Source: a virus (Duplodnaviria > Heunggongvirae > Uroviricota > Caudoviricetes). Taken from it: a DNA stretch of 64,000 nt. The DNA lies in the IMG/VR virus record IMGVR_UViG_2562617057_000010, positions 1-64,000 of that record; one strand, given 5' to 3'. Positions 1 to 64,000 of the stretch are shown here, piece by piece; within the stretch, counting starts at the first letter, position 1, and each line of letters starts with the position of its first letter. The translations under genes were made by a program, and so were the position numbers. The notes beneath the pieces were generated by a model, which was given only the letters and a program-made list of their open reading frames with translations, did no database searches and was not told the origin of the DNA.

Positions 1-50
1 TCGTTTCGGCGCAATTTTCAGCAAACGATCAAAAGTGGTGAAAAATATCG

Positions 51-79
51 TTGACTCATCGCGCCAGGTAAGTAGAATG
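51..79 (+). promoter_or_regulatory. Candidate sigma70 promoter of the tRNA operon
   Basis: -35 TTGACT (51-56), 17-bp spacer, -10 TAGAAT (74-79), A/T-rich upstream, about 70 nt before first tRNA. Confidence 0.5.
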
Positions 80-151
80 CAACGCATCGAACGGCGGCAC
101 TGATTGCCAGACGATAATAAAATCAAGTGATTAACTGATTGCTTGATGAAT

Positions 152-227
<76 letters not shown>

Positions 228-281
228 GTTTAAAAGACATCGGCGTCAAGCGGATGTCTGGCTGAAAGGCCTGAAGAATTT

Positions 282-355
282 GGCGCGTTAACAAAGCGGT
301 TATGTAGCGGATTGCAAATCCGTCTAGTCCGGTTCGACTCCGGAACGCGCCTCCA
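282..355 (+). tRNA. cysT: tRNA-Cys (anticodon GCA)
   Basis: 74-nt tRNA, anticodon loop GATTGCAAATC, T-arm GGTTCGACTCC, 3' CCA. Confidence 0.95.
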
Positions 356-367
356 CTTTTTTCCCGA

Positions 368-454
368 GCCCGGATGGTGGAATCGGTAGACACAAGGGAT
401 TTAAAATCCCTCGGCGTTCGCGCTGTGCGGGTTCAAGTCCCGCTCCGGGTACCA
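368..454 (+). tRNA. leuZ: tRNA-Leu (anticodon TAA), long variable arm
   Basis: 87-nt class II tRNA, anticodon loop TTTAAAATC, T-arm GGTTCAAGTCC, 3' ACCA. Confidence 0.95.
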
Positions 455-497
455 TGGGAAAGATAAGAATAAAATCAAAGCAATAAGCAGTGTCGTG

Positions 498-521
498 AAA
501 CCACCTTCGGGTGGTTTTTTC
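498..521 (+). terminator. Rho-independent terminator of tRNA operon
   Basis: Stem CCACC-TTCG-GGTGG followed by T6. Confidence 0.8.
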
Positions 522-834
522 GTATTTGTATTTTGTGCAATGGCGGTAGAGTGGCGATGGTGTGGCGATATGCAGAAACAATGGTAGTGCACGTGCTGTT
601 TAAACTCTAAGGATGAAGCAGAATTCTTCTGCAGCTCCTCCGTATTTCGCATAGTGAACCAGGACCTCTGTTAAACAAAAATTTTTTTGGGATTTTTCCA
701 CTCGACTTCATTTTTCCTCCTGCAATCCACCAACAGGTACCTGCGCTAATCTATCTTTTTTAATCTGACAACATCTTGGGAAAAGGCAAATTTGAACCGC
801 CCCGGGTTTCCTGGAGAGTGTTTTATCTGTGAAC

Positions 835-1725
835 TCAGGCTGCCAGATCATCGTTTCCGATGGAAGCATAATAAGCTTTTTCTGCTTCTGCCGGAGGAGT
901 ATGGCCCAGCCTTTCCAGCAATCGTCGATTGTTATACCAGTCCACCCACGTGAGTGTGGCCAGTTCCACTTCTGCACGGTTTTTCCAGCTCTTACGGTGT
1001 ATTACCTCCGCTTTGTAAAGACCATTGATGCTCTCCGCCATCGCGTTGTCATACGAGTCGCCTGTACTTCCTGTTGATGCCAGTAATCCGGCTTCCTTAA
1101 GCCGCTGTGTGTAGGCCAGCGATACATACTGAGAACCTTTATCACTGTGATGGACCGTGCCGGACGGTCGACGGGCCCATAACGCCTGCTCCAGTGCATC
1201 CAGCACGAATGTCGTTTCCATGGACGATGAGACCCGCCACCCCACGATGTATCCGGCAAACACATCAATGATGAACGCCACATAGACGAAGCCCTGCCAT
1301 GTGCTGACGTAAGTAAAATCAGCCACCCACAGCTGGTCAGGTCGTTCTGCCACGAACTGACGGTTTACGCGGTCGCCTGCGGCAACGGCTTTCCGGCTGA
1401 TGGTCGTACGGACCTTTTTACCCCGGAGAACACCGGCAAGTCCCATAACCGCCATGAGACGTGCCACAGTGCATCTGGCCACTCTGATGCCTTCCCGTAA
1501 CAACTGACGCCAGACTTTACGCACACCGTATACCTTGTGATTTTCATCGTATACGCGCTGTATCTCTTTCTTCAGCCAGTCATCGCGCTGCGCACGGGCA
1601 CTGCGTTTATCCGGATGATGTCGCTGTTGCTGACAGTGGTAATACGTTGACGGGGCAATATGCAGTTCGCTGCATAGCGGTCCGACCCCGTACTGCTCAC
1701 GCAGCTTATCCAGCAGTGGCATCAT
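835..1725 (-). CDS. IS3-family transposase OrfB (DDE integrase core)
   Basis: 296-aa ORF with rve-type DDE motifs ([22 protein letters not shown]); overlaps orfA by 4 bp. Confidence 0.9.
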
Positions 1726-2048
1726 TTTTTCCAGAGGCGGTCGAACTCCGCCTTCGCAAAATAAGCGGAAGCCTGGCGAAGGATATCGTTACTGCGGCGC
1801 AGTTCACGATTTTCACGCTCCAGCTCTTTCAGACGCTGACGTTCAGCGGTGGTGAGCCCTCCATCACCGCCCCCGGTATCCCGCTCATGCTGGCGAACCC
1901 AGACACGCAGAGTCTCCGGCGTACAGCCAATCTTTGGAGCAATGGAACAAATTGTCGCCCATTGTGAGTCATATTCGCCCTGACTTTCCAGAACCATACG
2001 GACTGCCCGTTGACGGACTTCGGGGGAAAAACGAGTATTTTTAGTCAT
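1722..2048 (-). CDS. IS3-family transposase OrfA (HTH, leucine zipper)
   Basis: 108-aa ORF, N-terminal HTH and C-terminal coiled coil ([13 protein letters not shown]); A-run at overlap with orfB consistent with -1 frameshift site. Confidence 0.9.
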
Positions 2049-2307
2049 CCTGTTTACCTCTTTCTCAGGAAGTTTAGTCTCCAGGATTCCCGGGGCGGTT
2101 CAAATTCGTCAGATTTACTGTTTTTCTGCTGCCTCGAATGCCGATGTCTGAAGCACTGATAAGAGTTCTATCTCTTTGATATAGATCTTTTTTTTGATGA
2201 ATTGCACGACATATTATCGTTATGACACCTTCTTGTTAAAGGTATTGTACTCCTCATCTCGATTTTATGATGTGGGCTATGATTGGTTAGTAATAGAGTG
2301 TATCGGT

Positions 2308-2589
2308 ATGCGATGTGGTTTATTAATGGCAATCTGCCTTTGTTTAGTATCTTTTAGTGGATATGCAGCAACAGGAAAGTCTGATGCTCAGATCAAAAAA
2401 GAAATAATTAAAGAATCCATTGAATCTTATCCAGGCAATTGTGCGTGTCCTTATAATCATGCAAGGAATGGTAGTAGATGTGGTGGACGCAGTGCATATA
2501 GCCGTAATGGAGGGTATGACGTGGTATGTTATGAGGGTGATGTTACCGATGAAATGATCCGGCAATGGAAGCAGGAGAATGCTGAGTAA
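2308..2589 (+). CDS. Small secreted cysteine-rich protein, unknown function
   Basis: Internal ATG of 131-aa ORF gives 93 aa with signal peptide MRCGLLMAICLCLVSFSGYAA and 5 Cys in mature part; own terminator downstream. Confidence 0.45.
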   Translation: MRCGLLMAICLCLVSFSGYAATGKSDAQIKKEIIKESIESYPGNCACPYNHARNGSRCGGRSAYSRNGGYDVVCYEGDVTDEMIRQWKQENAE

Positions 2590-2664
2590 TCTCTTTTAAC
2601 AGGTTTGTTGTGCGAGCATTATGTGCCGTTAACGGTACACTAGCTAGTGATAGTTCCAAAAAGA

Positions 2665-2698
2665 AAACCCGCAGTTCTTACGCTGCGGGTTTGTTGTT
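2665..2698 (+). terminator. Rho-independent terminator
   Basis: Stem CCCGCAG/CTGCGGG followed by TTTGTTGTT. Confidence 0.6.
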
Positions 2699-2777
2699 CA
2701 CGTCTGTGAGATAGGGTGCCACTTCAGCCAACCTTAGCAACCGATTGACGGGGGATTGCTCCCCCGTCGCGGTTTCC

Positions 2778-2918
2778 TTACTGTTTACACTGTAAGAACG
2801 CCGCAAACTCCGCTCCCCAGAAGCTCATCCGTATTTCACACAGCGAACCGTGCAGCATCCAGATGATGAGGATTGCCGTCACGCAGAACGTGATGGCCGT
2901 AAGCGATTTTTGCGACAT
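2778..2918 (-). CDS. Hok/Gef-family type I toxin (46 aa)
   Basis: Hand-translated minus-strand ORF MSQKSLTAITFCVTAILIIWMLHGSLCEIRMSFWGAEFAAFLQCKQ; TM helix plus SLCEIR and AAFLxCK motifs as in Hok/HokA; AAGGAG SD 9 nt upstream; below the 60-aa ORF-track cutoff. Confidence 0.6.
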   Translation of the reverse strand: MSQKSLTAITFCVTAILIIWMLHGSLCEIRMSFWGAEFAAFLQCKQ

Positions 2919-3862
2919 AGCGCTTGCTCCTTTGTTGGAGAGGCGCTAACCTATCACTTGCTTAAGGTAGATATGTTAGGGCCTCGGTTAAACAGAAATG
3001 TTTTCCGGGGCCTTTCCACATCCGGCCTTCGGGTATTCCCTCCGACCATCAGCCGAAAGGCACCCGCGATTATTCTACTGATTTCCCGCTTCTCTGCTAC
3101 GTAAAGTTTCACGTCACCCGTTCGGTTCTCCGCGAAAGTTAAAATTTTGCCGCTTTTGTCGCTGCTTTCGTGAGCGGTTTTTGCTTGCGCCTGAAAATAG
3201 TTACACAGTGAAACTGTGTAACGCTGCGCCAAAACGATCCTTGTCCAATGTTTTGTTTTTACCTTTTATTTCATTGCGTTAAGTGGTTCCTGTGCGTGGC
3301 ACTTTGGCGGCATTCAGATCCTTTAAAATGACGAAAGCAAAAAATAGTTTTGTTTTTCATATGGTTAATTTTTCTGTCAGATCCTTTTTTAACGTTAATC
3401 TGGCAAAGCCTGGCAATCTTTGACACTTTGTGCCAGATGGCTTTTTTGTAAAGCGCCAGTGCTGGCGCGATCTGGAGTGTCGTTTTGCGCAAATTTATTT
3501 GGCAAAAAATTTTTATCGTAAAGAGTGCAAGCGCGGGGGGCTTGCGCCCGTGCCGTGTGTTGGGCTCATCATGCCGTGAAATATCCACGTAGCGTGCGTG
3601 TACGCTTTCAGGCGTTACGAGCTGAATTCAGGGTGACTCGCGCGTTTATTTGCTTAAAGCATGTCGCAGAATGCGATACAGCGCGTCTGGTGGGGGGTGT
3701 TTTTCTGGGGGAATGCCCGTCGCGACGGGCTTTCGTCTGGTTCGATGAATGAAATTTATTGATATATGAATAATTTCACGAAATGCTTATTTGTCTGTAT
3801 TTTGTGGCATGATTCTTGAGTGGTAAACCGGGCTGCCTGTGCACCTCTTCTCATCTGTAAAC

Positions 3863-5551
3863 TTACTGCTTAATCACGGTACTGTACTTCGCTTTCAGGT
3901 TGCCTGCCATTGATGCCACCGTGTCTATGCTGCCGCTGTTGGTGGGCTGTGACGACCCGTTGTTGGTATGAGTGTGTTGTGCGGTGAGCTGCGCCAGTTG
4001 CTGAACGGTGTCGCAAAGATCCAGCATGAGGTTAAGTGTGTTGATGGTATTGCTGCCAAACCAGACCTGCGGGGCGATGATCTGTTGCATCTGGCCAGCG
4101 ACGGATTTTTTAATCCGGCCAATCTTTTCTTCCAGCGTTTTCGCCACATTGTGGGTGGTGCTTTCTGTGCTGGTTTGCCACTGGTGAGTAACGTCGAGTT
4201 TAGCGCTGTCGGCGTGCTGTATCAGTTTCTTCGTGGCGGCTACGGCATAGTCACCGTCTGCGATGTGCTGTATGTGGCCGCTCATCAGCTTATGAGTGCC
4301 GAGCACCGTTATGGTGTTGTTGGCCTTTACGGTAATATTACGAGTGGTACTGGTGCGCGTTTCCGTTGTGTTCTGGATGATGCGGTCGGTGGATTTCTCA
4401 CGAATAACCTGATCGGTTTCACGCTGCCATGTGCCATCTGTATGCACACGCTGGAATACCTCTGCGCGTTGCTGTTGTAGTTGTTCGCCGGGCTTTATTC
4501 CCGGCAGACTCTGGCCGCTGGCGTGAGTGCCGGTGATGATGGGTTTATCCGGCCTGCCGTCAACGTGGGCCAGTGTAACTATGGTTCCTGGGGGCGGGTA
4601 CTGGAATATCCCGGATTCATTGCCGGCCATTGGCACAGGAACGGGGACGGCGTTATATACCGGTGTGTTCTTATCGGGGGTGCCGTTCTCGTCGAGCAAC
4701 TGCACATTGACGGCGTAGCGTGGGCGAAATTCATCATGCAAATCCCCCTGGGTTGTGTTTTCAGTTGGTGAGATCACGCGTCCCATGCGTGGAAGGTGGG
4801 TTTTGTTGCCTATCTCGGGGTAAAGGGTTTCGATCTGGCGTTGTACTGGCGACTGACGGCCATCACTCCAGCTAATGATCATGCTGTCGCCCTGTAGCTG
4901 TACCTGATTTATACGGTGATCGTTCATGACCACGCCGGGGCGCATCATGGGAATCGTCTGTATTGTCCAGCCATTTGCTCCGTGATCACCTCTGGTGATA
5001 TCGACCGGCAATCTGGCAGGGCGTTTTGCAAAACGGCAGTCAGCAAAGCTTCCGGCGTAGATGATGCCGTCAACCGACGGATACCAGACGTAATCCGGGA
5101 TACTGAATATGCGGCCAAGCATGGCCATCAGCTGATAACCGTTGCCATTGTGGGTTAGATGAGGGACCGGAGTGGTGGTGTAGCCTGCCTTCGGGAGTTG
5201 TATGCGTAAACCTGTATTGCCTTCAATGTGTCCTGCGACCTGTTTCAGCGTCGGATGCTGCATGGAGATGTTGAGCGGGTATTGCAGAATAGCAGCAGCT
5301 TCGCGCACCATCAGCTTGTGCAGCCCTCTGCCTGTACAACTGTCACTTTCCACATATCCCGAAAACCACTTTACAGGCTGATCGTTGTAACCGATGGACA
5401 GCTCTACGGGTTTGCCGCGTAGCGGGGGAGTATTGTCGGCGGCGTTAATGGTGATAAAGCCGGTTCCCGCGCCGTTGAGACGCAACATGATGTTTTCTTC
5501 CACGACAGGATAACGCCTGCCGTTAATGCAGAGATCACGAATTGGTTTCAT
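3863..5551 (-). CDS. Putative baseplate hub / central spike fusion (gpD-like N-term, gpV/VgrG-like C-term)
   Basis: 562 aa; N-terminal segment resembles the Mu-like gp44 hub in this window (GKPVELSIGY...GYVESDS vs [10 protein letters not shown]...GYIDS); C-terminal repetitive beta-rich region; last gene of the tail operon. Confidence 0.4.
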   Translation of the reverse strand: MKPIRDLCINGRRYPVVEENIMLRLNGAGTGFITINAADNTPPLRGKPVELSIGYNDQPVKWFSGYVESDSCTGRGLHKLMVREAAAILQYPLNISMQHPTLKQVAGHIEGNTGLRIQLPKAGYTTTPVPHLTHNGNGYQLMAMLGRIFSIPDYVWYPSVDGIIYAGSFADCRFAKRPARLPVDITRGDHGANGWTIQTIPMMRPGVVMNDHRINQVQLQGDSMIISWSDGRQSPVQRQIETLYPEIGNKTHLPRMGRVISPTENTTQGDLHDEFRPRYAVNVQLLDENGTPDKNTPVYNAVPVPVPMAGNESGIFQYPPPGTIVTLAHVDGRPDKPIITGTHASGQSLPGIKPGEQLQQQRAEVFQRVHTDGTWQRETDQVIREKSTDRIIQNTTETRTSTTRNITVKANNTITVLGTHKLMSGHIQHIADGDYAVAATKKLIQHADSAKLDVTHQWQTSTESTTHNVAKTLEEKIGRIKKSVAGQMQQIIAPQVWFGSNTINTLNLMLDLCDTVQQLAQLTAQHTHTNNGSSQPTNSGSIDTVASMAGNLKAKYSTVIKQ

Positions 5552-6101
5552 TGCCTGCCGGGCCTATCCAGTTATTGAGTTTGTCTGACATTTTCCAGAA
5601 CCAGCCATGCTCTTCGTTTTTTTCGCCTTTGCCACCTGATTTGACGGCCTGTGCGTGCTGTTCAGCACTCTGATTGCCAGCCGGGCCGCGTCCTGTCGCC
5701 TTTTCGGCACTGCTGAGTTTTTCTTTCAGAGTGAAGTCAACTTTCCATGCCATCAGGCCTGTTTCAGGAGTTGCGCCCACGGCACCGGAAAAAATCCCTT
5801 GCTTCATATTGACCGCTTTAGCATCCATGTTGGCGATGCGGTAAACCTGTTGTGCACCGTTAGCGGCTCTGGCTTCAGCCAGACGAAATAAGCGTGTGAG
5901 TGCTTCCGGCTGGGTGAACGGAATCAGTCCGGAAATCTGCAGCTCCTTGGCTTTTACACCCTGTTCTGAAGTCGCTGTTGATGAGGATTTTCCGGAAGCG
6001 TCTTTGTCTTTGATGGTCAGCTTCACGCTGACACTTAAGCGTTTTAGCGCGATTATCTGACCATTAAGGGCCAGCAGTGGCGTTGTCGTGTTCTGGCTCA
6101 T
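5535..6101 (-). CDS. Phage protein of unknown function (tail/baseplate operon)
   Basis: 188-aa ORF co-oriented and overlapping neighbours in the tail operon; no recognisable motif. Confidence 0.35.
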   Translation of the reverse strand: MSQNTTTPLLALNGQIIALKRLSVSVKLTIKDKDASGKSSSTATSEQGVKAKELQISGLIPFTQPEALTRLFRLAEARAANGAQQVYRIANMDAKAVNMKQGIFSGAVGATPETGLMAWKVDFTLKEKLSSAEKATGRGPAGNQSAEQHAQAVKSGGKGEKNEEHGWFWKMSDKLNNWIGPAGNETNS

Positions 6102-7002
6102 TTTCTGCCTTCGTTATCCAGTTCAGCATCCCGGAAAGATCGCCTGCGAACAGGTGTGCATACGTCAGTGAAGCTGTGGGGTGCGGAATATTTTTCATCA
6201 TTTCCCGGCGGGCTAAAACGGCGTCGCCGGTATGCACGAACGCAAATGCTTTTGCCACTTTATCGCCTGCTCCTGCCAGTTCAGCGATTATCTGTTGCTG
6301 CAACCGTTGACGTTGTGCCTGAAAACCGGATAACGCGTTTTTCAGTGAGTCGACAGAGTTCAGCCCTTCGGTCTTCATAGCGTTAAGCGCGGTGTGGTTA
6401 CTGATGCTGTTCTGTAGTGTGCTGGCAATAAGTGGTTGTGGAGCGGGCAGTCCGTTCTGTGGTGTCGCCGGGATTTGCATTCTGGTGATTGCCTGGGTGA
6501 GCTGTGTTCTTGCGCGTCTTAGCGTCTGCGTCAGAGTGGGTAAAGGGAGTGTGTCTGCCAGTGCTGACAGTTGACGAATAAAATCGTTATTATTGCTGCC
6601 TGTTACCATTATGATGGCGATATCGCTGTTTTCGGTCAGGCCCGGGAGTTTGTTGTTAAGGTGGTTTATTGCGTTGACAGGGCTTAAATACGCACCGTCT
6701 GGCGTAATGTGCCCCGCTTCAACATCCCACGGATGTACGGCCATAGCTGAACATGTTATGGGGGTGATATTACCTGTCGGAAGCATCAGTTTTGCCGGAA
6801 ACCACATATCTGTACCTCTCTTGTCTGCTGTTTTCTGGAATAGCTGCCCGGTCAGAAATGTGCACGGACTGGTGCGTCGCAATTTGTTTCCACTCTGGCA
6901 TGCCGGTGTATTCGCAAAAGGCCTGGCGTTCGGGCCTTGGTTTTCACCCGGGCTTTTGTGGCCATTCAGGTTTTGCAGTGTCCACACGGCTGACCAGAAC
7001 AC
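6064..7002 (-). CDS. Phage protein of unknown function (start uncertain)
   Basis: 312-aa ORF co-oriented in the tail operon; 5' end overlaps the tail fibre assembly gene so the true start is probably internal. Confidence 0.3.
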
Positions 7003-7471
7003 TGTAGCGTTCCCATGCTTCCAGTCGTGTGCGTTCCTCGTCTGTTGCCATATTCAGCCTGACAGCGCGTTCCAGCGGCTGGATGACTGATTCAGCTTCG
7101 GAAAGTAACGCGGCCTTTTGTGATTCGGCCTGTTGTTGCTGCTCGCCTGCCGTATAAATCCGCTTAACCACAGCTCCGTCCTTAAACATCCACTTCCCGG
7201 AGTCATCAGCACGTCGGTTGGCGGTAATATCAGGAACTTCGACAACGCTGAAACCTTCAGGATTAAGCGTTGAGGTATCTTTGGTAATGGCAACAATAAT
7301 ATTATTTTCGTCGTAAACAATCTTTATTGTATCTGGCTGAAAGTTCTTCACTTCCTCATACCAGTTTTTCCCGTCTTCAGCGTAAAGCCAGATGACTCTG
7401 TGCTTCTTTGTTAACTCATACTGTTCCGGCGTTTTAGCGTTACCCGCTTTTATGTTCTTTAAGTGCATCAT
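6944..7471 (-). CDS. Tail fibre assembly protein (Tfa/U-like)
   Basis: 175 aa; near-identical over about 150 aa to the Mu-like U protein at 52477-53004; directly downstream of tail fibre gene. Confidence 0.85.
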
Positions 7472-7472
7472 A

Positions 7473-9479
7473 TTAAATACTCGCTACGTTATACCAGGTG
7501 CCATTAATCAGTTTTTGCAGCGGTCGGTAATACACACCGTTGACGTTATCCGCTGAGTTACGGCCGGTATCCGATATCGATATCCCTGACAGCCCGTGTC
7601 CCGAAGGTGCGCAAAATCTCCACGAAACGGTGTTACTGCCGGGGCTGTAATACATTTCATGACCATACCGCACATCCTGTACCCCCTCAGTTCGATGTTT
7701 ATAGCGGGCATCGAAGTTTCCGTAATTTAACGGAATTACCTGTCCGTTTACAGCGAATGTGATACTACCATCGGTATTTCTCTGGCTGTAGAAATGCCAG
7801 CCGGAATCATCACCAAGCTCTGCAACAACAGGCCTGGATGGATTACCCCACAAATAAAACGCTGCATTTTTCGTGGAGTTGTTGGCGCTGGATAACGTGA
7901 ATTTTTTAGCATTTCCGGCCTGAATATTCTTAAAAGCAATAGTCACACCATTCTGAAAACGGAATACTCGCTGACCATTTGCATAAACATCAAGCAGACC
8001 ATCGCCATTTTGTTTAAACCCGGTATCGTTATCTCCTAAAACGATTGAACTTCCACCTAACGCATTCGTCGTACCAATTCCAAGACAACCATTAATGACG
8101 GCATTAACCAGAATATTTAGTGTATCCCATTTGAGATTCATCAGGTCTTTAACCCGGCCGCCAGCGAGGCGGTGTCTCCATTTGAAATACTCATTGCCGT
8201 TGTCACCTGTTTCAAACCACATGTATGAATCAGTATCGCTGTCGGCATCATTTTTAAAACCAATCTTTGCCCAGTCAGTATTTCGAATCCAGGCAAGGGT
8301 TGAGTCGTTTTCAAAAGTAAGTCCACCGGACAAGGTATCGCCTGTCTTTTGGACTGCGTTACCAGCCTTGTTTACCGTTTCCTGTAAACCAACGTTCTGG
8401 ATAAACAGCGGTTTATCGGGAATATCTGCTCCGTTCTGATTTTTTTGCAGCGCTCCTGTGATGCGGATGTCGTCACCTGCGGCTACAGTGTCCTGCGCGG
8501 TGCCAACATTAAGGGTGGCGCTGTCGCCGAGGCCCATATGCTTTCTGGCATCAGACTGGGCCTGTTCACCTTTGTCAGCAATTTCTTTCAGGTTCCCGTT
8601 ACGGGTCAGGTATTCGCCATCAAGGCGGTCATTTAATGGTTTGCGGGTTTTTCGTATATCGGTGATCTCGCCACTGTCTGATATTGTGGCGATGGGTTCG
8701 ACATAATGGGCAAATCCTGAACTGTCGGTATAGTCGGCTGTTTTCTGACTCGTCAGGCTGAATATGGCTTTATTTTCCCCGGTCAGGGTACCGGTTAATG
8801 CCGCGTCAACATAAACAGTTTGTGAAATTCCGGTGGCGTATGTCAGTGTGCCTTGTTCATCCAGCTCCACACGTAATCCGCGCAGATAGGCAATACCCGG
8901 CGCGAAGGTCGCCTGCCCGGTAGCCTGAGCGGTGAGTTTAAAGGCGTTATTAAAGAACAGGCCAGGCCCGTAGATATCCAGCGCCGCTTTGCGGGTGGCC
9001 TCGTCCATGCCGTGAAGCCGTGCCGTAAAATCAATCTGCCAGGTGCTTACTGGCGTGGTGATGCCGGTTGCGGCGCTGGCTCCGGCGTATTCCATAATTT
9101 CAGAATAAATCAGGGTATTACCCTGTTTGCCGTCTGCGGTTTTTATTTTTTTCTGAGGGTGAAGATATACCACCATACAAAGTGTATTTGTGGTGCTGCT
9201 TACCAGACCCAGCCAGTTAAAAGTAAAATCACCCGTGGACTCCGGCAGGGTAACGGAGTAGGCGACGGTGTTCTCATTTACCATTCCGTTGCGATCAACG
9301 TTCTGGCGGTGAACTATCTGTGCATCGGGGGGCAATGGTTCGTTTTCAGACGGCGTGTCGGCAATGTTCAGATCCGGGATATTTGCAAATACAAACTGAT
9401 CAATGATGATACGGTTGCCGCCTGCGGCTTCCTGCGCTTTCAGGCGCTCAAATGCTGAAGTGATAGCGCTCTGGGTCAT
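7473..9479 (-). CDS. Tail fibre protein
   Basis: 668 aa; C-terminal [11 protein letters not shown]; about 90-aa block shared with the Mu-like S protein; contains a gix-like site. Confidence 0.85.
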
Positions 9480-10020
9480 TTTTCATCTCCGGTGCATAAA
9501 AATAGTGATAGCTGCCATGCCAGTATCCGTGTCCGATAACACAATCCGTGGATGTGATTATCTGAAGATGGTAACGGCGGCAGGTGCGACCGTACTGGCG
9601 AATTATCTGATTGAGTAATGTTGTATTTTCTGAGATCTGGTTGTCTGTCAGGCGCAAAAGAACAACATCCCAGTCTGTGCCTGGCTGGCGCTCCTGAATC
9701 TCCACATAACCGATCCCCAGTCGTTCAAAAATTGCCCTGAATCCCGCCACGCTGCCCGCGTCCTGTGCGTTGATAAAGGCATATTTGACACGCTTTCTGT
9801 ACAGCGTGAGCGGTTCGCCGTCAAAACGGGCTATATCATATTGCCAGGCTGTCAGGTTCAGAATGGATTCCGCACATGTCAGTGGGTCGGTCTGGCTCAG
9901 TGGCCATGTTACCCAGTCGTGCACCTTTCCCCAGAAACGGATAAAGGTGTTTTTCAGGCGGAGCACATCGCCGCGATTCAGCCATGACGGCAACTTAATG
10001 TCCGGTGATTTATCAGGCAT
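9448..10020 (-). CDS. Baseplate protein (gpI / Mu gp48-like)
   Basis: 190 aa, positioned between J-like baseplate gene and tail fibre. Confidence 0.55.
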   Translation of the reverse strand: MPDKSPDIKLPSWLNRGDVLRLKNTFIRFWGKVHDWVTWPLSQTDPLTCAESILNLTAWQYDIARFDGEPLTLYRKRVKYAFINAQDAGSVAGFRAIFERLGIGYVEIQERQPGTDWDVVLLRLTDNQISENTTLLNQIIRQYGRTCRRYHLQIITSTDCVIGHGYWHGSYHYFYAPEMKNDPERYHFSI

Positions 10021-19677: not shown

Positions 19678-19699
19678 CGGATATCCGACCGGATATCCG
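19678..19699. promoter_or_regulatory. Tandem palindromic operator candidates
   Basis: CGGATATCCG twice (19678-19687, 19690-19699), 30 bp upstream of ner start in the c/ner divergent region. Confidence 0.45.
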
Positions 19700-19728
19700 C
19701 GCGGGTAATTTTGTAGGGTAAAGGAAAG

Positions 19729-19980
19729 ATGAGACAAAGAGAAGATCGCGACCGCGATTGGCCTTCGCTAAAGATTCAGCTGGCGCTCAAAGATAACGGG
19801 TGGTCTTCCTTCCGGGAGCTTTCACTCCATGCTGGTTATGCTCAGGATTCACTGAAAGCGGTGGTTCGTACACCGAACAAAAAATACGAACGCGTAATTT
19901 CTGACGCTATAGGTGTACCGCCAGAAATCATCTGGCCCAGCCGGTATCGTAACGATGGATTTATCAGGAAGGCGTCGTGA
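19729..19980 (+). CDS. ner: Ner-like DNA-binding protein
   Basis: 83 aa with Ner/Nlp signature PEIIWPSRY; first gene of early operon. Confidence 0.8.
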   Translation: MRQREDRDRDWPSLKIQLALKDNGWSSFRELSLHAGYAQDSLKAVVRTPNKKYERVISDAIGVPPEIIWPSRYRNDGFIRKAS

Positions 19981-19981
19981 T

Positions 19982-22087
19982 ATGCAGTCGTACGTTACCG
20001 TAAATGACCTGCTCGGCGTACCAGGAATGCCAGCCACCACAAAAGGCATCCGACAGGCGTTACAGCGTTTTTCTCGTGATCTTGGTGACGTTAGTCGCCG
20101 TCGGGAAGGCACAAAAGCCATTGAGTACCACATTGATTGTCTGCCTGAAATAACACGAAAGGCACTGCGTGAACGCTATGTGGAACAGCTGGTGGCTACA
20201 GAGAACAATGTTTCTGAAGTGAAAGCTGTTACCAGAAAAACACGCAATCCTGACGCTGTCCAGGCAATCGAAGCATATCGCGGTTCTCCACAACTGATGG
20301 AAGAACGCCTGAATGCGCTGACCGAAAACCAGCGCCGGGTATCTGAAGCAAGGGCTGCACTGGTGGTGGAGGTGCTGAAGCTGGAAAGCGACGGTAATCT
20401 CGGGCGACTGAAAGCCATCAACTTTCTTGTTGAAAAAGCCCGTAAAGGTGAATTACCGGAGCGCCTGCAACAAGCCGCAGTTAATGCCAATGCAAAGCGT
20501 GGTGCCAATCGCACCATCAGTCGTGACCCGCTTTATCAGTGGGTGCTGAAATACAACCAGTCGCAGAACGCAGCCGAACGACTGCTGTTACTGGCACCAG
20601 GAAAGCGCGACGAAATAAAACCGGAAGAAATTAGCTGGCTACCTGAATTTCTGGCGCAGTATCGCCAGGCGAATGGCAGACCTATGTCAGAAGCCTACGA
20701 GGATTTTGTCGCGGAATGGCAGCGTCGCCATGCTGACGAACCATACATGCTGGAGGTGATGCCTTCTTACGATGTGGTGCGTTATGCCATGAAGAAATTG
20801 CCGGAAGTGGTGAAACAAAAAGGGCGTGTTACCGGCAGTGAATACCGTCAGCTTGAAGGATTCACCCGCCGCGACTGGACAGCTATGCCGGTGAATTATG
20901 TCTGGATTGGTGACGGTCACGGTATGAAGCTGAAATGTGCGCATCCGGTTCACGGGCGTCCATTTTCGCCGGAAGTTACGTTTGTCATTGATGGTGGAAC
21001 CCGGTTTGTGGTTGGCTGGAGTCTTGATCTTGCTGAAAACGTGTTTGCTGTTGCCGGTGCGATACAGCACGGTATTCGTAATCACGGGAAACCCTTCCTG
21101 TATTACTCGGATAATGGTTCCGGTGAAACGGCAGACATGCTGGATAAAGAGATCGTCGGGATTCTGCCCCGTCTGGGGATTAACCACCCCACCGGTATTG
21201 CCGGAAATCCGCAGGGGCGCGGCATTATTGAGCGCCTGAACCGGACGCTGCCGATGCGTATAGCCAGGAGGTATCGCACCTATTTTGGCAGGGGTGCTGA
21301 CCGGGAATCGTTGCGAGTACTTAATCGTGATCTGCGTTCAGCGTTTAATGCCCTGCAACAGGACAAGCCGCTGAATGCTCGCCAGAAATCTGCAATGCGC
21401 GAGCTGCCGTCCTGGTCAGAACTGATTGAGGCTATTCGCGAAGGCGTGGAATGGTACAACAACCGCCCGCATTCTGAACTGCCGATGAAACCAAACGGGA
21501 AGCATTGCAGCCCGGCTGAGTTCAGGAAAAAACGCCTGGCGGAAGAAAACACCGAAATTGAGTGGCTGAGCGATCTTGAGCTGCGCGACATGTTCCGTCC
21601 GATGGTGGAGCGTCCGGTAAGACGCTGTGAAATCAAATGGCTTGGGAATATTTATTACGCGCCGGAGCTGCGTGATGAACATGGTCGCAAAGTGCTTATC
21701 AGCTATGACATTCATGATGCAGAGCGAATTACAGTGCGCCGTAAGGATGGCAGTTTTATTTGTGAGGCGATATGGAACGGCAATAAACGCGCAGCCTTTC
21801 CTGTCAGTGCGGAATATCACAAACAGCAGCAGCGTATTAAAGGAATGCGCAAACGCGCTGAGGGAAAAATTCGTGATGCTGAAGATGAAGGTATTCAGGT
21901 TATTGAACAAAAAACGACAGAACCCTGGCTGGGGAATGTTTATCGCCCTGTGGGTAATGTGGTGACAGTTCAGCCTCAGGCTCCTGAGGAGACGCTTGAT
22001 AATGCATACAACGCTGAGCGTGATGAATATCTGAATCATTCACTGGATATTCTGGAACAGAAAAGACGTAAAAAGCTGTTTAATTAA
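19982..22087 (+). CDS. A: MuA-like DDE transposase
   Basis: about 702 aa from ATG 19982; integrase-core motifs; C-terminus ERDEYLNHSLDILEQKRRKK resembles the MuA C-terminal tail. Confidence 0.9.
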   Translation: MQSYVTVNDLLGVPGMPATTKGIRQALQRFSRDLGDVSRRREGTKAIEYHIDCLPEITRKALRERYVEQLVATENNVSEVKAVTRKTRNPDAVQAIEAYRGSPQLMEERLNALTENQRRVSEARAALVVEVLKLESDGNLGRLKAINFLVEKARKGELPERLQQAAVNANAKRGANRTISRDPLYQWVLKYNQSQNAAERLLLLAPGKRDEIKPEEISWLPEFLAQYRQANGRPMSEAYEDFVAEWQRRHADEPYMLEVMPSYDVVRYAMKKLPEVVKQKGRVTGSEYRQLEGFTRRDWTAMPVNYVWIGDGHGMKLKCAHPVHGRPFSPEVTFVIDGGTRFVVGWSLDLAENVFAVAGAIQHGIRNHGKPFLYYSDNGSGETADMLDKEIVGILPRLGINHPTGIAGNPQGRGIIERLNRTLPMRIARRYRTYFGRGADRESLRVLNRDLRSAFNALQQDKPLNARQKSAMRELPSWSELIEAIREGVEWYNNRPHSELPMKPNGKHCSPAEFRKKRLAEENTEIEWLSDLELRDMFRPMVERPVRRCEIKWLGNIYYAPELRDEHGRKVLISYDIHDAERITVRRKDGSFICEAIWNGNKRAAFPVSAEYHKQQQRIKGMRKRAEGKIRDAEDEGIQVIEQKTTEPWLGNVYRPVGNVVTVQPQAPEETLDNAYNAERDEYLNHSLDILEQKRRKKLFN

Positions 22088-22121
22088 CGTTTACACAAAA
22101 TTTAATTATGAGGTTACTCCG

Positions 22122-23075
22122 ATGAATATTTCTGATATTCGCGAAGAACTACGCACACTTGTAGAAAGTGAAAAAGTCACTTTTAAACAAATTGCTATTG
22201 AGAGTGATATTTCTACCGGGACTGTCAGTGCGTTTATTAACGATAAATACAGCGGCGATAATGAACGTATCGCACAGGTACTGAAGTGCTGGCTTGACGA
22301 TTATCTTGCTGCCGCAGACCTGCCGGAATTGCCTGGTTTTGTTCAAACGCAGACGGTAAAACAAATCTGGACAAGTATACGCTTTGCCAGCCTGACAGAG
22401 AGTATTGCTGTTATCTGCGGTAATCCTGGTGTGGGTAAATCTGAAGCAGCCAAAGAGTATCGCCGTACCAATAATAACGTCTGGATGATCACCATGGCAC
22501 CATCCCGTGTCAGTGTTCTGGAATGTCTTACGGAACTGGCGTTTGAGCTGGGAATGAACGGTATCCCACGCTGCAAGGGGCCGTTATCCCGTGAATTGCG
22601 CCGTCGTCTTGGGGGAACGCATGGGGTGGTTATTGTAGATGAAGCAGACCATCTTGATATTGCGGCGCTGGAAGAACTTCGTTTGTTACAGGAATCAACC
22701 CGTATTGGCCTGGTATTGATGGGTAATCACCATCTTTACACGAATATGACGGGGGGGAGCAAAACGGTTGAGTTTGCCCGTCTGTTTTCGCGCATAGCAA
22801 AACGCACGGCTATCAAAGCGCCCAAAGTTAACGATGTAAAAGCGATTGCGGAAGCCTGGGATGTTACCGCCAAAAAAGAGCAGGAATTCTTACTGGAGAT
22901 TGCACAGAAACCAGGTGCAATTCGCACCATGACTTACACATTACGTCTTGCTGCCATGAATGCTTACGGTAAAGGCAAACGTGTTAACGAAGATTACCTG
23001 CGTGAGGCTTACGAAGAACTGGATCAGGATGTGGATGTTCAGGAACAGTTGGGTATAAGGAGAGCGAAATCATGA
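22122..23075 (+). CDS. B: MuB-like transposition ATPase
   Basis: 317 aa, Walker A GNPGVGKS, Walker [10 protein letters not shown]. Confidence 0.9.
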
Positions 23076-23299
23076 TGTCACGAAATATAAAAATGGCAAC
23101 GGATGCGCAGAACTGGTTACAGGCGCGCGGGAGTCATGTAAATGAATCATATCTCGGCGTGGCACGTCCGATTCTTGAAATCACTTACCCACCGGTGGAA
23201 CTGGTAAAAAGCGCGGTCAGAATTATGGAGCATAAGTCCGGGGTGGCCCGTTCTGTATGGACGGCCCGTCTTAATGGTTGCCAGATTATCTGGAGATAA
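23072..23299 (+). CDS. Small early protein (Kil-like position)
   Basis: 75 aa, start overlaps B stop (ATGA). Confidence 0.4.
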
Positions 23300-23301
23300 C
23301 G

Positions 23302-23532
23302 ATGTGTACTAAAGCTGAAAAATATATTGAATGGGTTAAACGGGTACAGAATAACAATGTGCCTCTGACTGCATTTAATTGCCCCAAATGCAAAGAGCAA
23401 ATTATGACGCAATGCTCACCAGAAAATGAAGTATGGGACTCCTTTGCATGTTGTCCGTGGTGCAGCGCGGTTTTCTTTAAGCAGGTAAAAGGCGCGAAGG
23501 TAAAAGCCAGCGCAGTTATTCAGAATCAATAA
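23302..23532 (+). CDS. Small zinc-ribbon early protein
   Basis: CPKC...CPWC motifs. Confidence 0.4.
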   Translation: MCTKAEKYIEWVKRVQNNNVPLTAFNCPKCKEQIMTQCSPENEVWDSFACCPWCSAVFFKQVKGAKVKASAVIQNQ

Positions 23533-23543
23533 GGAGAAACAAA

Positions 23544-23807
23544 ATGGCAAAGGTAATTATTGAAATTAAAAATACAGTATCTGGAACTAAAGGACGGCAT
23601 TTGCGCACCAGTATTGCGGTAGGTGGTAGTGTGGAAATGGAAGGGGATGAGGCTACACTTGCAGGTCTGGTGGCGTTATTGGTGCTTAACAAAAGCCAGA
23701 AAATAATTAATGAGTCAGCTCATGAAGCCATTGAGATTTTGAAAAACGATGGTGTCATCACAGGTGGCAGTGTCACTGAAATGGCTGTTGAAAAAACATG
23801 TCACTGA
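23544..23807 (+). CDS. Early protein, unknown function
   Basis: 87 aa, tightly packed in early operon. Confidence 0.4.
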   Translation: MAKVIIEIKNTVSGTKGRHLRTSIAVGGSVEMEGDEATLAGLVALLVLNKSQKIINESAHEAIEILKNDGVITGGSVTEMAVEKTCH

Positions 23808-23821
23808 AAGGAACGCTGACA

Positions 23822-24241
23822 ATGAATGTCAAAATCCGAAATGAAATTCAGGCATTAATCCGAATTCAGGAACGCAATAACAACGGTGGTGAATTACGCG
23901 AGTTTATTTGCGCCCGGAAAGTTGATGATTGTGGTGAAAAGACTTACCTGATTGCCTTTGACCATTACAGCATTTGTGCACGTTACTGTGGTGAATCGAT
24001 ATTCTGTGCCATTGTGTATGGTAATGCGTTTGATGTGGATTTATGGGAGTACGTTATGGACCGTGAATACATCTGCGCATCAGACCCGAAAGCCCGTGAG
24101 ATGTGGCAGCGTATCTGGCGCGATTACCGGTTAATGGCAAAAGGCTGGGCACGCTGCTGTTATTCCTCGCTTGCCCTGAAAGCGGTTCAGTTATCGCTGC
24201 GGCATATTCCGGCATCACTGCGCGAGCCTCTGTTGTACTGA
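23822..24241 (+). CDS. Early protein, unknown function (Cys-rich)
   Basis: about 140 aa from ATG 23822. Confidence 0.4.
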   Translation: MNVKIRNEIQALIRIQERNNNGGELREFICARKVDDCGEKTYLIAFDHYSICARYCGESIFCAIVYGNAFDVDLWEYVMDREYICASDPKAREMWQRIWRDYRLMAKGWARCCYSSLALKAVQLSLRHIPASLREPLLY

Positions 24242-24253
24242 GTGGTGACCGGA

Positions 24254-24541
24254 ATGATGTGTAAGCGTAAACGCTGGTCACGCGAAGACCGGGAATTTAT
24301 CGAAGCCAGTGTCGGGAAAATGACCGTCGAGGAAATGGCGAAAAAACTGAACGTTGCCCCAACAGCCCTACAGGCACATGCCAGAAGGCACGGAATATCG
24401 TTGTGTGCATACCGGGTCAGTGAGCACGACAAATATTTGTGTCGTGAACTTTATAAAGAAGGGCTGGCTATTCATGTCATTGCCCAAAAGATGGAATTAA
24501 GCAATCGTGCTGTATCCGGCATTGTATACAGCGAATATTAA
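24254..24541 (+). CDS. Early protein with HTH-like segment
   Basis: about 95 aa from ATG 24254. Confidence 0.4.
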   Translation: MMCKRKRWSREDREFIEASVGKMTVEEMAKKLNVAPTALQAHARRHGISLCAYRVSEHDKYLCRELYKEGLAIHVIAQKMELSNRAVSGIVYSEY

Positions 24542-24559
24542 TTAACAGGAGCTTTATTT

Positions 24560-25084
24560 ATGGCTAAATCAGCAAAACGAATCAGGAACGCCGCAGCGGC
24601 TTATGTTCCGCAATCCCGCGATGCTGTGGTATGTGATATCCGCCGGATTGGGAACCTGCAACGCGAAGCGGCACGACTTGAAACGGAAATGAATGACGCT
24701 ATCGCTGAGATTACGGAGAAATTTGCAGCCCGGATTGCACCGCTTAAAACCGATATTGAAACCCTTTCAAAAGGCGTTCAGGGATGGTGTGAAGCGAACC
24801 GCGACGAACTGACGAACGGCGGCAAAGTGAAGACGGCAAATCTTGTCACCGGCGATGTATCATGGCGTCAACGCCCGCCGTCAGTGAGCATTCGCGGCGT
24901 GGATGCCGTGATGGAAACGCTGGAGCGTCTTGGCCTGCAACGCTTTATTCGCACGAAGCAGGAAATCAACAGGGAAGCGATTTTACTGGAACCGAAAGCG
25001 GTCGCAGGCGTTGCCGGAATTACGGTTAAATCGGGAATTGAAGATTTTTCCATTATTCCGTTTGAACAGGATGCCGGTATTTAA
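24560..25084 (+). CDS. gam: Gam-like DNA-end-binding protein (Ku-like)
   Basis: 174 aa, same length as Mu Gam, strong recalled similarity; GGAG SD. Confidence 0.8.
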   Translation: MAKSAKRIRNAAAAYVPQSRDAVVCDIRRIGNLQREAARLETEMNDAIAEITEKFAARIAPLKTDIETLSKGVQGWCEANRDELTNGGKVKTANLVTGDVSWRQRPPSVSIRGVDAVMETLERLGLQRFIRTKQEINREAILLEPKAVAGVAGITVKSGIEDFSIIPFEQDAGI

Positions 25085-25182
25085 TACCACCATTAATATT
25101 TAATTAATTCACATTCTTTTAATTATTGGCGCGATGCGTCAGGGGACTACTCGCGCCTGAATCAGAACCGGAGAGAATGAAA

Positions 25183-25731
25183 ATGACAGCATGTGCTTAT
25201 TTTAAACTGAGTGACACAGCCGCTAACGCTTATACGATTCGCTGGCTGAAAGATGTTTCTGTTAAGCGTGACAAAATCATCTGCTCATTGCAGCGTGCGT
25301 TTGGCGCAGACGGTGTTTCCCTTGTCAGTAACAGAGGGTATGAACGGGTTGAATGTATCTGGATGAATCAATTAGCGCCGGAATTATGGCGTGGTAAATC
25401 AGACGGACTGTTTATTGGTGGATTTCCGTTTTATGGCGTTGTACCGGATATAACAACACCGGAAGGCCGAAACAATGCGACGCTTATTCAGGAACATGAA
25501 GAGCAACTCCGGAAATATCCCACATTCCCGGTCTGGTTGTGTAATGAACTCGGGGTTGATGTTGTACCCAACATGTTTGATCTCAAATCAGTCTGGACGA
25601 TGCACCACAGCCGTGACGGATTCGGCATTTTGTTTGAGGTGTGCCTGCTGGATGGTGAGGTTAAGGGACCGGTTCCTGCCGAATGCCAGCGCATTAAACA
25701 TTCTGAATTTGTGGCACTGACGGAGGAATAA
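25183..25731 (+). CDS. Early protein, unknown function
   Basis: about 183 aa from ATG 25183 (GGAGAG SD). Confidence 0.4.
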   Translation: MTACAYFKLSDTAANAYTIRWLKDVSVKRDKIICSLQRAFGADGVSLVSNRGYERVECIWMNQLAPELWRGKSDGLFIGGFPFYGVVPDITTPEGRNNATLIQEHEEQLRKYPTFPVWLCNELGVDVVPNMFDLKSVWTMHHSRDGFGILFEVCLLDGEVKGPVPAECQRIKHSEFVALTEE

Positions 25732-25734
25732 CCG

Positions 25735-26265
25735 GTGATTGATGCAAAAGTTCTGAACGGTGTCAGCACATTATTACGGGCTCACGGGCGTCTGACCTGT
25801 GGGGTTCTGGCAGAGAAAATGCAAATGCCACCCTCTGCAATGGTGTATTTCCTGCGTGATGCAGTTGATGCCGGTGCACTGACTGAGCTGAATGGCTTTT
25901 ACGATGTTCCGCGCCCTCGTCCGACGCTGCCTGTAAGACAAAACGCAACAGAGCAGCCTTCTGTTGATGATGCGGTGTGGTGCAACTGGCGTCGCTCATT
26001 ACCCTGGGTGGAAGGTAATACCATCCCCGCGCTGGCAAAAGAGTTTGCGACGGGCGTGCTGACCTGTGAGTCAGTCCACATTGTTGCTGAGGTGGATAAC
26101 AGAATGTGCGAACAGGGAATGCCCCGTTTTGTGATGGCTTATATCGATATCCGGCTGGGGCGTTTTATTTGCAGTTCAAGCGCCTGGAATATCACCGACC
26201 ATGTACTGCGTTATCTCATTCTTGATTGTTCTCCGGCTCCCGCAGCGGTGCAGGAGGTGGCGTGA
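25735..26265 (+). CDS. Early protein, unknown function
   Basis: 176 aa, stop overlaps next start. Confidence 0.4.
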   Translation: MIDAKVLNGVSTLLRAHGRLTCGVLAEKMQMPPSAMVYFLRDAVDAGALTELNGFYDVPRPRPTLPVRQNATEQPSVDDAVWCNWRRSLPWVEGNTIPALAKEFATGVLTCESVHIVAEVDNRMCEQGMPRFVMAYIDIRLGRFICSSSAWNITDHVLRYLILDCSPAPAAVQEVA

Positions 26266-26795
26266 TGTTTTTTAAAACGTCAAATCCCGCAGCACTGCAG
26301 GCATGGGACCAGTTTATGGCGGACTGCCTGAAACTACGCGAAGAAGCCCGCCATCTTGATAAGGTTCTGGGCTGTGGTTGCCGGTCAGTATTCAGCACAG
26401 GTATTGGTGGGCGTCATTTTCATGGCGTGAATTTTCCGGGGAATGAGCGACCTTTCTCGCCGGAGTTGTGGACTGTACAACGCTCCGCATCAGGTAACAG
26501 TTGCAGGCCCAGAACTTCGCGGATACCTGTTCATCTCAGGGAGCAGGCAAGAGAGCTGGCGAAAATATGGCAGGAGAATATTCCGGTCACTTACGCCCGC
26601 ACAGACGCTCTTTTACCCGCACTGGGACTGGATTTCAGCGCAACAATATTCGGGCCGCTCCGGTGGTTCCGTGTTGGTGATGTGATTTACGTCATGACGG
26701 GGATGACACCCGCACAAGGCCGCATGACTGAAATCCTTTCGGACGAATTTATCCGGGCGCAAAAACAGGCAGAGGTAAACAATGGAAAACAATGA
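26265..26795 (+). CDS. Early protein, unknown function
   Basis: about 176 aa from ATG 26265 (AGGAGG SD). Confidence 0.4.
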   Translation: MFFKTSNPAALQAWDQFMADCLKLREEARHLDKVLGCGCRSVFSTGIGGRHFHGVNFPGNERPFSPELWTVQRSASGNSCRPRTSRIPVHLREQARELAKIWQENIPVTYARTDALLPALGLDFSATIFGPLRWFRVGDVIYVMTGMTPAQGRMTEILSDEFIRAQKQAEVNNGKQ

Positions 26796-26964
26796 AACAT
26801 CGTATTCGTGGCTGGGGAAATTTACCTCGGTGAAACAGGAATGCCCGACCTGCGGGAATGAATCCCCTGAATATCTGAAAGAGTGCCCTCATTGTGGCGG
26901 GCAGAAATGCAACCACTGCGATATGGGCGATGACACGGCGTGCATGAATTGTGAAGGTGAGTGA
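26782..26964 (+). CDS. Small zinc-ribbon protein
   Basis: 60 aa with CPTC...CPHC...CNHC...CMNC. Confidence 0.4.
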   Translation: MENNETSYSWLGKFTSVKQECPTCGNESPEYLKECPHCGGQKCNHCDMGDDTACMNCEGE

Positions 26965-27274
26965 TATGAATAATGGTGTATTTTCAAAATCAGAAGAGCT
27001 TGCCGCCCTGCTGATTGCCGGTGGTTTGCCGAAAAAAGAAGTGCATGACTTTGTGAATTTTGTATATGAGACGTCTCATGAAAAAGCTATTGATGAGGTC
27101 ATGGCGTACCGGTTTGGCATTATTGCTGAGTCACTGAGTCCTCACTGGATTATTGAAAATCTCCGCGCTATTGCTGATGGCAACGATAAATCAGCAGCCG
27201 TTGCTGCACTGGATGTGTTACGGCAAATGAGTCTGAAATTTTATCCTGAATTTATTCTGAGGGCCGCAAAATGA
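26951..27274 (+). CDS. Early protein, unknown function
   Basis: 107 aa. Confidence 0.4.
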   Translation: MKVSDMNNGVFSKSEELAALLIAGGLPKKEVHDFVNFVYETSHEKAIDEVMAYRFGIIAESLSPHWIIENLRAIADGNDKSAAVAALDVLRQMSLKFYPEFILRAAK

Positions 27275-27573
27275 ACAATGAAGATAAATTTACTCCCCTT
27301 AATATTGATAACGTCATGGCTGAAAAAGGGATGCTGGAACGTGTTCGCGCTATCGTTGAATATGGTATTAAGCATAATCTCACCGCCAGAGAAGTCCGTG
27401 ACATTATCAACCGCGAAATGAATCGTCTGGAAACAGTAGTGGCACTGCAAAATGAAACAGCCCGCGAGGAGTACATCCGCCGCAGGCTGGGGTTATCAGA
27501 CCAGGATATTGTTACTGACGCTCATGTGTTTGGGGCTTTTGAGATCCGTCAGCATCTGGGTCTAACGAACTGA
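27271..27573 (+). CDS. Early protein, unknown function
   Basis: 100 aa. Confidence 0.4.
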   Translation: MNNEDKFTPLNIDNVMAEKGMLERVRAIVEYGIKHNLTAREVRDIINREMNRLETVVALQNETAREEYIRRRLGLSDQDIVTDAHVFGAFEIRQHLGLTN

Positions 27574-27778
27574 TAATGTCTTCCATGATCTTTGACAGTT
27601 GCATGTTTTCGCGGCGGCTTGTTCTTATTGCAGGCGCATCTTTTAAAATCTCTGCTGAAGAGCTGAAAATGGCCTGGCCCTCTTCTGCGGTGATGATCGC
27701 CTTCTTCACCAGAAGGCGCACCAGTGCTGATGCAATCGCATAACCTGCAACATCATAAGGTTGTACATTATTTTCCAT
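27512..27778 (-). CDS. Reverse-oriented small protein inside the early region
   Basis: 88 aa on minus strand with GAGAGGA SD 7 nt upstream of ATG; only opposite-strand ORF with a good RBS in the early operon. Confidence 0.4.
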   Translation of the reverse strand: MENNVQPYDVAGYAIASALVRLLVKKAIITAEEGQAIFSSSAEILKDAPAIRTSRRENMQLSKIMEDIISSLDPDADGSQKPQTHERQ

Positions 27779-27847
27779 AAAATCCTCTCTGATTGATGTG
27801 TAAATTCAGGCGGTGTTGCAGCACCGCCTCTTTCCGGAGGTACGATC

Positions 27848-28399
27848 ATGAATCGCACATCCCTGATTAAATTAATCCATGTCGCCCGTCGGGAGCTACA
27901 ACTCGACGACGACACTTACCGCGCTTTTCTGATGCAGAAAACGGGCAAAATCAGTTGCCGCGAGCTGACGGTTACGCAACTGGAACAGGTGCTCAATGCC
28001 ATGAAAGAACGCGGCTTTAAGAAGCTGAATAAATACCCCCGTCGCCGCTTTAAGGAACATGTCACACCCCGTGAGAAGGTGTATAAAATCTGGCAGCAGA
28101 TGGCAGAAGACGGTTTTATTACCGATGGCGGTGATGTGGCGCTGGACAGATATGTTCAACGCCTGACCGCGAAACGCAACGGCGGACAGGGTGTTTCCAC
28201 ACTGGCGTGGTGTCATGGCGACACGCTGCTGACAGTCCTCGAAACACTCAAGCAGTGGCACATCCGCTGTATTCGTGAAGCCTTTTCCCGTCACGGGCTT
28301 CCGTTGCCGGTCAGTCCGTCCGGTCGTGAACTGCGCGGCTATGATGCCATGACGGCGGCTTATGCCCATGCCAGAAAGACACGGAGGATGGCACAATGA
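27848..28399 (+). CDS. gemA: GemA-like early protein
   Basis: 183 aa, GGAGG SD, immediately upstream of mor, matches Mu gemA size and position. Confidence 0.65.
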   Translation: MNRTSLIKLIHVARRELQLDDDTYRAFLMQKTGKISCRELTVTQLEQVLNAMKERGFKKLNKYPRRRFKEHVTPREKVYKIWQQMAEDGFITDGGDVALDRYVQRLTAKRNGGQGVSTLAWCHGDTLLTVLETLKQWHIRCIREAFSRHGLPLPVSPSGRELRGYDAMTAAYAHARKTRRMAQ

Positions 28400-28785
28400 C
28401 GGAAGATTTATTTGGTGATTTGCAGGATGACACCATCCTGGCACATCTTGACAATCCCGCCGAGGATACGTCACGCTTTCCGGCACTGCTGGCGGAGCTG
28501 AACGATTTACTGCGCGGGGAATTGTCCCGGCTGGGTGTTGATCCTGCCCATTCACTGGAGATTGTTGTGGCTATCTGTAAGCATCTGGGCGGCGGTCAGG
28601 TCTACATTCCACGCGGTCAGGTTCTGGACTCGCTGATTCGGGATTTGCGTATCTGGAATGATTTTAACGGTCGCAACGTCAGCGAACTGACCACCCGTTA
28701 TGGTGTCACTTTCAATACGGTTTACAAGGCCATTCGCCGGATGCGACGGCTGAAATACCGCCAGTACCAGCCCTCACTTCTGTAA
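28396..28785 (+). CDS. mor: Mor-like middle-operon transcription activator
   Basis: 129 aa, Mor/C family, C-terminal HTH. Confidence 0.85.
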   Translation: MTEDLFGDLQDDTILAHLDNPAEDTSRFPALLAELNDLLRGELSRLGVDPAHSLEIVVAICKHLGGGQVYIPRGQVLDSLIRDLRIWNDFNGRNVSELTTRYGVTFNTVYKAIRRMRRLKYRQYQPSLL

Positions 28786-28790
28786 ACAGT

Positions 28791-28816
28791 AAAGCCGGTT
28801 AATCCGGCTTTTTTTA
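28791..28816 (+). terminator. Rho-independent terminator after mor
   Basis: GCCGG-TTAAT-CCGGC then T7. Confidence 0.8.
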
Positions 28817-29205
28817 CGTCCTCAATATCCTGTGATGAATTACCGTACCGGGGAAAATCATCATGGGTAAAGGCTGGAATGCATCCTTTCATCTTGGCAG
28901 ACGTGAGCGGCTGCGTCAGGAGGTTTTACACCGTGTCGCCGGTGGGCCACGGCCTTCGCCCCGCGACTATACCGGTCATGATGGCACCCACGGAAGTTAT
29001 TACATGAAAGGCTGGCAGTCGGTTGATATGCCGGAAATTCTTCACCACTGTCAACGTTATAAGGAAAAATATTGTGTACAGAAAATTCAGTGATGAATGT
29101 TTCGGGCCGTCCACGCTGATGAGTGCGATAAAAGTGATTGCCCTTGTGGTTCTGATAACCATCAGTGCCGTGGTGTATCTTTCCGTCTGTTAACCGGGGG
29201 AAAAT

Positions 29206-29628
29206 ATGCAGCATGATTTATTTGAACACGATCCGGCAATTCGCCAGTTAATCGGACATATTGATAACATCCCGGCCCCGGAACTGGAATCACGCTGGCC
29301 CCGTTCGGTGGTTGATCTGATTGATGTTCTGGAAAACGAACTGAAACGCCAGAACATCAGCAATCCCCGTGAGCTTGCCCGTAAACAGGCCGTTGCCCTG
29401 TCCTGTTTTCTGGGGGGGCGGCAGTTTTATATCCCCTGTGGCGATACTATCCTGACCGCGTTACGCGACGATTTGCTTTACTGCCAGTTCAATGGTCGTA
29501 ACATGGAAGAACTGCGTCGCCAGTACCGCCTGTCCCAGCCGCAGATCTACCAGATTATTGCCCGCCAGAGAAAGCTGCATACACGACGTCATCAGCCTGA
29601 TCTGTTCTCACCAGAAAGCCCAAAATAA
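29206..29628 (+). CDS. C: C-like late-gene transcription activator
   Basis: 140 aa, paralogous to Mor in this window (shared NGRN...L motif), preceded by 420-bp Pm-type intergenic region. Confidence 0.85.
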   Translation: MQHDLFEHDPAIRQLIGHIDNIPAPELESRWPRSVVDLIDVLENELKRQNISNPRELARKQAVALSCFLGGRQFYIPCGDTILTALRDDLLYCQFNGRNMEELRRQYRLSQPQIYQIIARQRKLHTRRHQPDLFSPESPK

Positions 29629-29719
29629 CCGGCATCCTGCCGGTTATTTCCTGTCACCATAATCCCGCACCTGCCATCTGATTTTTTAGACTGCCATCAG
29701 AGCATTTTTTCAGGGAAGC

Positions 29720-30238
29720 ATGATGGCGGGGATCCCAAAAAAACTGAAAGCCGCACTGCTGGCTGTAACAATTGCCGGTGGCGGTGTGGGTGGTTATCAG
29801 GAAATGACCCGTCAGTCTCTGATCCACCTGGAAAATATCGCTTATATGCCTTACCGCGATATTGCCGGTGTGCTTACGGTCTGTGTGGGACATACCGGGC
29901 CGGATATCGAAATGCGCCGTTACAGCCATGCGGAGTGTATGGCTCTCCTCGACAGTGATTTAAAACCGGTTTATGCGGCAATCGATCGTCTTGTCAGGGT
30001 GCCGCTGACGCCCTATCAGAAAACGGCGCTGGCAACGTTTATTTTCAACACCGGTGTTACCGCATTCAGTAAATCAACGCTGCTGAAAAAACTCAATGCC
30101 GGTGATTACGCCGGAGCGCGTGACCAGATGGCCCGCTGGGTGTTTGCCGCAGGCCATAAATGGAAAGGACTGATGAACCGTCGCGAAGTGGAAATGGCAA
30201 TCTGGAATATCAGGGGGGCGGATGACCTTCGCCAGTAA
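29720..30238 (+). CDS. lys: Endolysin with N-terminal signal-anchor (SAR-type lysozyme)
   Basis: 172 aa; hydrophobic N-terminus AALLAVTIAGGGVGG then lysozyme-like domain. Confidence 0.8.
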   Translation: MMAGIPKKLKAALLAVTIAGGGVGGYQEMTRQSLIHLENIAYMPYRDIAGVLTVCVGHTGPDIEMRRYSHAECMALLDSDLKPVYAAIDRLVRVPLTPYQKTALATFIFNTGVTAFSKSTLLKKLNAGDYAGARDQMARWVFAAGHKWKGLMNRREVEMAIWNIRGADDLRQ

Positions 30239-30608
30239 AAGTTTACTGCTGGCAGCCGTGTTTGCCGCCGTTCTGTCCGGGGTGTTGTGGCACAGGCTGG
30301 ACAGCACCCGCCACGATAACCAGACGCTGCGCCGTGAATTACAGACGGAGCAACAGGCCCGCCACACTGCTGAATGGTTGTTACACGGTCAGGAACAGAC
30401 GATGCAGGTATTTTCCGCTATCCGTGCCGCAAATCGTGCCGCACGGCTGGCAGATGAGACAGAACATCATGATGCAAAAGAAAAAATTACAACCGCCATT
30501 ACCGGTGACGATTGCAGCACTCGTCCTGTGCCTGCCGTTGCTGCTGACAGGTTGCGGGAACTCGAAAAACGCACCCGTGCCATCGGTGGTGATCCTGCCC
30601 GAAACTGA
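30222..30608 (+). CDS. Spanin inner-membrane subunit (Rz-like)
   Basis: 128 aa, N-terminal TM, coiled coil. Confidence 0.6.
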   Translation: MTFASKSLLLAAVFAAVLSGVLWHRLDSTRHDNQTLRRELQTEQQARHTAEWLLHGQEQTMQVFSAIRAANRAARLADETEHHDAKEKITTAITGDDCSTRPVPAVAADRLRELEKRTRAIGGDPARN

Positions 30609-30810
30609 TGCAGAACTGACGGAAGCAACGCCCGTTCCGCCCATGCCACAGCCCCTGACGTGGGGTGCATCCCTTCTCTGGAATGCTGACCTGCTGATGG
30701 CGCTCGGGCAGTGCAACCGCGACAAGGCATCAGTCCGGGAACAGGAGACCCGGAGGAAAGAAATTTATGAACGAAGACCAGAACCGGGCGGCGGCGCTGC
30801 TGCTCGCTGA
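30469..30810 (+). CDS. Spanin outer-membrane lipoprotein (Rz1-like), overlapping Rz
   Basis: Alternate-frame ORF starting inside Rz and extending past it; lipobox LLLTGC, Pro-rich. Confidence 0.5.
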   Translation: MMQKKKLQPPLPVTIAALVLCLPLLLTGCGNSKNAPVPSVVILPETDAELTEATPVPPMPQPLTWGASLLWNADLLMALGQCNRDKASVREQETRRKEIYERRPEPGGGAAAR

Positions 30811-30961
30811 ACTCTGGCAGGGGGATACCCGTGATATTCCCCGTCCGGCGGCGTATGACCCGCCTGTATTGTGTGCCGGTTGCGGTCGTGAGCTGCGGCC
30901 TGATGTGCTGAGACAGCAGCCAATGGCGAACTACTGTCACTGGTGCCGTGGAGCGGAATAA
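30767..30961 (+). CDS. Small zinc-ribbon protein (CAGC...CHWC)
   Basis: 64 aa, stop overlaps next start (TAATG). Confidence 0.35.
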   Translation: MNEDQNRAAALLLAELWQGDTRDIPRPAAYDPPVLCAGCGRELRPDVLRQQPMANYCHWCRGAE

Positions 30962-31260
30962 TGGATTTGATTTCAGTTTTAGCGTTATGGCCTTACCTGT
31001 TGCCTGTTGTGGCCGGTGGGGCTGTCTGGGCGATGCGTCGTAGTTTTGCCAGCACCGAGCGCGTGGAACGTCTTGAAAACCGGATGACCGAAATGGAAAC
31101 CCGCTACGCCAGCATCCCTGGCACAGAAGATGTACACGAAATGCGCCTGCGTATTGCAGAGCTGTCCGGCGATATCCGGGTGCTGTCCCGGCAGGTGCAG
31201 TCATTTTCCCATCAACTGGAGCTGCTGCTTGAAAACGCAGTAAACCGGAGTAATTCATGA
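30961..31260 (+). CDS. Small membrane protein with coiled coil
   Basis: about 99 aa, N-terminal TM helix. Confidence 0.4.
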   Translation: MDLISVLALWPYLLPVVAGGAVWAMRRSFASTERVERLENRMTEMETRYASIPGTEDVHEMRLRIAELSGDIRVLSRQVQSFSHQLELLLENAVNRSNS

Positions 31261-31547
31261 TTAACGATATTCTGACCGAAGACCGTCGTCTGGTCATCCT
31301 GCGTTCCCTGATGGACTGCAATAACGAAGCAAACGAATCCATCCTTCAGGACTGTCTGGATGCATACGGACACAACGTTTCCCGCGATGTGGTTCGCGGC
31401 CAGATTGACTGGCTGGCAGAGCAGCAACTGGTCACCGTGGAAAACCTGCGCGGCTTTTATGTCGTAACGCTGACCTCCCGTGGTCAGGATGTGGCAGAAG
31501 GTCGTGCCCGCGTTGCCGGTGTCAAGCGTCCGCGTCCCCGTGCATGA
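31257..31547 (+). CDS. Late protein, unknown function
   Basis: 96 aa upstream of terminase genes. Confidence 0.45.
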   Translation: MINDILTEDRRLVILRSLMDCNNEANESILQDCLDAYGHNVSRDVVRGQIDWLAEQQLVTVENLRGFYVVTLTSRGQDVAEGRARVAGVKRPRPRA

Positions 31548-32134
31548 CAGGAGGCGTGATGGACAGGAAAACACGGGGCCGGGCTTCAAAAGTGGATTTA
31601 CTGCCGGAAAACGTACGTAAAACGCTGCATGAAATGCTGCGTGACAAAGCGATTCCACAGGCCCGCATTCTGGAAGAAATTAACGCACTGATTGAAGACG
31701 CTGGCCTGCCGGATGAGATGAAACTCTCCCGTTCCGGTCTGAACCGTTACGCGACGAACGTCGAGCAGGTAGGCCATAACCTGCGACAGATGCGTGAAAT
31801 GACGTCAGCACTGACCGCAGAACTTGGCGACAGGCCAATGGGAGAAACCACAAAGCTGATTCTGGAAATGGCCCGCAGCCAGCTTTTTAAGGCCATGATG
31901 CGGCAAATCGAAAACCCGGAATCTGACGTGGATATTGACCTGCTGAAAAATGCCATGCTGGCGGCACAGCGTCTGGAATCCACGGCAATGTCGAGCCACC
32001 GGCGCGAGAAAGAAATCCGCCAGGCATTCGCAGAAGAAGCAGCAAACGCCGTCAGTGAAGAACTGCGCGGGCAGGATGGCATCAGCGAAGAACTGGAGCA
32101 GCGCATCCGTGATGTACTGCTGGGGAAAGCGTAG
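31544..32134 (+). CDS. Putative terminase small subunit / DNA-binding protein
   Basis: 196 aa, position immediately before large terminase. Confidence 0.5.
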   Translation: MTGGVMDRKTRGRASKVDLLPENVRKTLHEMLRDKAIPQARILEEINALIEDAGLPDEMKLSRSGLNRYATNVEQVGHNLRQMREMTSALTAELGDRPMGETTKLILEMARSQLFKAMMRQIENPESDVDIDLLKNAMLAAQRLESTAMSSHRREKEIRQAFAEEAANAVSEELRGQDGISEELEQRIRDVLLGKA

Positions 32135-32408
32135 GCGTTACGTTATGAAAAATAATTACAAAGCACAGCTAATCAGTGCCCATAAAAAAGCCTTCAGGAT
32201 TGCAACATTGTCTGATGTCCGGTTGATACACCAGATTCGGGATGTGCTTGTTCAGGCCATGGCTTCAGGCAATTCATGGCATACCACCATAAAGCAACTA
32301 AGGATGTTGTCCTGAGGAGATGAAAATGGCGGATGCCCGGCGACGGCAGGTCAGGTGATCGGTTGTTCCTGGATTCGCCGGTAACGTTTTACACCGGATT
32401 TTTCACCC

Positions 32409-34064
32409 ATGAGCACCAGAGAAAGCAAACTTAAAGCCCTTCATGCGCCCCGCAAAATCGACCTGCGTAGGGAAGCCGAACTGCTCGGCGTGAATATCGT
32501 TACCGATATCGGGGAAGCACAGCCCCGCAATGAACCGGTTTTTCTGGGCTATCAGCGCCGCTGGTTTGAGGATGAAAGCCAGATTTGCATCGCTGAAAAA
32601 TCCCGTCGTACCGGTCTGACATGGGCCGAAGCGGGCCGCAATGTCATGACGGCAGCAAAGCCGCGCCGCCGTGGCGGTCGCAACGTCTTTTATGTGGGTT
32701 CCCGTCAGGAAATGGCGCTGGAATACATCGCCGCCTGTGCCCTGTTTGCCCGCGCCTTTAACCAGCTGGCAAAGGCTGACGTATGGGAGCAGACCTTCTG
32801 GGACAGTGACAAAAAAGAAGAAATCCTCACTTATATGATCCGTTTCCCTAACAGCGGATTTAAGGTGCAGGCGCTGTCAAGCCGTCCGTCTAACCTGCGT
32901 GGTTTGCAGGGGGACGTGGTGATTGATGAGGCGGCATTTCATGAAGCCCTGGACGAACTCCTGAAAGCGGCCTTTGCTCTCATCATGTGGGGTGCCCGCG
33001 TGCGGATCATATCGACACATAACGGCGTCGATAACCTGTTTAACCAGTACATTCAGGATGCGCGTGAGGGGCGCAAGGATTACAGCGTTCACCGCATCAC
33101 GCTGGATGATGCCATCGCTGACGGACTGTACCGGCGTATCTGTTACGTCACGAATCAGCCGTGGTCGCCGGAAGCGGAAAAAGCCTGGCGTGATGGCCTG
33201 TACCGGAATGCGCCGAATAAAGAGAGTGCCGACGAGGAATACGGCTGTATTCCAAAAAAATCCGGGGGCGCTTATCTGTCACGCGTGCTGATTGAAGCCG
33301 CCATGACGCCAGCGCGGGATATCCCGGTTCTGCGTTTTGAAGCCCCGGACGATTTTGAATCGCTGACACCACAAATGCGCCACGGCATCGTTCAGGACTG
33401 GTGTGAACAGGAGCTGCTCCCGTTGCTCGATGCGCTGTCGCCGCTCAATAAACACGTACTGGGCGAAGACTTTGCACGCCGTGGCGACCTGACGGTGTTT
33501 GTGCCGCTTGCCATCACTCCTGACTTACGCAAACGCGAATGTTTCCGCGTGGAGCTGCGTAATGTGACCTATGACCAGCAGCGACAAATCCTTTTATTCA
33601 TTCTGTCCCGTTTGCCCCGTTTTACCGGCGCTGCATTTGATGCCACCGGTAACGGCGGTTATCTGGCAGAAGCCGCCCGTCTGATTTATGGCCCGGAGAT
33701 GATCGACTGCATCAGTCTGACCGCCGCCTGGTATCAGGAGTGGATGCCGAAACTGAAAGGCGAGTTTGAAGCGCAGAACATCACGATTGCCCGGCATCAG
33801 ACCACACTCGATGACCTGCTTCATATCAAGGTGGACAAAGGTATTCCGCAGATTGATAAGGGGCGCACAAAAGATGAAAGCGGTAAAGGCCGACGACATG
33901 GTGACTTTGCCGTGGCGCTCTGTATGGCTGTCAGGGCGTCTTATATGAATGGTTTTGTTATCGACGAGGACAGCATACAGGCGCTGCCACCACGCCACCG
34001 TGGTGATGATGTTGATAACGATGATTTTGATGATTATCACCAGTTTGAACGAGGGGGCTGGTAA
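32409..34064 (+). CDS. Terminase large subunit
   Basis: 551 aa, ATPase plus nuclease architecture, Mu gp28 position. Confidence 0.8.
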   Translation: MSTRESKLKALHAPRKIDLRREAELLGVNIVTDIGEAQPRNEPVFLGYQRRWFEDESQICIAEKSRRTGLTWAEAGRNVMTAAKPRRRGGRNVFYVGSRQEMALEYIAACALFARAFNQLAKADVWEQTFWDSDKKEEILTYMIRFPNSGFKVQALSSRPSNLRGLQGDVVIDEAAFHEALDELLKAAFALIMWGARVRIISTHNGVDNLFNQYIQDAREGRKDYSVHRITLDDAIADGLYRRICYVTNQPWSPEAEKAWRDGLYRNAPNKESADEEYGCIPKKSGGAYLSRVLIEAAMTPARDIPVLRFEAPDDFESLTPQMRHGIVQDWCEQELLPLLDALSPLNKHVLGEDFARRGDLTVFVPLAITPDLRKRECFRVELRNVTYDQQRQILLFILSRLPRFTGAAFDATGNGGYLAEAARLIYGPEMIDCISLTAAWYQEWMPKLKGEFEAQNITIARHQTTLDDLLHIKVDKGIPQIDKGRTKDESGKGRRHGDFAVALCMAVRASYMNGFVIDEDSIQALPPRHRGDDVDNDDFDDYHQFERGGW

Positions 34065-35602
34065 TGGGCCGTATTCTGGATATTTCCGGGCAGCCGTTTG
34101 ATTTTGACGATGAAATGCAGACCCGCAGCGATGAGCTGGCAATGGTCATGAAGCGCACGCAGGAGCATCCTTCCAGTGGTGTGACGCCGAACCGGGCCGC
34201 GCAGATGCTGCGTGATGCCGAACGCGGTGATCTGACAGCACAGGCTGACCTGGCCTTTGATATGGAAGAAAAGGACACCCACCTTTTTTCCGAACTGAGC
34301 AAGCGCCGCCTTGCCATTCAGGCGCTGGAATGGCGCATCGCTCCGGCACGTGATGCCAGCGCACAGGAGAAAAAAGACGCCGACATGCTGAATGAATATC
34401 TGCATGATGCGGCGTGGTTTGAAGATGCCCTGTTTGATGCCGGTGATGCCATTCTCAAGGGTTATTCCATGCAGGAGATTGAATGGGGCTGGCTGGGCAA
34501 AATGCGCGTGCCGGTGGCGCTGCATCATCGCGATCCGGCGCTGTTCTGCGCGAACCCCGATAATCTGAACGAATTACGTCTGCGTGATACGTCTTATCAC
34601 GGGCTGGAGCTGCAACCGTTCGGCTGGTTTATGCACCGGGCCAAATCCCGCACCGGGTATGTTGGCACCAATGGCCTTGTGCGCACGCTTATCTGGCCTT
34701 TTATTTTTAAAAACTATTCCGTGCGTGATTTTGCAGAGTTTCTGGAAATTTACGGACTCCCCATGCGCGTCGGTAAATATCCGACCGGCTCCACAAACCG
34801 TGAGAAAGCCACGCTGATGCAGGCCGTGATGGATATCGGGCGACGTGCCGGTGGCATTATTCCGATGGGGATGACGCTGGATTTTCAGAGCGCCGCAGAT
34901 GGTCAGTCAGACCCCTTTATGGCGATGATTGGCTGGGCAGAAAAAGCGATTTCAAAAGCCATTCTGGGCGGCACCCTGACCACAGAGGCTGGCGATAAAG
35001 GTGCACGGTCGCTGGGTGAAGTGCATGATGAGGTTCGCCGGGAAATCCGTAACGCGGATGTGGGCCAGCTTGCCCGCAGTATTAACCGTGACCTGATTTA
35101 TCCCCTGCTGGCACTGAACAGTGACAGCACCATTGATATTAACCGCCTGCCGGGCATTGTATTTGATACCAGTGAAGCGGGTGATATTACGGCACTGTCT
35201 GACGCCATTCCGAAACTGGCGGCGGGAATGCGTATTCCGGTCTCCTGGATACAGGAAAAACTTCATATTCCACAGCCGGTCGGTGATGAAGCCGTGTTTA
35301 CTGCTCAACCGGTTGTCCCGGATAACGGTCCGCAGAAAGAGGCCGCATTATCCGCTGAAGATATCCCGCAGGAGGATGATATCGACCGGATGGGCGTCTC
35401 ACCGGAAGACTGGCAGCGTTCGGTTGATCCCCTGCTGAAACCCGTCATTTTTTCTGTGCTGAAAGATGGCCCGGAAGCCGCCATGAACAAAGCCGCTTCA
35501 TTATATCCGCAGATGGATGATGCAGAACTTATCGACATGCTGACCCGTGCCATTTTTGTTGCCGATATATGGGGGCGTCTGGATGCCGCAGCAGACCATT
35601 GA
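34064..35602 (+). CDS. Portal protein (Mu H-like)
   Basis: 512 aa following terminase. Confidence 0.8.
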   Translation: MGRILDISGQPFDFDDEMQTRSDELAMVMKRTQEHPSSGVTPNRAAQMLRDAERGDLTAQADLAFDMEEKDTHLFSELSKRRLAIQALEWRIAPARDASAQEKKDADMLNEYLHDAAWFEDALFDAGDAILKGYSMQEIEWGWLGKMRVPVALHHRDPALFCANPDNLNELRLRDTSYHGLELQPFGWFMHRAKSRTGYVGTNGLVRTLIWPFIFKNYSVRDFAEFLEIYGLPMRVGKYPTGSTNREKATLMQAVMDIGRRAGGIIPMGMTLDFQSAADGQSDPFMAMIGWAEKAISKAILGGTLTTEAGDKGARSLGEVHDEVRREIRNADVGQLARSINRDLIYPLLALNSDSTIDINRLPGIVFDTSEAGDITALSDAIPKLAAGMRIPVSWIQEKLHIPQPVGDEAVFTAQPVVPDNGPQKEAALSAEDIPQEDDIDRMGVSPEDWQRSVDPLLKPVIFSVLKDGPEAAMNKAASLYPQMDDAELIDMLTRAIFVADIWGRLDAAADH

Positions 35603-36902
35603 TCTGGCGTATGCCGCACGCCTCCCGCCAAAGGAGGCTGTCGCGTATTTCCGCGCCAAAGGCTACAACATCACCTGGAACTGGTACGAACAACTGGCAG
35701 ACGCGCACGCCCGCGCCTTTACCGTTGCCAAAGCCACCCGGATGGATGTCCTGACCACAATCCGTGGGGAAGTGGAGCGGGCTGTCAGTGAAGGCATCAC
35801 CCGTGAAGAATTTACCCGCACACTGGCCCCCCGGCTGCAAAAACTCGGATGGTGGGGAAAACAAATCATCGTGGATGCAGAGGGAAACGCGAAGGTAATC
35901 GAGCTGGGCAGTCCGCGTCGTCTGGCAACCATTTATAACGTCAATACCCGTACAGCGTACGGGGCGGGACGTTATGCACAGATGATGAATACCGCAGATT
36001 TGTATCCGTACTGGCAGTACGTTGCCGTTATGGATGGCAGAACACGCCCGGAACATGCGCGGCTGCACAATATGGTTTTCCGGTATGACGACATTTTCTG
36101 GCAGACGCATTACCCGCCCAATGGCTGGAACTGCCGCTGTCGCGTCCGGGCGCTGTCTGCGGCCCGCATGAAAGAACTGGGGCTACAGGTCAGTTATGGG
36201 GCGTCATTCATGAATACCCGCGAAGTGGATGCCGGTACGGATGAAAGCACCGGAGAGATTTTCCGCACATCGTCAACCACGTTTGACAACGGTCGGGTAA
36301 AAATGACGCCGGATGTGGGCTGGTCATATAACCCCGGTTCGGCGGCATTTGGTACGGATCAGGCACTGATTCGAAAACTGGTGGAAGTTCGTGACGCGCA
36401 GCTGCGTGAGCAGGTTGTTCAGACGCTGAATAACAGCCGGGAGCGTCAGCTTGCTTTTTCCCTCTGGCTTAAACGTCTGGCGAAATCACGCCGGGCCGGA
36501 CATGAGGTCCGTGCGCTGGGGTTTATGACGGAAGCCGTGGCGGAGGCCGTATATCAGCGCACCGGGAATATGCCAGCCCGTCTGCTTGTGATGAACGGAA
36601 AAAGTCTGGCGACCACTGCTGATGCCGCCCTGAAACTGGAGGATTTACAGCGTCTGCCGTCACTGATGGCAAAACCACAGGCGGTATTGTGGGACAGGGA
36701 GAACCACCAGTTGCTGTATGTTGTGGCAACCCGCGACGGCACTGCAAAAGTTGTGGTCAGAACATCGCAGGCTGTCAGCAAACAGAATGACCGGGCGGAT
36801 GTGCTGGTCAGTATCAGCCGCGTATCTGCACAGTCGCTTGAAGCCGCGATTGCTGACGGGATGATTGACATACTGGAGGGGCATGTGGAGGTGAATAAGT
36901 GA
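35583..36902 (+). CDS. Head morphogenesis protein (Mu F-like)
   Basis: about 440 aa after portal. Confidence 0.75.
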   Translation: MPQQTIDLAYAARLPPKEAVAYFRAKGYNITWNWYEQLADAHARAFTVAKATRMDVLTTIRGEVERAVSEGITREEFTRTLAPRLQKLGWWGKQIIVDAEGNAKVIELGSPRRLATIYNVNTRTAYGAGRYAQMMNTADLYPYWQYVAVMDGRTRPEHARLHNMVFRYDDIFWQTHYPPNGWNCRCRVRALSAARMKELGLQVSYGASFMNTREVDAGTDESTGEIFRTSSTTFDNGRVKMTPDVGWSYNPGSAAFGTDQALIRKLVEVRDAQLREQVVQTLNNSRERQLAFSLWLKRLAKSRRAGHEVRALGFMTEAVAEAVYQRTGNMPARLLVMNGKSLATTADAALKLEDLQRLPSLMAKPQAVLWDRENHQLLYVVATRDGTAKVVVRTSQAVSKQNDRADVLVSISRVSAQSLEAAIADGMIDILEGHVEVNK

Positions 36903-37369
36903 GTCTTGATATGAACGTTGCCGTGGATGTGCGACGTATTCAGCTTGCGCTGGATGAACTGGGAACCGTCACACGTGACCGCGTCATTCCCCGTGTGATG
37001 GCTGCGGCGCTGCTGTCATCCACGGAACAGGCATTTGAACGGCAGGCAGACCCGGATACAGGGAAAGGCTGGGAAGCGTGGAGCGATTCGTGGCTGGCAT
37101 GGCGTCAGGATCATGGTTTTGTTCCGGGCAGTATTCTTACCCTGCATGGCGATCTGGCACGCAGCATTACCACCGATTATGGACAGGATTATGCCCTGAT
37201 TGGTTCGCCAAAAATTTATGCTGCCATTCATCAGTGGGGCGGTACACCCGATATGGCCCCCCGCCCGGCAGGCGTTCCTGCGCGTCCTTATATGGGGCTG
37301 GATAAGACCGGGGAACAGGAAATTTTTGATGCCATCAGAAAACGCGTCAGCGCCGCTCTGAGGCAATAA
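36899..37369 (+). CDS. Virion morphogenesis protein (Mu G-like)
   Basis: 156 aa. Confidence 0.65.
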   Translation: MSLDMNVAVDVRRIQLALDELGTVTRDRVIPRVMAAALLSSTEQAFERQADPDTGKGWEAWSDSWLAWRQDHGFVPGSILTLHGDLARSITTDYGQDYALIGSPKIYAAIHQWGGTPDMAPRPAGVPARPYMGLDKTGEQEIFDAIRKRVSAALRQ

Positions 37370-37565
37370 ACAGAATCAGGCATAAAATCAGCCGCACAGA
37401 TTTTTTAAAACGCGCCACGGGATTTTTAAACCGGTATTTAACGGTGTATGAATCCCGTTTTATCTTCCTTCCACTTTCTTTCTCCAGTACTCAAATAGCA
37501 TAACCCCAGATTTTCCCGCACCTCCCGCAAACTGACTGCTCACAAACCATGATGAGCAGCAGGAC

Positions 37566-38651
37566 ATGAAAAAACACGCGATTGGCATTGCCGCACTGAG
37601 TGCGCTGTCCATTGACGATGACGGCTGGTGCCAGCTATTGCCTGCCGGTCATTTCAGTGCCCGTGATGGTCGTCCGTTTGATGTGACAGGCGGTCAGGGG
37701 TGGTTCATCGACGGTGAGATTGCCGGGCGTCTGGTTGAAGGCGTTCGCGCGCTCAACCAGGACGTGCTGATTGATTACGAGCATAACCAGCTACGTAAGG
37801 ACAAAGGATTACCCCCGGAACAACTCGTCGCGGCTGGCTGGTTTAACGCCGATGAAATGCAGTGGCGTGAAGGTGAAGGGTTATTTATCCACCCACGCTG
37901 GACGGCGGCGGCCCAGCAGCGCATCGATGACGGCGAATTTGGTTATCTCTCTGCGGTTTTTCCGTATGACACCGCCACCGGTGCGGTGCTGCAAATCCGC
38001 CTTGCTGCGCTGACCAATGACCCCGGTGCCACCGGCATGAAAAAGCTGACCGCACTGGCGGCAGACCTTCCCGACATCCTTCAACAGGAGAACAAACCCA
38101 TGAATGAAACGCTGCGCAAGCTGCTTGCGCGTCTTGGGGTGACTGTCCCCGAAAATGCAGACATCACCGATGAACAGGCAACAGCGGCACTGACCGCACT
38201 GGACACGCTGGAAAGTAATGCCGGGAAAGTGGCGTCGTTATCCGCCGAACTGGAAAAGGCACAGAACGCCGCCGTTGACCTGACGAAATACGTCCCGGTG
38301 GAAAGCTACAACGCCCTGCGTGATGAACTGGCACAGGCGACTGCACAAAGCGCCACAGCCAGCCTGAGCGCCGTTCTGGACAAGGCGGAACAGGAAGGCC
38401 GCATTTTCAAAAGCGAACGTACCTATCTGGAACAGCTTGGCGGTCAGATTGGCGTGGCGGCACTGTCGGCACAGCTTGAGAAAAAACAGCCCATCGCTGC
38501 GTTATCTGCCATGCAGACCACAACGGTACAAAACCTGTCACAGGAAAAACCGGCAGTGGCGGTGCTGTCTGCTGATGAACAGGCAGCAGTGAAGGCGCTC
38601 GGCATTACTGAGGCTGAGTATCTGAAAATGAAACAGGAACAAGAAAAATGA
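37566..38651 (+). CDS. Head protease / scaffold (Mu I-like)
   Basis: 361 aa, Ala/Gln-rich coiled-coil C-terminal half. Confidence 0.7.
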   Translation: MKKHAIGIAALSALSIDDDGWCQLLPAGHFSARDGRPFDVTGGQGWFIDGEIAGRLVEGVRALNQDVLIDYEHNQLRKDKGLPPEQLVAAGWFNADEMQWREGEGLFIHPRWTAAAQQRIDDGEFGYLSAVFPYDTATGAVLQIRLAALTNDPGATGMKKLTALAADLPDILQQENKPMNETLRKLLARLGVTVPENADITDEQATAALTALDTLESNAGKVASLSAELEKAQNAAVDLTKYVPVESYNALRDELAQATAQSATASLSAVLDKAEQEGRIFKSERTYLEQLGGQIGVAALSAQLEKKQPIAALSAMQTTTVQNLSQEKPAVAVLSADEQAAVKALGITEAEYLKMKQEQEK

Positions 38652-39565
38652 TTGTCACCCCGGCATCCATTAAAGCCCTGATGACCTCCTGGCGTAAGGA
38701 TTTTCAGGGCGGTCTTGAAGACGCCCCGTCGCAGTACAGCAAAATTGCAATGGTGGTGAACTCTTCCACCCGCAGTAATACCTATGGCTGGCTGGGTAAA
38801 TTCCCGACCCTGAAAGAATGGGTGGGTAAGCGAACCATTCAGCAAATGGAAGCGCATGGCTACTCTATCGCCAATAAAACGTTTGAAGGCACCGTGGGTA
38901 TTTCCCGTGATGACTTCGAGGATGACAATCTGGGTATTTATGCGCCGATTTTTCAGGAGATGGGCCGTTCTGCGGCAGTTCAGCCGGATGAGCTGATTTT
39001 TAAACTTCTGAAAGATGGCTTTACCCAGCCCTGCTATGACGGTCAGAACTTCTTCGACAAGGAGCATCCGGTATATCCGAATGTGGACGGCACGGGCAGC
39101 GCGGTTAATACCTCCAACATCGTTGAGCAGGACAGCTTCAGCGGTCTGCCATTCTATCTGCTGGACTGCTCCCGCGCAGTCAAACCGCTGATTTTCCAGG
39201 AGCGCCGCAAACCGGAACTGGTCGCACGTACCCGTATCGATGACGACCACGTTTTTATGGATAACGAGTTCCTGTTTGGTGCCAGCGCCCGCCGTGCTGC
39301 CGGTTACGGCTTCTGGCAGATGGCTGTCGCGGTAAAAGGCGATCTGACGCTGGATAACCTCTGGAAGGGCTGGCAACTGATGCGATCTTTTGAAGGTGAT
39401 GGCGGTAAGAAGCTGGGCCTGAAGCCGACGCATATCGTTGTACCGGTCGGGCTGGAAAAAGCCGCAGAGCAACTGCTTAACCGTGAACTGTTCGCGGATG
39501 GCAATACCACCGTCTCCAACGAGATGAAGGGCAAGCTGCAACTGGTTGTCGCTGACTACCTGTAA
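38648..39565 (+). CDS. Major head subunit (Mu T-like)
   Basis: 305 aa followed by strong terminator. Confidence 0.8.
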   Translation: MIVTPASIKALMTSWRKDFQGGLEDAPSQYSKIAMVVNSSTRSNTYGWLGKFPTLKEWVGKRTIQQMEAHGYSIANKTFEGTVGISRDDFEDDNLGIYAPIFQEMGRSAAVQPDELIFKLLKDGFTQPCYDGQNFFDKEHPVYPNVDGTGSAVNTSNIVEQDSFSGLPFYLLDCSRAVKPLIFQERRKPELVARTRIDDDHVFMDNEFLFGASARRAAGYGFWQMAVAVKGDLTLDNLWKGWQLMRSFEGDGGKKLGLKPTHIVVPVGLEKAAEQLLNRELFADGNTTVSNEMKGKLQLVVADYL

Positions 39566-39572
39566 CCGTCAT

Positions 39573-39598
39573 TAAAAGGCGGTTCAGACCGCCTTTTA
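39573..39598 (+). terminator. Rho-independent terminator after major head gene
   Basis: AGGCGG-TTCAGA-CCGCCT then TTTT. Confidence 0.7.
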
Positions 39599-39631
39599 AC
39601 CTGATTTAAAGGAAAAGGAGGAGCATGTGTT

Positions 39632-40042
39632 ATGTCAGGCACTTCGCTTAATTCACAACGGCTGGACACTTCTCGCATCACTTGCACGGCGATTATTAAA
39701 TGCCTTCGTCCGGTCTACCGCCGCGCCGGAATCGCCTTTACACGTGGCGAAAACACCGTGGAAGTCACCGAAGAACAACTGGCGATCATTCGTGCCGACA
39801 GCGTGCTGTCTGTGGTATCTGCATCGTCAGCAGAAACGCTCGCTGAGGCTGGGGGGCTGGACGTTCTGGGTGTGGGCGATCTGAACGCCCGTATCCGTGC
39901 GACCGTTGCCGGTCTGGATAAGGCAAACCCGGAACACTTTACCGCAGGGGGGGAACCCAAAGTGAAAGCCGTCAGTGCGGCGCTGGGGGAACCGGTAAGC
40001 AGCGCGCAAATCAAAGCGGCGCAGGCTGAGGCGGATGCATGA
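39632..40042 (+). CDS. Head-tail region protein, unknown function
   Basis: 136 aa, AAGGAGGAG SD. Confidence 0.5.
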   Translation: MSGTSLNSQRLDTSRITCTAIIKCLRPVYRRAGIAFTRGENTVEVTEEQLAIIRADSVLSVVSASSAETLAEAGGLDVLGVGDLNARIRATVAGLDKANPEHFTAGGEPKVKAVSAALGEPVSSAQIKAAQAEADA

Positions 40043-40464
40043 ATTACGCGACGGTAAATGACCTGTGCGCCCGCTATACACGTACGCGGCTGGATATTCT
40101 CACCCGCCCTAAAACAGCGGACGGGCAGCCGGATGATGCCGTGGCAGAACAGGCACTGGCAGATGCTTCGGCCTTTATTGATGGCTATCTCGCCGCGCGC
40201 TTTGTTCTGCCGCTTACCGTCGTCCCCTCACTGCTGAAACGGCAGTGTTGCGTGGTGGCCTGGTTTTATCTGAATGAATCACAACCCACCGAGCAGATCA
40301 CCGCTGCCTACAGGGACACAGTGCGCTGGCTGGAACAGGTGCGCGATGGCAAAACAGATCCCGGCGTGGAAAGCAGGACGGCAGCCTCGCCGGATGGTGA
40401 AAACCTTGTGCAGGTGCAGTCTGACGCGCCGGTCTTCTCACGAAAACAGAAGGGGTTTATCTGA
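40039..40464 (+). CDS. Head-tail joining protein (Mu gp36-like)
   Basis: 141 aa. Confidence 0.5.
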   Translation: MNYATVNDLCARYTRTRLDILTRPKTADGQPDDAVAEQALADASAFIDGYLAARFVLPLTVVPSLLKRQCCVVAWFYLNESQPTEQITAAYRDTVRWLEQVRDGKTDPGVESRTAASPDGENLVQVQSDAPVFSRKQKGFI

Positions 40465-41012
40465 TGCTGGAAGAAACCGAAGCCGCACTGCTGGCGCGCG
40501 TTCGTGAGTTGTTTGGGGCAACCCTGCGGCAGGTGGAACCCCTTACCGGCACATGGACTAACGAGGATGTGCACCGTCTCTTTCTGGCCCCGCCATCGGT
40601 ATTTCTGGCATGGATGGGCTGTGGTGAGGGGCGTACGCGTCGGGAAGTTGAAAGTCGCTGGGCATTTTTTGTCGTGGCGGAGTTGCTGAACGGGGAACAG
40701 GTAAACCGGCCCGGTATTTATCAGATTGTGGAGCGACTGATTGCCGGTGTTAACGGTCAGACGTTTGGCCCGACCACCGGGATGAGACTGACGCAGGTCA
40801 GAAATCTTTGTGACGACAACCGTATCAATGCCGGTGTGGTGCTTTACGGTGTTCTGTTCAGTGGCACTACCCCGCTGCCGTCCGTGGTGGACATGGATTC
40901 GCTGGATGATTACGAGCGCCACTGGCAGACCTGGAAATTCCCGGACGAAACCCCGGAATTTGCCGCACATATCAATGTGAATCAGGAAAAGGATCATGAT
41001 GCTGAAAATTAA
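40464..41012 (+). CDS. Head-tail joining protein (Mu gp37-like)
   Basis: 182 aa. Confidence 0.5.
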   Translation: MLEETEAALLARVRELFGATLRQVEPLTGTWTNEDVHRLFLAPPSVFLAWMGCGEGRTRREVESRWAFFVVAELLNGEQVNRPGIYQIVERLIAGVNGQTFGPTTGMRLTQVRNLCDDNRINAGVVLYGVLFSGTTPLPSVVDMDSLDDYERHWQTWKFPDETPEFAAHINVNQEKDHDAEN

Positions 41013-41202
41013 ACCCGCAGCGGGAAAAGCCATCCGTGACCCGCTCACGATGAAATTACTGGCGTCTGAGGGAGAAGAAAAGCCCCGTAACAGTTTCTGG
41101 ATACGTCGCCTTGCAGCCGGTGATGTGGTTGAAGTCGGGAGCACCGAAAACACGGCGGATGATACCGACACTGCGCCGAAAAAACGGAGTAAATCGAAAT
41201 GA
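40996..41202 (+). CDS. Small structural-region protein
   Basis: 68 aa. Confidence 0.4.
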
Positions 41203-42686
41203 GCGATATTTCATTTAACGCGATCCCGTCAGATGTTCGCGTTCCTCTGACGTATATCGAATTTGATAACAGTAATGCCGTCAGCGGAACACCGGCACCC
41301 CGTCAGCGCGTGCTGATGTTCGGGCAAAGCGGAAGTAAAGCCAGTGCGGCACCAGACGTGCCTGTCCGTATCCGTTCCGGCTCACAGGCCAGTGCGGCGT
41401 TTGGTCAGGGTTCCATGCTGGCACTGATGGCAGATGCATTCCTGAACGCTAACCGCGTGGCGGAGCTGTGGTGTATCCCGCAGGGGAACGGCACCGGTAA
41501 TGCTGCTGTCGGTGAAATCTCACTGTCCGGAACGGCAGGCGAAAACGGCTCGCTTGTGACTTACATTGCCGGTCAGCGACTGGCGGTATCTGTCGCAGCA
41601 GGTGCAACGGGAGCGGCGCTGGCTGACCTGCTGGTTGCCCGAATCAAAGGCCAGCCGGATTTACCGGTGACGGCAGAAGTTCGCGCAGACAGCGGAGATG
41701 ATGACACCCATGCAGATGTGGTTCTGAGTGCAAAATTTATTGGTGCATTATCTGCCGTGGACGTGCGCTGGAACTATTACGCGGGTGAAACCACCCCTTA
41801 CGGGATTATTACGGCATTCAAAGCCGCCACCGGGAAAAACGGCAACCCGGATATCAGCGCCAGTATCGCGGGGATGGGCGATCTGCAATACAAATACATT
41901 GTGATGCCCTATACCGATGAACCGAACCTGAACCTGTTACGCACGGAATTACAGGAACGCTGGGGACCGGTCAATCAGGCTGATGGCTTTGCCGTGACAG
42001 TGCTGTCCGGCACGTATGGCGATATTTCCACGTTTGGTGTCAGCCGTAATGACCATCTGATCTCCTGTATGGGGATTGCCGGTGCACCGGAACCGTCATA
42101 TCTGTACGCCGCCACACTGTGTGCCGTTGCCAGCCAGGCGCTTTCCATCGACCCGGCACGTCCGCTCCAGACGCTGACGCTGCCCGGCAGGCTACCGCCT
42201 GCGGTGGGCGATCGTTTCACCTGGTCAGAACGTAATGCGCTGCTGTTTGACGGCATCTCCACGTTTAACGTGAATGATGGCGGTGAAATGCAGATTGAAC
42301 GCATGATCACAATGTACCGCACGAACAGGTACGGCGACAGTGACCCGTCTTATCTGAATGTGAACACCATCGCCACGCTGAGTTATCTGCGTTATTCGCT
42401 GCGAACCCGTATCACACAGAAATTCCCGCGCCACAAACTGGCAAGTGATGGCACCCGCTTTGCCACCGGTCAGGCGGTGGTGACACCTTCCGTGATCCGG
42501 ACCGAGTTGCTGGCACTGTTTGAAGAATGGGAAAACGACGGGCTGGTTGAAGACTTCGACACGTTCAAAGAGGAGCTGTATGTCGTGCGTAATACAGCCG
42601 ATCAGGATCGTCTTGATGTGTTGTGCGGCCCGAACCTGATTAACCAGTTCCGCATCTTTGCGGCACAGATCCAGTTCATTCTGTAA
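41199..42686 (+). CDS. L: Tail sheath protein (Mu L-like)
   Basis: 495 aa directly upstream of tube gene. Confidence 0.85.
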
Positions 42687-42695
42687 GGAGCATTT

Positions 42696-43052
42696 ATGGC
42701 AGGAAATCAGCGTCAGGGGGTGGCGTACATCCGTGTCAATGGCATGGAGCTTGAATCAATGGAAGGTGCTTCCTTCACGCCGTCCGGCACCACCCGTGAA
42801 GAAGTGACCGGCTCGCGGGTTTACGGCTGGAAAGGGAAACCCCGCGCCGCAAAGCTGGAATGCAAAATTCCGGGCGGTGGTGATATCGGTCTGGATGAAA
42901 TCATCGGCTGGGAAAACATCACGGCAGAGTTTCAGGCAGACACCGGTGAAACCTGGATGATGGCGAATGCCTGGCAGGCAGATGAACCGAAAAACGACGG
43001 CGGCGAAATTTCGCTGGTACTGATGGCAAAACAAAGCAAACGCATTGCATAA
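42696..43052 (+). CDS. M: Tail tube protein (Mu M-like)
   Basis: 118 aa. Confidence 0.8.
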   Translation: MAGNQRQGVAYIRVNGMELESMEGASFTPSGTTREEVTGSRVYGWKGKPRAAKLECKIPGGGDIGLDEIIGWENITAEFQADTGETWMMANAWQADEPKNDGGEISLVLMAKQSKRIA

Positions 43053-43061
43053 GGGGAAACA

Positions 43062-43496
43062 ATGGACGAAATGAATTTAAGTCCTGAAGCACAGGAACTG
43101 CATGACAGCATTGTGGCAGAACTTCAGTCCGGCGGGCTGAAACTGAAAGACGGCCTGCCGTTCGGCACCGGTGACGAGACTGAAATGCAGTATGACGTGA
43201 CGCTGCGTGAACTGACCGCAGGCGATCTGATTGATGCCCAGATGGCGGCTGAAAAAGTGGTAATGAGCAAGGAAGGCCCGGTGCTGGTCAGTTCCCCGTC
43301 CCTGATGGGACTGGAAATGCTGCGCCGTCAGATTGCCGGTGTGGGCTGCCTCAAAGGCCCGTTATCACTGGCGCTGATGCGTAAGCTGTCCGTCGATGAC
43401 TTCCAGCGTCTGTCGCTGGCAGTGGAGCTGCGCGACATGGCGGTGGCGGCATCGCTGACGCAAGAACGGGGGCGAGTGGCTGCGGTGCCGGAATGA
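43062..43496 (+). CDS. Tail assembly chaperone, putative
   Basis: 144 aa between tube and tape measure. Confidence 0.5.
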   Translation: MDEMNLSPEAQELHDSIVAELQSGGLKLKDGLPFGTGDETEMQYDVTLRELTAGDLIDAQMAAEKVVMSKEGPVLVSSPSLMGLEMLRRQIAGVGCLKGPLSLALMRKLSVDDFQRLSLAVELRDMAVAASLTQERGRVAAVPE

Positions 43497-43640
43497 TATT
43501 GAGAAAGCGGCGACAGCGATTGGCATCATTCTGAAAAGTGGCCCGGAATGGGCCTTGTCCCTCCCGCTGTCCCGCTTTTTCCGGCACTGCCAGCAGGCGA
43601 AAACCCTCTCTCAATATCACCGTTAAATCAGGAGATTTCT

Positions 43641-45713
43641 GTGACCGGGAAACGCTTAAAAGCGTCTGTCATTATTGATCTTAATGGCAATCTTTCCCGG
43701 CGTTCCCGCCAGTATTCGAACCAGATAAACGCCCTGTCCCGCAGCGGGCAGAGTTCCCTGCGTGCCCTGCGTATGGAGGTTGTGCGCGTTTCTGGTGCCA
43801 TTGACAGAATGGGTTCTCTGTCAACCCGTACATTCCGAATGCTGTCAGCCGGGGCGCTGGGTATCGCTGGCGTGGGTTACACCGCCAATAAACTGTTTAT
43901 TGGTGCAGCCGCCCAGCGTGAGCAGCAGATTATCGCCATGAACTCGCTCTATCACGGCGATAAGGCCAGAGCACAGGCCATGATGGCGTGGGCGAAGCAG
44001 AACGCAAAAGAAACCACCTGGGGGCTGGGTGGTGTTCTGCAGGAGATCCGCACATCAACTGCGTTTGGCATGACTGATGCCCAGGTAAAACAGTTCATCA
44101 CCATGCTACAGAACCAGGGCGCGATGCATGGCTGGGATTTACCCACTGCACAGGGGGCTTCGTTACAGTTCAAACAGATGTTTGCCCGTCAGCAAATCAC
44201 GGCGGCGGATGCCAACCTGCTGACCGGTTACGGTATCAACGTTTACAAGGTGCTGGCAGATGCAACGGGTGAGGATGAGAAAAAAATCCGTAAGCTGGGT
44301 GAAAAAGGCAAACTGGGCCTGAAATCCATCCTGACGGTGTTCAGAATCTTACTGGAACAGTCAAAAGGCGCACAGGCGGCGGCCATGAACTCCTGGGACG
44401 GGATGATGGCCCAGATGGAGGGCAATCTGCTTGAGTTTCGTACAAAGGTGGCAAACAGCGGCCCCTTTGAAGAAATCAAGAACGAGATGCGCCGGGTACT
44501 TAACTGGCACGACATGGCGGATAAATCCGGGGAACTTGACGCACTGGCAGAAAACATTGGTCAGAAATTTCTGACCACGTTCAGAACGGTAAAAATCGCG
44601 GCGCAGGAATTATGGCGCTGGCTGAAACCGGGTAAAGATGCGCTGGCATGGGTTGACCAGAATATTGCCAGCCTGAAAAAACTGGCTGCTGTTCTGGTGT
44701 CTGTCTGGCTTGCCAATAAAGCCCTGAGAGCAGGCTGGGCCGTGGCAAAACCTTCGTGGCAGGTTGCCAGTTACCCGTTTAAAACCGGGCGTCGTATGTG
44801 GCGCTGGATGCGGAACCGCAAACGTGGGCGGGCAGGTCTGCCGGTGCCGGATGCCATGACGTCTGAGACGCTGTTGCAGGGCACCGGCATTCAGCGTGTG
44901 TTTGTCATCAACTGGCCCCGTGGATTTGGTGGCTACGGGAGTGGCGGCGGTCGTCGCGGACGGAGCGGCGGAAGAATGGCCCCGCTGTTACCCCGCCAGC
45001 CGTTATTGCTGTCCGGGCCACAGCCGCTGGCATTACCTGCACCACGCCCTGTACTGGCATTACCCCCACCCGGCGTACCGGTAACGGCACGGCCTGCACC
45101 ATTACCTTTACCCGGTAAATCCGGTCTTCTGAGCAGGCTTGCAGGCAGTGCTGCCGGGCAACTGGTTACGGGAACGGTCGGAAAGCTGGCTGATGCCGGG
45201 CGTGCTGTTGGCGGGTGGTTTTCCGGTATCGGAAACAAACTTGCAGGCAGTGCGATCGGTCGGGTTGTGACAAAAGGTGCCGGGGCGCTGGGCTGGATGG
45301 GGAAAGGTGCCGGTCGTGCGTTGTCATGTCTGGGTGGCCCGGTAATGGGGGCACTCCAGCTTGCCCCCGTCCTGATGGATGAGCAGGCGTCAACCCATGA
45401 AAAAGCAGGCGCAATTGGCAGTACAGCCGGTGCATGGCTCGGCGGTGCCGTTGGCAGCCTTGCCGGACCGCTGGGTACGGTTGCCGGTGCCACGCTGGGC
45501 AGTGTCGCCGGGGAGTATCTGGGCGGTTTTGTAACCGACCTGTATCAGAAATGGACGGCCCCGGATAAGGAACCGCAGGAACAAAAAGTGAATGCGGAAG
45601 CCTCGCTGCGCGTCGAACTTGGCGAGGGGTTACGCCTGACCAGTTCCCGTGTCACCGAGGATGGTATGGGGCTGAATATTTACGCGGGCGATAACTACAT
45701 TACGGGCTGGTAA
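43641..45713 (+). CDS. Tail tape measure protein
   Basis: about 690 aa from GTG 43641 (AGGAG SD); Gly/Pro-rich repetitive segment. Confidence 0.8.
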
Positions 45714-45717
45714 AACC

Positions 45718-47205
45718 ATGTTTGAAGATGCTTTAAATGCCGTTAATGCTGTCCGGGATAAAACCGGTGGAGGCAGGAAAACAACCGGCAAAGGCACGTT
45801 CCGTAACGTGCCGTTTCTCGTCATCGAGGAGCAAAAACAGGCTGGCGGACGTCGCCTGGTTAAACGCGAGTACCCGTTACGTGATACCGGCGGCGTCAAT
45901 GACCTGGGGAAAAAGCTTCGCTCCCGTACATTCAGCGCCTGCATTCTGAACAGTAACGCAGAAACAGCCAGAGATGAAGCGGATGCGCTGATGGATGCTC
46001 TTGATGCTCCGGGCAGCGGTGAGCTGGTACATCCTGATTTCGGCACTGTGGACGTCATGGTGGATTCATGGGAATGCCGCACTAAAGCGGATGAACTGAA
46101 TTATTACGCGTTCACCGTTACCGTTTATCCGTCGTTGCAGGATACTGCCCCGGACGCAGAAACAGACACCAGTGCAGCCGTACCGGCACAGGCTGTTGCT
46201 GTAACCGGTTCTCTGGGGGATACGCTGTCCTCTGTCTGGCAGACCGTAAAAGATGGCACTGCGGCGGCAACCGCCGTGATGGAAGCTGTAACCGGTGTCA
46301 TCGATGATATCAGTGATGCGGTGGACAATCTGGGGGTTACGCAGACTGTCAGCGGTCTGATGGGATCGCTTTCTGCGATGAAAGGCTCTGTGACCAGCCT
46401 GATTAACCAGCCTGCCATGCTGGCCTCCTCGCTGATGGGGGCGCTGTCCGGCGTTTCATCGTTATGCGATACCCGGACAGCATTTTCCACATGGAACCGT
46501 CTGGCGCAGCGATTCGAACGTCGCCATGCCGCCACCGCAGGCAGACAGGGGGCAATCACAACCTCGTACAACAGTCCGGTTGCAGAAAAAAATATTGCCA
46601 CACTGAACTACGTCATGCTGGCAGCGGCGCAGACATACCGGGCAGAAGCTGCCAGCCAGGCACTGACTGCGGCACTGGATTTCAGTCGCCGGATGGATAA
46701 TGCCGCCCGTACACCTGTACTGGATGCCCCGTCCACCACAACCGGCACAGCCAGCGGGGCCAGCAGCACATCTGCTACCGTCACACAGGGACAGTTACAG
46801 TTAACTACCATAACCCCGAACGGCGGCTTTTCACAGGTATCCTTTTCAGACAGTGGTACAGCCACGCCCCCGGTATTTGAAAGTGTGTCCGATATCGGAA
46901 AAACAGCCGCCATGCTGGGGGCTGCACTGGATACCGTCATTCTGACGGCATCTGAGCAGGGCTTTTCGACAGACAGCGTTCAGCTTACGCAACTGCGTCT
47001 GCTGGTTGTTGCCGATCTGGAAAAACGCGGGCTGCAACTGGCGGGCAGTGAAACGCACCGCCTGCCGGAGACGATGCCTGCAATGGTGGCCCTGTACCGT
47101 TACACAGGAAACAGCCGGAACTGGCAACGGCTGGCCCGCAGGAACGGTATCAGCAACCCGTTGTTTGTTCCCGGTGGCGTCAGTATTGAGGTGATTAATG
47201 AGTAA
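45718..47205 (+). CDS. N: DNA circularisation protein (Mu N-like)
   Basis: 495 aa after tape measure. Confidence 0.75.
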
Positions 47206-48331
47206 TACCGTCACGCTGCGAACGGATGGCAGGCTTTTTACCGGCTGGACGTCAGTCTCTGTCACCCGCTCGATTGAATCCGTAGCCGGATATTTTGAGC
47301 TGGGGGTGAACGTGCCACCGGATACGGATTTATCCGGGCTGGCACCGGGGAAGGCGTTCACGCTGGAAATCGAGGGGCAGATTGTCTGCACCGGTTATAT
47401 CGATTCACGGCGACGCCAGATGACCGCTGACAGTATAAAAATCACTGTCGCCGGACGTGACAAAACGGCTGACCTGATTGACTGTGCTGCCGTTTACAGT
47501 GGCGGACAGTGGAAAAACCGCACACTGGAGCAGATTGCGCGTGACCTGTGCGCCCCTTATGGCGTTACCGTTCGCTGGGAGCTTTCCGATAAGGAAAGTT
47601 CGGCAGTTTTTCCCGGCTTCACGCTGGACCATTCAGAAACCGTTTATGAGGCGCTGGTGCGCGCCTCCCGCGCACGCGGTGTACTGATGACCAGCAATGC
47701 CGCCGGAGAGCTGGTATTCAGCCGGGCTGCCAGCACAGCCACTGATGAGCTGGTTCTCGGAGAAAATCTGCTGACACTGGATTTTGATGAAGATTTCCGC
47801 GACCGGTTCAGCGAATACATTGTTAAGGGATATGCACGCGCGAACGGCGCTGACGGGGATGATATTGATGCGGAAAGTATTGTCTCCCGGAAAGGAACCG
47901 CCACTGACAGTGATGTGACCCGTTACAGACCGATGATCATCATTGCTGACAGCAAAATTACGGCGAAGGATGCACAGGCCCGCGCCCTGCGTGAGCAACG
48001 CCGCAGACTGGCAAAATCCATCACTTTTGAGGCAGAAATTGACGGATGGACACGCAGGGACGGGCAACTCTGGATGCCGAATCTGCTGGTCACTATTGAT
48101 GCCTCGAAATATGCCATCAAAACCACGGAATTACTGGTCAGCAAAGTCACCCTGATACTGAATGACCAGGACGGGCTGAAAACCCGCGTCAGCCTTGCAC
48201 CACGCGAAGGCTTTCTGGTGCCGGTTGAAAGCGACCGCAAATCCAGAGGGGATGGTAATGATGGCGTTGATGATCTGGTTGAGGCTTATTTCCGCAGACA
48301 CCCGGAGAAAACACCACCATGGAAAGAGTAA
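47198..48331 (+). CDS. P: Baseplate hub protein (Mu P/gp44-like)
   Basis: 377 aa. Confidence 0.75.
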
Positions 48332-48912
48332 ATGATTCCGCCCTGAACCGCCTGCTGATGCCGTTGATGCGTCGTGTACGGCTGATGGTGGCCCGCGCCG
48401 TTGTTAACGTGATTCACGACGGGCGAAAGGTTCAGAACCTGCAGGTCGGTCTGCTGGATGATGAGGAATCTGATGATGTGGAGCGCCTGCAAAATTACGG
48501 GCATTTCAGCGTTCCCCTGCCGGGCGCAGAAGCGCTGATTGCCTGTGTGGGCGCACAACGTGATCAGGGGATTGCCGTTGTGGTGGAAGACCGCCGCTAC
48601 CGCCCGACAAATCTTGAACCGGGAGATGCAGGCATTTACCACCACGAGGGGCATCGTATCAGGCTGACAAAGGACGGACGCTGCATCATTACCTGTAAAA
48701 CGGTTGAGGTTTACGCTGATGAAAGTATGACCGTTGACACCCCGAAAACCACGTTTACCGGCGATGTTGAAATTCTGAAAGGCCTCAGCGTTAAAGGTGA
48801 AAGTGACTTTGCAGGCAATATCAGCGCCCCGGATGCCATCATCAATGGCAAATCGACGGATAAGCATATCCACCGTGGCGACAGCGGCGGAACCACGGGG
48901 CCGATGCAATGA
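48319..48912 (+). CDS. Baseplate spike protein (gpV/gp45-like)
   Basis: 197 aa, C-terminal HRGDSGGTTGP spike-apex motif. Confidence 0.8.
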   Translation: MERVNDSALNRLLMPLMRRVRLMVARAVVNVIHDGRKVQNLQVGLLDDEESDDVERLQNYGHFSVPLPGAEALIACVGAQRDQGIAVVVEDRRYRPTNLEPGDAGIYHHEGHRIRLTKDGRCIITCKTVEVYADESMTVDTPKTTFTGDVEILKGLSVKGESDFAGNISAPDAIINGKSTDKHIHRGDSGGTTGPMQ

Positions 48913-49346
48913 CCGATTTAGCCATTATCTGGACGAACGGACGCGGCGATATTGCACAGGATGGCATTGATATGCTGACCGACGACAGCCTGACAACCGA
49001 TGTGACAATCTCCCTGTTTACCGACCGGCGCGCGCTGGATTCTGACACCCTGCCGGATGGTTCAGATGATCGCCGTGGATGGTGGGGTGACAGTTACCGC
49101 GACCGCCCCATCGGTTCGCGGTTGTGGCTGTTATCACGTGAAAAAGCCACACCGGATACGCTGGAACGCGCCAGAGGGTATGCCGAAGAGGCGCTGGAAT
49201 GGCTGAAAACAGCGGGCCGGGTAAGTGCGGTTAACGTCAGAGCGGAACAGTTACATCAGGGCTGGTTATACCTCTACATTGCACTGACATTACCGGATGG
49301 TTCCGTTATTCCTTATGAGTTTAAAGCAGCATTTAACGGGGTTTAA
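48909..49346 (+). CDS. Baseplate wedge protein (gpW/gp25-like)
   Basis: 145 aa. Confidence 0.7.
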   Translation: MTDLAIIWTNGRGDIAQDGIDMLTDDSLTTDVTISLFTDRRALDSDTLPDGSDDRRGWWGDSYRDRPIGSRLWLLSREKATPDTLERARGYAEEALEWLKTAGRVSAVNVRAEQLHQGWLYLYIALTLPDGSVIPYEFKAAFNGV

Positions 49347-50429
49347 ATGGCTTATTCACCACCGACATTATCATCGCTGATTGCCCGTACAGAACAGAAT
49401 ATTGAACAGCGCCTGCCGGGTAGCTGGCCTCAGGCCCGTGAAAAAACGCTGAGTGCCATTGCTTATGCTCAGGCGGGCCTTGCTGCCGGTTGTTACGAGC
49501 ATATTTCATGGGTTGGACGGCAGATTATCCCGTCGACAGCAGATGAAGATGAGTTGCTGGAGCACTGCCGGTTCTGGGGCGTGCGCCGCAAACAGGCGAC
49601 AGCCGCCAGCGGCCCGCTGACTGTCACCACATCGGCAGCGACCACCATTCCTGCCGGTACACGCTGGCAGCGTGCTGATGGTGTGGTTTACAGCCTGGCT
49701 GATGCCATTGTGATTGACCGTGCAGGAACGACGGAAATTACCGTTACCGCACTGGCTGCCGGTGAGGCAGGAAATACCGGTGAGAATACCCTTTTAACGT
49801 TGATTACTCCGGTTGCCTGTGTTGTTTCCGATGCCATCACTGTAAAAGGGTTTTCCGGTGGAGCTGATATTGAGAGTGCAGCGGAGCTGCTGTCACGGCT
49901 GGAATATCGTGTCCAGTATCCTCCGTTCGGCGGTAATCAGTTTGATTATGTTCGCTGGGCGCGTGAAGTCAGCGGCGTTACCCGTGCCTGGTGTTTTCCG
50001 ACATGGAAAGGCGGTGGCACAGTCGGGGTGACGTTTGTTATGGATAACCGGAGCAATATTTTTCCACAACCGGCAGATGTGGAACGTGTGGCGGATTATA
50101 TCGCCGGTCATACTGACCCGATAACCGGCCTGATTGTCGGGCAGCCTGATGGTGTAAATGTCACGGTATTTGCGCCAGAGTCAAAGCCGGTAAATCCACG
50201 GATTTATATATCACCGAAGACTGCCGAACTGAAACAGGCCATTACCCACGCCATTAATACCATGTTTTTTAATGAGGTGACGCCGGGCGGTGCACTTGCC
50301 CCCTCCCGTATTATCCGTGCGGTGGCAGGTGTTACCGGTCTGGATGATTTTGAAGTGCGTTTCCCGACAGAGATCCAGCGTTCGGAGAATACGGAACTGT
50401 TAACACCGGGGACAATTGAATGGCTGTAA
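49347..50429 (+). CDS. Baseplate J-like protein
   Basis: 360 aa. Confidence 0.8.
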   Translation: MAYSPPTLSSLIARTEQNIEQRLPGSWPQAREKTLSAIAYAQAGLAAGCYEHISWVGRQIIPSTADEDELLEHCRFWGVRRKQATAASGPLTVTTSAATTIPAGTRWQRADGVVYSLADAIVIDRAGTTEITVTALAAGEAGNTGENTLLTLITPVACVVSDAITVKGFSGGADIESAAELLSRLEYRVQYPPFGGNQFDYVRWAREVSGVTRAWCFPTWKGGGTVGVTFVMDNRSNIFPQPADVERVADYIAGHTDPITGLIVGQPDGVNVTVFAPESKPVNPRIYISPKTAELKQAITHAINTMFFNEVTPGGALAPSRIIRAVAGVTGLDDFEVRFPTEIQRSENTELLTPGTIEWL

Positions 50430-50962
50430 CACCCTGGCAGACGGCCTTTCTGCAATTACTGCCGTCAGGGCTTGCCTGGAATAAAAGCCCCGACAGCAAA
50501 TTATCTGCGCTGGCGCAGGCCATCAGCGACGTGATTGCCACTGCGGCGGATGATGCGCGGCAAATACTGCGGGAGCGTTTCCCGTCCACATCCCGCTGGT
50601 ATCTGGGTGAGTGGGAATCACTTCTGGGGTTGCCGGACTGTACAAGCGAAAACGGCACCCTGTCCGAACGCCAGCGGGCTGCCGCGAATAAAATGCGTAT
50701 GACCGGCAATCTGAGTCGGCGCTTTTATGAATGGCTGGCTGCGCAGTACGGTTTTACCGTCAGGCTGACGGATTCCACAGAAGGCCAGTGGGTTACGCAG
50801 GTCAATATTTACGGTATTAAAAATTATCGCAACGCAACGGTGCTGGATAATGTTCTGACGCCGTTACGTGTTTATGAATCGGGTGCGCTGGAATGTTTAC
50901 TGGAGAAATATAAACCCGCGCATCAGATTTATAAATTTGTTTACCATGACGGAGATAACTAA
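50420..50962 (+). CDS. Baseplate protein (gpI/gp48-like)
   Basis: 180 aa. Confidence 0.7.
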   Translation: MAVTPWQTAFLQLLPSGLAWNKSPDSKLSALAQAISDVIATAADDARQILRERFPSTSRWYLGEWESLLGLPDCTSENGTLSERQRAAANKMRMTGNLSRRFYEWLAAQYGFTVRLTDSTEGQWVTQVNIYGIKNYRNATVLDNVLTPLRVYESGALECLLEKYKPAHQIYKFVYHDGDN

Positions 50963-52473
50963 TGTTTTATATTGATAACGACAGCGGCGTAACCGTCATG
51001 CCGCCCGTATCCGCCCAGCGTAGTGCTATCGTTCGCTGGTTTTCAGAAGGTGACGGGAATAATGTTATCACATGGCCCGGCATGGACTGGTTTAATATTG
51101 TGCAGGCGGAGTTATTAAACACGCTGGAAGAAGCCGGTATTCAACCGGATAAAACAAAATTAAACCAGCTTGCACTGTCCATTAAAGCCATTATGAGCAA
51201 TAACGCGCTGCTGATAAAAAATAACCTCAGCGAAATTAAAACTGCCGGGGCATCAGCACAGCGTACAGCACGTGAAAATCTGGATATCTATGATGCCAGC
51301 CTGAACAAAAAAGGACTCGTTCAGCTAACCAGTGCCACTGACAGCCCCAGTGAAACGCTGGCAGCCACCGCAAAAGCGGTGAAAATTGCGATGGATAATG
51401 CCAGTGCCCGTCTGGCAAAAGACCGGAACGGAGCAGATATTCCCAATAAGCCGCTGTTTATCCAAAACGTCGGTTTACAGGAAACGGTAAACCGGGCCAG
51501 GAACGCTGTGCAAAAAAATGGCGATACCTTGTCCGGCGGACTTACTTTTGAAAACAACTCAATCCTTGCCTGGATTCGGAATACTGACTGGGCAAAGATT
51601 GGTTTTAAAAATGATGCCGACAGCGATACTGATTCCTACATGTGGTTTGAAACAGGCGACAACGGCAATGAATATTTCAAATGGAGACACCGCATCATTG
51701 GCACCCGGCCTAAAGACCTGATGAATCTTAAATGGAATGCTTTGTCTGTTCTTGTTAAAGCCCTTTTCAGCAGTGAAGTGAAAATATCGACAGTCAATGC
51801 ACTGAGGATATTTAATTCATCTTTTGGTGCCATTTTTCGCCGTTCTGAAGAATGCCTGCATATCATCCCTACACGAGAGAATGAGGGAGAAAATGGTAAT
51901 ATAGGGCCATTACGCCCCTTTACGCTTAATCTCAGAACTGGCCGGATAAGCATGGGGCATGGTCTGGTTGTTACAGGAGATATATTTGCAAACCGTTTTG
52001 CAATTAACAGTAGTACCGGCATGTGGATTCATATGCGTGACCAGAATGTTATTCTGGGCCGTAATGCGGTATCCAACGATGGTGCGCAGGCATTGCTTCG
52101 CCAGGACCATACCGACCGTAAATTCGTAATTGGTGGGCTGGGGAATAAGCAATTTGGCATCTACATGATTAATAACTCAAGGACAGCCAATGGCACCGAT
52201 GGTCAGGCGTACATGGATAATAACGGTAACTGGCTTTGTGGTGCGCAAGTTATTCCCGGCAACTATGGCAATTTTGATTCCAGATATGTGAAAGATGTTC
52301 GACTTGGTACTCGTGTTGTTCAGGTCATGCAAAGAGGCGTGATGTATGAAAAATCAGGTCATGTAATAACAGGGCTTGGCATTATTGGCTCTGTTGATGG
52401 TGATGACCCAGCAGTATTCAGACCAATACAAAAATACATCAATGGCACATGGTATAACGTCGCACAGGTATAA
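50962..52473 (+). CDS. S: Tail fibre protein S (constant plus variable part)
   Basis: 503 aa, C-terminal [11 protein letters not shown]; contains gix-like site at 51458-51483. Confidence 0.85.
   Translation: MFYIDNDSGVTVMPPVSAQRSAIVRWFSEGDGNNVITWPGMDWFNIVQAELLNTLEEAGIQPDKTKLNQLALSIKAIMSNNALLIKNNLSEIKTAGASAQRTARENLDIYDASLNKKGLVQLTSATDSPSETLAATAKAVKIAMDNASARLAKDRNGADIPNKPLFIQNVGLQETVNRARNAVQKNGDTLSGGLTFENNSILAWIRNTDWAKIGFKNDADSDTDSYMWFETGDNGNEYFKWRHRIIGTRPKDLMNLKWNALSVLVKALFSSEVKISTVNALRIFNSSFGAIFRRSEECLHIIPTRENEGENGNIGPLRPFTLNLRTGRISMGHGLVVTGDIFANRFAINSSTGMWIHMRDQNVILGRNAVSNDGAQALLRQDHTDRKFVIGGLGNKQFGIYMINNSRTANGTDGQAYMDNNGNWLCGAQVIPGNYGNFDSRYVKDVRLGTRVVQVMQRGVMYEKSGHVITGLGIIGSVDGDDPAVFRPIQKYINGTWYNVAQV
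51458..51483. other. gix/hix-type invertase crossover site
   Basis: TTATCCAAAACGTCGGTTTACAGGAA, one mismatch from the recalled Mu gix sequence. Confidence 0.65.
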
Positions 52474-52476
52474 ATC

Positions 52477-53004
52477 ATGCAGCATTTAAAAAACATCAGG
52501 TCAGGAAACCCAAAGATAAAAGAGCAATACCAATTAACAAAGAATTTTGACGTAATCTGGTTGTGGACAGAAGACGGAAAAAACTGGTATGAGGAAGTGA
52601 AGAACTTTCAGCCAGATACAATAAAGATTGTTTACGATGAAAATAATATTATTGTCGCCATCACTAAAGATGCCTCCACGCTTAATCCTGAAGGCTTTAG
52701 CGTCGTTGAGGTCCCCGATATAACAGCAAATCGTCGTGCCGATGATTCCGGGAAGTGGATGTTTAAGGACGGAGCTGTGGTTAAGCGGATTTATACGGCA
52801 GACGAACAGCAGCAACAGGCCGAATCACAAAAGGCCGCATTGCTTTCCGAAGCTGAATCAGTCATCCAGCCGCTGGAGCGCTCTGTCAGGCTGAATATGG
52901 CGACGGATGAGGAACGCGCACGACTGGAGTCATGGGAACACTATAGTGTTCTGGTCAGCCGTGTGGATACGGCAAATCCTGAATGGCCACAAAAGCCTGA
53001 ATAA
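52477..53004 (+). CDS. U: Tail fibre assembly protein U
   Basis: 175 aa. Confidence 0.85.
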
Positions 53005-53032
53005 AAATTAAGGCCCGATAGCGGGCCTTGTT

Positions 53033-53566
53033 TCATTCTGGTTGTTCTGGAAACGTTACTGGCAGGCTGGAGGTGTCTGTGGATTCGACCTTCTGCGCAT
53101 AGAGCATCCACTCGGTTAATTTTTGTTTATTCTCGTCGGAAATGATGCCCAGCCGTAGCTGTGAGTCCCATAGCTGAGTTTTATCCCTGACAAGTTGCAA
53201 CAGACTTTGCTTTTCATTTTCCGCCTGTTGCCTCTGTTCTTCCCCGGTATAAGTTCGCTTTATCACTACGCCATCTTTGAACATCCATTTACCCGAAATA
53301 TCAGCCCGGCGATTTGCTGTAATATCAGGTAATTCAATGACGCTTGCGCCTTCCGGATTAATTGCTGAAACATCCTTTTCAATACAAATAATAACGCCGT
53401 TGTGGTCATAGACCATTTTCAACGTATCAGGCTGAAAGTTCTTTTGCTCCTCATACCAGTTTTTCCCATCCTCTGTATAAAGCCATTTGATGTTAAATTG
53501 CTTTGTTAGCTGGTATTGCTCTTTTGTTTCAGGATTACCAGCAGAAATGTTTTTTAAGTGCATCAT
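53033..53566 (-). CDS. Alternative tail fibre assembly protein U' (inverted copy)
   Basis: 177 aa on opposite strand, convergent with U, same fold family. Confidence 0.8.
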   Translation of the reverse strand: MMHLKNISAGNPETKEQYQLTKQFNIKWLYTEDGKNWYEEQKNFQPDTLKMVYDHNGVIICIEKDVSAINPEGASVIELPDITANRRADISGKWMFKDGVVIKRTYTGEEQRQQAENEKQSLLQLVRDKTQLWDSQLRLGIISDENKQKLTEWMLYAQKVESTDTSSLPVTFPEQPE

Positions 53567-53568
53567 CG

Positions 53569-54081
53569 TTAAATACTCCCCGCGTTATACCACGTTCCAT
53601 TAATGCAATACTGAACTGGCCTTGCCTGAGTTGTATCAATTAGTGCATCTCTGTTTGAGTTAACGGAACCGGTAACAACATAACCTGACCTGTCAGACCA
53701 GCCGGGACCATTCCATGTCTGAACAGATGACAGACCACCAAGGCGAATACCTGTAATAAACCTTGAGTTACATTCTGCCTGCGTATATGCGCCAACATCT
53801 CTCGCTGATGGCTTGCGTGTTGTGGTGTAAAACTCTGACCAGCCAGCCTCAAATCCATAACCATCACGCGCTGAACGATAAAAAATACCGCCGTTCTTAT
53901 AATTCACACGGAACTGTACAGCAGGGCAACTCCCCGTATTCATATTGAAGTGGAGTATTAATGCTGTTGCGCCTTTGATATCTGCATCATAAACACCGCT
54001 AATCAATGCAATATAGAAAACGACGATCGAATCAATTGAATCGATCGGTAATACAGATCGATTATGTCCTGATAACCACAC
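53569..54081 (-). pseudogene. Alternative tail fibre variable segment Sv' (no constant region, no adjacent gix or gin)
   Basis: ORF with tail-fibre C-terminus YCINGTWYNAGSI; 5' part overlaps the GATC cluster of the mom regulatory region, so coding extent is uncertain. Confidence 0.5.
54020..54062 (+). promoter_or_regulatory. mom upstream regulatory region with clustered Dam (GATC) sites
   Basis: GATC at 54025, 54043, 54056 within 35 bp, about 75 bp upstream of com. Confidence 0.6.
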
Positions 54082-54133
54082 TCACCCCATGATGTTTTTT
54101 AAGATAGTGGCGAATTGATGCAAAGGAGGTGAG

Positions 54134-54322
54134 ATGAAATCAATTCGCTGTAAGAACTGCAACAAACTGTTATTTAAGGCGGGTTCCTTTGATCACATTG
54201 AAATCAGGTGTCCGCGTTGCAAACGTCACATCATAATGCTGAATGCCTGCGAGCATCCCACGGAGAAACATTGTGGGAAAAGAGAAGAAATCACGCATTC
54301 TGACGAAACCGTGCGTTATTGA
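54134..54322 (+). CDS. com: Com zinc-finger translational activator
   Basis: 62 aa, CKNC...CPRC zinc finger, overlaps mom start. Confidence 0.85.
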
Positions 54323-54968
54323 GTATGAAGGCCAGATTGTTGGCTATGGTTCAAAGGAGCTGCGCGTTGAAACCATATCCTGCTGGCTGGCCCGCACAAT
54401 CATTCAGACAAAACATTACTCCCGCCGTTTTGTGAATAACTCTTACCTTCACCTGGGAGTATTCAGCGGACGTGAGCTGGTTGGCGTTCTCCAGTGGGGA
54501 TATGCCCTTAACCCCAACTCAGGTCGTCGTGTCGTGCTTGAAACGGATAACCGGGGTTATATGGAGCTGAACCGCATGTGGCTACACGACGACATGCCCC
54601 GCAACTCTGAATCACGGGCCATCAGTTATGCGCTGAAAACCATCAGATTACTGTATCCATCAGTGGAATGGGTACAGTCCTTTGCAGACGAACGCTGCGG
54701 ACGTGCTGGCGTTGTGTATCAGGCGTCAAATTTTGATTTTATTGGCGGCCATGAAAGCACGTTCTACGAGCTGGATGGCGAGTGGTATCACGAGATAACG
54801 ATGAACGCGATTAAGCGCGGTGGACAACGAGGCGTGTATTTACGGGCTAATAAAGAGCGTGCCGTGGTGCATAAATTTAATCAGTATCGCTACATCAGGT
54901 TCCTGAACAAGCGAGCAAAGAAGCGGCTAAATACTAAGCTATTCAGGATTCAGCCATATCCGAAATGA
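54243..54968 (+). CDS. mom: Mom DNA-modification protein
   Basis: ORF overlapping com 3' end, last gene before the right end; true start probably internal. Confidence 0.75.
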
Positions 54969-54983
54969 TCCCATTTAATGAAT

Positions 54984-55014
54984 AAAAAAACAGCGGTTAA
55001 TGCCGCTGTTTTAT
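54984..55014. terminator. Hairpin terminator after mom
   Basis: A-run, CAGCGG-TTAAT-GCCGCTG, T-run. Confidence 0.65.
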
Positions 55015-55089
55015 CTTGAATAACTTCCATATGCGCGCTTCTGGCTTATCTTGAATGATTTCCATATCTATCTTGAATAATTTTCCGCG
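55011..55089. repeat. Right-end transposase-binding repeats (3x TTATCTTGAAT)
   Basis: Copies at 55011-55020, 55046-55055, 55068-55077; reverse complement of the left-end motif, closely packed. Confidence 0.6.
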
Positions 55090-55100
55090 CTTTACTTTCG

Positions 55101-55802
55101 TTATACCGCCCGTAATGCGCGCAGACGGGCGGCTATTTTGTTTCGTATGGCGCGAACACCTGCTTTGGGAGTGGTGCTGTGCGCACGGGCCATCCACTCA
55201 TCGGCGCTACGTAGTTTCGCCACGTCGTAAATGGCGGCCGGGGTTGTCGGTTTGCCATCGCTGTCCCGTAACAGGTTAAGACCGGCGAATTTGTACCATC
55301 TGGCAACTATCTCTTCGTGCAGTGTCCAGTCTTTTTCGATATGGCTCATCACGCGGCTGAAATAGGGCTCGACGGAAAGGCCTTTATCAAACTGAATCTG
55401 TGCCCACTGCATGACCTCATCGGCGACGAACGTTGGCAAATCACGGTCAAAGCGTGGTGGCATGGGTTGATTCTGTCCGATGGCGATATCGGCCCATTCC
55501 AGAGCTTTGTCCATTTCGCCGGTATCAAACAGCCAGACGATGCACCAGGTAAACGGGATGTATTTGTACTCCTCGCCGCTTTGCAGCCACGCCTCAATCG
55601 TCGGCATCCAGCGCGGCAGCAGGGATTCACGCTTGAATGCCACACGATCGGCGTTGGTGGCGCAACTGCTCACAGCCCTGCAGTCGATTTCCAGTTGCGC
55701 CAGTTGCAGATGAAGACTGTCGCGTACGGTCAGTGCCTCGCGGTGTTCCATTGCCTGCTGCGCGGCCAGTCTGGCTCTGAACTTTTGCGCCGGAGTCTGC
55801 AT
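55101..55802 (-). CDS. M: Terminase small (endonuclease) subunit, P2 gpM-like
   Basis: 233 aa; stop lies 7-12 bp from the Mu-like right end. Confidence 0.7.
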   Translation of the reverse strand: MQTPAQKFRARLAAQQAMEHREALTVRDSLHLQLAQLEIDCRAVSSCATNADRVAFKRESLLPRWMPTIEAWLQSGEEYKYIPFTWCIVWLFDTGEMDKALEWADIAIGQNQPMPPRFDRDLPTFVADEVMQWAQIQFDKGLSVEPYFSRVMSHIEKDWTLHEEIVARWYKFAGLNLLRDSDGKPTTPAAIYDVAKLRSADEWMARAHSTTPKAGVRAIRNKIAARLRALRAV

Positions 55803-55813
55803 ACGTCAGTCCG

Positions 55814-56863
55814 TTACGCTGCCTGGTTTGGTTTCGCATGTTCAGGTGATGGCAGTCCTGCCAGTTCAATGTTGTCAAACGAACCGTAGAGTGCGTCATA
55901 TTCCACGGCGCAACCCTGCATACGCAGCCAGTTGTTTTCGAAGCGTTTGCGGTCATCAATCCATTCGGCACGGCGTTGCTGTGTTCCGCGCTGGAAGTAC
56001 ATATGCAGATTCCAGAGCGTGGTGACAACCAGGCGGTTATCCGGCATAAATGGCGGACTGAATGACTTGCGTCCGGCGATCTCACGGTTGATAAGCTGGG
56101 CGGCGACTTTTTCTGTCGGGCGGTCGATGCGGTTCAGCATACTGACCGTATCTGCTGCGATAATGTTCTGTGATACCAGTACAACCAGATCCGGGTGTTG
56201 ACGGAATTCGGGTGGAATGCAGGTATTGATTACATCGGCGGCAATAGCATCAACAGACGTAAAATCAGCCCCGGTTCCTGTACGGTTCAATACGACCTTG
56301 TCAGTAATGATCTGTTTTGGTGTGCGCGCTTTAACAATCTGATGCCATCCCGGGTGAATATCTTCCCCGTTCGGGCAGGTATCAGGATTGGTTTCATCTG
56401 CGGCATGTGTACCGTTCAGTGCCACGCGTAACAGGTCGTTGGTGACTGACTTGTAAAAGAACGCCTGAAGACGGTTATAGAACTCGTTTTCGGTGCCTGC
56501 GTTTGCCCAGTTGGTCAGGGTGGTGTAGTCCAGGAATGAACCGGAATCCACTTCGTAAAGCTTGTACTCGTTGCCTTCACTCCCCAGCGCTTTATTGAAG
56601 CGTCCGTCTTTCTTGCGCCCGGTATACAACCCCGGAATTCCGGTACTGACTACCTGGCCGACAAGCTGTTCGACCAGCATGACGGTGATCTTGCCCATGA
56701 ACGGGTCGGCATTCTCAATCAGGGCATCGCGTAGCAGGGTTTCACGCGGTGGGCTGATGGTAAAAAACTGTTGTGCTGTAAATACGCCATTGGCTTTTGC
56801 CATCGAAATGGCGTAATTACGCAAAAACTTTTGCGCCTGTGGTGATAACATCTGTGCGGCCAT
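55814..56863 (-). CDS. N: Major capsid protein, P2 gpN-like
   Basis: 349 aa. Confidence 0.8.
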   Translation of the reverse strand: MAAQMLSPQAQKFLRNYAISMAKANGVFTAQQFFTISPPRETLLRDALIENADPFMGKITVMLVEQLVGQVVSTGIPGLYTGRKKDGRFNKALGSEGNEYKLYEVDSGSFLDYTTLTNWANAGTENEFYNRLQAFFYKSVTNDLLRVALNGTHAADETNPDTCPNGEDIHPGWHQIVKARTPKQIITDKVVLNRTGTGADFTSVDAIAADVINTCIPPEFRQHPDLVVLVSQNIIAADTVSMLNRIDRPTEKVAAQLINREIAGRKSFSPPFMPDNRLVVTTLWNLHMYFQRGTQQRRAEWIDDRKRFENNWLRMQGCAVEYDALYGSFDNIELAGLPSPEHAKPNQAA

Positions 56864-56911
56864 TGGTTTTTTCTCCGGTTGGTCCTTTTGTCTGTTTTTC
56901 TCAACGACCGC

Positions 56912-58024
56912 TTACAGCGGCTCAAACTGTGCGGGTTGTCCGCCGGGTGCTACGCCCGGCATCGGTGTGCGCCGGGCTTCAATGGCCGAAAAACGCTGGC
57001 TCAGATTTTCGATTGCACTGGTAAGCGTTGTCAGTGTGGCGGCGTCGGCCTCATCATCTTTTTCCGTCTTTCGGGTACTGAAATTCTGCGCTGCGGCTGG
57101 TGCTGGCTGTTGTCCGCCATTACGGGCGGCGATACGTGCCTGGAGTTTTGCGGTTTCAGCATCCTGTGGCTGCACCGTAAAGGTGTTAAGTGCGGTCTGT
57201 AGCTCCGTCACGGCGGTGGTGTAGTTCTGGCGTGCCGTGTCGTCTTTCGGGTTGATGGCCAGTGTGTCAGTGGCAACGGAAAGCTTTTCACTCAGCTCCG
57301 CAACGTGATTAGCGTGAGCGCTGAAATCCCCGGTTACTGGCTGTGTGTCTGCTGTTGCGGATGCCGTGGGCTGCGCCGGTGCGGGTTGCTGTGCCTGTGG
57401 TTGCGTGTTCGCCTGCGCGTCAATTTTTGCCGTCAGAGTGACAATCTGGGCTAGCAACTGGTTCGCCTGTTCTTTAGTCATGGATTTATCCTCATGATGG
57501 TTTGTTGGGGTGTCAGCGACCAGCGTCAGACGCCCAAGACTGAACATTTCAATATTTCCAGCGGCGGCATACTGCGGACGTGAGCCCTGTGTGTTGTTTT
57601 CCACTGATTTGATTTCCATGCGCTGGGTTCCCAGACTTGCCGGACTGTCGGTTGCTGCCAGCCCGTACAGATAGGTTTGCCCGGTGTTGGCATAGTTCTC
57701 CCAGAACTCGCACGAGGTAAAGAGCTTCTGGCCGCGATCGTTAAGGTTAACCAGCGCCTGGTTAGGCTCCAGCTTCGCCATAAGGCGCAGTCTTCCGGCG
57801 TCTTCTTTAGCCGCCAGCTCGGAAACAAGCCCCAGATTGGGGGTAAATTCTCGCTCCTGAAGACTGTATACGGGGTGATTAGGCCAGATCATCGCTGTGT
57901 ATCTGGCGGTGCTGTAGTTGTCAGCGGCCTGCTGGATCATTTCGCGGGTAATGGGGCGACCGTCGATGGCGTAGCCTTCGGTTGCTATGCATATCCAGTC
58001 AGTGGTGTATTTCTGCTTTGCCAT
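56912..58024 (-). CDS. O: Capsid scaffolding protein, P2 gpO-like
   Basis: about 370 aa from ATG 58024; Ala/Gln-rich C-terminal half. Confidence 0.7.
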   Translation of the reverse strand: MAKQKYTTDWICIATEGYAIDGRPITREMIQQAADNYSTARYTAMIWPNHPVYSLQEREFTPNLGLVSELAAKEDAGRLRLMAKLEPNQALVNLNDRGQKLFTSCEFWENYANTGQTYLYGLAATDSPASLGTQRMEIKSVENNTQGSRPQYAAAGNIEMFSLGRLTLVADTPTNHHEDKSMTKEQANQLLAQIVTLTAKIDAQANTQPQAQQPAPAQPTASATADTQPVTGDFSAHANHVAELSEKLSVATDTLAINPKDDTARQNYTTAVTELQTALNTFTVQPQDAETAKLQARIAARNGGQQPAPAAAQNFSTRKTEKDDEADAATLTTLTSAIENLSQRFSAIEARRTPMPGVAPGGQPAQFEPL

Positions 58025-58181
58025 TTCATTACCGCTTTTTGATGTATCTGGCGGTATTATTGCGGCTGTTTTCGCGGGTTTCATTCGTTCTGAATCCGGG
58101 CTTTTCGTATATGATTTTATGTGCGAAAAATGCCAAAATTTAACGATATTTCAGAGTGTTATTGCTCTTTATGATGGGCGA

Positions 58182-60005
58182 ATGAAATATACCGAAGAAG
58201 TCAGGGACGCTGCCCGCGCCCTGTATCTGAAATTCAGTACACCAAAAGAGATAGCGGCCACGCTGGGGCTTCCTGTGCGTACCGTTTATAACTGGGCTGT
58301 CCGGGGGCAATGGAATGAAATGTTACCAGCCGAGTCGGTGGAAGTGGCTGTCGCTCGGCGAGTGGAACGACTGACCTGCAAGGATGGTAAAAGCGAGCTT
58401 GAGCTTGAAGAGCTGCGCTTCCTGATATCCCAGCACGTCAGGCTGATGGCGCAGAAGAACAAACATGCTGAACGGATGGAAGAGATCCGGGCGATGGTCA
58501 ATACCGGCGTGGTGGTCAATGATGGCCGACAGGGTAGCAGTGAAGAAGGGAATGACGAAGGTGGTAAAAAAAGGAAGCGACTACGTAAAAATGATGTCGG
58601 CGGACTGACAAAAGAAATATTTGATGAAAAAGCGAATGGTCATCTGTTTGAATATCAGCAATATGTGCGTGAGCACGGCGACGAACTGTTCCGCTTCATT
58701 CTGAAAGGGCGACAGGAAGGATTTACCTACTATTTTGCATGGGAAGGGTTTGAAAAGGCCGTTCTCACGGGCAAGAATCAGATATTCTTTTCCGCCAGTA
58801 AACCCCAGGCGGAAGTTTTCCGTTTCTATATTCTCAGTATTGCGCAGCAATTCTTTGGTGTCGAGCTTAAAGGCAACCCGATTCGCCTCAGCAATGGTGC
58901 GATACTGCGTTTTCTGGCGACCAATCCCAATACGGCGCAGTCCTACAGTGGCGACCTGTACGGGGATGAGGTCTTCTGGATATCGAAATTTGCCCGCCTG
59001 CATGAAGTGGCGTCAGCGATGGCGACGCATGACGAATTCCGTATTACCTATTTTTCAACCCCCAGCACTAAAACGCACCAGGCTTACAGGCTGTGGACAG
59101 GGGATGAATGGAAGGGCGACGATCCGAAACGTAAGGCGGCGGAGTTCCCGACCAGCAAGGAATTGCGTAAAGGTGGACAGGTCTGCCCTGACGGGATCTG
59201 GCGCTATGTCATCACAATGGAGGATGCGTGCGCTAAGGGACTCAGTGCCAGAGTTAACATTGAGAAGCTGCGTAACCGCTACAGCGCCACGGCGTTTGCC
59301 ATGCTGTACATGTGTGAGTTCACTGACTCCCGCGACACAGTATTTAAATTCTCAGACCTTGAAAAATGTGAGGTTGAGTTCGGCATCTGGCAGGACTTCG
59401 ACCCCTCCGCATTACGGCCTTTTGGTAATCGTGAGGTGTGGGGTGGTTTTGATCCGTCACGAACGGGTGATAACTCAACATTTGTTATTGTGGCCCCGCC
59501 TGTTGAGCCTAAAGAAAAATTTCGCGTGCTGGCTGTCTACCAGTGGGTGGGGCTTAACTTCACCTGGCAGGTTAAGCAGATTGAAGAATTAATGAAACGC
59601 TACCGGTTTACGCATATCGGGGTGGATATCACGGGTATTGGCCGGGGTGTTTATGATCAACTGGTACGCTCCGCACCGCGTGAGGTGATGGGGATTAACT
59701 ACAGTGTTGATAATAAAAATAAACTGGTGCTTAAGATGATTGACCTCATTGAGCGGCGACGTATCCAGTGGGTGAAAGATGCGGTTGATGAGGTGACAAA
59801 AGAACGTGCCGATATCCCGCTGGCATTTATGGCCATCCGCCGTGTAATGACTGCCAGTCAGAACGCAATGACGTTCGCCGCCGAACGCAGCGAAACGACC
59901 GGTCACGCGGACGTATTTTTTGCCATATCGCACGCGGTCTGTAATGAACCGCTCGACTATGAATATGACCGCCCCTCGGTGTGGGCATTCGGGAAGGCTG
60001 CATGA
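58182..60005 (+). CDS. P: Terminase ATPase (large) subunit, P2 gpP-like
   Basis: about 607 aa from ATG 58182; divergent from O. Confidence 0.75.
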   Translation: MKYTEEVRDAARALYLKFSTPKEIAATLGLPVRTVYNWAVRGQWNEMLPAESVEVAVARRVERLTCKDGKSELELEELRFLISQHVRLMAQKNKHAERMEEIRAMVNTGVVVNDGRQGSSEEGNDEGGKKRKRLRKNDVGGLTKEIFDEKANGHLFEYQQYVREHGDELFRFILKGRQEGFTYYFAWEGFEKAVLTGKNQIFFSASKPQAEVFRFYILSIAQQFFGVELKGNPIRLSNGAILRFLATNPNTAQSYSGDLYGDEVFWISKFARLHEVASAMATHDEFRITYFSTPSTKTHQAYRLWTGDEWKGDDPKRKAAEFPTSKELRKGGQVCPDGIWRYVITMEDACAKGLSARVNIEKLRNRYSATAFAMLYMCEFTDSRDTVFKFSDLEKCEVEFGIWQDFDPSALRPFGNREVWGGFDPSRTGDNSTFVIVAPPVEPKEKFRVLAVYQWVGLNFTWQVKQIEELMKRYRFTHIGVDITGIGRGVYDQLVRSAPREVMGINYSVDNKNKLVLKMIDLIERRRIQWVKDAVDEVTKERADIPLAFMAIRRVMTASQNAMTFAAERSETTGHADVFFAISHAVCNEPLDYEYDRPSVWAFGKAA

Positions 60006-61057
60006 GTAAACGTAAAAGCGCACGCCTGCGTAAACGGGCACAGACAGAAAATTTTACTCCCGGACGCGGCAATATTATCACTTTTGGGGAGCCGGAACCG
60101 ATACTGACTACCGGCACGGAATACATCAACGTCTGGTATAACGGTAGCTACAACTACTGGACACTACCAATAGACAGACTTGCGCTCGCGCAGTTGCCGA
60201 ACCTTAACGCCCAGCATGGCGGCGTACTGTATGCACGCAAAAATATGGTGTGTGCCAGCTACCAGGGGGGTGGACTGACGACCGATCAGATGGAAATGGC
60301 TGTCTTTGACTACCTGCTGTTTGGTGATGTGGCCATTCTGAAGGTCCGTAACGGGTGGGGACGGGTGGTGGCGCTGGCACCATTACCGTCTTTGTATCTG
60401 CGTCGCAGCAAGCAACTTGATTTTATCGTGTTACAGGAGGGCGAGCCGCTGGTCTATTCGCCGTCTGATGTTGTGTTTTTACGTATGCATGATCCGCGAC
60501 AGCAGATTTATGGACTGCCTGATTATATCGGTGGTATTCATTCAGCGTTACTGAACAGTGAGGCGACCATTTTCAGACGTCGCTACTATCACAACGGTGC
60601 GCATATGGGGTTCATCATGTACGCGTCCGACCCGAATATGTCTGTTGAGGCTGAAGAAGCTATACGTAAAAAAATAGAGAGCGGTAACGGGCTTGGGAAT
60701 TTCCGTAACATGTTTATCAGTATCCCAAAAGGGCAACCGGACGGGATTAAAATTATTCCGGTTGGGGATATTCAGCAAAAAGATGAGTTTTCAAATGTGA
60801 AGAATATCAGCGCTCAGGATGTTCTTACGGCGCACCGCTTTCCGGCTGGTCTTGCCGGTATTATCCCGCAAAATGCGAGCGGACTTGGCGATCCCGATAA
60901 GGCAAGGACAACCTATGGACGGGATGAAGTGACACCTGTCTGCCGTAAATTCATGCAGGCTGTGAACAGCGATCCCGAAATCCCCCCGTCGTTACACCTT
61001 AATTTTACGCTGGAAGATGTGGAAAATGTGGTGTCTGCGCTGGCTGATGAAAAATAA
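60002..61057 (+). CDS. Q: Portal protein, P2 gpQ-like
   Basis: about 351 aa, start overlaps P stop. Confidence 0.75.
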   Translation: MSKRKSARLRKRAQTENFTPGRGNIITFGEPEPILTTGTEYINVWYNGSYNYWTLPIDRLALAQLPNLNAQHGGVLYARKNMVCASYQGGGLTTDQMEMAVFDYLLFGDVAILKVRNGWGRVVALAPLPSLYLRRSKQLDFIVLQEGEPLVYSPSDVVFLRMHDPRQQIYGLPDYIGGIHSALLNSEATIFRRRYYHNGAHMGFIMYASDPNMSVEAEEAIRKKIESGNGLGNFRNMFISIPKGQPDGIKIIPVGDIQQKDEFSNVKNISAQDVLTAHRFPAGLAGIIPQNASGLGDPDKARTTYGRDEVTPVCRKFMQAVNSDPEIPPSLHLNFTLEDVENVVSALADEK

Positions 61058-61119
61058 CCCGAAAAAGACTATATTACCCCTGCAACCGGTCAGATTGTGG
61101 GGGGGTTATGGCGGGTGTG

Positions 61120-61383
61120 ATGAAAATTGAATGTCCGGCGTGTCACTGCCGGGCGGCTATACGCAAAACTGCATGGCAGGATGACGCAAAAACGCTGGCG
61201 GTAGTTTATTGCACCTGCACTAATTCTGACTGTAATATGCGTTTTTCGCTCAATCTTTCCGATCTTCGCGTGATTTCACCCAGTGACCTGCAAACTGATG
61301 GTGTCGTTAAAGCATTGCTCCAGCGCCTTAAACCAGACGAAAGGCAAATGGCACTGGATATTCTGCTCAGTGATGGCGCGTAA
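61120..61383 (+). CDS. Ogr/Delta-like zinc-finger transcription factor, putative
   Basis: about 87 aa with CPAC...(23)...CTCTNSDC zinc-finger spacing. Confidence 0.5.
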   Translation: MKIECPACHCRAAIRKTAWQDDAKTLAVVYCTCTNSDCNMRFSLNLSDLRVISPSDLQTDGVVKALLQRLKPDERQMALDILLSDGA

Positions 61384-61438
61384 GTGCCATTCTGTGGGGC
61401 GGTGGATCTTCCGCTTCCTCGCCCTGACAGACTCACCG

Positions 61439-61687
61439 CTATGCGGTTCGCCCGGCATTTCTGAAATCAATGTGCAATAGCTCCAGTGCGGCTTCTTTAT
61501 CAGCACCCGTTAATTCGAGATAATCCCAGAGGCTGGCGCATAAACCACAGTTTCGCGAAAATATTCCGTCTGGATTTGCTCCGTTTTTCAGCCACAAATC
61601 ATAAGTAATATAAAATCCGTGAAGTTGTTGCCTGATATTTTCTTTGATTTCCTGTACTGGCACGGTGTCTGGTAATTGCTCTCTCAT
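61439..61687 (-). CDS. Hypothetical protein downstream of replication gene
   Basis: 82 aa. Confidence 0.35.
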   Translation of the reverse strand: MREQLPDTVPVQEIKENIRQQLHGFYITYDLWLKNGANPDGIFSRNCGLCASLWDYLELTGADKEAALELLHIDFRNAGRTA

Positions 61688-62115
61688 TGTGGATCTCTCC
61701 TGTGTTGTGCCGGTCTGGCGAATGAAGGGTGCTGCGATGAAAAGACCCTTCGCGCCAGTGCGGCCTTGCGATTGACGGCAGTCAGTGTTCTGGCCAGCGC
61801 GACATTGTGTTTGCGGGCCTGCTCTTCGTGGTACTTCTGCATGATTTTTCCGGCCGGGGTGAGCGGCTCCGGTTCTTCCGGCGAACGGCGTGGGCGAACG
61901 GCAATGGTCCAGCTCTGATATTCACTGCCCGGTCGCCTGTTAAGTATGTCGGTGATGGTGGTTGTGGTGGTGCGATCGGGGCTGGCCACCGTGATTTCCA
62001 GTTCGTCCCCGGGCTGTGGTCTTGTGGCTACGCCTCTCAGTGTCATGGCTGGCGTGCGCTGGCGCATAACGGCGTCGAACTGCTGACGCTGCATGGTGCA
62101 GTGAAATCGCGTCAT
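61684..62115 (-). CDS. Hypothetical protein downstream of replication gene
   Basis: 143 aa, start overlaps stop of upstream gene. Confidence 0.35.
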   Translation of the reverse strand: MTRFHCTMQRQQFDAVMRQRTPAMTLRGVATRPQPGDELEITVASPDRTTTTTITDILNRRPGSEYQSWTIAVRPRRSPEEPEPLTPAGKIMQKYHEEQARKHNVALARTLTAVNRKAALARRVFSSQHPSFARPAQHRRDPQ

Positions 62116-64000
62116 GATCTTACCTCCGCTGACGACTCCTGTGTGATGACGATACGGCGGGTTGTGGCGCTCCAGTACGCGATACGCCCGTCGCCCGGGC
62201 GAACGCGGGCACCGTTACTCACGGAAATAATGGCTGCGTCAGGCAGCTGCACACCCAGCGCGTCGAGTTCGCGGGTGATTTGTGCGATGGTCGTGGTGTC
62301 GACAGGCACGACAACCTCCACCCTGACAGGGGTGTCTGATGCTGGTCTGGTGTTATTTTGTCCGGTATCCGTGGTGGGCGGCTGATTTTTAAGCTGTCTG
62401 ATGAGCTGTTTCCGCTCGTGACGGGTTAACGTCTGCAACCAGTGCGCCAGGCCGCTTTCCGGAAGCGTCAGCCGCGACCCACGCTGCCTGTTTTCTGTGC
62501 CGGTTCCGGCTGTTTTTTCGTCACCGGGACAGTTATTGCCACGAGTCCAAGGGGCGGCAGGGCCGCCCTGAAGGTCAAAACCATTTTCGCGGGCGCTGTC
62601 TTCCGCTTCCGGTTTACGTCTTACCAGCTTCCAGTTGTCCGGATGCGTGCACACACGGGAGGATTCCCCGATGAGTGGCGACCAGATCCCGTAAATCTGT
62701 ACGCTCTGTTCGCCGTAATCGTTCAGCTCATCTGCGAGGTCGTAGGCGGTGCGAATCAGGTAGTCCTTACGTGGAACAAGTACGCCGCCCTGTTTCTCTA
62801 TGTAGGTGGCAAAACACCCGGCATCAGCGGCAGCAAGAACCGCATCCATTGCGTCATCCTTCAGCCGTTGCGGACCTTCTGGGTTGCGTGCCATCTGGCT
62901 GGCAAGGCGGCGCAGTTCACGCCATACCTGACGGGAGGGGATGCCAAAGAACTGGAACTGGCGGACCCGGTGAAGGCGCGCCCAGCCGATGGCGCGTTCC
63001 ACGCTTTCTGCCATCGTCTTTCCTGATTCGTCGTCGATGCGCGGTTTGCCTGTTTTCGGGTCAATGCCATCCACGGCGTGGCTGTCCAGGTTCTTTCCGA
63101 TGTAGGTGGCGATATAGCTGGTCGGCGTACCTTTCGAACCGTCGACGTACTCCGCCTTAAAGCGCGGAGTTATGTCATCGCCCAGCTCGTGGCGGTCTTC
63201 ACGAATGGCAATATCGCGGGCGATGGTCACGATGCTGTCGATTTCTTCAGGATGTGCAAAGACCATCATATGCCAGTGCACCGTGCCGTCATGGTGAGGC
63301 TCCACCGTGCGGATGCCATACCAGCGCAGGCCCTTGCGGTCCAGTCTGTTACGAACGGCTTTAAAAAAAGTGTTAACCAGATAATCACTGGAATCGCGCA
63401 TGGTAGCCCCGTTCCATTTGGGGTTCGGATGACCGTTCTCCGTTGTTGCGTGGTATTTTGACGGGCAGGTGACAGTCAGAAACACCGCTTTGTCGCCACG
63501 GGATTCGGCTATAAGTTCCGCCCCTTTCATGGTGGCCATCATTTCTGCCTTACGGTGAACCGGGTTACTTACTCCCGCGTAATACACTGTCTCGAGATCA
63601 ATCGTGAACCCGTCTTCATTTTCCAGCATGAAACTTTTCAGAAAATCGCGTGTTTTCTCGCGCTGTGCGCGAAACTCACTTAACGCGTCCTGGCTCAGAT
63701 AGGGCGATGTTTTTCTGGAAACCAGACAGGCGGCGCGGAGTTGTTCTTCTCTCCACTCGCAACGTAAAAGCCACAGTTTGCGTTTCCACCAGTCCGCACA
63801 GGTCAGGCGAAGGATTGCGCTCGGCAGCAGTTCCGTGTCCGGTTCGTTCTTGCGGTCTTTGTCTGTTGTCAGCGCGTCATAATGTGGAGGCATGGCGTGC
63901 AGGTGTAGCGCCATGCGGGCCAGCATCTGATACGCCTTCAGTGCCACCTCCATGGTCAGCTCGCCATCTCTGGCACCGAAACCATCACAGAGTGTTTCAA
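62112..64000 (-). CDS. A: Rolling-circle replication initiator (HUH endonuclease, P2 gpA-like); N-terminus may lie beyond window
   Basis: HUH motif GTVHWHMMVF and catalytic Y-x3-Y (TSYIATYIGK); over 613 aa. Confidence 0.7.
   Translation of the reverse strand, partial: ETLCDGFGARDGELTMEVALKAYQMLARMALHLHAMPPHYDALTTDKDRKNEPDTELLPSAILRLTCADWWKRKLWLLRCEWREEQLRAACLVSRKTSPYLSQDALSEFRAQREKTRDFLKSFMLENEDGFTIDLETVYYAGVSNPVHRKAEMMATMKGAELIAESRGDKAVFLTVTCPSKYHATTENGHPNPKWNGATMRDSSDYLVNTFFKAVRNRLDRKGLRWYGIRTVEPHHDGTVHWHMMVFAHPEEIDSIVTIARDIAIREDRHELGDDITPRFKAEYVDGSKGTPTSYIATYIGKNLDSHAVDGIDPKTGKPRIDDESGKTMAESVERAIGWARLHRVRQFQFFGIPSRQVWRELRRLASQMARNPEGPQRLKDDAMDAVLAAADAGCFATYIEKQGGVLVPRKDYLIRTAYDLADELNDYGEQSVQIYGIWSPLIGESSRVCTHPDNWKLVRRKPEAEDSARENGFDLQGGPAAPWTRGNNCPGDEKTAGTGTENRQRGSRLTLPESGLAHWLQTLTRHERKQLIRQLKNQPPTTDTGQNNTRPASDTPVRVEVVVPVDTTTIAQITRELDALGVQLPDAAIISVSNGARVRPGDGRIAYWSATTRRIVITQESSAEVRS

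Follow-up and report, generated by a model that had tools for sequence, protein, structure and literature searches.

When a com–mom DNA-modification operon lies against a truncated tail-fibre gene, with almost all of the invertase gene gin missing between them, is it still a working unit or the leftover of a decaying prophage? This question is raised by a locus in a 64,000-nucleotide viral sequence, IMGVR_UViG_2562617057_000010:1-64000 (hereafter the window, to which coordinates refer unless another sequence is named). We read positions 54011-54968 as the late com–mom operon of a transposable prophage of the Mu family (18727-55094), and very probably it works as in phage Mu. The functions given to com and mom are read across from Mu homology at every step. 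The locus agreed with the Mu system at each sequence feature tested, and the com–mom copy is ordinary and intact in sequence, in a system already known and well studied in Mu, of which the natural gin deletion and the mosaic prophage ends are minor variants. The analysis thus holds little new biology and is mainly of use for annotation, where the element can be entered as a phage of the Mu family whose com–mom operon is intact and whose G segment is frozen.

A Mu-family prophage

In megablast searches against phage genomes, the window matched Mu, D108, PhiR68_1, SfMu and Yersinia Mu-like phages. Positions 21994-55020 are 87–98% identical to Mu, and all Mu middle and late structural genes are present at full length. 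The repressor gene c, ner, A and the terminal sequences are not those of Mu. The A protein carries the Pfam domains Mu-transpos_C and HTH_Tnp_Mu_1, and the B protein (Phage-MuB_C) is 74.5% identical to Mu B. With Mu-type transposition genes, repeats at its termini, a short target duplication and a Mu-type late region, the element is assigned by sequence to the Mu family of transposable phages. From 54011 onwards the window aligned to Mu (NC_000929) 35645-36653 with 94.3% identity over 1,011 nt (blastn).

Several smaller differences were seen in the body of the prophage. A close phage relative was found for the C-terminal two-thirds of A only, in Yersinia vB_YpM_5/6 (92.6%). Compared with Mu, there is extra DNA after gam and gp13, and gp19 is missing (25166-25720, 26975-27268, 29044-29075). 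At the left of the window, positions 1-3800 match E. coli DNA, with an IS3-family transposase, a Hok/Gef toxin locus, a tRNA-Leu and an Ogr/Delta-like zinc-finger gene, indicating that the host is E. coli or a very close relative.

Coding capacity of com and mom

The mom gene (54243..54968, plus strand) encodes a protein of 241 aa if translation begins at the ATG at 54243 and of 231 aa if it begins at the GUG at 54273, and by homology its product is a GNAT-fold adenine N6 hypermodification enzyme. The open reading frame shares 235 of 241 residues with Mu Mom (98%) and matches Pfam PF25680 over profile positions 1-202 of 202 (252.5 bits, cutoff 27.1); the only PDB relative is Mu Mom itself (8bv8, E 4.5e-156). 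An NCBIfam HMM search returned no match for Com or Mom, both of which were matched by Pfam. Alanine substitution of H48, Y49, R101, S114, D139 or Y149 (231-aa numbering) impairs Mom (PMC7261163). All six residues are present when the protein is numbered from the GUG at 54273, and since the published numbers fit, the start of the 231-aa protein is confirmed there. A structural study from 2026 pointed to W48, H58, Y59, R111, S124, D149, R151, Y159 and W181 and to an essential insertion at 175-209 (PMC13219725). In the 241-aa numbering these nine residues are identical to Mu, as is the whole helix-turn-helix-like insertion 175-209, and hence all residues tied to activity by published mutagenesis are retained in the predicted protein.

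The six substitutions relative to Mu Mom (D78E, V133T, S169G, R226K, K235R and V236I) all fall outside the key residues and are conservative, and four of them are common to the mom genes of a second com–mom class described below. At the nucleotide level, 39 differences from Mu give only these six amino-acid changes, which indicates purifying selection. The initial annotation had called the module intact, and the alignment with Mu bore this out: no inactivating mutation was found in mom, and the com and mom reading frames contain no frameshift and no stop. Its label of DNA modification also holds, with the difference that the chemistry has since been revised: Mom is at present regarded as an enzyme that modifies adenine N6 in dependence on Gly-tRNA(Gly) (PMC13219725), and the gene deserves an updated enzyme name. 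RefSeq names for the same mom gene (E. coli hits H72-H137) are inconsistent and include 'hypothetical protein', 'protein mom', 'Mom family adenine methylcarbamoylation protein' and 'tRNA(Gly)-dependent adenine aminoacyltransferase Mom'.

Upstream, com (54134..54322, plus strand) encodes a 62-aa zinc-ribbon protein, by homology the translational activator of mom. As the initial annotation had stated, it is a zinc-finger gene that overlaps mom; counted from the GUG start, the two share 54273-54322. Com is identical to Mu Com at 60 of 62 positions (97%), scores 37.6 bits against Pfam PF10122, Zn_ribbon_Com (cutoff 22.9), and keeps all four zinc-binding cysteines (Cys6, Cys9, Cys26 and Cys29). The two substitutions are D17G and K52E. 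Among Mu-type Com proteins D17G is unique to this lineage, a point that could be counted in favour of a module that is intact in sequence yet silent or deregulated, a cryptic leftover in a prophage no longer growing lytically. However, G17 and E52 both occur in natural Com homologues, and in the divergent second Com class the equivalent of position 17 is naturally Gly, which gives indirect support to the view that D17G would be tolerable.

The start of mom lies in an mRNA control element (54236..54277, plus strand) with the same predicted fold as in Mu. A hairpin, AUGCU...AGCAU (54236-54256), is followed by a stem, CCCACGG/UUGUGGG (54257-54277), in which the mom GUG (54273-54275) and part of the Shine-Dalgarno sequence are predicted to be paired. 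We take the roles of the two hairpins, as Com target and as the structure that hides the mom start, to be those of the Com literature (Wulczyn and Kahmann; Hattman). Fold energies were not better than those of shuffled sequence, and the fold z-score is not significant by itself. The hairpins were therefore accepted not on fold energy but because they are identical to the characterised ones of Mu: positions 54215-54283 are the same as in Mu, as are the predicted stems. The nearest substitution on the 3' side, at 54284, is synonymous in mom and gives K52E in Com, and it is also found in a plaque-forming Yersinia phage. An Rfam search of 53800-55200 at a permissive threshold gave matches at chance level only (E 0.4–0.95, far under gathering scores). 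Downstream of mom, and still within the stretch that aligns to Mu (to 55020), a hairpin between an A-run and a T-run (54987..55012) is likely a bidirectional intrinsic terminator.

A deletion that removed gin and froze the G segment

Immediately to the left of the operon lies the remnant of Sv', the alternative tail-fibre tip (53569..54001, minus strand), recognised by tblastn, blastn and Pfam gp37_C. It comprises the C-terminal ~143 codons. Residues 186-328 of Mu S' match 54000..53572 with 91.6% identity (tblastn), and the blastn homology to Mu 32980-34499 stops at 54001. The N-terminal ~175 codons of the variable part are missing, together with the link to the constant part Sc. The next ~9 nt, ATCAATGCA (54002..54010), form the deletion junction and are a clean match to neither parent. 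They are followed by a 3' remnant of gin (54011..54039, plus strand; Mu 35645-35673) that holds the last eight codons, IENDDRIN, and a stop (codons 54013-54039), the stop being TGA here and TAA in Mu; the first GATC site of the mom control region lies inside this remnant. The module was said to be fused directly to the Sv' remnant, and it does abut the truncated gene, with the ~9 nt and the eight gin codons in between.

Relative to Mu, the blastn alignment places the missing sequence at Mu 34500-35644, a total of 1,145 bp. With it went gixR, 553 of the 582 bp of gin and ~525 bp from the start of the variable part of Sv', and a tblastn search with Mu Gin found no match elsewhere in the window. 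The left recombination site, gixL, is kept inside S (51458..51483, one substitution) but lacks both a partner and an invertase. Beside the deletion, S, U and U' have kept their full length, and a complete tail-fibre assembly gene precedes the Sv' fragment. The initial annotation had described the G/gin region as seemingly degraded. This was correct in that gin and gixR are absent, and it was not correct as a description of general decay, for what we found is one clean deletion.

Neither breakpoint lies at a gix site, and a Gin-mediated deletion between gix sites was rejected on this ground. The microhomology AAACAC(CC)CGC is common to the Sv' flank and the gin 3' flank of the junction; together with the position of the breakpoints away from gix, it indicates an illegitimate deletion of the microhomology type and not an invertase event. 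As far as sequence can tell, the region is not a working Gin/gix inversion system, and with gin and gixR gone the G segment is frozen with S and U as the expressed pair. The phage host range is accordingly predicted to be that given by the S/U fibres alone. The fibre protein S (50962-52473) is only 78.6% identical to Mu S, the divergence lying in the variable part (51762-52437), so that the locked host range may differ from that of Mu G(+). Laboratory Mu derivatives that are gin-defective and locked in G(+) behave in the same manner: loss of the invertase freezes the G segment, and only S/U fibres are made. Like them, this phage would be limited to one fibre set; unlike them, it carries a natural deletion that also took gixR and half of Sv' and that occurs, in public data, at two insertion sites.

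Assemblies are known to go wrong at invertible segments that carry inverted repeats, and the Sv'–mom junction might on that account be an artefact, such as a collapse across the G segment, with gin really present. In agreement with this, the junction was spanned by none of 5,426 complete E. coli genomes, and the exact junction 30-mer was not found in any GTDB species representative. The breakpoints, however, fall in Sv' and in the 3' end of gin with short microhomology and not at the gix repeats, and one independent IMG/VR contig (UViG_2850808358_000012) carries the identical 30-mer. This contig is 99.68% identical to window positions 53534-55094 over 1,561 nt, has five mismatches nearby, and differs from the window in its flanks on both the left and the right; the same junction in a differently flanked contig argues against an artefact, which we regard as highly improbable. 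In UViG_2850808358_000012, Mom is 100% identical and Com has G17. The occurrence of one junction at two insertion sites implies that the gin-less lineage transposed after the deletion. It is thus a propagating phage variant and not a decaying remnant, and the same observation weighs against the silent-module alternative raised above.

A different origin of the layout was also considered, in which the absence of gin is ancestral and the lineage never had an invertible segment, as in the second com–mom class. Among the 43 IMG/VR mom loci, about 20 lack gin and have com–mom placed after a non-invertible fibre gene, as do about 40 E. coli genomes, and these loci have the same end type as this prophage. 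Yet the window still holds traces of an invertible segment of the kind known from Mu, namely the last eight codons and stop of gin, gixL in S, a full U' and an inverted, truncated Sv'. Its com and promoter are of the Mu type and not of the second class. An ancestral gin-less state is therefore highly improbable, and we retain the deletion of gin from a Mu-type arrangement as the origin of the junction.

The mom promoter and its upstream control region

We next consider whether the deletion left mom control whole. The mom transcription start was set at ~54112 from the published -58..+20 fragment (PMC3378877, PMC4461284), which places the right edge of the deletion ~100–110 bp upstream of it. 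Three Dam sites, GATC, follow at 54025, 54043 and 54056 (54025..54059), at about -87, -69 and -56. The initial annotation had pointed to these three sites within 35 bp upstream of com as an indication of the Dam/OxyR-controlled architecture, and they are indeed placed as in Mu, D108 and SfMu. The triple is the only one of its kind in the window, and no GATC occurs in the 3.65 kb preceding it. When 144 GATC sites were placed randomly in 64 kb, however, such a triple arose in 27% of trials, and the clustering was dropped as statistical evidence. The real support for the triple is that its positions match those in Mu, D108, SfMu and ~20 further Mu-type loci; they are identical also in Yersinia Mu-like phages and IMG/VR loci. 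In Mu this region is a methylation-sensitive operator for OxyR, through which Dam and OxyR act (PMC3378877, PMC2909390). Similar operators, with GATC sites whose methylation state decides repression by OxyR, occur at agn43 and at the gtr loci of Salmonella and P22 (PMC2909390). The mom sites resemble these in being embedded in an OxyR operator, and differ in that mom, unlike those phase-variable surface genes of host or phage, also needs a phage activator and a translational activator.

Between 54011 and the com ATG there are five substitutions relative to Mu, of which one falls in 54011-54066. The dyad for the late activator C, TTAT-N6-ATAA (54062..54075; -50 to -37), keeps both half-sites in sequence, the half-sites being defined as we understand them from the Pmom literature. 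Its spacer is GTCCTG here, GCCCCA in Mu and GTCTCA in D108 and Yersinia vB_YpM_5. The spacer of the window thus differs at three of six positions and is a new variant with respect to the phages compared, which could again speak for a silent module. D108 and the plaque-forming Yersinia phages nevertheless also differ from Mu in the spacer, from which it follows that this element varies among working phages. In Mu the dyad lies just upstream of a non-optimal -35 (bioRxiv 10.1101/2025.05.02.651988). The weak mom promoter itself (54075..54112, plus strand) has a -35-like ACCACA (54075-80), a 19-bp spacer that includes a T6 run (54095-54100), and a -10 element TAAGAT (54100-05). Its only substitution relative to Mu lies in the spacer, at 54087, which leaves both the T6 run and the -10 as they are in Mu. 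No consensus sigma-70 promoter was found at this position, as expected for a promoter that depends on an activator. The activator required for Pmom is encoded in the prophage by gene C (29206..29628, plus strand), whose product shares 138 of 140 residues with Mu C, and Mor is 99% identical to that of Mu.

The edge of the deletion also bears on repression. We take the OxyR footprint at Pmom to extend from -104 to -59, in which case the deletion ends at or just outside it (by roughly 0–10 bp), and the operator is likely to be whole. Among the Fis sites, the distal one at -123 is lost, and those at -98, -49, -38 and +3 are kept. A deletion that ends beside the operator and takes the -123 site might be expected to leave a deregulated module. 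Fis occludes the core mom promoter in Mu, but loss of both the -123 and the -98 sites did not relieve repression (PMC3378877), which weighs against such deregulation.

Two further features of the junction were observed. A 170-codon open reading frame on the minus strand (53569-54081) has a GTG start inside the mom promoter and runs into the Sv' remnant. The divergent promoter momP2 of Mu would here face the Sv' remnant and U', and not run antisense to gin.

Prophage ends and insertion site

The right end of the prophage (55013..55094) has three ATCTTGAA repeats, at 55013, 55048 and 55070, and is not the Mu attR sequence. Inverted copies of ATCTTGAA occur at the left end at 18744, 18815 and 18867. 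The left end was set at 18727 (TATGACTAGG…) by comparison with five IMG/VR contigs, and the right end from differently flanked IMG/VR contigs and from an empty site in E. coli FDAARGOS_943. The termini accordingly read TATGACTAGG… and …CCGCGCTTT(A), with three ATTCAAGAT-type repeats per end (18727-22000; 55013-55094), and the terminal dinucleotide appears to be TA and not TG/CA.

The prophage is nested in a P2-like prophage, between the small-terminase gene gpM (stop at 55101) and the head-completion gene. In E. coli FDAARGOS_943 this P2-like region recurs, 99.9% identical and free of the insert, with GCTTT as the target. The P2-like flank has no near match in the phage collection and a near match in E. 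coli genomes. In the window the insert is flanked by GCTTT and ACTTT (flanks 18680-18726 and 55095-55110; L015 1440-1520). A perfect 5-bp target duplication does not fit these two copies; the duplication is either an imperfect one of 5 bp, with one base changed, or one of 4 bp together with a terminal A of the element.

In complete E. coli genomes, this type of end goes with the second com–mom class, and the sequence comparison identifies the prophage as a mosaic whose crossover lies close to the 3' end of mom. Residence within another prophage is a further point that a silent or deregulated module would accommodate. But all essential Mu genes are full length, and the changes in mom are mostly synonymous. 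Together with the second insertion site, the natural Gly in Com, the variable spacer and the Fis data, these points make a cryptic leftover unlikely, and an operon that works as in Mu is the reading followed below.

Relation to other com–mom loci and proposed working

The locus has in common with the com–mom operons of Mu and D108 the gene order, the com/mom overlap, the three GATC sites, the C half-sites, the T6 run and the -10, as well as the Com-target hairpin, the stem that hides the mom start and the terminator. It differs from them in having no gin upstream, in the GTCCTG spacer, in Com D17G and K52E and in the six Mom changes, and downstream of the terminator its last 80 bp belong to another type of transposon end. 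The second class, which is common (for example IMG/VR L017, L031 and L033, and E. coli STEC346 and VL40), has the same TATGAC… ends as this prophage and no gin. Its Mom is 96–98% identical, whereas its Com is only ~75% identical. The region upstream of com in that class has two CGATCG in a palindromic arrangement and no Mu-type C dyad, and the operon follows a non-invertible tail-fibre gene and an assembly gene. Loci of this class were L017, L031-L033, L035-L037, L042, L044-L052 and L058, and E. coli hits H109-H137.

If the operon works as in Mu, it would be silent in the lysogen and in early infection, when the intrinsically weak promoter would be further held down by Fis on the promoter-proximal sites, and OxyR could bind the upstream operator as long as the three GATC sites were not fully methylated. 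In late lytic growth, Dam-methylated GATC sites would keep OxyR off, and activator C (29206-29628) on the TTAT-N6-ATAA dyad would recruit RNA polymerase. Com, translated from the late transcript, would then bind the hairpin at 54236-54256, open the adjacent stem and free the mom GUG. Mom would move glycine from Gly-tRNA(Gly) to adenine N6 of double-stranded DNA in SAS contexts, after which the glycyl group would rearrange to N6-carbamoylmethyl-adenine, shielding progeny DNA from many restriction enzymes (PMC13219725). Virion DNA of this phage is hence predicted to be resistant to many such enzymes. As the deletion stops just outside the GATC/OxyR region, it would have locked the tail fibre in S/U and left mom control whole.

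Recurrent deletion endpoints at the 3' end of gin

Two further independent gin deletions were present among the 43 IMG/VR mom loci, in L030 (Mu 33658-35637) and in L039-43 (Mu 35256-35634). The right endpoints of the window, L030 (2732) and L039-L043 (~2730) fall within ~25 bp of one another, and the left endpoints are scattered. One interpretation, which we put forward only tentatively and think doubtful, is that the extreme 3' end of gin, immediately before the GATC/OxyR operator, is a recurrent breakpoint at which a self-contained and exchangeable com–mom cassette has its left edge, with selection by mom toxicity barring endpoints further to the right and with the focus on this position arising from a GC-rich microhomology, CACCCCGCG, or from a module-exchange boundary. 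The limit on the right can be put down to selection against unregulated mom, but the absence of endpoints earlier in gin cannot. The clustering, which comprises three events, is only a lead, and a small one, on the natural extent of the mom control region. A fourth deletion was seen in L057 (2573-3432), another Mu-type locus, where gin (codon ~161) is fused to mom (codon ~93); com is lost together with the promoter, and mom is destroyed as well.

What the first reader, a model, noticed from the sequence alone, without database searches (positions are those of the whole stretch)
55005..55094. Right-end repeat cluster and Mu/P2 junction with target-site duplication
Three TTATCTTGAAT copies (reverse complement of the left-end motif) follow the mom terminator. 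The element ends within about 10 bp of 55088, and GCTTT (55089-55093) duplicates 18722-18726. An alternative reading is a 4-bp CTTT repeat (18723-18726 / 55095-55098), so the exact terminal nucleotides remain ambiguous.
Basis: seen in the sequence. Interest (0 to 1): 0.4.

Follow-up and report, generated by a model that had tools for sequence, protein, structure and literature searches.

The report
Mu-like prophage right end, 4-bp duplication
This is the right end of a Mu-like transposable prophage that jumped into a P2-like prophage; uninterrupted copies of the site show that it duplicated 4 bases (CTTT), not the 5 expected from phage Mu.

Summary
The repeats are real. TTATCTTGAAT occurs at 55011 and 55046, and CTATCTTGAAT at 55068. 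The reverse complement occurs three times at the left end (18743, 18814, 18866).

Six E. coli genomes carry the same P2-like prophage uninterrupted and read ...GTGGGGCTTTCGTTAT.... The element is therefore 18727-55094 (36,368 bp, 5'-TATGACTAGG...CCGCGCTTTA-3').

The preferred 5-bp GCTTT at 55089-55093 lies inside the element. The end ...GCGCTTTA is conserved in five other insertions with unrelated flanks.

All nine insertions examined from this transposase lineage have 4-bp duplications: six with this end type, one vB_YpM_5-type and two Sp18-like. A genuine Mu prophage read the same way gives 5 bp and TG...CA ends.

The transposase is 76-82% identical to Sp18-type and vB_YpM_5 transposases but only 27% identical to MuA. 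The part of its N-terminal region that tracks the repeat motif differs where the motif differs, so the repeats are probably its binding sites.

This is an ordinary Mu-like prophage end with one modest twist: a 4-bp duplication and TA-3' termini. GenBank depositors have already annotated the 4-bp duplication, but I did not find it in the papers I could search.

The parts
18154..18699 (-). P2-family head completion gene (gpL-like), forming the left flank of the insertion. The likely start is the ATG at 18627.
   Evidence: Pfam Phage_GPL, E 7e-36. RefSeq annotates the uninterrupted homologue as 'head completion/stabilization protein'.
18723..18726 (+). Left copy of the 4-bp target-site duplication, CTTT.
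   Evidence: The empty site in six E. coli genomes reads GGGGCTTTCGTTAT, with a single CTTT. Flank homology runs up to 18726.
18727..18742 (+). Left terminus of the Mu-like element, 5'-TATGACTAGGTAATTT.
   Evidence: Homology to other copies with unrelated flanks starts exactly at 18727 (alignment A1).
18743..18753 (-). L1 repeat (ATTCAAGATAA on the plus strand). Its core lies 17-26 nt from the terminus.
   Evidence: It is invariant in all five left ends aligned.
18814..18824 (-). L2 repeat (TTTCAAGATAA on the plus strand). Its core lies 88-97 nt from the terminus.
   Evidence: TTCAAGATA is a conserved island inside sequence that has otherwise diverged.
18866..18876 (-). L3 repeat (ATTCAAGATAA on the plus strand). 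Its core lies 140-149 nt from the terminus.
19001..19621 (-). Repressor-like gene in the position of Mu c.
   Evidence: ORF. Pfam gives only a weak Phage_CI_repr match. RefSeq relatives annotate a helix-turn-helix protein here.
19729..19980 (+). ner-like gene.
   Evidence: Pfam HTH_35, E 1e-13.
19982..22087 (+). Transposase A. The start is probably the ATG at 19982; all comparisons used 19994-22087.
   Evidence: - Pfam: Mu-transpos_C (E 3e-18), HTH_Tnp_Mu_1 (E 6e-7), weak rve; no DDE_2 and no HTH_Tnp_Mu_2.
- Identity: 27% to MuA, 82% to the vB_YpM_5 transposase, 76% to the Sp18-like transposase.
22122..23075 (+). Transposition ATPase B.
   Evidence: Pfam Phage-MuB_C (E 2e-27) plus an AAA domain. 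It is 75% identical to MuB.
54134..54968 (+). com (54134-54322) and mom (54243-54968), the last genes of the element.
   Evidence: Pfam Zn_ribbon_Com and Mom. About 95% nucleotide identity to Mu, SfMu and D108, extending to window position 55020.
54987..55012 (.). Symmetric hairpin after mom (A-run, 7-10 bp stem, T-run); a possible terminator.
   Evidence: where it was scored terminator-like on the minus strand only.
55011..55021 (+). R3 repeat (TTATCTTGAAT). Its core lies 74-83 nt from the right terminus and it overlaps the T-run of the hairpin.
55046..55056 (+). R2 repeat (TTATCTTGAAT). Its core lies 39-48 nt from the terminus, 22 bp from R1.
55068..55078 (+). R1 repeat (CTATCTTGAAT). Its core lies 17-26 nt from the terminus, the same offset as L1.
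55079..55094 (+). Right terminus, ...AATTTTCCGCGCTTTA-3'. It contains the GCTTT that was mistaken for the duplication.
   Evidence: Homology to other copies stops at 55094. The end ...GCGCTTTA is conserved next to five unrelated flanks.
55095..55098 (+). Right copy of the 4-bp target-site duplication, CTTT.
55101..55802 (-). P2-family small terminase gene (gpM-like), forming the right flank. Its stop codon (55101-55103) lies 2 bp from the duplication.
   Evidence: Pfam Phage_term_smal, E 1e-35. RefSeq names the homologue gpM.

Best explanation
Positions 55005-55094 are the right attachment end (attR) of a 36,368-bp Mu-like transposable prophage spanning 18727-55094.

**Where it inserted.** The prophage transposed into the 104-bp spacer between gpM and gpL of a P2-like prophage, 2 bp past the gpM stop codon.

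**What the repeats are.** The three repeats (consensus AAnnnWTTCAAGATAA) and their three inverted partners at the left end are most likely the binding sites of the element's own transposase. R1 and L1 sit at the same offset, 17-26 nt from each terminus.

**What the transposase is.** It belongs to the Sp18/vB_YpM_5 lineage and is not a close MuA relative. It has a Mu-type N-terminal DNA-binding domain, a generic integrase-like catalytic core and the Mu transposase C-terminal domain. Its last residues are Mu-like, which would match the Mu-like B protein.

**Proposed mechanism.** The transposase cuts at the TA-3' termini and joins them to target strands staggered by 4 bp. Repair of the gaps leaves the 4-bp duplication CTTT.

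**Shown:** the boundaries, the duplication, the repeat architecture and its conservation.
**Inferred:** transposase binding to the repeats, cleavage at TA-3', the 4-bp stagger, and that the insertion cuts gpL and downstream genes off from the P2-like late operon.
For: **Boundaries and duplication**
- Six genomes hold the uninterrupted site. The left and right flanks, joined with a single CTTT, align to them without a gap at 98.6-99.5% identity. The site reads GGGGCTTTCGTTAT.
- Flank homology ends at 18726 and resumes at 55095. Element homology starts at 18727 and ends at 55094.

**Other insertions with the same ends (TATGAC...GCGCTTTA)**

| Strain | Duplication |
|---|---|
| FDAARGOS_943 | GAAA |
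| VL40 | TTCA |
| STEC346 | ATTC |
| 06-00048 plasmid | TATA |
| STEC388 | CAGG |

**Relatives with other ends, also 4 bp**

| Insertion | Duplication |
|---|---|
| Strain 1290 (vB_YpM_5-type) | GTGA |
| LC727895 (Sp18-like) | AGAG |
| LC727881 (Sp18-like) | GATG |

The depositors of LC727895 and LC727881 annotated these as 4-bp duplications.

**Control.** A true Mu prophage in E. coli W, read the same way, gives the 5-bp GCCGC and TG...CA ends.

**Repeats as functional sites**
- 8 hits against 0.84 expected.
- L1 and R1 sit at identical offsets, and 19 of the first 30 terminal nucleotides match between the two ends in register.
- L2 and L3 are invariant islands in otherwise diverged left ends.

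**Covariation with the transposase (numbered from 19994)**
- Against the vB_YpM_5 transposase, whose ends carry a different repeat (TTTGATAC): residues 1-200 are about 48% identical, residues 201-650 about 98%.
- Against the STEC346 transposase, which uses the same repeat: residues 51-200 are 90-100% identical.

**Transposition genes.** A has a Mu-type N-terminal DNA-binding domain (HTH_Tnp_Mu_1) and the Mu-transpos_C domain. B has the Phage-MuB_C domain and is 75% identical to MuB.
Against: - No experiment here shows that the transposase binds the repeats, cuts after TA or makes a 4-bp stagger.
- A TA-3' terminus departs from the CA-3' that is typical of Mu and most related transposases (my own knowledge).
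- In STEC388 the fifth base after the duplication happens to be T, so that single case could also be read as 5 bp.
- Nine insertions is a small sample.
- R3 overlaps the hairpin after mom, so that copy could serve another role or a dual one.
Confidence: 0.87

Rival explanations
1. One reading: a canonical Mu-style 5-bp duplication GCTTT (18722-18726 and 55089-55093), with the element ending at about 55088.
For: GCTTT does occur at both places. Phage Mu makes 5-bp duplications; PMC8705779 states this, and the E. coli W control shows it.
Against: - Positions 55089-55094 (GCTTTA) are conserved at the right end of five other insertions with unrelated flanks.
- Under this reading an extra A (55094) plus a second CTTT would sit between the duplication and the flank. 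The empty site has a single CTTT.
Confidence: 0.01
2. The duplication is really 5 bp, and one base mutated after insertion. That would mean CTTTT/CTTTC with the element starting at 18728, or GCTTT/ACTTT with the element ending at 55093.
For: It would match the Mu paradigm. Four of five bases match under either reading.
Against: - The 'mutated' base would have to be T on the left and A on the right in every one of six independent insertions, whatever the target.
- The empty site has C and G at those two positions.
- With 18727 and 55094 as termini, the two ends align in register.
Confidence: 0.02
3. The repeats are not transposase sites. They would instead bind a host or regulatory protein, or simply belong to the terminator region after mom.
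For: - R3 overlaps the T-run of the hairpin.
- Pfam did not detect a Mu I-gamma end-binding domain in this transposase.
- Binding was not tested.
Against: - The motif sits at both ends in inverted orientation, with L1 and R1 equally far from the termini.
- It is conserved where neighbouring sequence has diverged.
- It changes to TTTGATAC exactly in the relatives whose transposase N-terminal region differs.
- The layout resembles Mu: R1 and R2 are 22 bp apart, while L1 is set apart from L2 and L3.
Confidence: 0.08

Closest known systems
Sp18-like Mu-like prophages of Shiga-toxin-producing E. coli (Sp18 of O157 Sakai; Mu_JNE122137 and Mu_JNE082796 in LC727895 and LC727881)
   Same: - The transposases are 76% identical.
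- The depositors annotated 4-bp duplications.
- The right terminus is similar: ...GCGCTATA there, ...GCGCTTTA here.
- Several are also found inserted in other prophages (PMC10132054).
   Different: - Their end repeats are TTTGATACC, not TTCAAGATA.
- Their left terminus starts TGTAAC (TG), not TATGAC.
- The C-terminal tail of their transposase is not Mu-like.
Yersinia phages vB_YpM_5 and vB_YpM_6 (MT374853 and MT374854), isolated plaque-forming Mu-like phages
   Same: - The transposase is 82% identical overall and about 98% from residue 201 onward.
- The termini are of the same type: TATGA... and ...GCGCGCTTTA.
- com and mom are about 96% identical.
- A prophage with vB_YpM_5-type ends has a 4-bp duplication.
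   Different: - The first roughly 200 residues of the transposase are only about 48% identical.
- The end repeats are TTTGATAC, not TTCAAGATA.
Bacteriophage Mu (also D108 and SfMu)
   Same: - Gene order is the same: c, ner, A, B ... com, mom.
- B is 75% identical, and com and mom are about 95% identical in nucleotides.
- There are three repeats at each end, with R1 and R2 22 bp apart.
- The L1-L2 spacer is related.
- The last residues of A are Mu-like.
   Different: - The transposase is only 27% identical, with no Pfam DDE_2 or HTH_Tnp_Mu_2 match.
- The end repeats have an unrelated sequence.
- The termini are TA...TA, not TG...CA.
- The duplication is 4 bp, not 5 bp (control).
- There is no gin invertase between S' and com.
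Pseudomonas phage B3
   Same: It is a transposable phage whose duplication length also differs from Mu's.
   Different: Its duplication is 6 bp (PMC8705779). It was not compared by sequence here.

Membership tests
Transposable (Mu-like) phages | Encodes a DDE transposase A with the Mu transposase C-terminal domain, next to a MuB-type ATPase. | tested here: met
   A: Mu-transpos_C, E 3e-18, and HTH_Tnp_Mu_1, E 6e-7. B: Phage-MuB_C, E 2e-27, plus an AAA domain, and 75% identity to MuB.
Transposable (Mu-like) phages | Inserts at many unrelated sites and is flanked by a short target-site duplication. | tested here: met
   Six insertions with this end type lie in six different loci: the P2-like M-L spacer, alanine racemase, fliH, a plasmid and two other chromosomal sites. 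Each has a different 4-bp direct repeat.
Transposable (Mu-like) phages | Several copies of a repeat at both ends, in inverted orientation, serving as transposase binding sites. | tested here: met
   Three copies at each end, with L1 and R1 at the same offset, conserved across relatives. The sequence pattern is met; protein binding cannot be tested with these tools.
Phage Mu in the strict sense (MuA-type transposition module) | 5-bp target-site duplication. | tested here: not met
   4 bp in all nine insertions of this lineage. The Mu control in E. coli W gives 5 bp by the same method.
Phage Mu in the strict sense (MuA-type transposition module) | 5'-TG...CA-3' termini. | tested here: not met
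   The termini are 5'-TA...TA-3' (TATGAC...CTTTA) in all six copies of this end type.
Phage Mu in the strict sense (MuA-type transposition module) | MuA-type catalytic core (Pfam DDE_2) and I-gamma end-binding subdomain (Pfam HTH_Tnp_Mu_2). | tested here: not met
   Neither family matched, although both match MuA strongly in the same run. Identity to MuA is 27%. A sequence search of solved structures found only retroviral integrase cores.
Sp18/vB_YpM_5-type Mu-like phages (my own working grouping, not a published taxon) | Transposase at least about 75% identical to the Sp18-like or vB_YpM_5 transposases, a right terminus ...GCGCT(T/A)TA, and a 4-bp duplication. | tested here: met
   76% and 82% identity. 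Termini. Duplications.
P2-like prophage (the flanking DNA) | P2-family late genes in the order L-M-N. | tested here: met
   Phage_GPL, Phage_term_smal and Phage_cap_P2, with E values from 7e-36 to 9e-73. The uninterrupted arrangement is present in six genomes.

The most novel reading that the evidence does not exclude
A whole lineage of enterobacterial Mu-like phages (Sp18-like, vB_YpM_5/6 and this element) transposes with chemistry that differs from the Mu textbook case.
- It uses an integrase-like transposase only 27% identical to MuA.
- Most of its termini are TA-3' rather than the near-universal CA-3'.
- It cuts the target with a 4-bp stagger, outside the '5/6 bp' scar that reviews give as the signature of transposable prophages.
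- End recognition is a swappable module: roughly residues 51-200 of the transposase change together with the end repeats, while the catalytic part and the terminal nucleotides stay fixed.
Probability: 0.55. Interest if true: 0.45.

Novelty: new member of a known kind. Interest (0 to 1): 0.3.

Why it matters
**For this window.** It fixes the prophage boundaries to the base (18727-55094). It also shows that a Mu-like phage jumped into the late operon of a P2-like prophage and probably disabled it.

**More generally.**
- Boundary callers, and human readers, who assume Mu's 5-bp duplication and TG/CA ends will misplace the ends of this lineage by several bases, as happened here.
- Paired natural variants now exist in which the transposase N-terminal region and the end repeats change together. 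They offer a ready-made system for mapping how a Mu-type transposase reads its ends.
- The same lineage allows a test of what sets the 4-bp versus 5-bp stagger.

Tried and rejected
- **Occupied junction elsewhere.** I searched 5,426 complete E. coli genomes for the same insertion and found none. The source strain is not in that set.
- **Scan of species-representative genomes.** The left-end sequence matched only Shigella flexneri SFBU1023 and E. coli ECMA0423. Both carry it at one shared site that is not the P2 site. The loci were too short to reach the right ends, so they gave no duplication.
- **RM9088.** It could not be used because its right end is cut off by ISEc12.
- **Literature.** Searches for a 4-bp duplication in Mu-like phages found nothing. 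The SfMu, Yersinia-phage, Sakai-prophage and Pseudomonas integration-site papers do not state a duplication length. Only PMC8705779 does: Mu 5 bp, B3 6 bp.
- **Solved structures.** A sequence search with the transposase did not return MuA. I made no structure prediction because the question did not need one.
- **Alternative readings.** I considered and rejected a 6-bp duplication, and an internal TG as the true left end; there is no matching CA at the right end.

Full report
**1. Observation**

The motif TTATCTTGAAT, allowing one mismatch, has 8 hits in the window against 0.84 expected. None of 100 shuffles reaches 8. Six hits form two clusters:
- Plus strand: 55011 and 55046 (exact) and 55068 (CTATCTTGAAT).
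- Minus strand: 18743 and 18866 (exact) and 18814 (one mismatch).

So 'three copies' means two exact and one near-exact, and they are the reverse complement of the left-end motif.

The cluster follows com and mom, both confirmed by Pfam. It also follows a symmetric hairpin at 54987-55012, which the scan scored as terminator-like on the minus strand only.

GCTTT is indeed present at both 18722-18726 and 55089-55093, and CTTT at both 18723-18726 and 55095-55098.

**2. Flanks**

| Window ORF | Pfam family | Identity |
|---|---|---|
| 18154-18699 (-) | Phage_GPL | head completion protein |
| 55101-55802 (-) | Phage_term_smal | gpM |
| 55814-56863 (-) | Phage_cap_P2 | P2-family capsid |

The element sits between gpM and gpL of a P2-like prophage.

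**3. Empty site**

I joined the left flank (ending at 18722) to the right flank (starting at 55095) and searched complete E. coli genomes. Six genomes match the whole 572 nt in one ungapped piece at 98.6-99.5% identity. The annotated genes there are gpM and the head completion protein.

The uninterrupted sequence is ...GCCTGAAGCCGTGGGGCTTTCGTTATA.... Searches with each junction gave these limits:
- Flank homology stops at 18726 and resumes at 55095.
- Homology to other copies of the element starts at 18727 and stops at 55094.

The element is therefore 18727-55094 (36,368 bp), 5'-TATGACTAGG...CCGCGCTTTA-3'. The duplication is CTTT, 4 bp. The insertion lies 2 bp beyond the gpM stop codon, in the 104-bp M-L spacer.

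**4. Why the 5-bp reading fails**

The bases GCTTTA at 55089-55094 are the conserved tip of the element. The same ...GCGCTTTA abuts five unrelated flanks in other strains (alignment A2). TATGAC... likewise abuts unrelated left flanks (alignment A1).

**5. Duplication length in independent insertions**

| End type | Insertion | Duplication |
|---|---|---|
| This type | window | CTTT |
| This type | FDAARGOS_943 | GAAA |
| This type | VL40 | TTCA |
| This type | STEC346 (alanine racemase) | ATTC |
| This type | 06-00048 plasmid | TATA |
| This type | STEC388 (fliH) | CAGG |
| vB_YpM_5-type | strain 1290 (ydcO) | GTGA |
| Sp18-like | LC727895 | AGAG |
| Sp18-like | LC727881 | GATG |
| True Mu (control) | E. 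coli W | GCCGC (5 bp) |

All nine insertions of this lineage have 4 bp. The depositors of LC727895 and LC727881 themselves annotated 4-bp 'duplication due to insertion of Mu_...'. The Mu control also has TG...CA ends.

The constant T at the left tip and A at the right tip, whatever the target, rule out a 5-bp or 6-bp reading.

**6. Repeat architecture**

Measured inward from each terminus, the 10-nt cores lie at these positions:
- Left end: L1 17-26, L2 88-97, L3 140-149.
- Right end: R1 17-26, R2 39-48, R3 74-83.

The six-site consensus is AAnnnWTTCAAGATAA. The two ends match at 19 of their first 30 nucleotides, in register.

Across diverged relatives (STEC346, RM9088, 06-00048), L2 and L3 stand out as invariant islands. 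The layout recalls Mu: R1 and R2 are 22 bp apart, and L1 is set apart from L2 and L3. Unlike Mu's R3, all three right-end copies here point the same way.

**7. The transposase**
- It is only 27% identical to MuA over the core. The last ~20 residues (ERDEYLNHSLDILEQKRRKK) are nearly identical to Mu.
- Pfam finds HTH_Tnp_Mu_1, weak rve and Mu-transpos_C. It does not find the MuA-specific DDE_2 or HTH_Tnp_Mu_2.
- A sequence search of solved structures returns only retroviral integrase cores.
- It is 82% identical to the vB_YpM_5 transposase and 76% to the Sp18-like transposase.
- B is 75% identical to MuB.

From the MuA alignment and the typical integrase motif GRGIIERLNRTLP, I infer the catalytic residues as D307, D373 and E413, numbered from 19994. 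The BLAST alignment itself places MuA E392 opposite N416, so E413 is my reassignment and remains untested.

**8. Covariation**

| Compared with | End repeat | Residues 1-50 | Residues 51-200 | Residues 201-650 |
|---|---|---|---|---|
| vB_YpM_5 A | TTTGATAC (different) | about 46% | about 44-54% | about 98% |
| STEC346 A | TTCAAGATA (same) | 50% | 90-100% | about 86-100% |

These identities come, numbered from 19994. Residues of roughly 51-200 therefore track the end repeat. The catalytic part and the terminal ~10 nucleotides stay constant.

This is the best evidence available here that the repeats are the transposase's binding sites. It remains an inference.

**9. Mechanism**

Shown:
- Exact boundaries and the 4-bp duplication.
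- Inverted clusters of three repeats.
- Conservation of the repeats and their covariation with the transposase.

Inferred:
- The transposase binds the six sites and pairs the ends.
- It nicks after TA-3' and joins the ends to target phosphates 4 bp apart; gap repair then duplicates CTTT.
- The Mu-like C-terminal tail couples it to the Mu-like B protein.
- The 36-kb insertion separates gpL and downstream genes from the P2-like late promoter.

**10. Known or new**

PMC8705779 states that Mu gives 5 bp, B3 gives 6 bp, and that 'the 5/6 bp duplication' is the scar used to recognise transposable prophages. I found no paper in the searchable library reporting 4 bp for a Mu-like phage. Two GenBank records from the study PMC10132054 do annotate it.

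The end is an ordinary member of a sequenced lineage. Its repeat motif and the matching region of the transposase have no counterpart among deposited phage genomes. In that search, nothing matched the first 1.8 kb of the element.

**11. Verdict**

The preferred interpretation (5-bp GCTTT) is refuted and the fallback (4-bp CTTT) is proven by empty sites. This is a new member of a known kind. Interest is modest (0.3), and lies in the lineage's 4-bp duplication and its mostly TA-3' termini.

Noticed in passing
window 50962-54134: There is a tail-fibre module laid out like Mu's invertible G segment: S and U on the plus strand, U' and the S' C-terminal part on the minus strand. The arms 52477-52833 and 53210-53566 are 70% complementary. 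Only 52 bp separate S' from com, so no gin invertase sits where Mu has one, and no clear flanking crossover repeats were found.
   Followed up: partly
window 21980-23075: The transposase gene is mosaic. Its last ~107 nt are 89% identical to Mu A, and B is 75% identical to MuB. The rest of A is Sp18-type, and the Sp18-like A has a different C-terminal tail. The recombination joint therefore keeps the transposase tail matched to its B partner.
   Followed up: partly
L017 and L018 (E. coli STEC388, NZ_CP041425, near 2852470 and 1939240): The two halves of fliH lie about 913 kb apart in opposite orientations. One adjoins a Mu-like left end and the other a right end, and both carry the duplication CAGG. 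This looks like a large inversion caused by recombination between prophage copies.
   Followed up: no
L001 and L002 (E. coli FDAARGOS_943, NZ_CP065615): This strain has the uninterrupted P2-like site. It also carries the same Mu-like element elsewhere, with the left 574 bp 100% identical, and a second Mu-like prophage with vB_YpM_5-type ends (H97). The window probably comes from a close relative in which the element moved into the P2-like prophage.
   Followed up: partly
L010 355-433 (Yersinia phage vB_YpM_5, MT374853): The deposited 'circular' genome is permuted. Its right end (...GCGCGCTTTA, ending at 354) and left end (TATGAAGAGG, starting at 434) are separated by 79 bp of unrelated DNA. 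This is probably host DNA packaged with the phage genome.
   Followed up: no
window 18753-18800, compared with Mu 28-75 (L008): The spacer after L1 (AACCGGGAAGAGATT...GGGAATAGATTGG) resembles Mu's L1-L2 spacer (AACCGGGAGGACATT...GGGATTAGATTTGG), although the transposase sites on either side are unrelated.
   Followed up: no
L005 (E. coli RM9088, NZ_CP042298): This is a decayed relative. Its right end and the C-terminal part of mom are removed by ISEc12, and an IS66-family element is inserted in the early region.
   Followed up: no
L019 and L020 (Shigella flexneri SFBU1023; E. coli ECMA0423): The same left end sits at one identical chromosomal site in both genomes (...GAAATCGACTACC|TATGAC). This suggests a shared, inherited insertion.
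   Followed up: no

Follow-up and report, generated by a model that had tools for sequence, protein, structure and literature searches.

Late-gene activators and the portal-replication interval in related phages

The late-gene activator Ogr is characterized by a CX2CX22CX4C zinc-finger motif and activates promoters with the TGT-N12-ACA element, which in P2 is positioned near -55 (PMC3931495). In the P2 record one activator site (3057–3087) is found between the divergent head-gene promoters pP and pO, whose starts (3016 and 3127) are about 55 bp from it on each side, and the phage has four late promoters. In P2 the ogr gene, which stands between gene D and int and ends a late operon, is transcribed from a promoter of its own and, later on, from the F operon. 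Proteins of the Ogr/Delta family bind zinc and act through the alpha subunit of RNA polymerase.

The interval between the portal (gpQ) and replication (gpA) genes, designated as tin/old, is a defence hotspot in P2-like phages (Rousset et al. 2022, PMC9122126). The P2 replication gene A (end at 30319) is followed with a 4-bp overlap by orf91 (start at 30316), which encodes a DUF3850/ASCH protein with a sequence match to 3iuw at 5e-11. In phages K139 and Smhb1 the ogr homologue sits between the portal and the replication endonuclease genes (PMC8537503), and in HP1-type phages cos adjoins attP and is not placed after the portal gene (PMC2771037). An experimental test of late activation in any K139-type member was not found in the literature.

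Host element and layout of the interval

The window, a stretch of 64,000 nucleotides (positions 1 to 64,000 of IMG/VR virus record IMGVR_UViG_2562617057_000010), carries a K139/HP1-type Peduoviridae prophage of E. coli adjoining tRNA-Leu. The head genes of this prophage (scaffold, capsid, gpM, terL, and portal) are of P2 type and its tail module is non-P2, while the gene order is that of Vibrio phage K139, which assigns the element to the HP1/K139 branch of Peduoviridae and not to P2 proper. An earlier note on this DNA had interpreted it by the P2-type layout, but the element is not a classic P2.

The interval occupies positions 61058–62115 and its region is 100% identical in two E. coli chromosomes, the segment being found in 6 of 5,426 complete E. 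coli genomes. It is preceded on the plus strand by the terminase large subunit gene terL (P2 gpP type; 58182–60005; RefSeq annotation of the 100%-identical locus and ORF list) and by the portal gene (P2 gpQ type; 60002–61057; Pfam Phage_portal and phrog_68, E 6.6e-121; RefSeq), and is bordered on the minus strand by the 3′ part of the replication endonuclease gene (P2 gpA type; 62112–64000; Pfam Phage_GPA, E 8e-122). The replication gene continues past the window end, up to which its tblastn alignment with an 838-aa homologue extends, and therefore the “613 aa” replication ORF of the list is only a partial gene. The same gene is mosaic, with a 3′ end nearly identical to that of FDAARGOS_943, a divergent part upstream of 63444, and 68.7% overall protein identity.

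All three ORFs that the earlier note described in the interval are present in the ORF list, and their convergence is also correct: the zinc-finger gene (ZnF) lies on the plus strand after the portal end at 61057, and orf82 and orf143 lie on the minus strand. Essentially this portal-to-replication locus is an ordinary one, and for relatives both the identity of the ZnF gene and the layout are found in existing annotations and publications. It is probably the junction of the late and early blocks, composed of an Ogr-family activator (ZnF), a counterpart of P2 orf91 with the ASCH/DUF3850 fold (orf143), and a deletion remnant (orf82). Within the searchable literature three elements appear to be new, namely, the dyad proposed as an operator for the whole family, the prediction that the terL transcript is leaderless, and the fold link between orf143 and orf91.

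Zinc-finger gene

The ZnF gene (61108–61383, plus strand) encodes a 91-aa C4 zinc finger of the Ogr/Delta family, K139 Orf13 subfamily, which is a predicted late-gene activator. The ORF had been correctly recognized in the earlier note, where its product was given as 87 aa; this length corresponds to the internal ATG at 61120, while the start codon of the family, established by alignment of the upstream regions of 17 relatives (MAGVMKI versus MRVFKI), is at 61108.

The identical protein is annotated in RefSeq as “ogr/Delta-like zinc finger family protein,” and the Ogr/Delta-like reading proposed earlier is supported by several profile comparisons. Pfam Ogr_Delta (PF04606) is matched by ZnF itself at E 5e-5 with 23.4–23.5 bits, which is under the gathering cut-off of 26.3, and by 21 of 21 subfamily members in the representative alignment (E<=0.01; best 4.9e-20); the subfamily profile matches P2 Ogr over the finger (hhalign probability 91%, E 1e-6), and PHROG 603 (“transcriptional regulator”) is matched at E 3.6e-24. 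The likeness to P2 Ogr, 186 B, and P4 Delta consists in the aligned four-cysteine finger, where C9, C12, C37, and C42 of ZnF correspond to C4, C7, C30, and C35 of Ogr. The Ogr/Delta-like spacing claimed before holds for this alignment of the cysteines but not for the linker between C12 and C37, which in the window ZnF has a 2-residue insertion and comprises 24 residues (CX2CX24CX4C), while the rest of the K139-type subfamily retains the 22 residues of Ogr. This insertion explains the sub-threshold Pfam score of ZnF.

The C-terminal half of the protein (SPS...L.P.ERQ..L..L) is kept within the subfamily and is unrelated to that of Ogr; S53-P54-S55 and L82 are invariant and Q76 and L79 nearly invariant (numbering of the 87-aa form). 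Homologues with 33–48% identity over 85–97% of the length were found by tblastn in Salmonella SW3/SI7, Cronobacter ESSI-2, Yersinia vB_YenM_324, Aeromonas phiO18P, and Vibrio K139/Kappa (Orf13), and a weaker one (31.8% identity) in Burkholderia KS5. With the K139 Orf13 group (phiO18P gp19, SW3/SI7, ESSI-2, Smhb1; PHROG 603) ZnF thus shares 33–48% full-length identity, the C4 finger, a helical C-terminal tail, and the location immediately behind the portal gene, with transcription in the direction of portal and convergent to the early operon. The E. coli lineage differs from this group by the CX2CX24CX4C finger, by a variant dyad, and by a hairpin without a U-run in the place of the terminator.

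This position is strongly conserved. Among the 80 related IMG/VR loci retrieved with the ZnF subfamily profile, the portal gene is immediately upstream of the ZnF homologue and on the same strand in 77 (gaps of 65–113 nt; protein identity 36–100%), and one of the other three loci begins too near the contig end to judge. The homologues of K139, SW3, and phiO18P also adjoin the portal gene on its downstream side, share its strand, and converge with the replication operon, and in the RefSeq annotation of the prophage ZnF is the sole Ogr-like gene. The synteny in 77 of 80 loci, the published K139 and Smhb1 layout, and the lack of another annotated Ogr-like gene together characterize ZnF as a fixed core regulator, which occupies the canonical place for K139/HP1-type phages. 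In comparison with P2 the gene resembles ogr in being the last of a late operon and in having its own promoter, but it follows the portal gene, whereas P2 ogr stands between gene D and int.

Candidate operator and late promoters

The scaffold/terminase divergent intergenic region contains an imperfect dyad, TTCGTATAT-N6-ATGTGCGAA (58104–58127; TTCGTATATGATTTTATGTGCGAA), which is a candidate site for the ZnF activator. The dyad consensus TTCGGWTAT-N6-ATWWCCGAA is present with fixed spacing in 54 of 54 unique related scaffold/terL intergenic regions, at 42 nt from the conserved scaffold-side -10 and at 44 nt from the conserved CATAAT on the terL side. One such site, a perfect dyad at 15489–15512 in the same intergenic region, is found in the whole K139 genome. 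In the prophage the window dyad is the best-scoring site, with 3 of 18 positions off the family consensus, and these mismatches occur in the same lineage as the insertion in the finger linker.

The dyad is flanked by two -10-like hexamers. On the minus strand AATAAT (58056–58061), attributed to the promoter of the scaffold/capsid late operon, was found by promoter scan in a family-conserved position and ends 42 nt from the dyad; on the plus strand TATGAT (58170–58175; CATAAT in relatives), attributed to the terL-portal-ZnF operon, starts 66 nt past the first position of the dyad and 12 nt ahead of the ATG of terL. Judged from these -10 positions, the centre of the dyad precedes each of the two predicted divergent late starts by about 66 bp. 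A single dyad between divergent head-gene promoters is a likeness to P2, while the candidate site itself differs from that of P2 in its sequence (TTCGGWTAT-N6-ATWWCCGAA versus TGT-N12-ACA) and distance (near -66 versus near -55), and this phage seemingly has one site per genome as compared with the four late promoters of P2. The P2 element was also considered as the late-promoter motif here and was rejected, being absent from the scaffold/terL intergenic region and found 12 times across the window versus 16.6 matches expected by chance.

The -10 hexamer on the terL side begins precisely 12 nt ahead of the start codon of terL with no Shine-Dalgarno sequence between them, both in the window (58170–58184) and in 54 related loci, which predicts a leaderless terminase mRNA throughout the family.

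The ZnF gene is preceded by a promoter-like element of its own, ATGAAA-17-TATATT (61047–61075, plus strand; promoter scan), which overlaps the portal stop codon. Its -10 (TATATT; TAAAAT in relatives) is kept across 17 diverse relatives, and a putative P13 is annotated at the same place in the K139 record. After the gene, between the convergent genes, a G+C-rich hairpin without a U-run is located (61391–61431, plus strand; RNA fold -27 kcal/mol, z -2.2), at the place where relatives have a canonical intrinsic terminator.

On the grounds of its conservation and position the dyad is proposed to be bound by ZnF. According to this scheme initial synthesis of ZnF would proceed from its own weak promoter (61047–75), after which the protein would bind the single dyad at 58104–58127 and recruit RNA polymerase to both divergent late promoters, like P2 Ogr at pO/pP; read-through from terL-portal would then provide positive feedback on ZnF, since ZnF is the last gene of the terL-portal operon and the activation would raise its own expression. 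The K139-type Ogr homologues may thus recognise an undescribed operator, TTCGGWTAT-N6-ATWWCCGAA, once per genome, and the 2-residue finger insertion and the altered dyad of the E. coli lineage may represent a co-varied pair. The conserved dyad is an operator candidate, open to direct testing, for an entire branch of the Ogr family.

The alternative that survives best is that ZnF is a zinc ribbon with some other role (Lar-like restriction alleviation, antirepressor, or early/lysogeny regulator) and not a late activator, as could be supposed from weak Lar_restr_allev matches in 8 of 21 subfamily members and ligase zinc ribbon matches in 6 of 21, from a C-terminal domain unlike that of Ogr, and from the missing TGT-N12-ACA at the late promoters. 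This alternative is considered unlikely, though, because Ogr_Delta is by far the best family in all 21 members and the subfamily profile matches P2 Ogr, the prophage has no other annotated candidate late activator, the gene ends a late operon as P2 ogr does, and the conserved dyad stands at the P2-equivalent place between the late promoters. The reading of ZnF as a predicted late-gene activator is therefore preferred.

orf143 and its counterpart in P2

The orf143 gene (61684–62115, minus strand), with a predicted ASCH/DUF3850-like barrel, overlaps the stop of the replication gene by 4 bp (ATGA, 62112–62115) and is followed by orf82 with another 4-bp ATGA overlap. Both overlaps fit co-transcription and translational coupling with the replication gene, in agreement with the coupling of the small ORFs to this gene supposed in the earlier note. 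In RefSeq both orf143 and orf82 are annotated as hypothetical.

In the AlphaFold2 model of orf143 (mean pLDDT 81.7; about 90 for the N-terminal domain) a small β-barrel with one helix (residues 1–75) is followed by a long basic helix (87–127), and the predicted N-terminal domain has the ASCH/PUA-like β-barrel fold, the same as that of P2 orf91. The protein resembles P2 orf91 also in its 4-bp overlap after the replication gene, while it differs in having an extra 40-residue basic helix, in the tiny size of its family, and in the lack of detectable sequence similarity by BLASTP and hhalign. No match to orf143 was obtained by tblastn in 50,697 phage records or in Pfam, NCBIfam, and PADLOC. Its family comprises 34 clusters at 90% identity, essentially of E. 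coli prophages, and an exhaustive profile search among 1.84 billion proteins gave 3 representatives at 50% identity; with only three true relatives, there is no sequence bridge to DUF3850. Within the close relatives of the prophage orf143 is retained in all.

According to its place and the structural model, orf143 corresponds to P2 orf91 in position and in predicted structure, and the tin/old-equivalent position assigned to it earlier has to be replaced by the orf91-equivalent one. Its predicted fold makes it probable that the protein binds nucleic acid and serves the early/replication operon as an accessory. The parallel between orf143 and orf91 suggests the ASCH-fold protein as a recurring partner of the gpA-type initiator, and, given P2 orf91 and this phage, ASCH-fold proteins could have an unrecognised replication-linked role. 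That this role, the new dyad recognised by K139-type Ogr homologues, the leaderless terL, and the co-varied E. coli pair all hold jointly is quite possible, though the combination falls a little short of probable.

orf82 and the cargo site

The orf82 gene (61439–61687, minus strand; phrog_6418, phrog_2510) is a 3′-truncated copy that overlaps orf143 by 4 bp. The conserved domain of its family, the members of which have 115–210 aa, runs to about residue 105 (...LPFNE..HY.EE...MCHMNPARVAWVRAQ), while in orf82 79 residues of this domain of about 105 are kept, followed by “RTA*.” Comparison with the family thus characterizes orf82 as an apparently non-functional remnant of a 2.1-kb deletion. No functional match was found in NCBIfam, Pfam, and PADLOC, and structure prediction for the family reached pLDDT 51, too low to be of use. 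The family also occurs, without orf143, in the nin-like region of lambdoid prophages.

Full-length orf82 relatives (L007 6001–6396, in an E. coli lambdoid prophage) are found among DUF551, hok/gef, Fic, RusA, and Q antiterminator genes, and from this nin-region-like surrounding it follows that the family moves between lambdoid and P2-type prophages. Conserved cysteine and histidine residues of the family (GLCA, H62, and MCH) hint at a metal site.

The assumption that orf82 and orf143 form a functional accessory pair (toxin-antitoxin or defence) riding on the replication operon would agree with their being small overlapping ORFs inside a known defence hotspot and with the essential limitation of both families to E. 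coli and Shigella prophages. It is nevertheless very improbable, since neither of them is matched by PADLOC, the C-terminal third conserved in the orf82 family is missing from orf82 itself, the full-length family is found without orf143 in lambdoid prophages, and orf143 has an ASCH-like fold at the place of P2 orf91. The two small unknown ORFs of the earlier note are accordingly read here as an orf91-like gene and a truncated remnant.

The deletion junction, which is also the cargo hotspot site, was mapped at 61450–61452, where 2,099 bp of the sibling prophages are missing at 61451/61452 with 2 bp of microhomology (compared with siblings CFSAN029787, L013, L016, and L018). Besides the 3′ end of the orf82 homologue, the missing sequence has genes for two proteins, one with a PIN domain and one of HTH/M78-peptidase type. 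The HTH/M78 protein matches PADLOC RmrA at 3e-35 and together with its PIN partner is therefore considered as a RosmerTA-like toxin-antitoxin defence pair. The pair fills the gap between ZnF and the orf82 homologue at L013 6399–8052 and at L002 2705–4358, and some copies also contain IS600.

The distance from ZnF to the replication gene is 734, 2,835, or 4,102 bp in the E. coli lineage and ranges from 169 to 4,154 nt in the wider family. ZnF and orf143 are present in all close relatives, and only the gap between ZnF and orf82 varies; PADLOC gave no match (E<=1) for ZnF, orf82, or orf143. The sibling cargo and the variable distances therefore support the hotspot concept, with the site located at the gap after ZnF. 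The variable hotspot of the earlier note stands as regards the variability of the interval, but its extent has to be reduced to the 55-bp gap between ZnF and orf82, which is empty here. The locus resembles the P2 tin/old hotspot in being a variable site between the portal and replication genes, with the RmrA-like and PIN cassette of the siblings, with or without IS600, and differs from it in that the site is confined to this gap and that ZnF and orf143 are fixed genes. As judged by comparison with the siblings, the hotspot of the window is one emptied by deletion, with a gene remnant left behind.

The view of the earlier note that ZnF is one of several variable cargo genes (morons) in a tin/old-equivalent hotspot is hardly tenable: despite the documented gpQ-gpA hotspot of P2-like phages (PMC9122126) and the different interval content of close relatives, it is contradicted by the synteny of ZnF with the portal gene in 77 of 80 loci at 36–100% identity and in K139, SW3, and phiO18P, by the published layout (PMC8537503), by the location of all variation downstream of ZnF, and by its being the only Ogr-family gene of the prophage, with no match to defence families. 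For ZnF as a fixed core regulator there is also a practical consequence, as automated gpQ-gpA hotspot screens in P2-like prophages will flag ZnF and orf143 as “cargo” though they are fixed phage genes, the true insertion site in such screens being the short gap after ZnF.

Prophage end, cos, and the nested prophage

The adjacency of cos and the Q gene assumed in the earlier note is doubtful, because in HP1-type phages cos adjoins attP (PMC2771037) and a search of the window for the 19-nt cos of P2, verified against the P2 record, gave nothing with up to 3 mismatches allowed. In the linear K139 record the distance from the end to attP is about 0.5 kb; short-word BLAST of the ends of this record against two candidate regions, of which the left-hand one was mis-mapped, gave words at chance level only. 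By analogy, cos may be located at the far prophage end, between the last tail-operon gene and tRNA-Leu.

This prophage end (window 368–520, 835–1725, and about 2778–2918) is marked by tRNA-Leu(taa) and contains an IS3-family element (835–1725) and a hok/gef gene. A 121-bp att repeat (window 400–520) recurs after the integrase gene in the reference genome. The IS3-family element and hok/gef separate the tRNA from the last tail-operon gene and are followed by about 0.9 kb without annotated genes, where cos may be sought.

A 36.4-kb Mu-like transposable prophage (window 18727–55094) is nested within the K139-type prophage and carries genes for a MuA-type transposase (19913–22087), MuB (22122–23075), and the Mu gpT capsid protein (38648–39565). 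It interrupts the outer prophage between the stop of gpM (55101) and the start of the head-completion gene (18624). Because the long late operon is split in this way, the outer prophage can probably no longer produce virions, and the target operon of the ZnF regulator is broken in the window genome. An uninterrupted version of the K139-type prophage is present in FDAARGOS_943.
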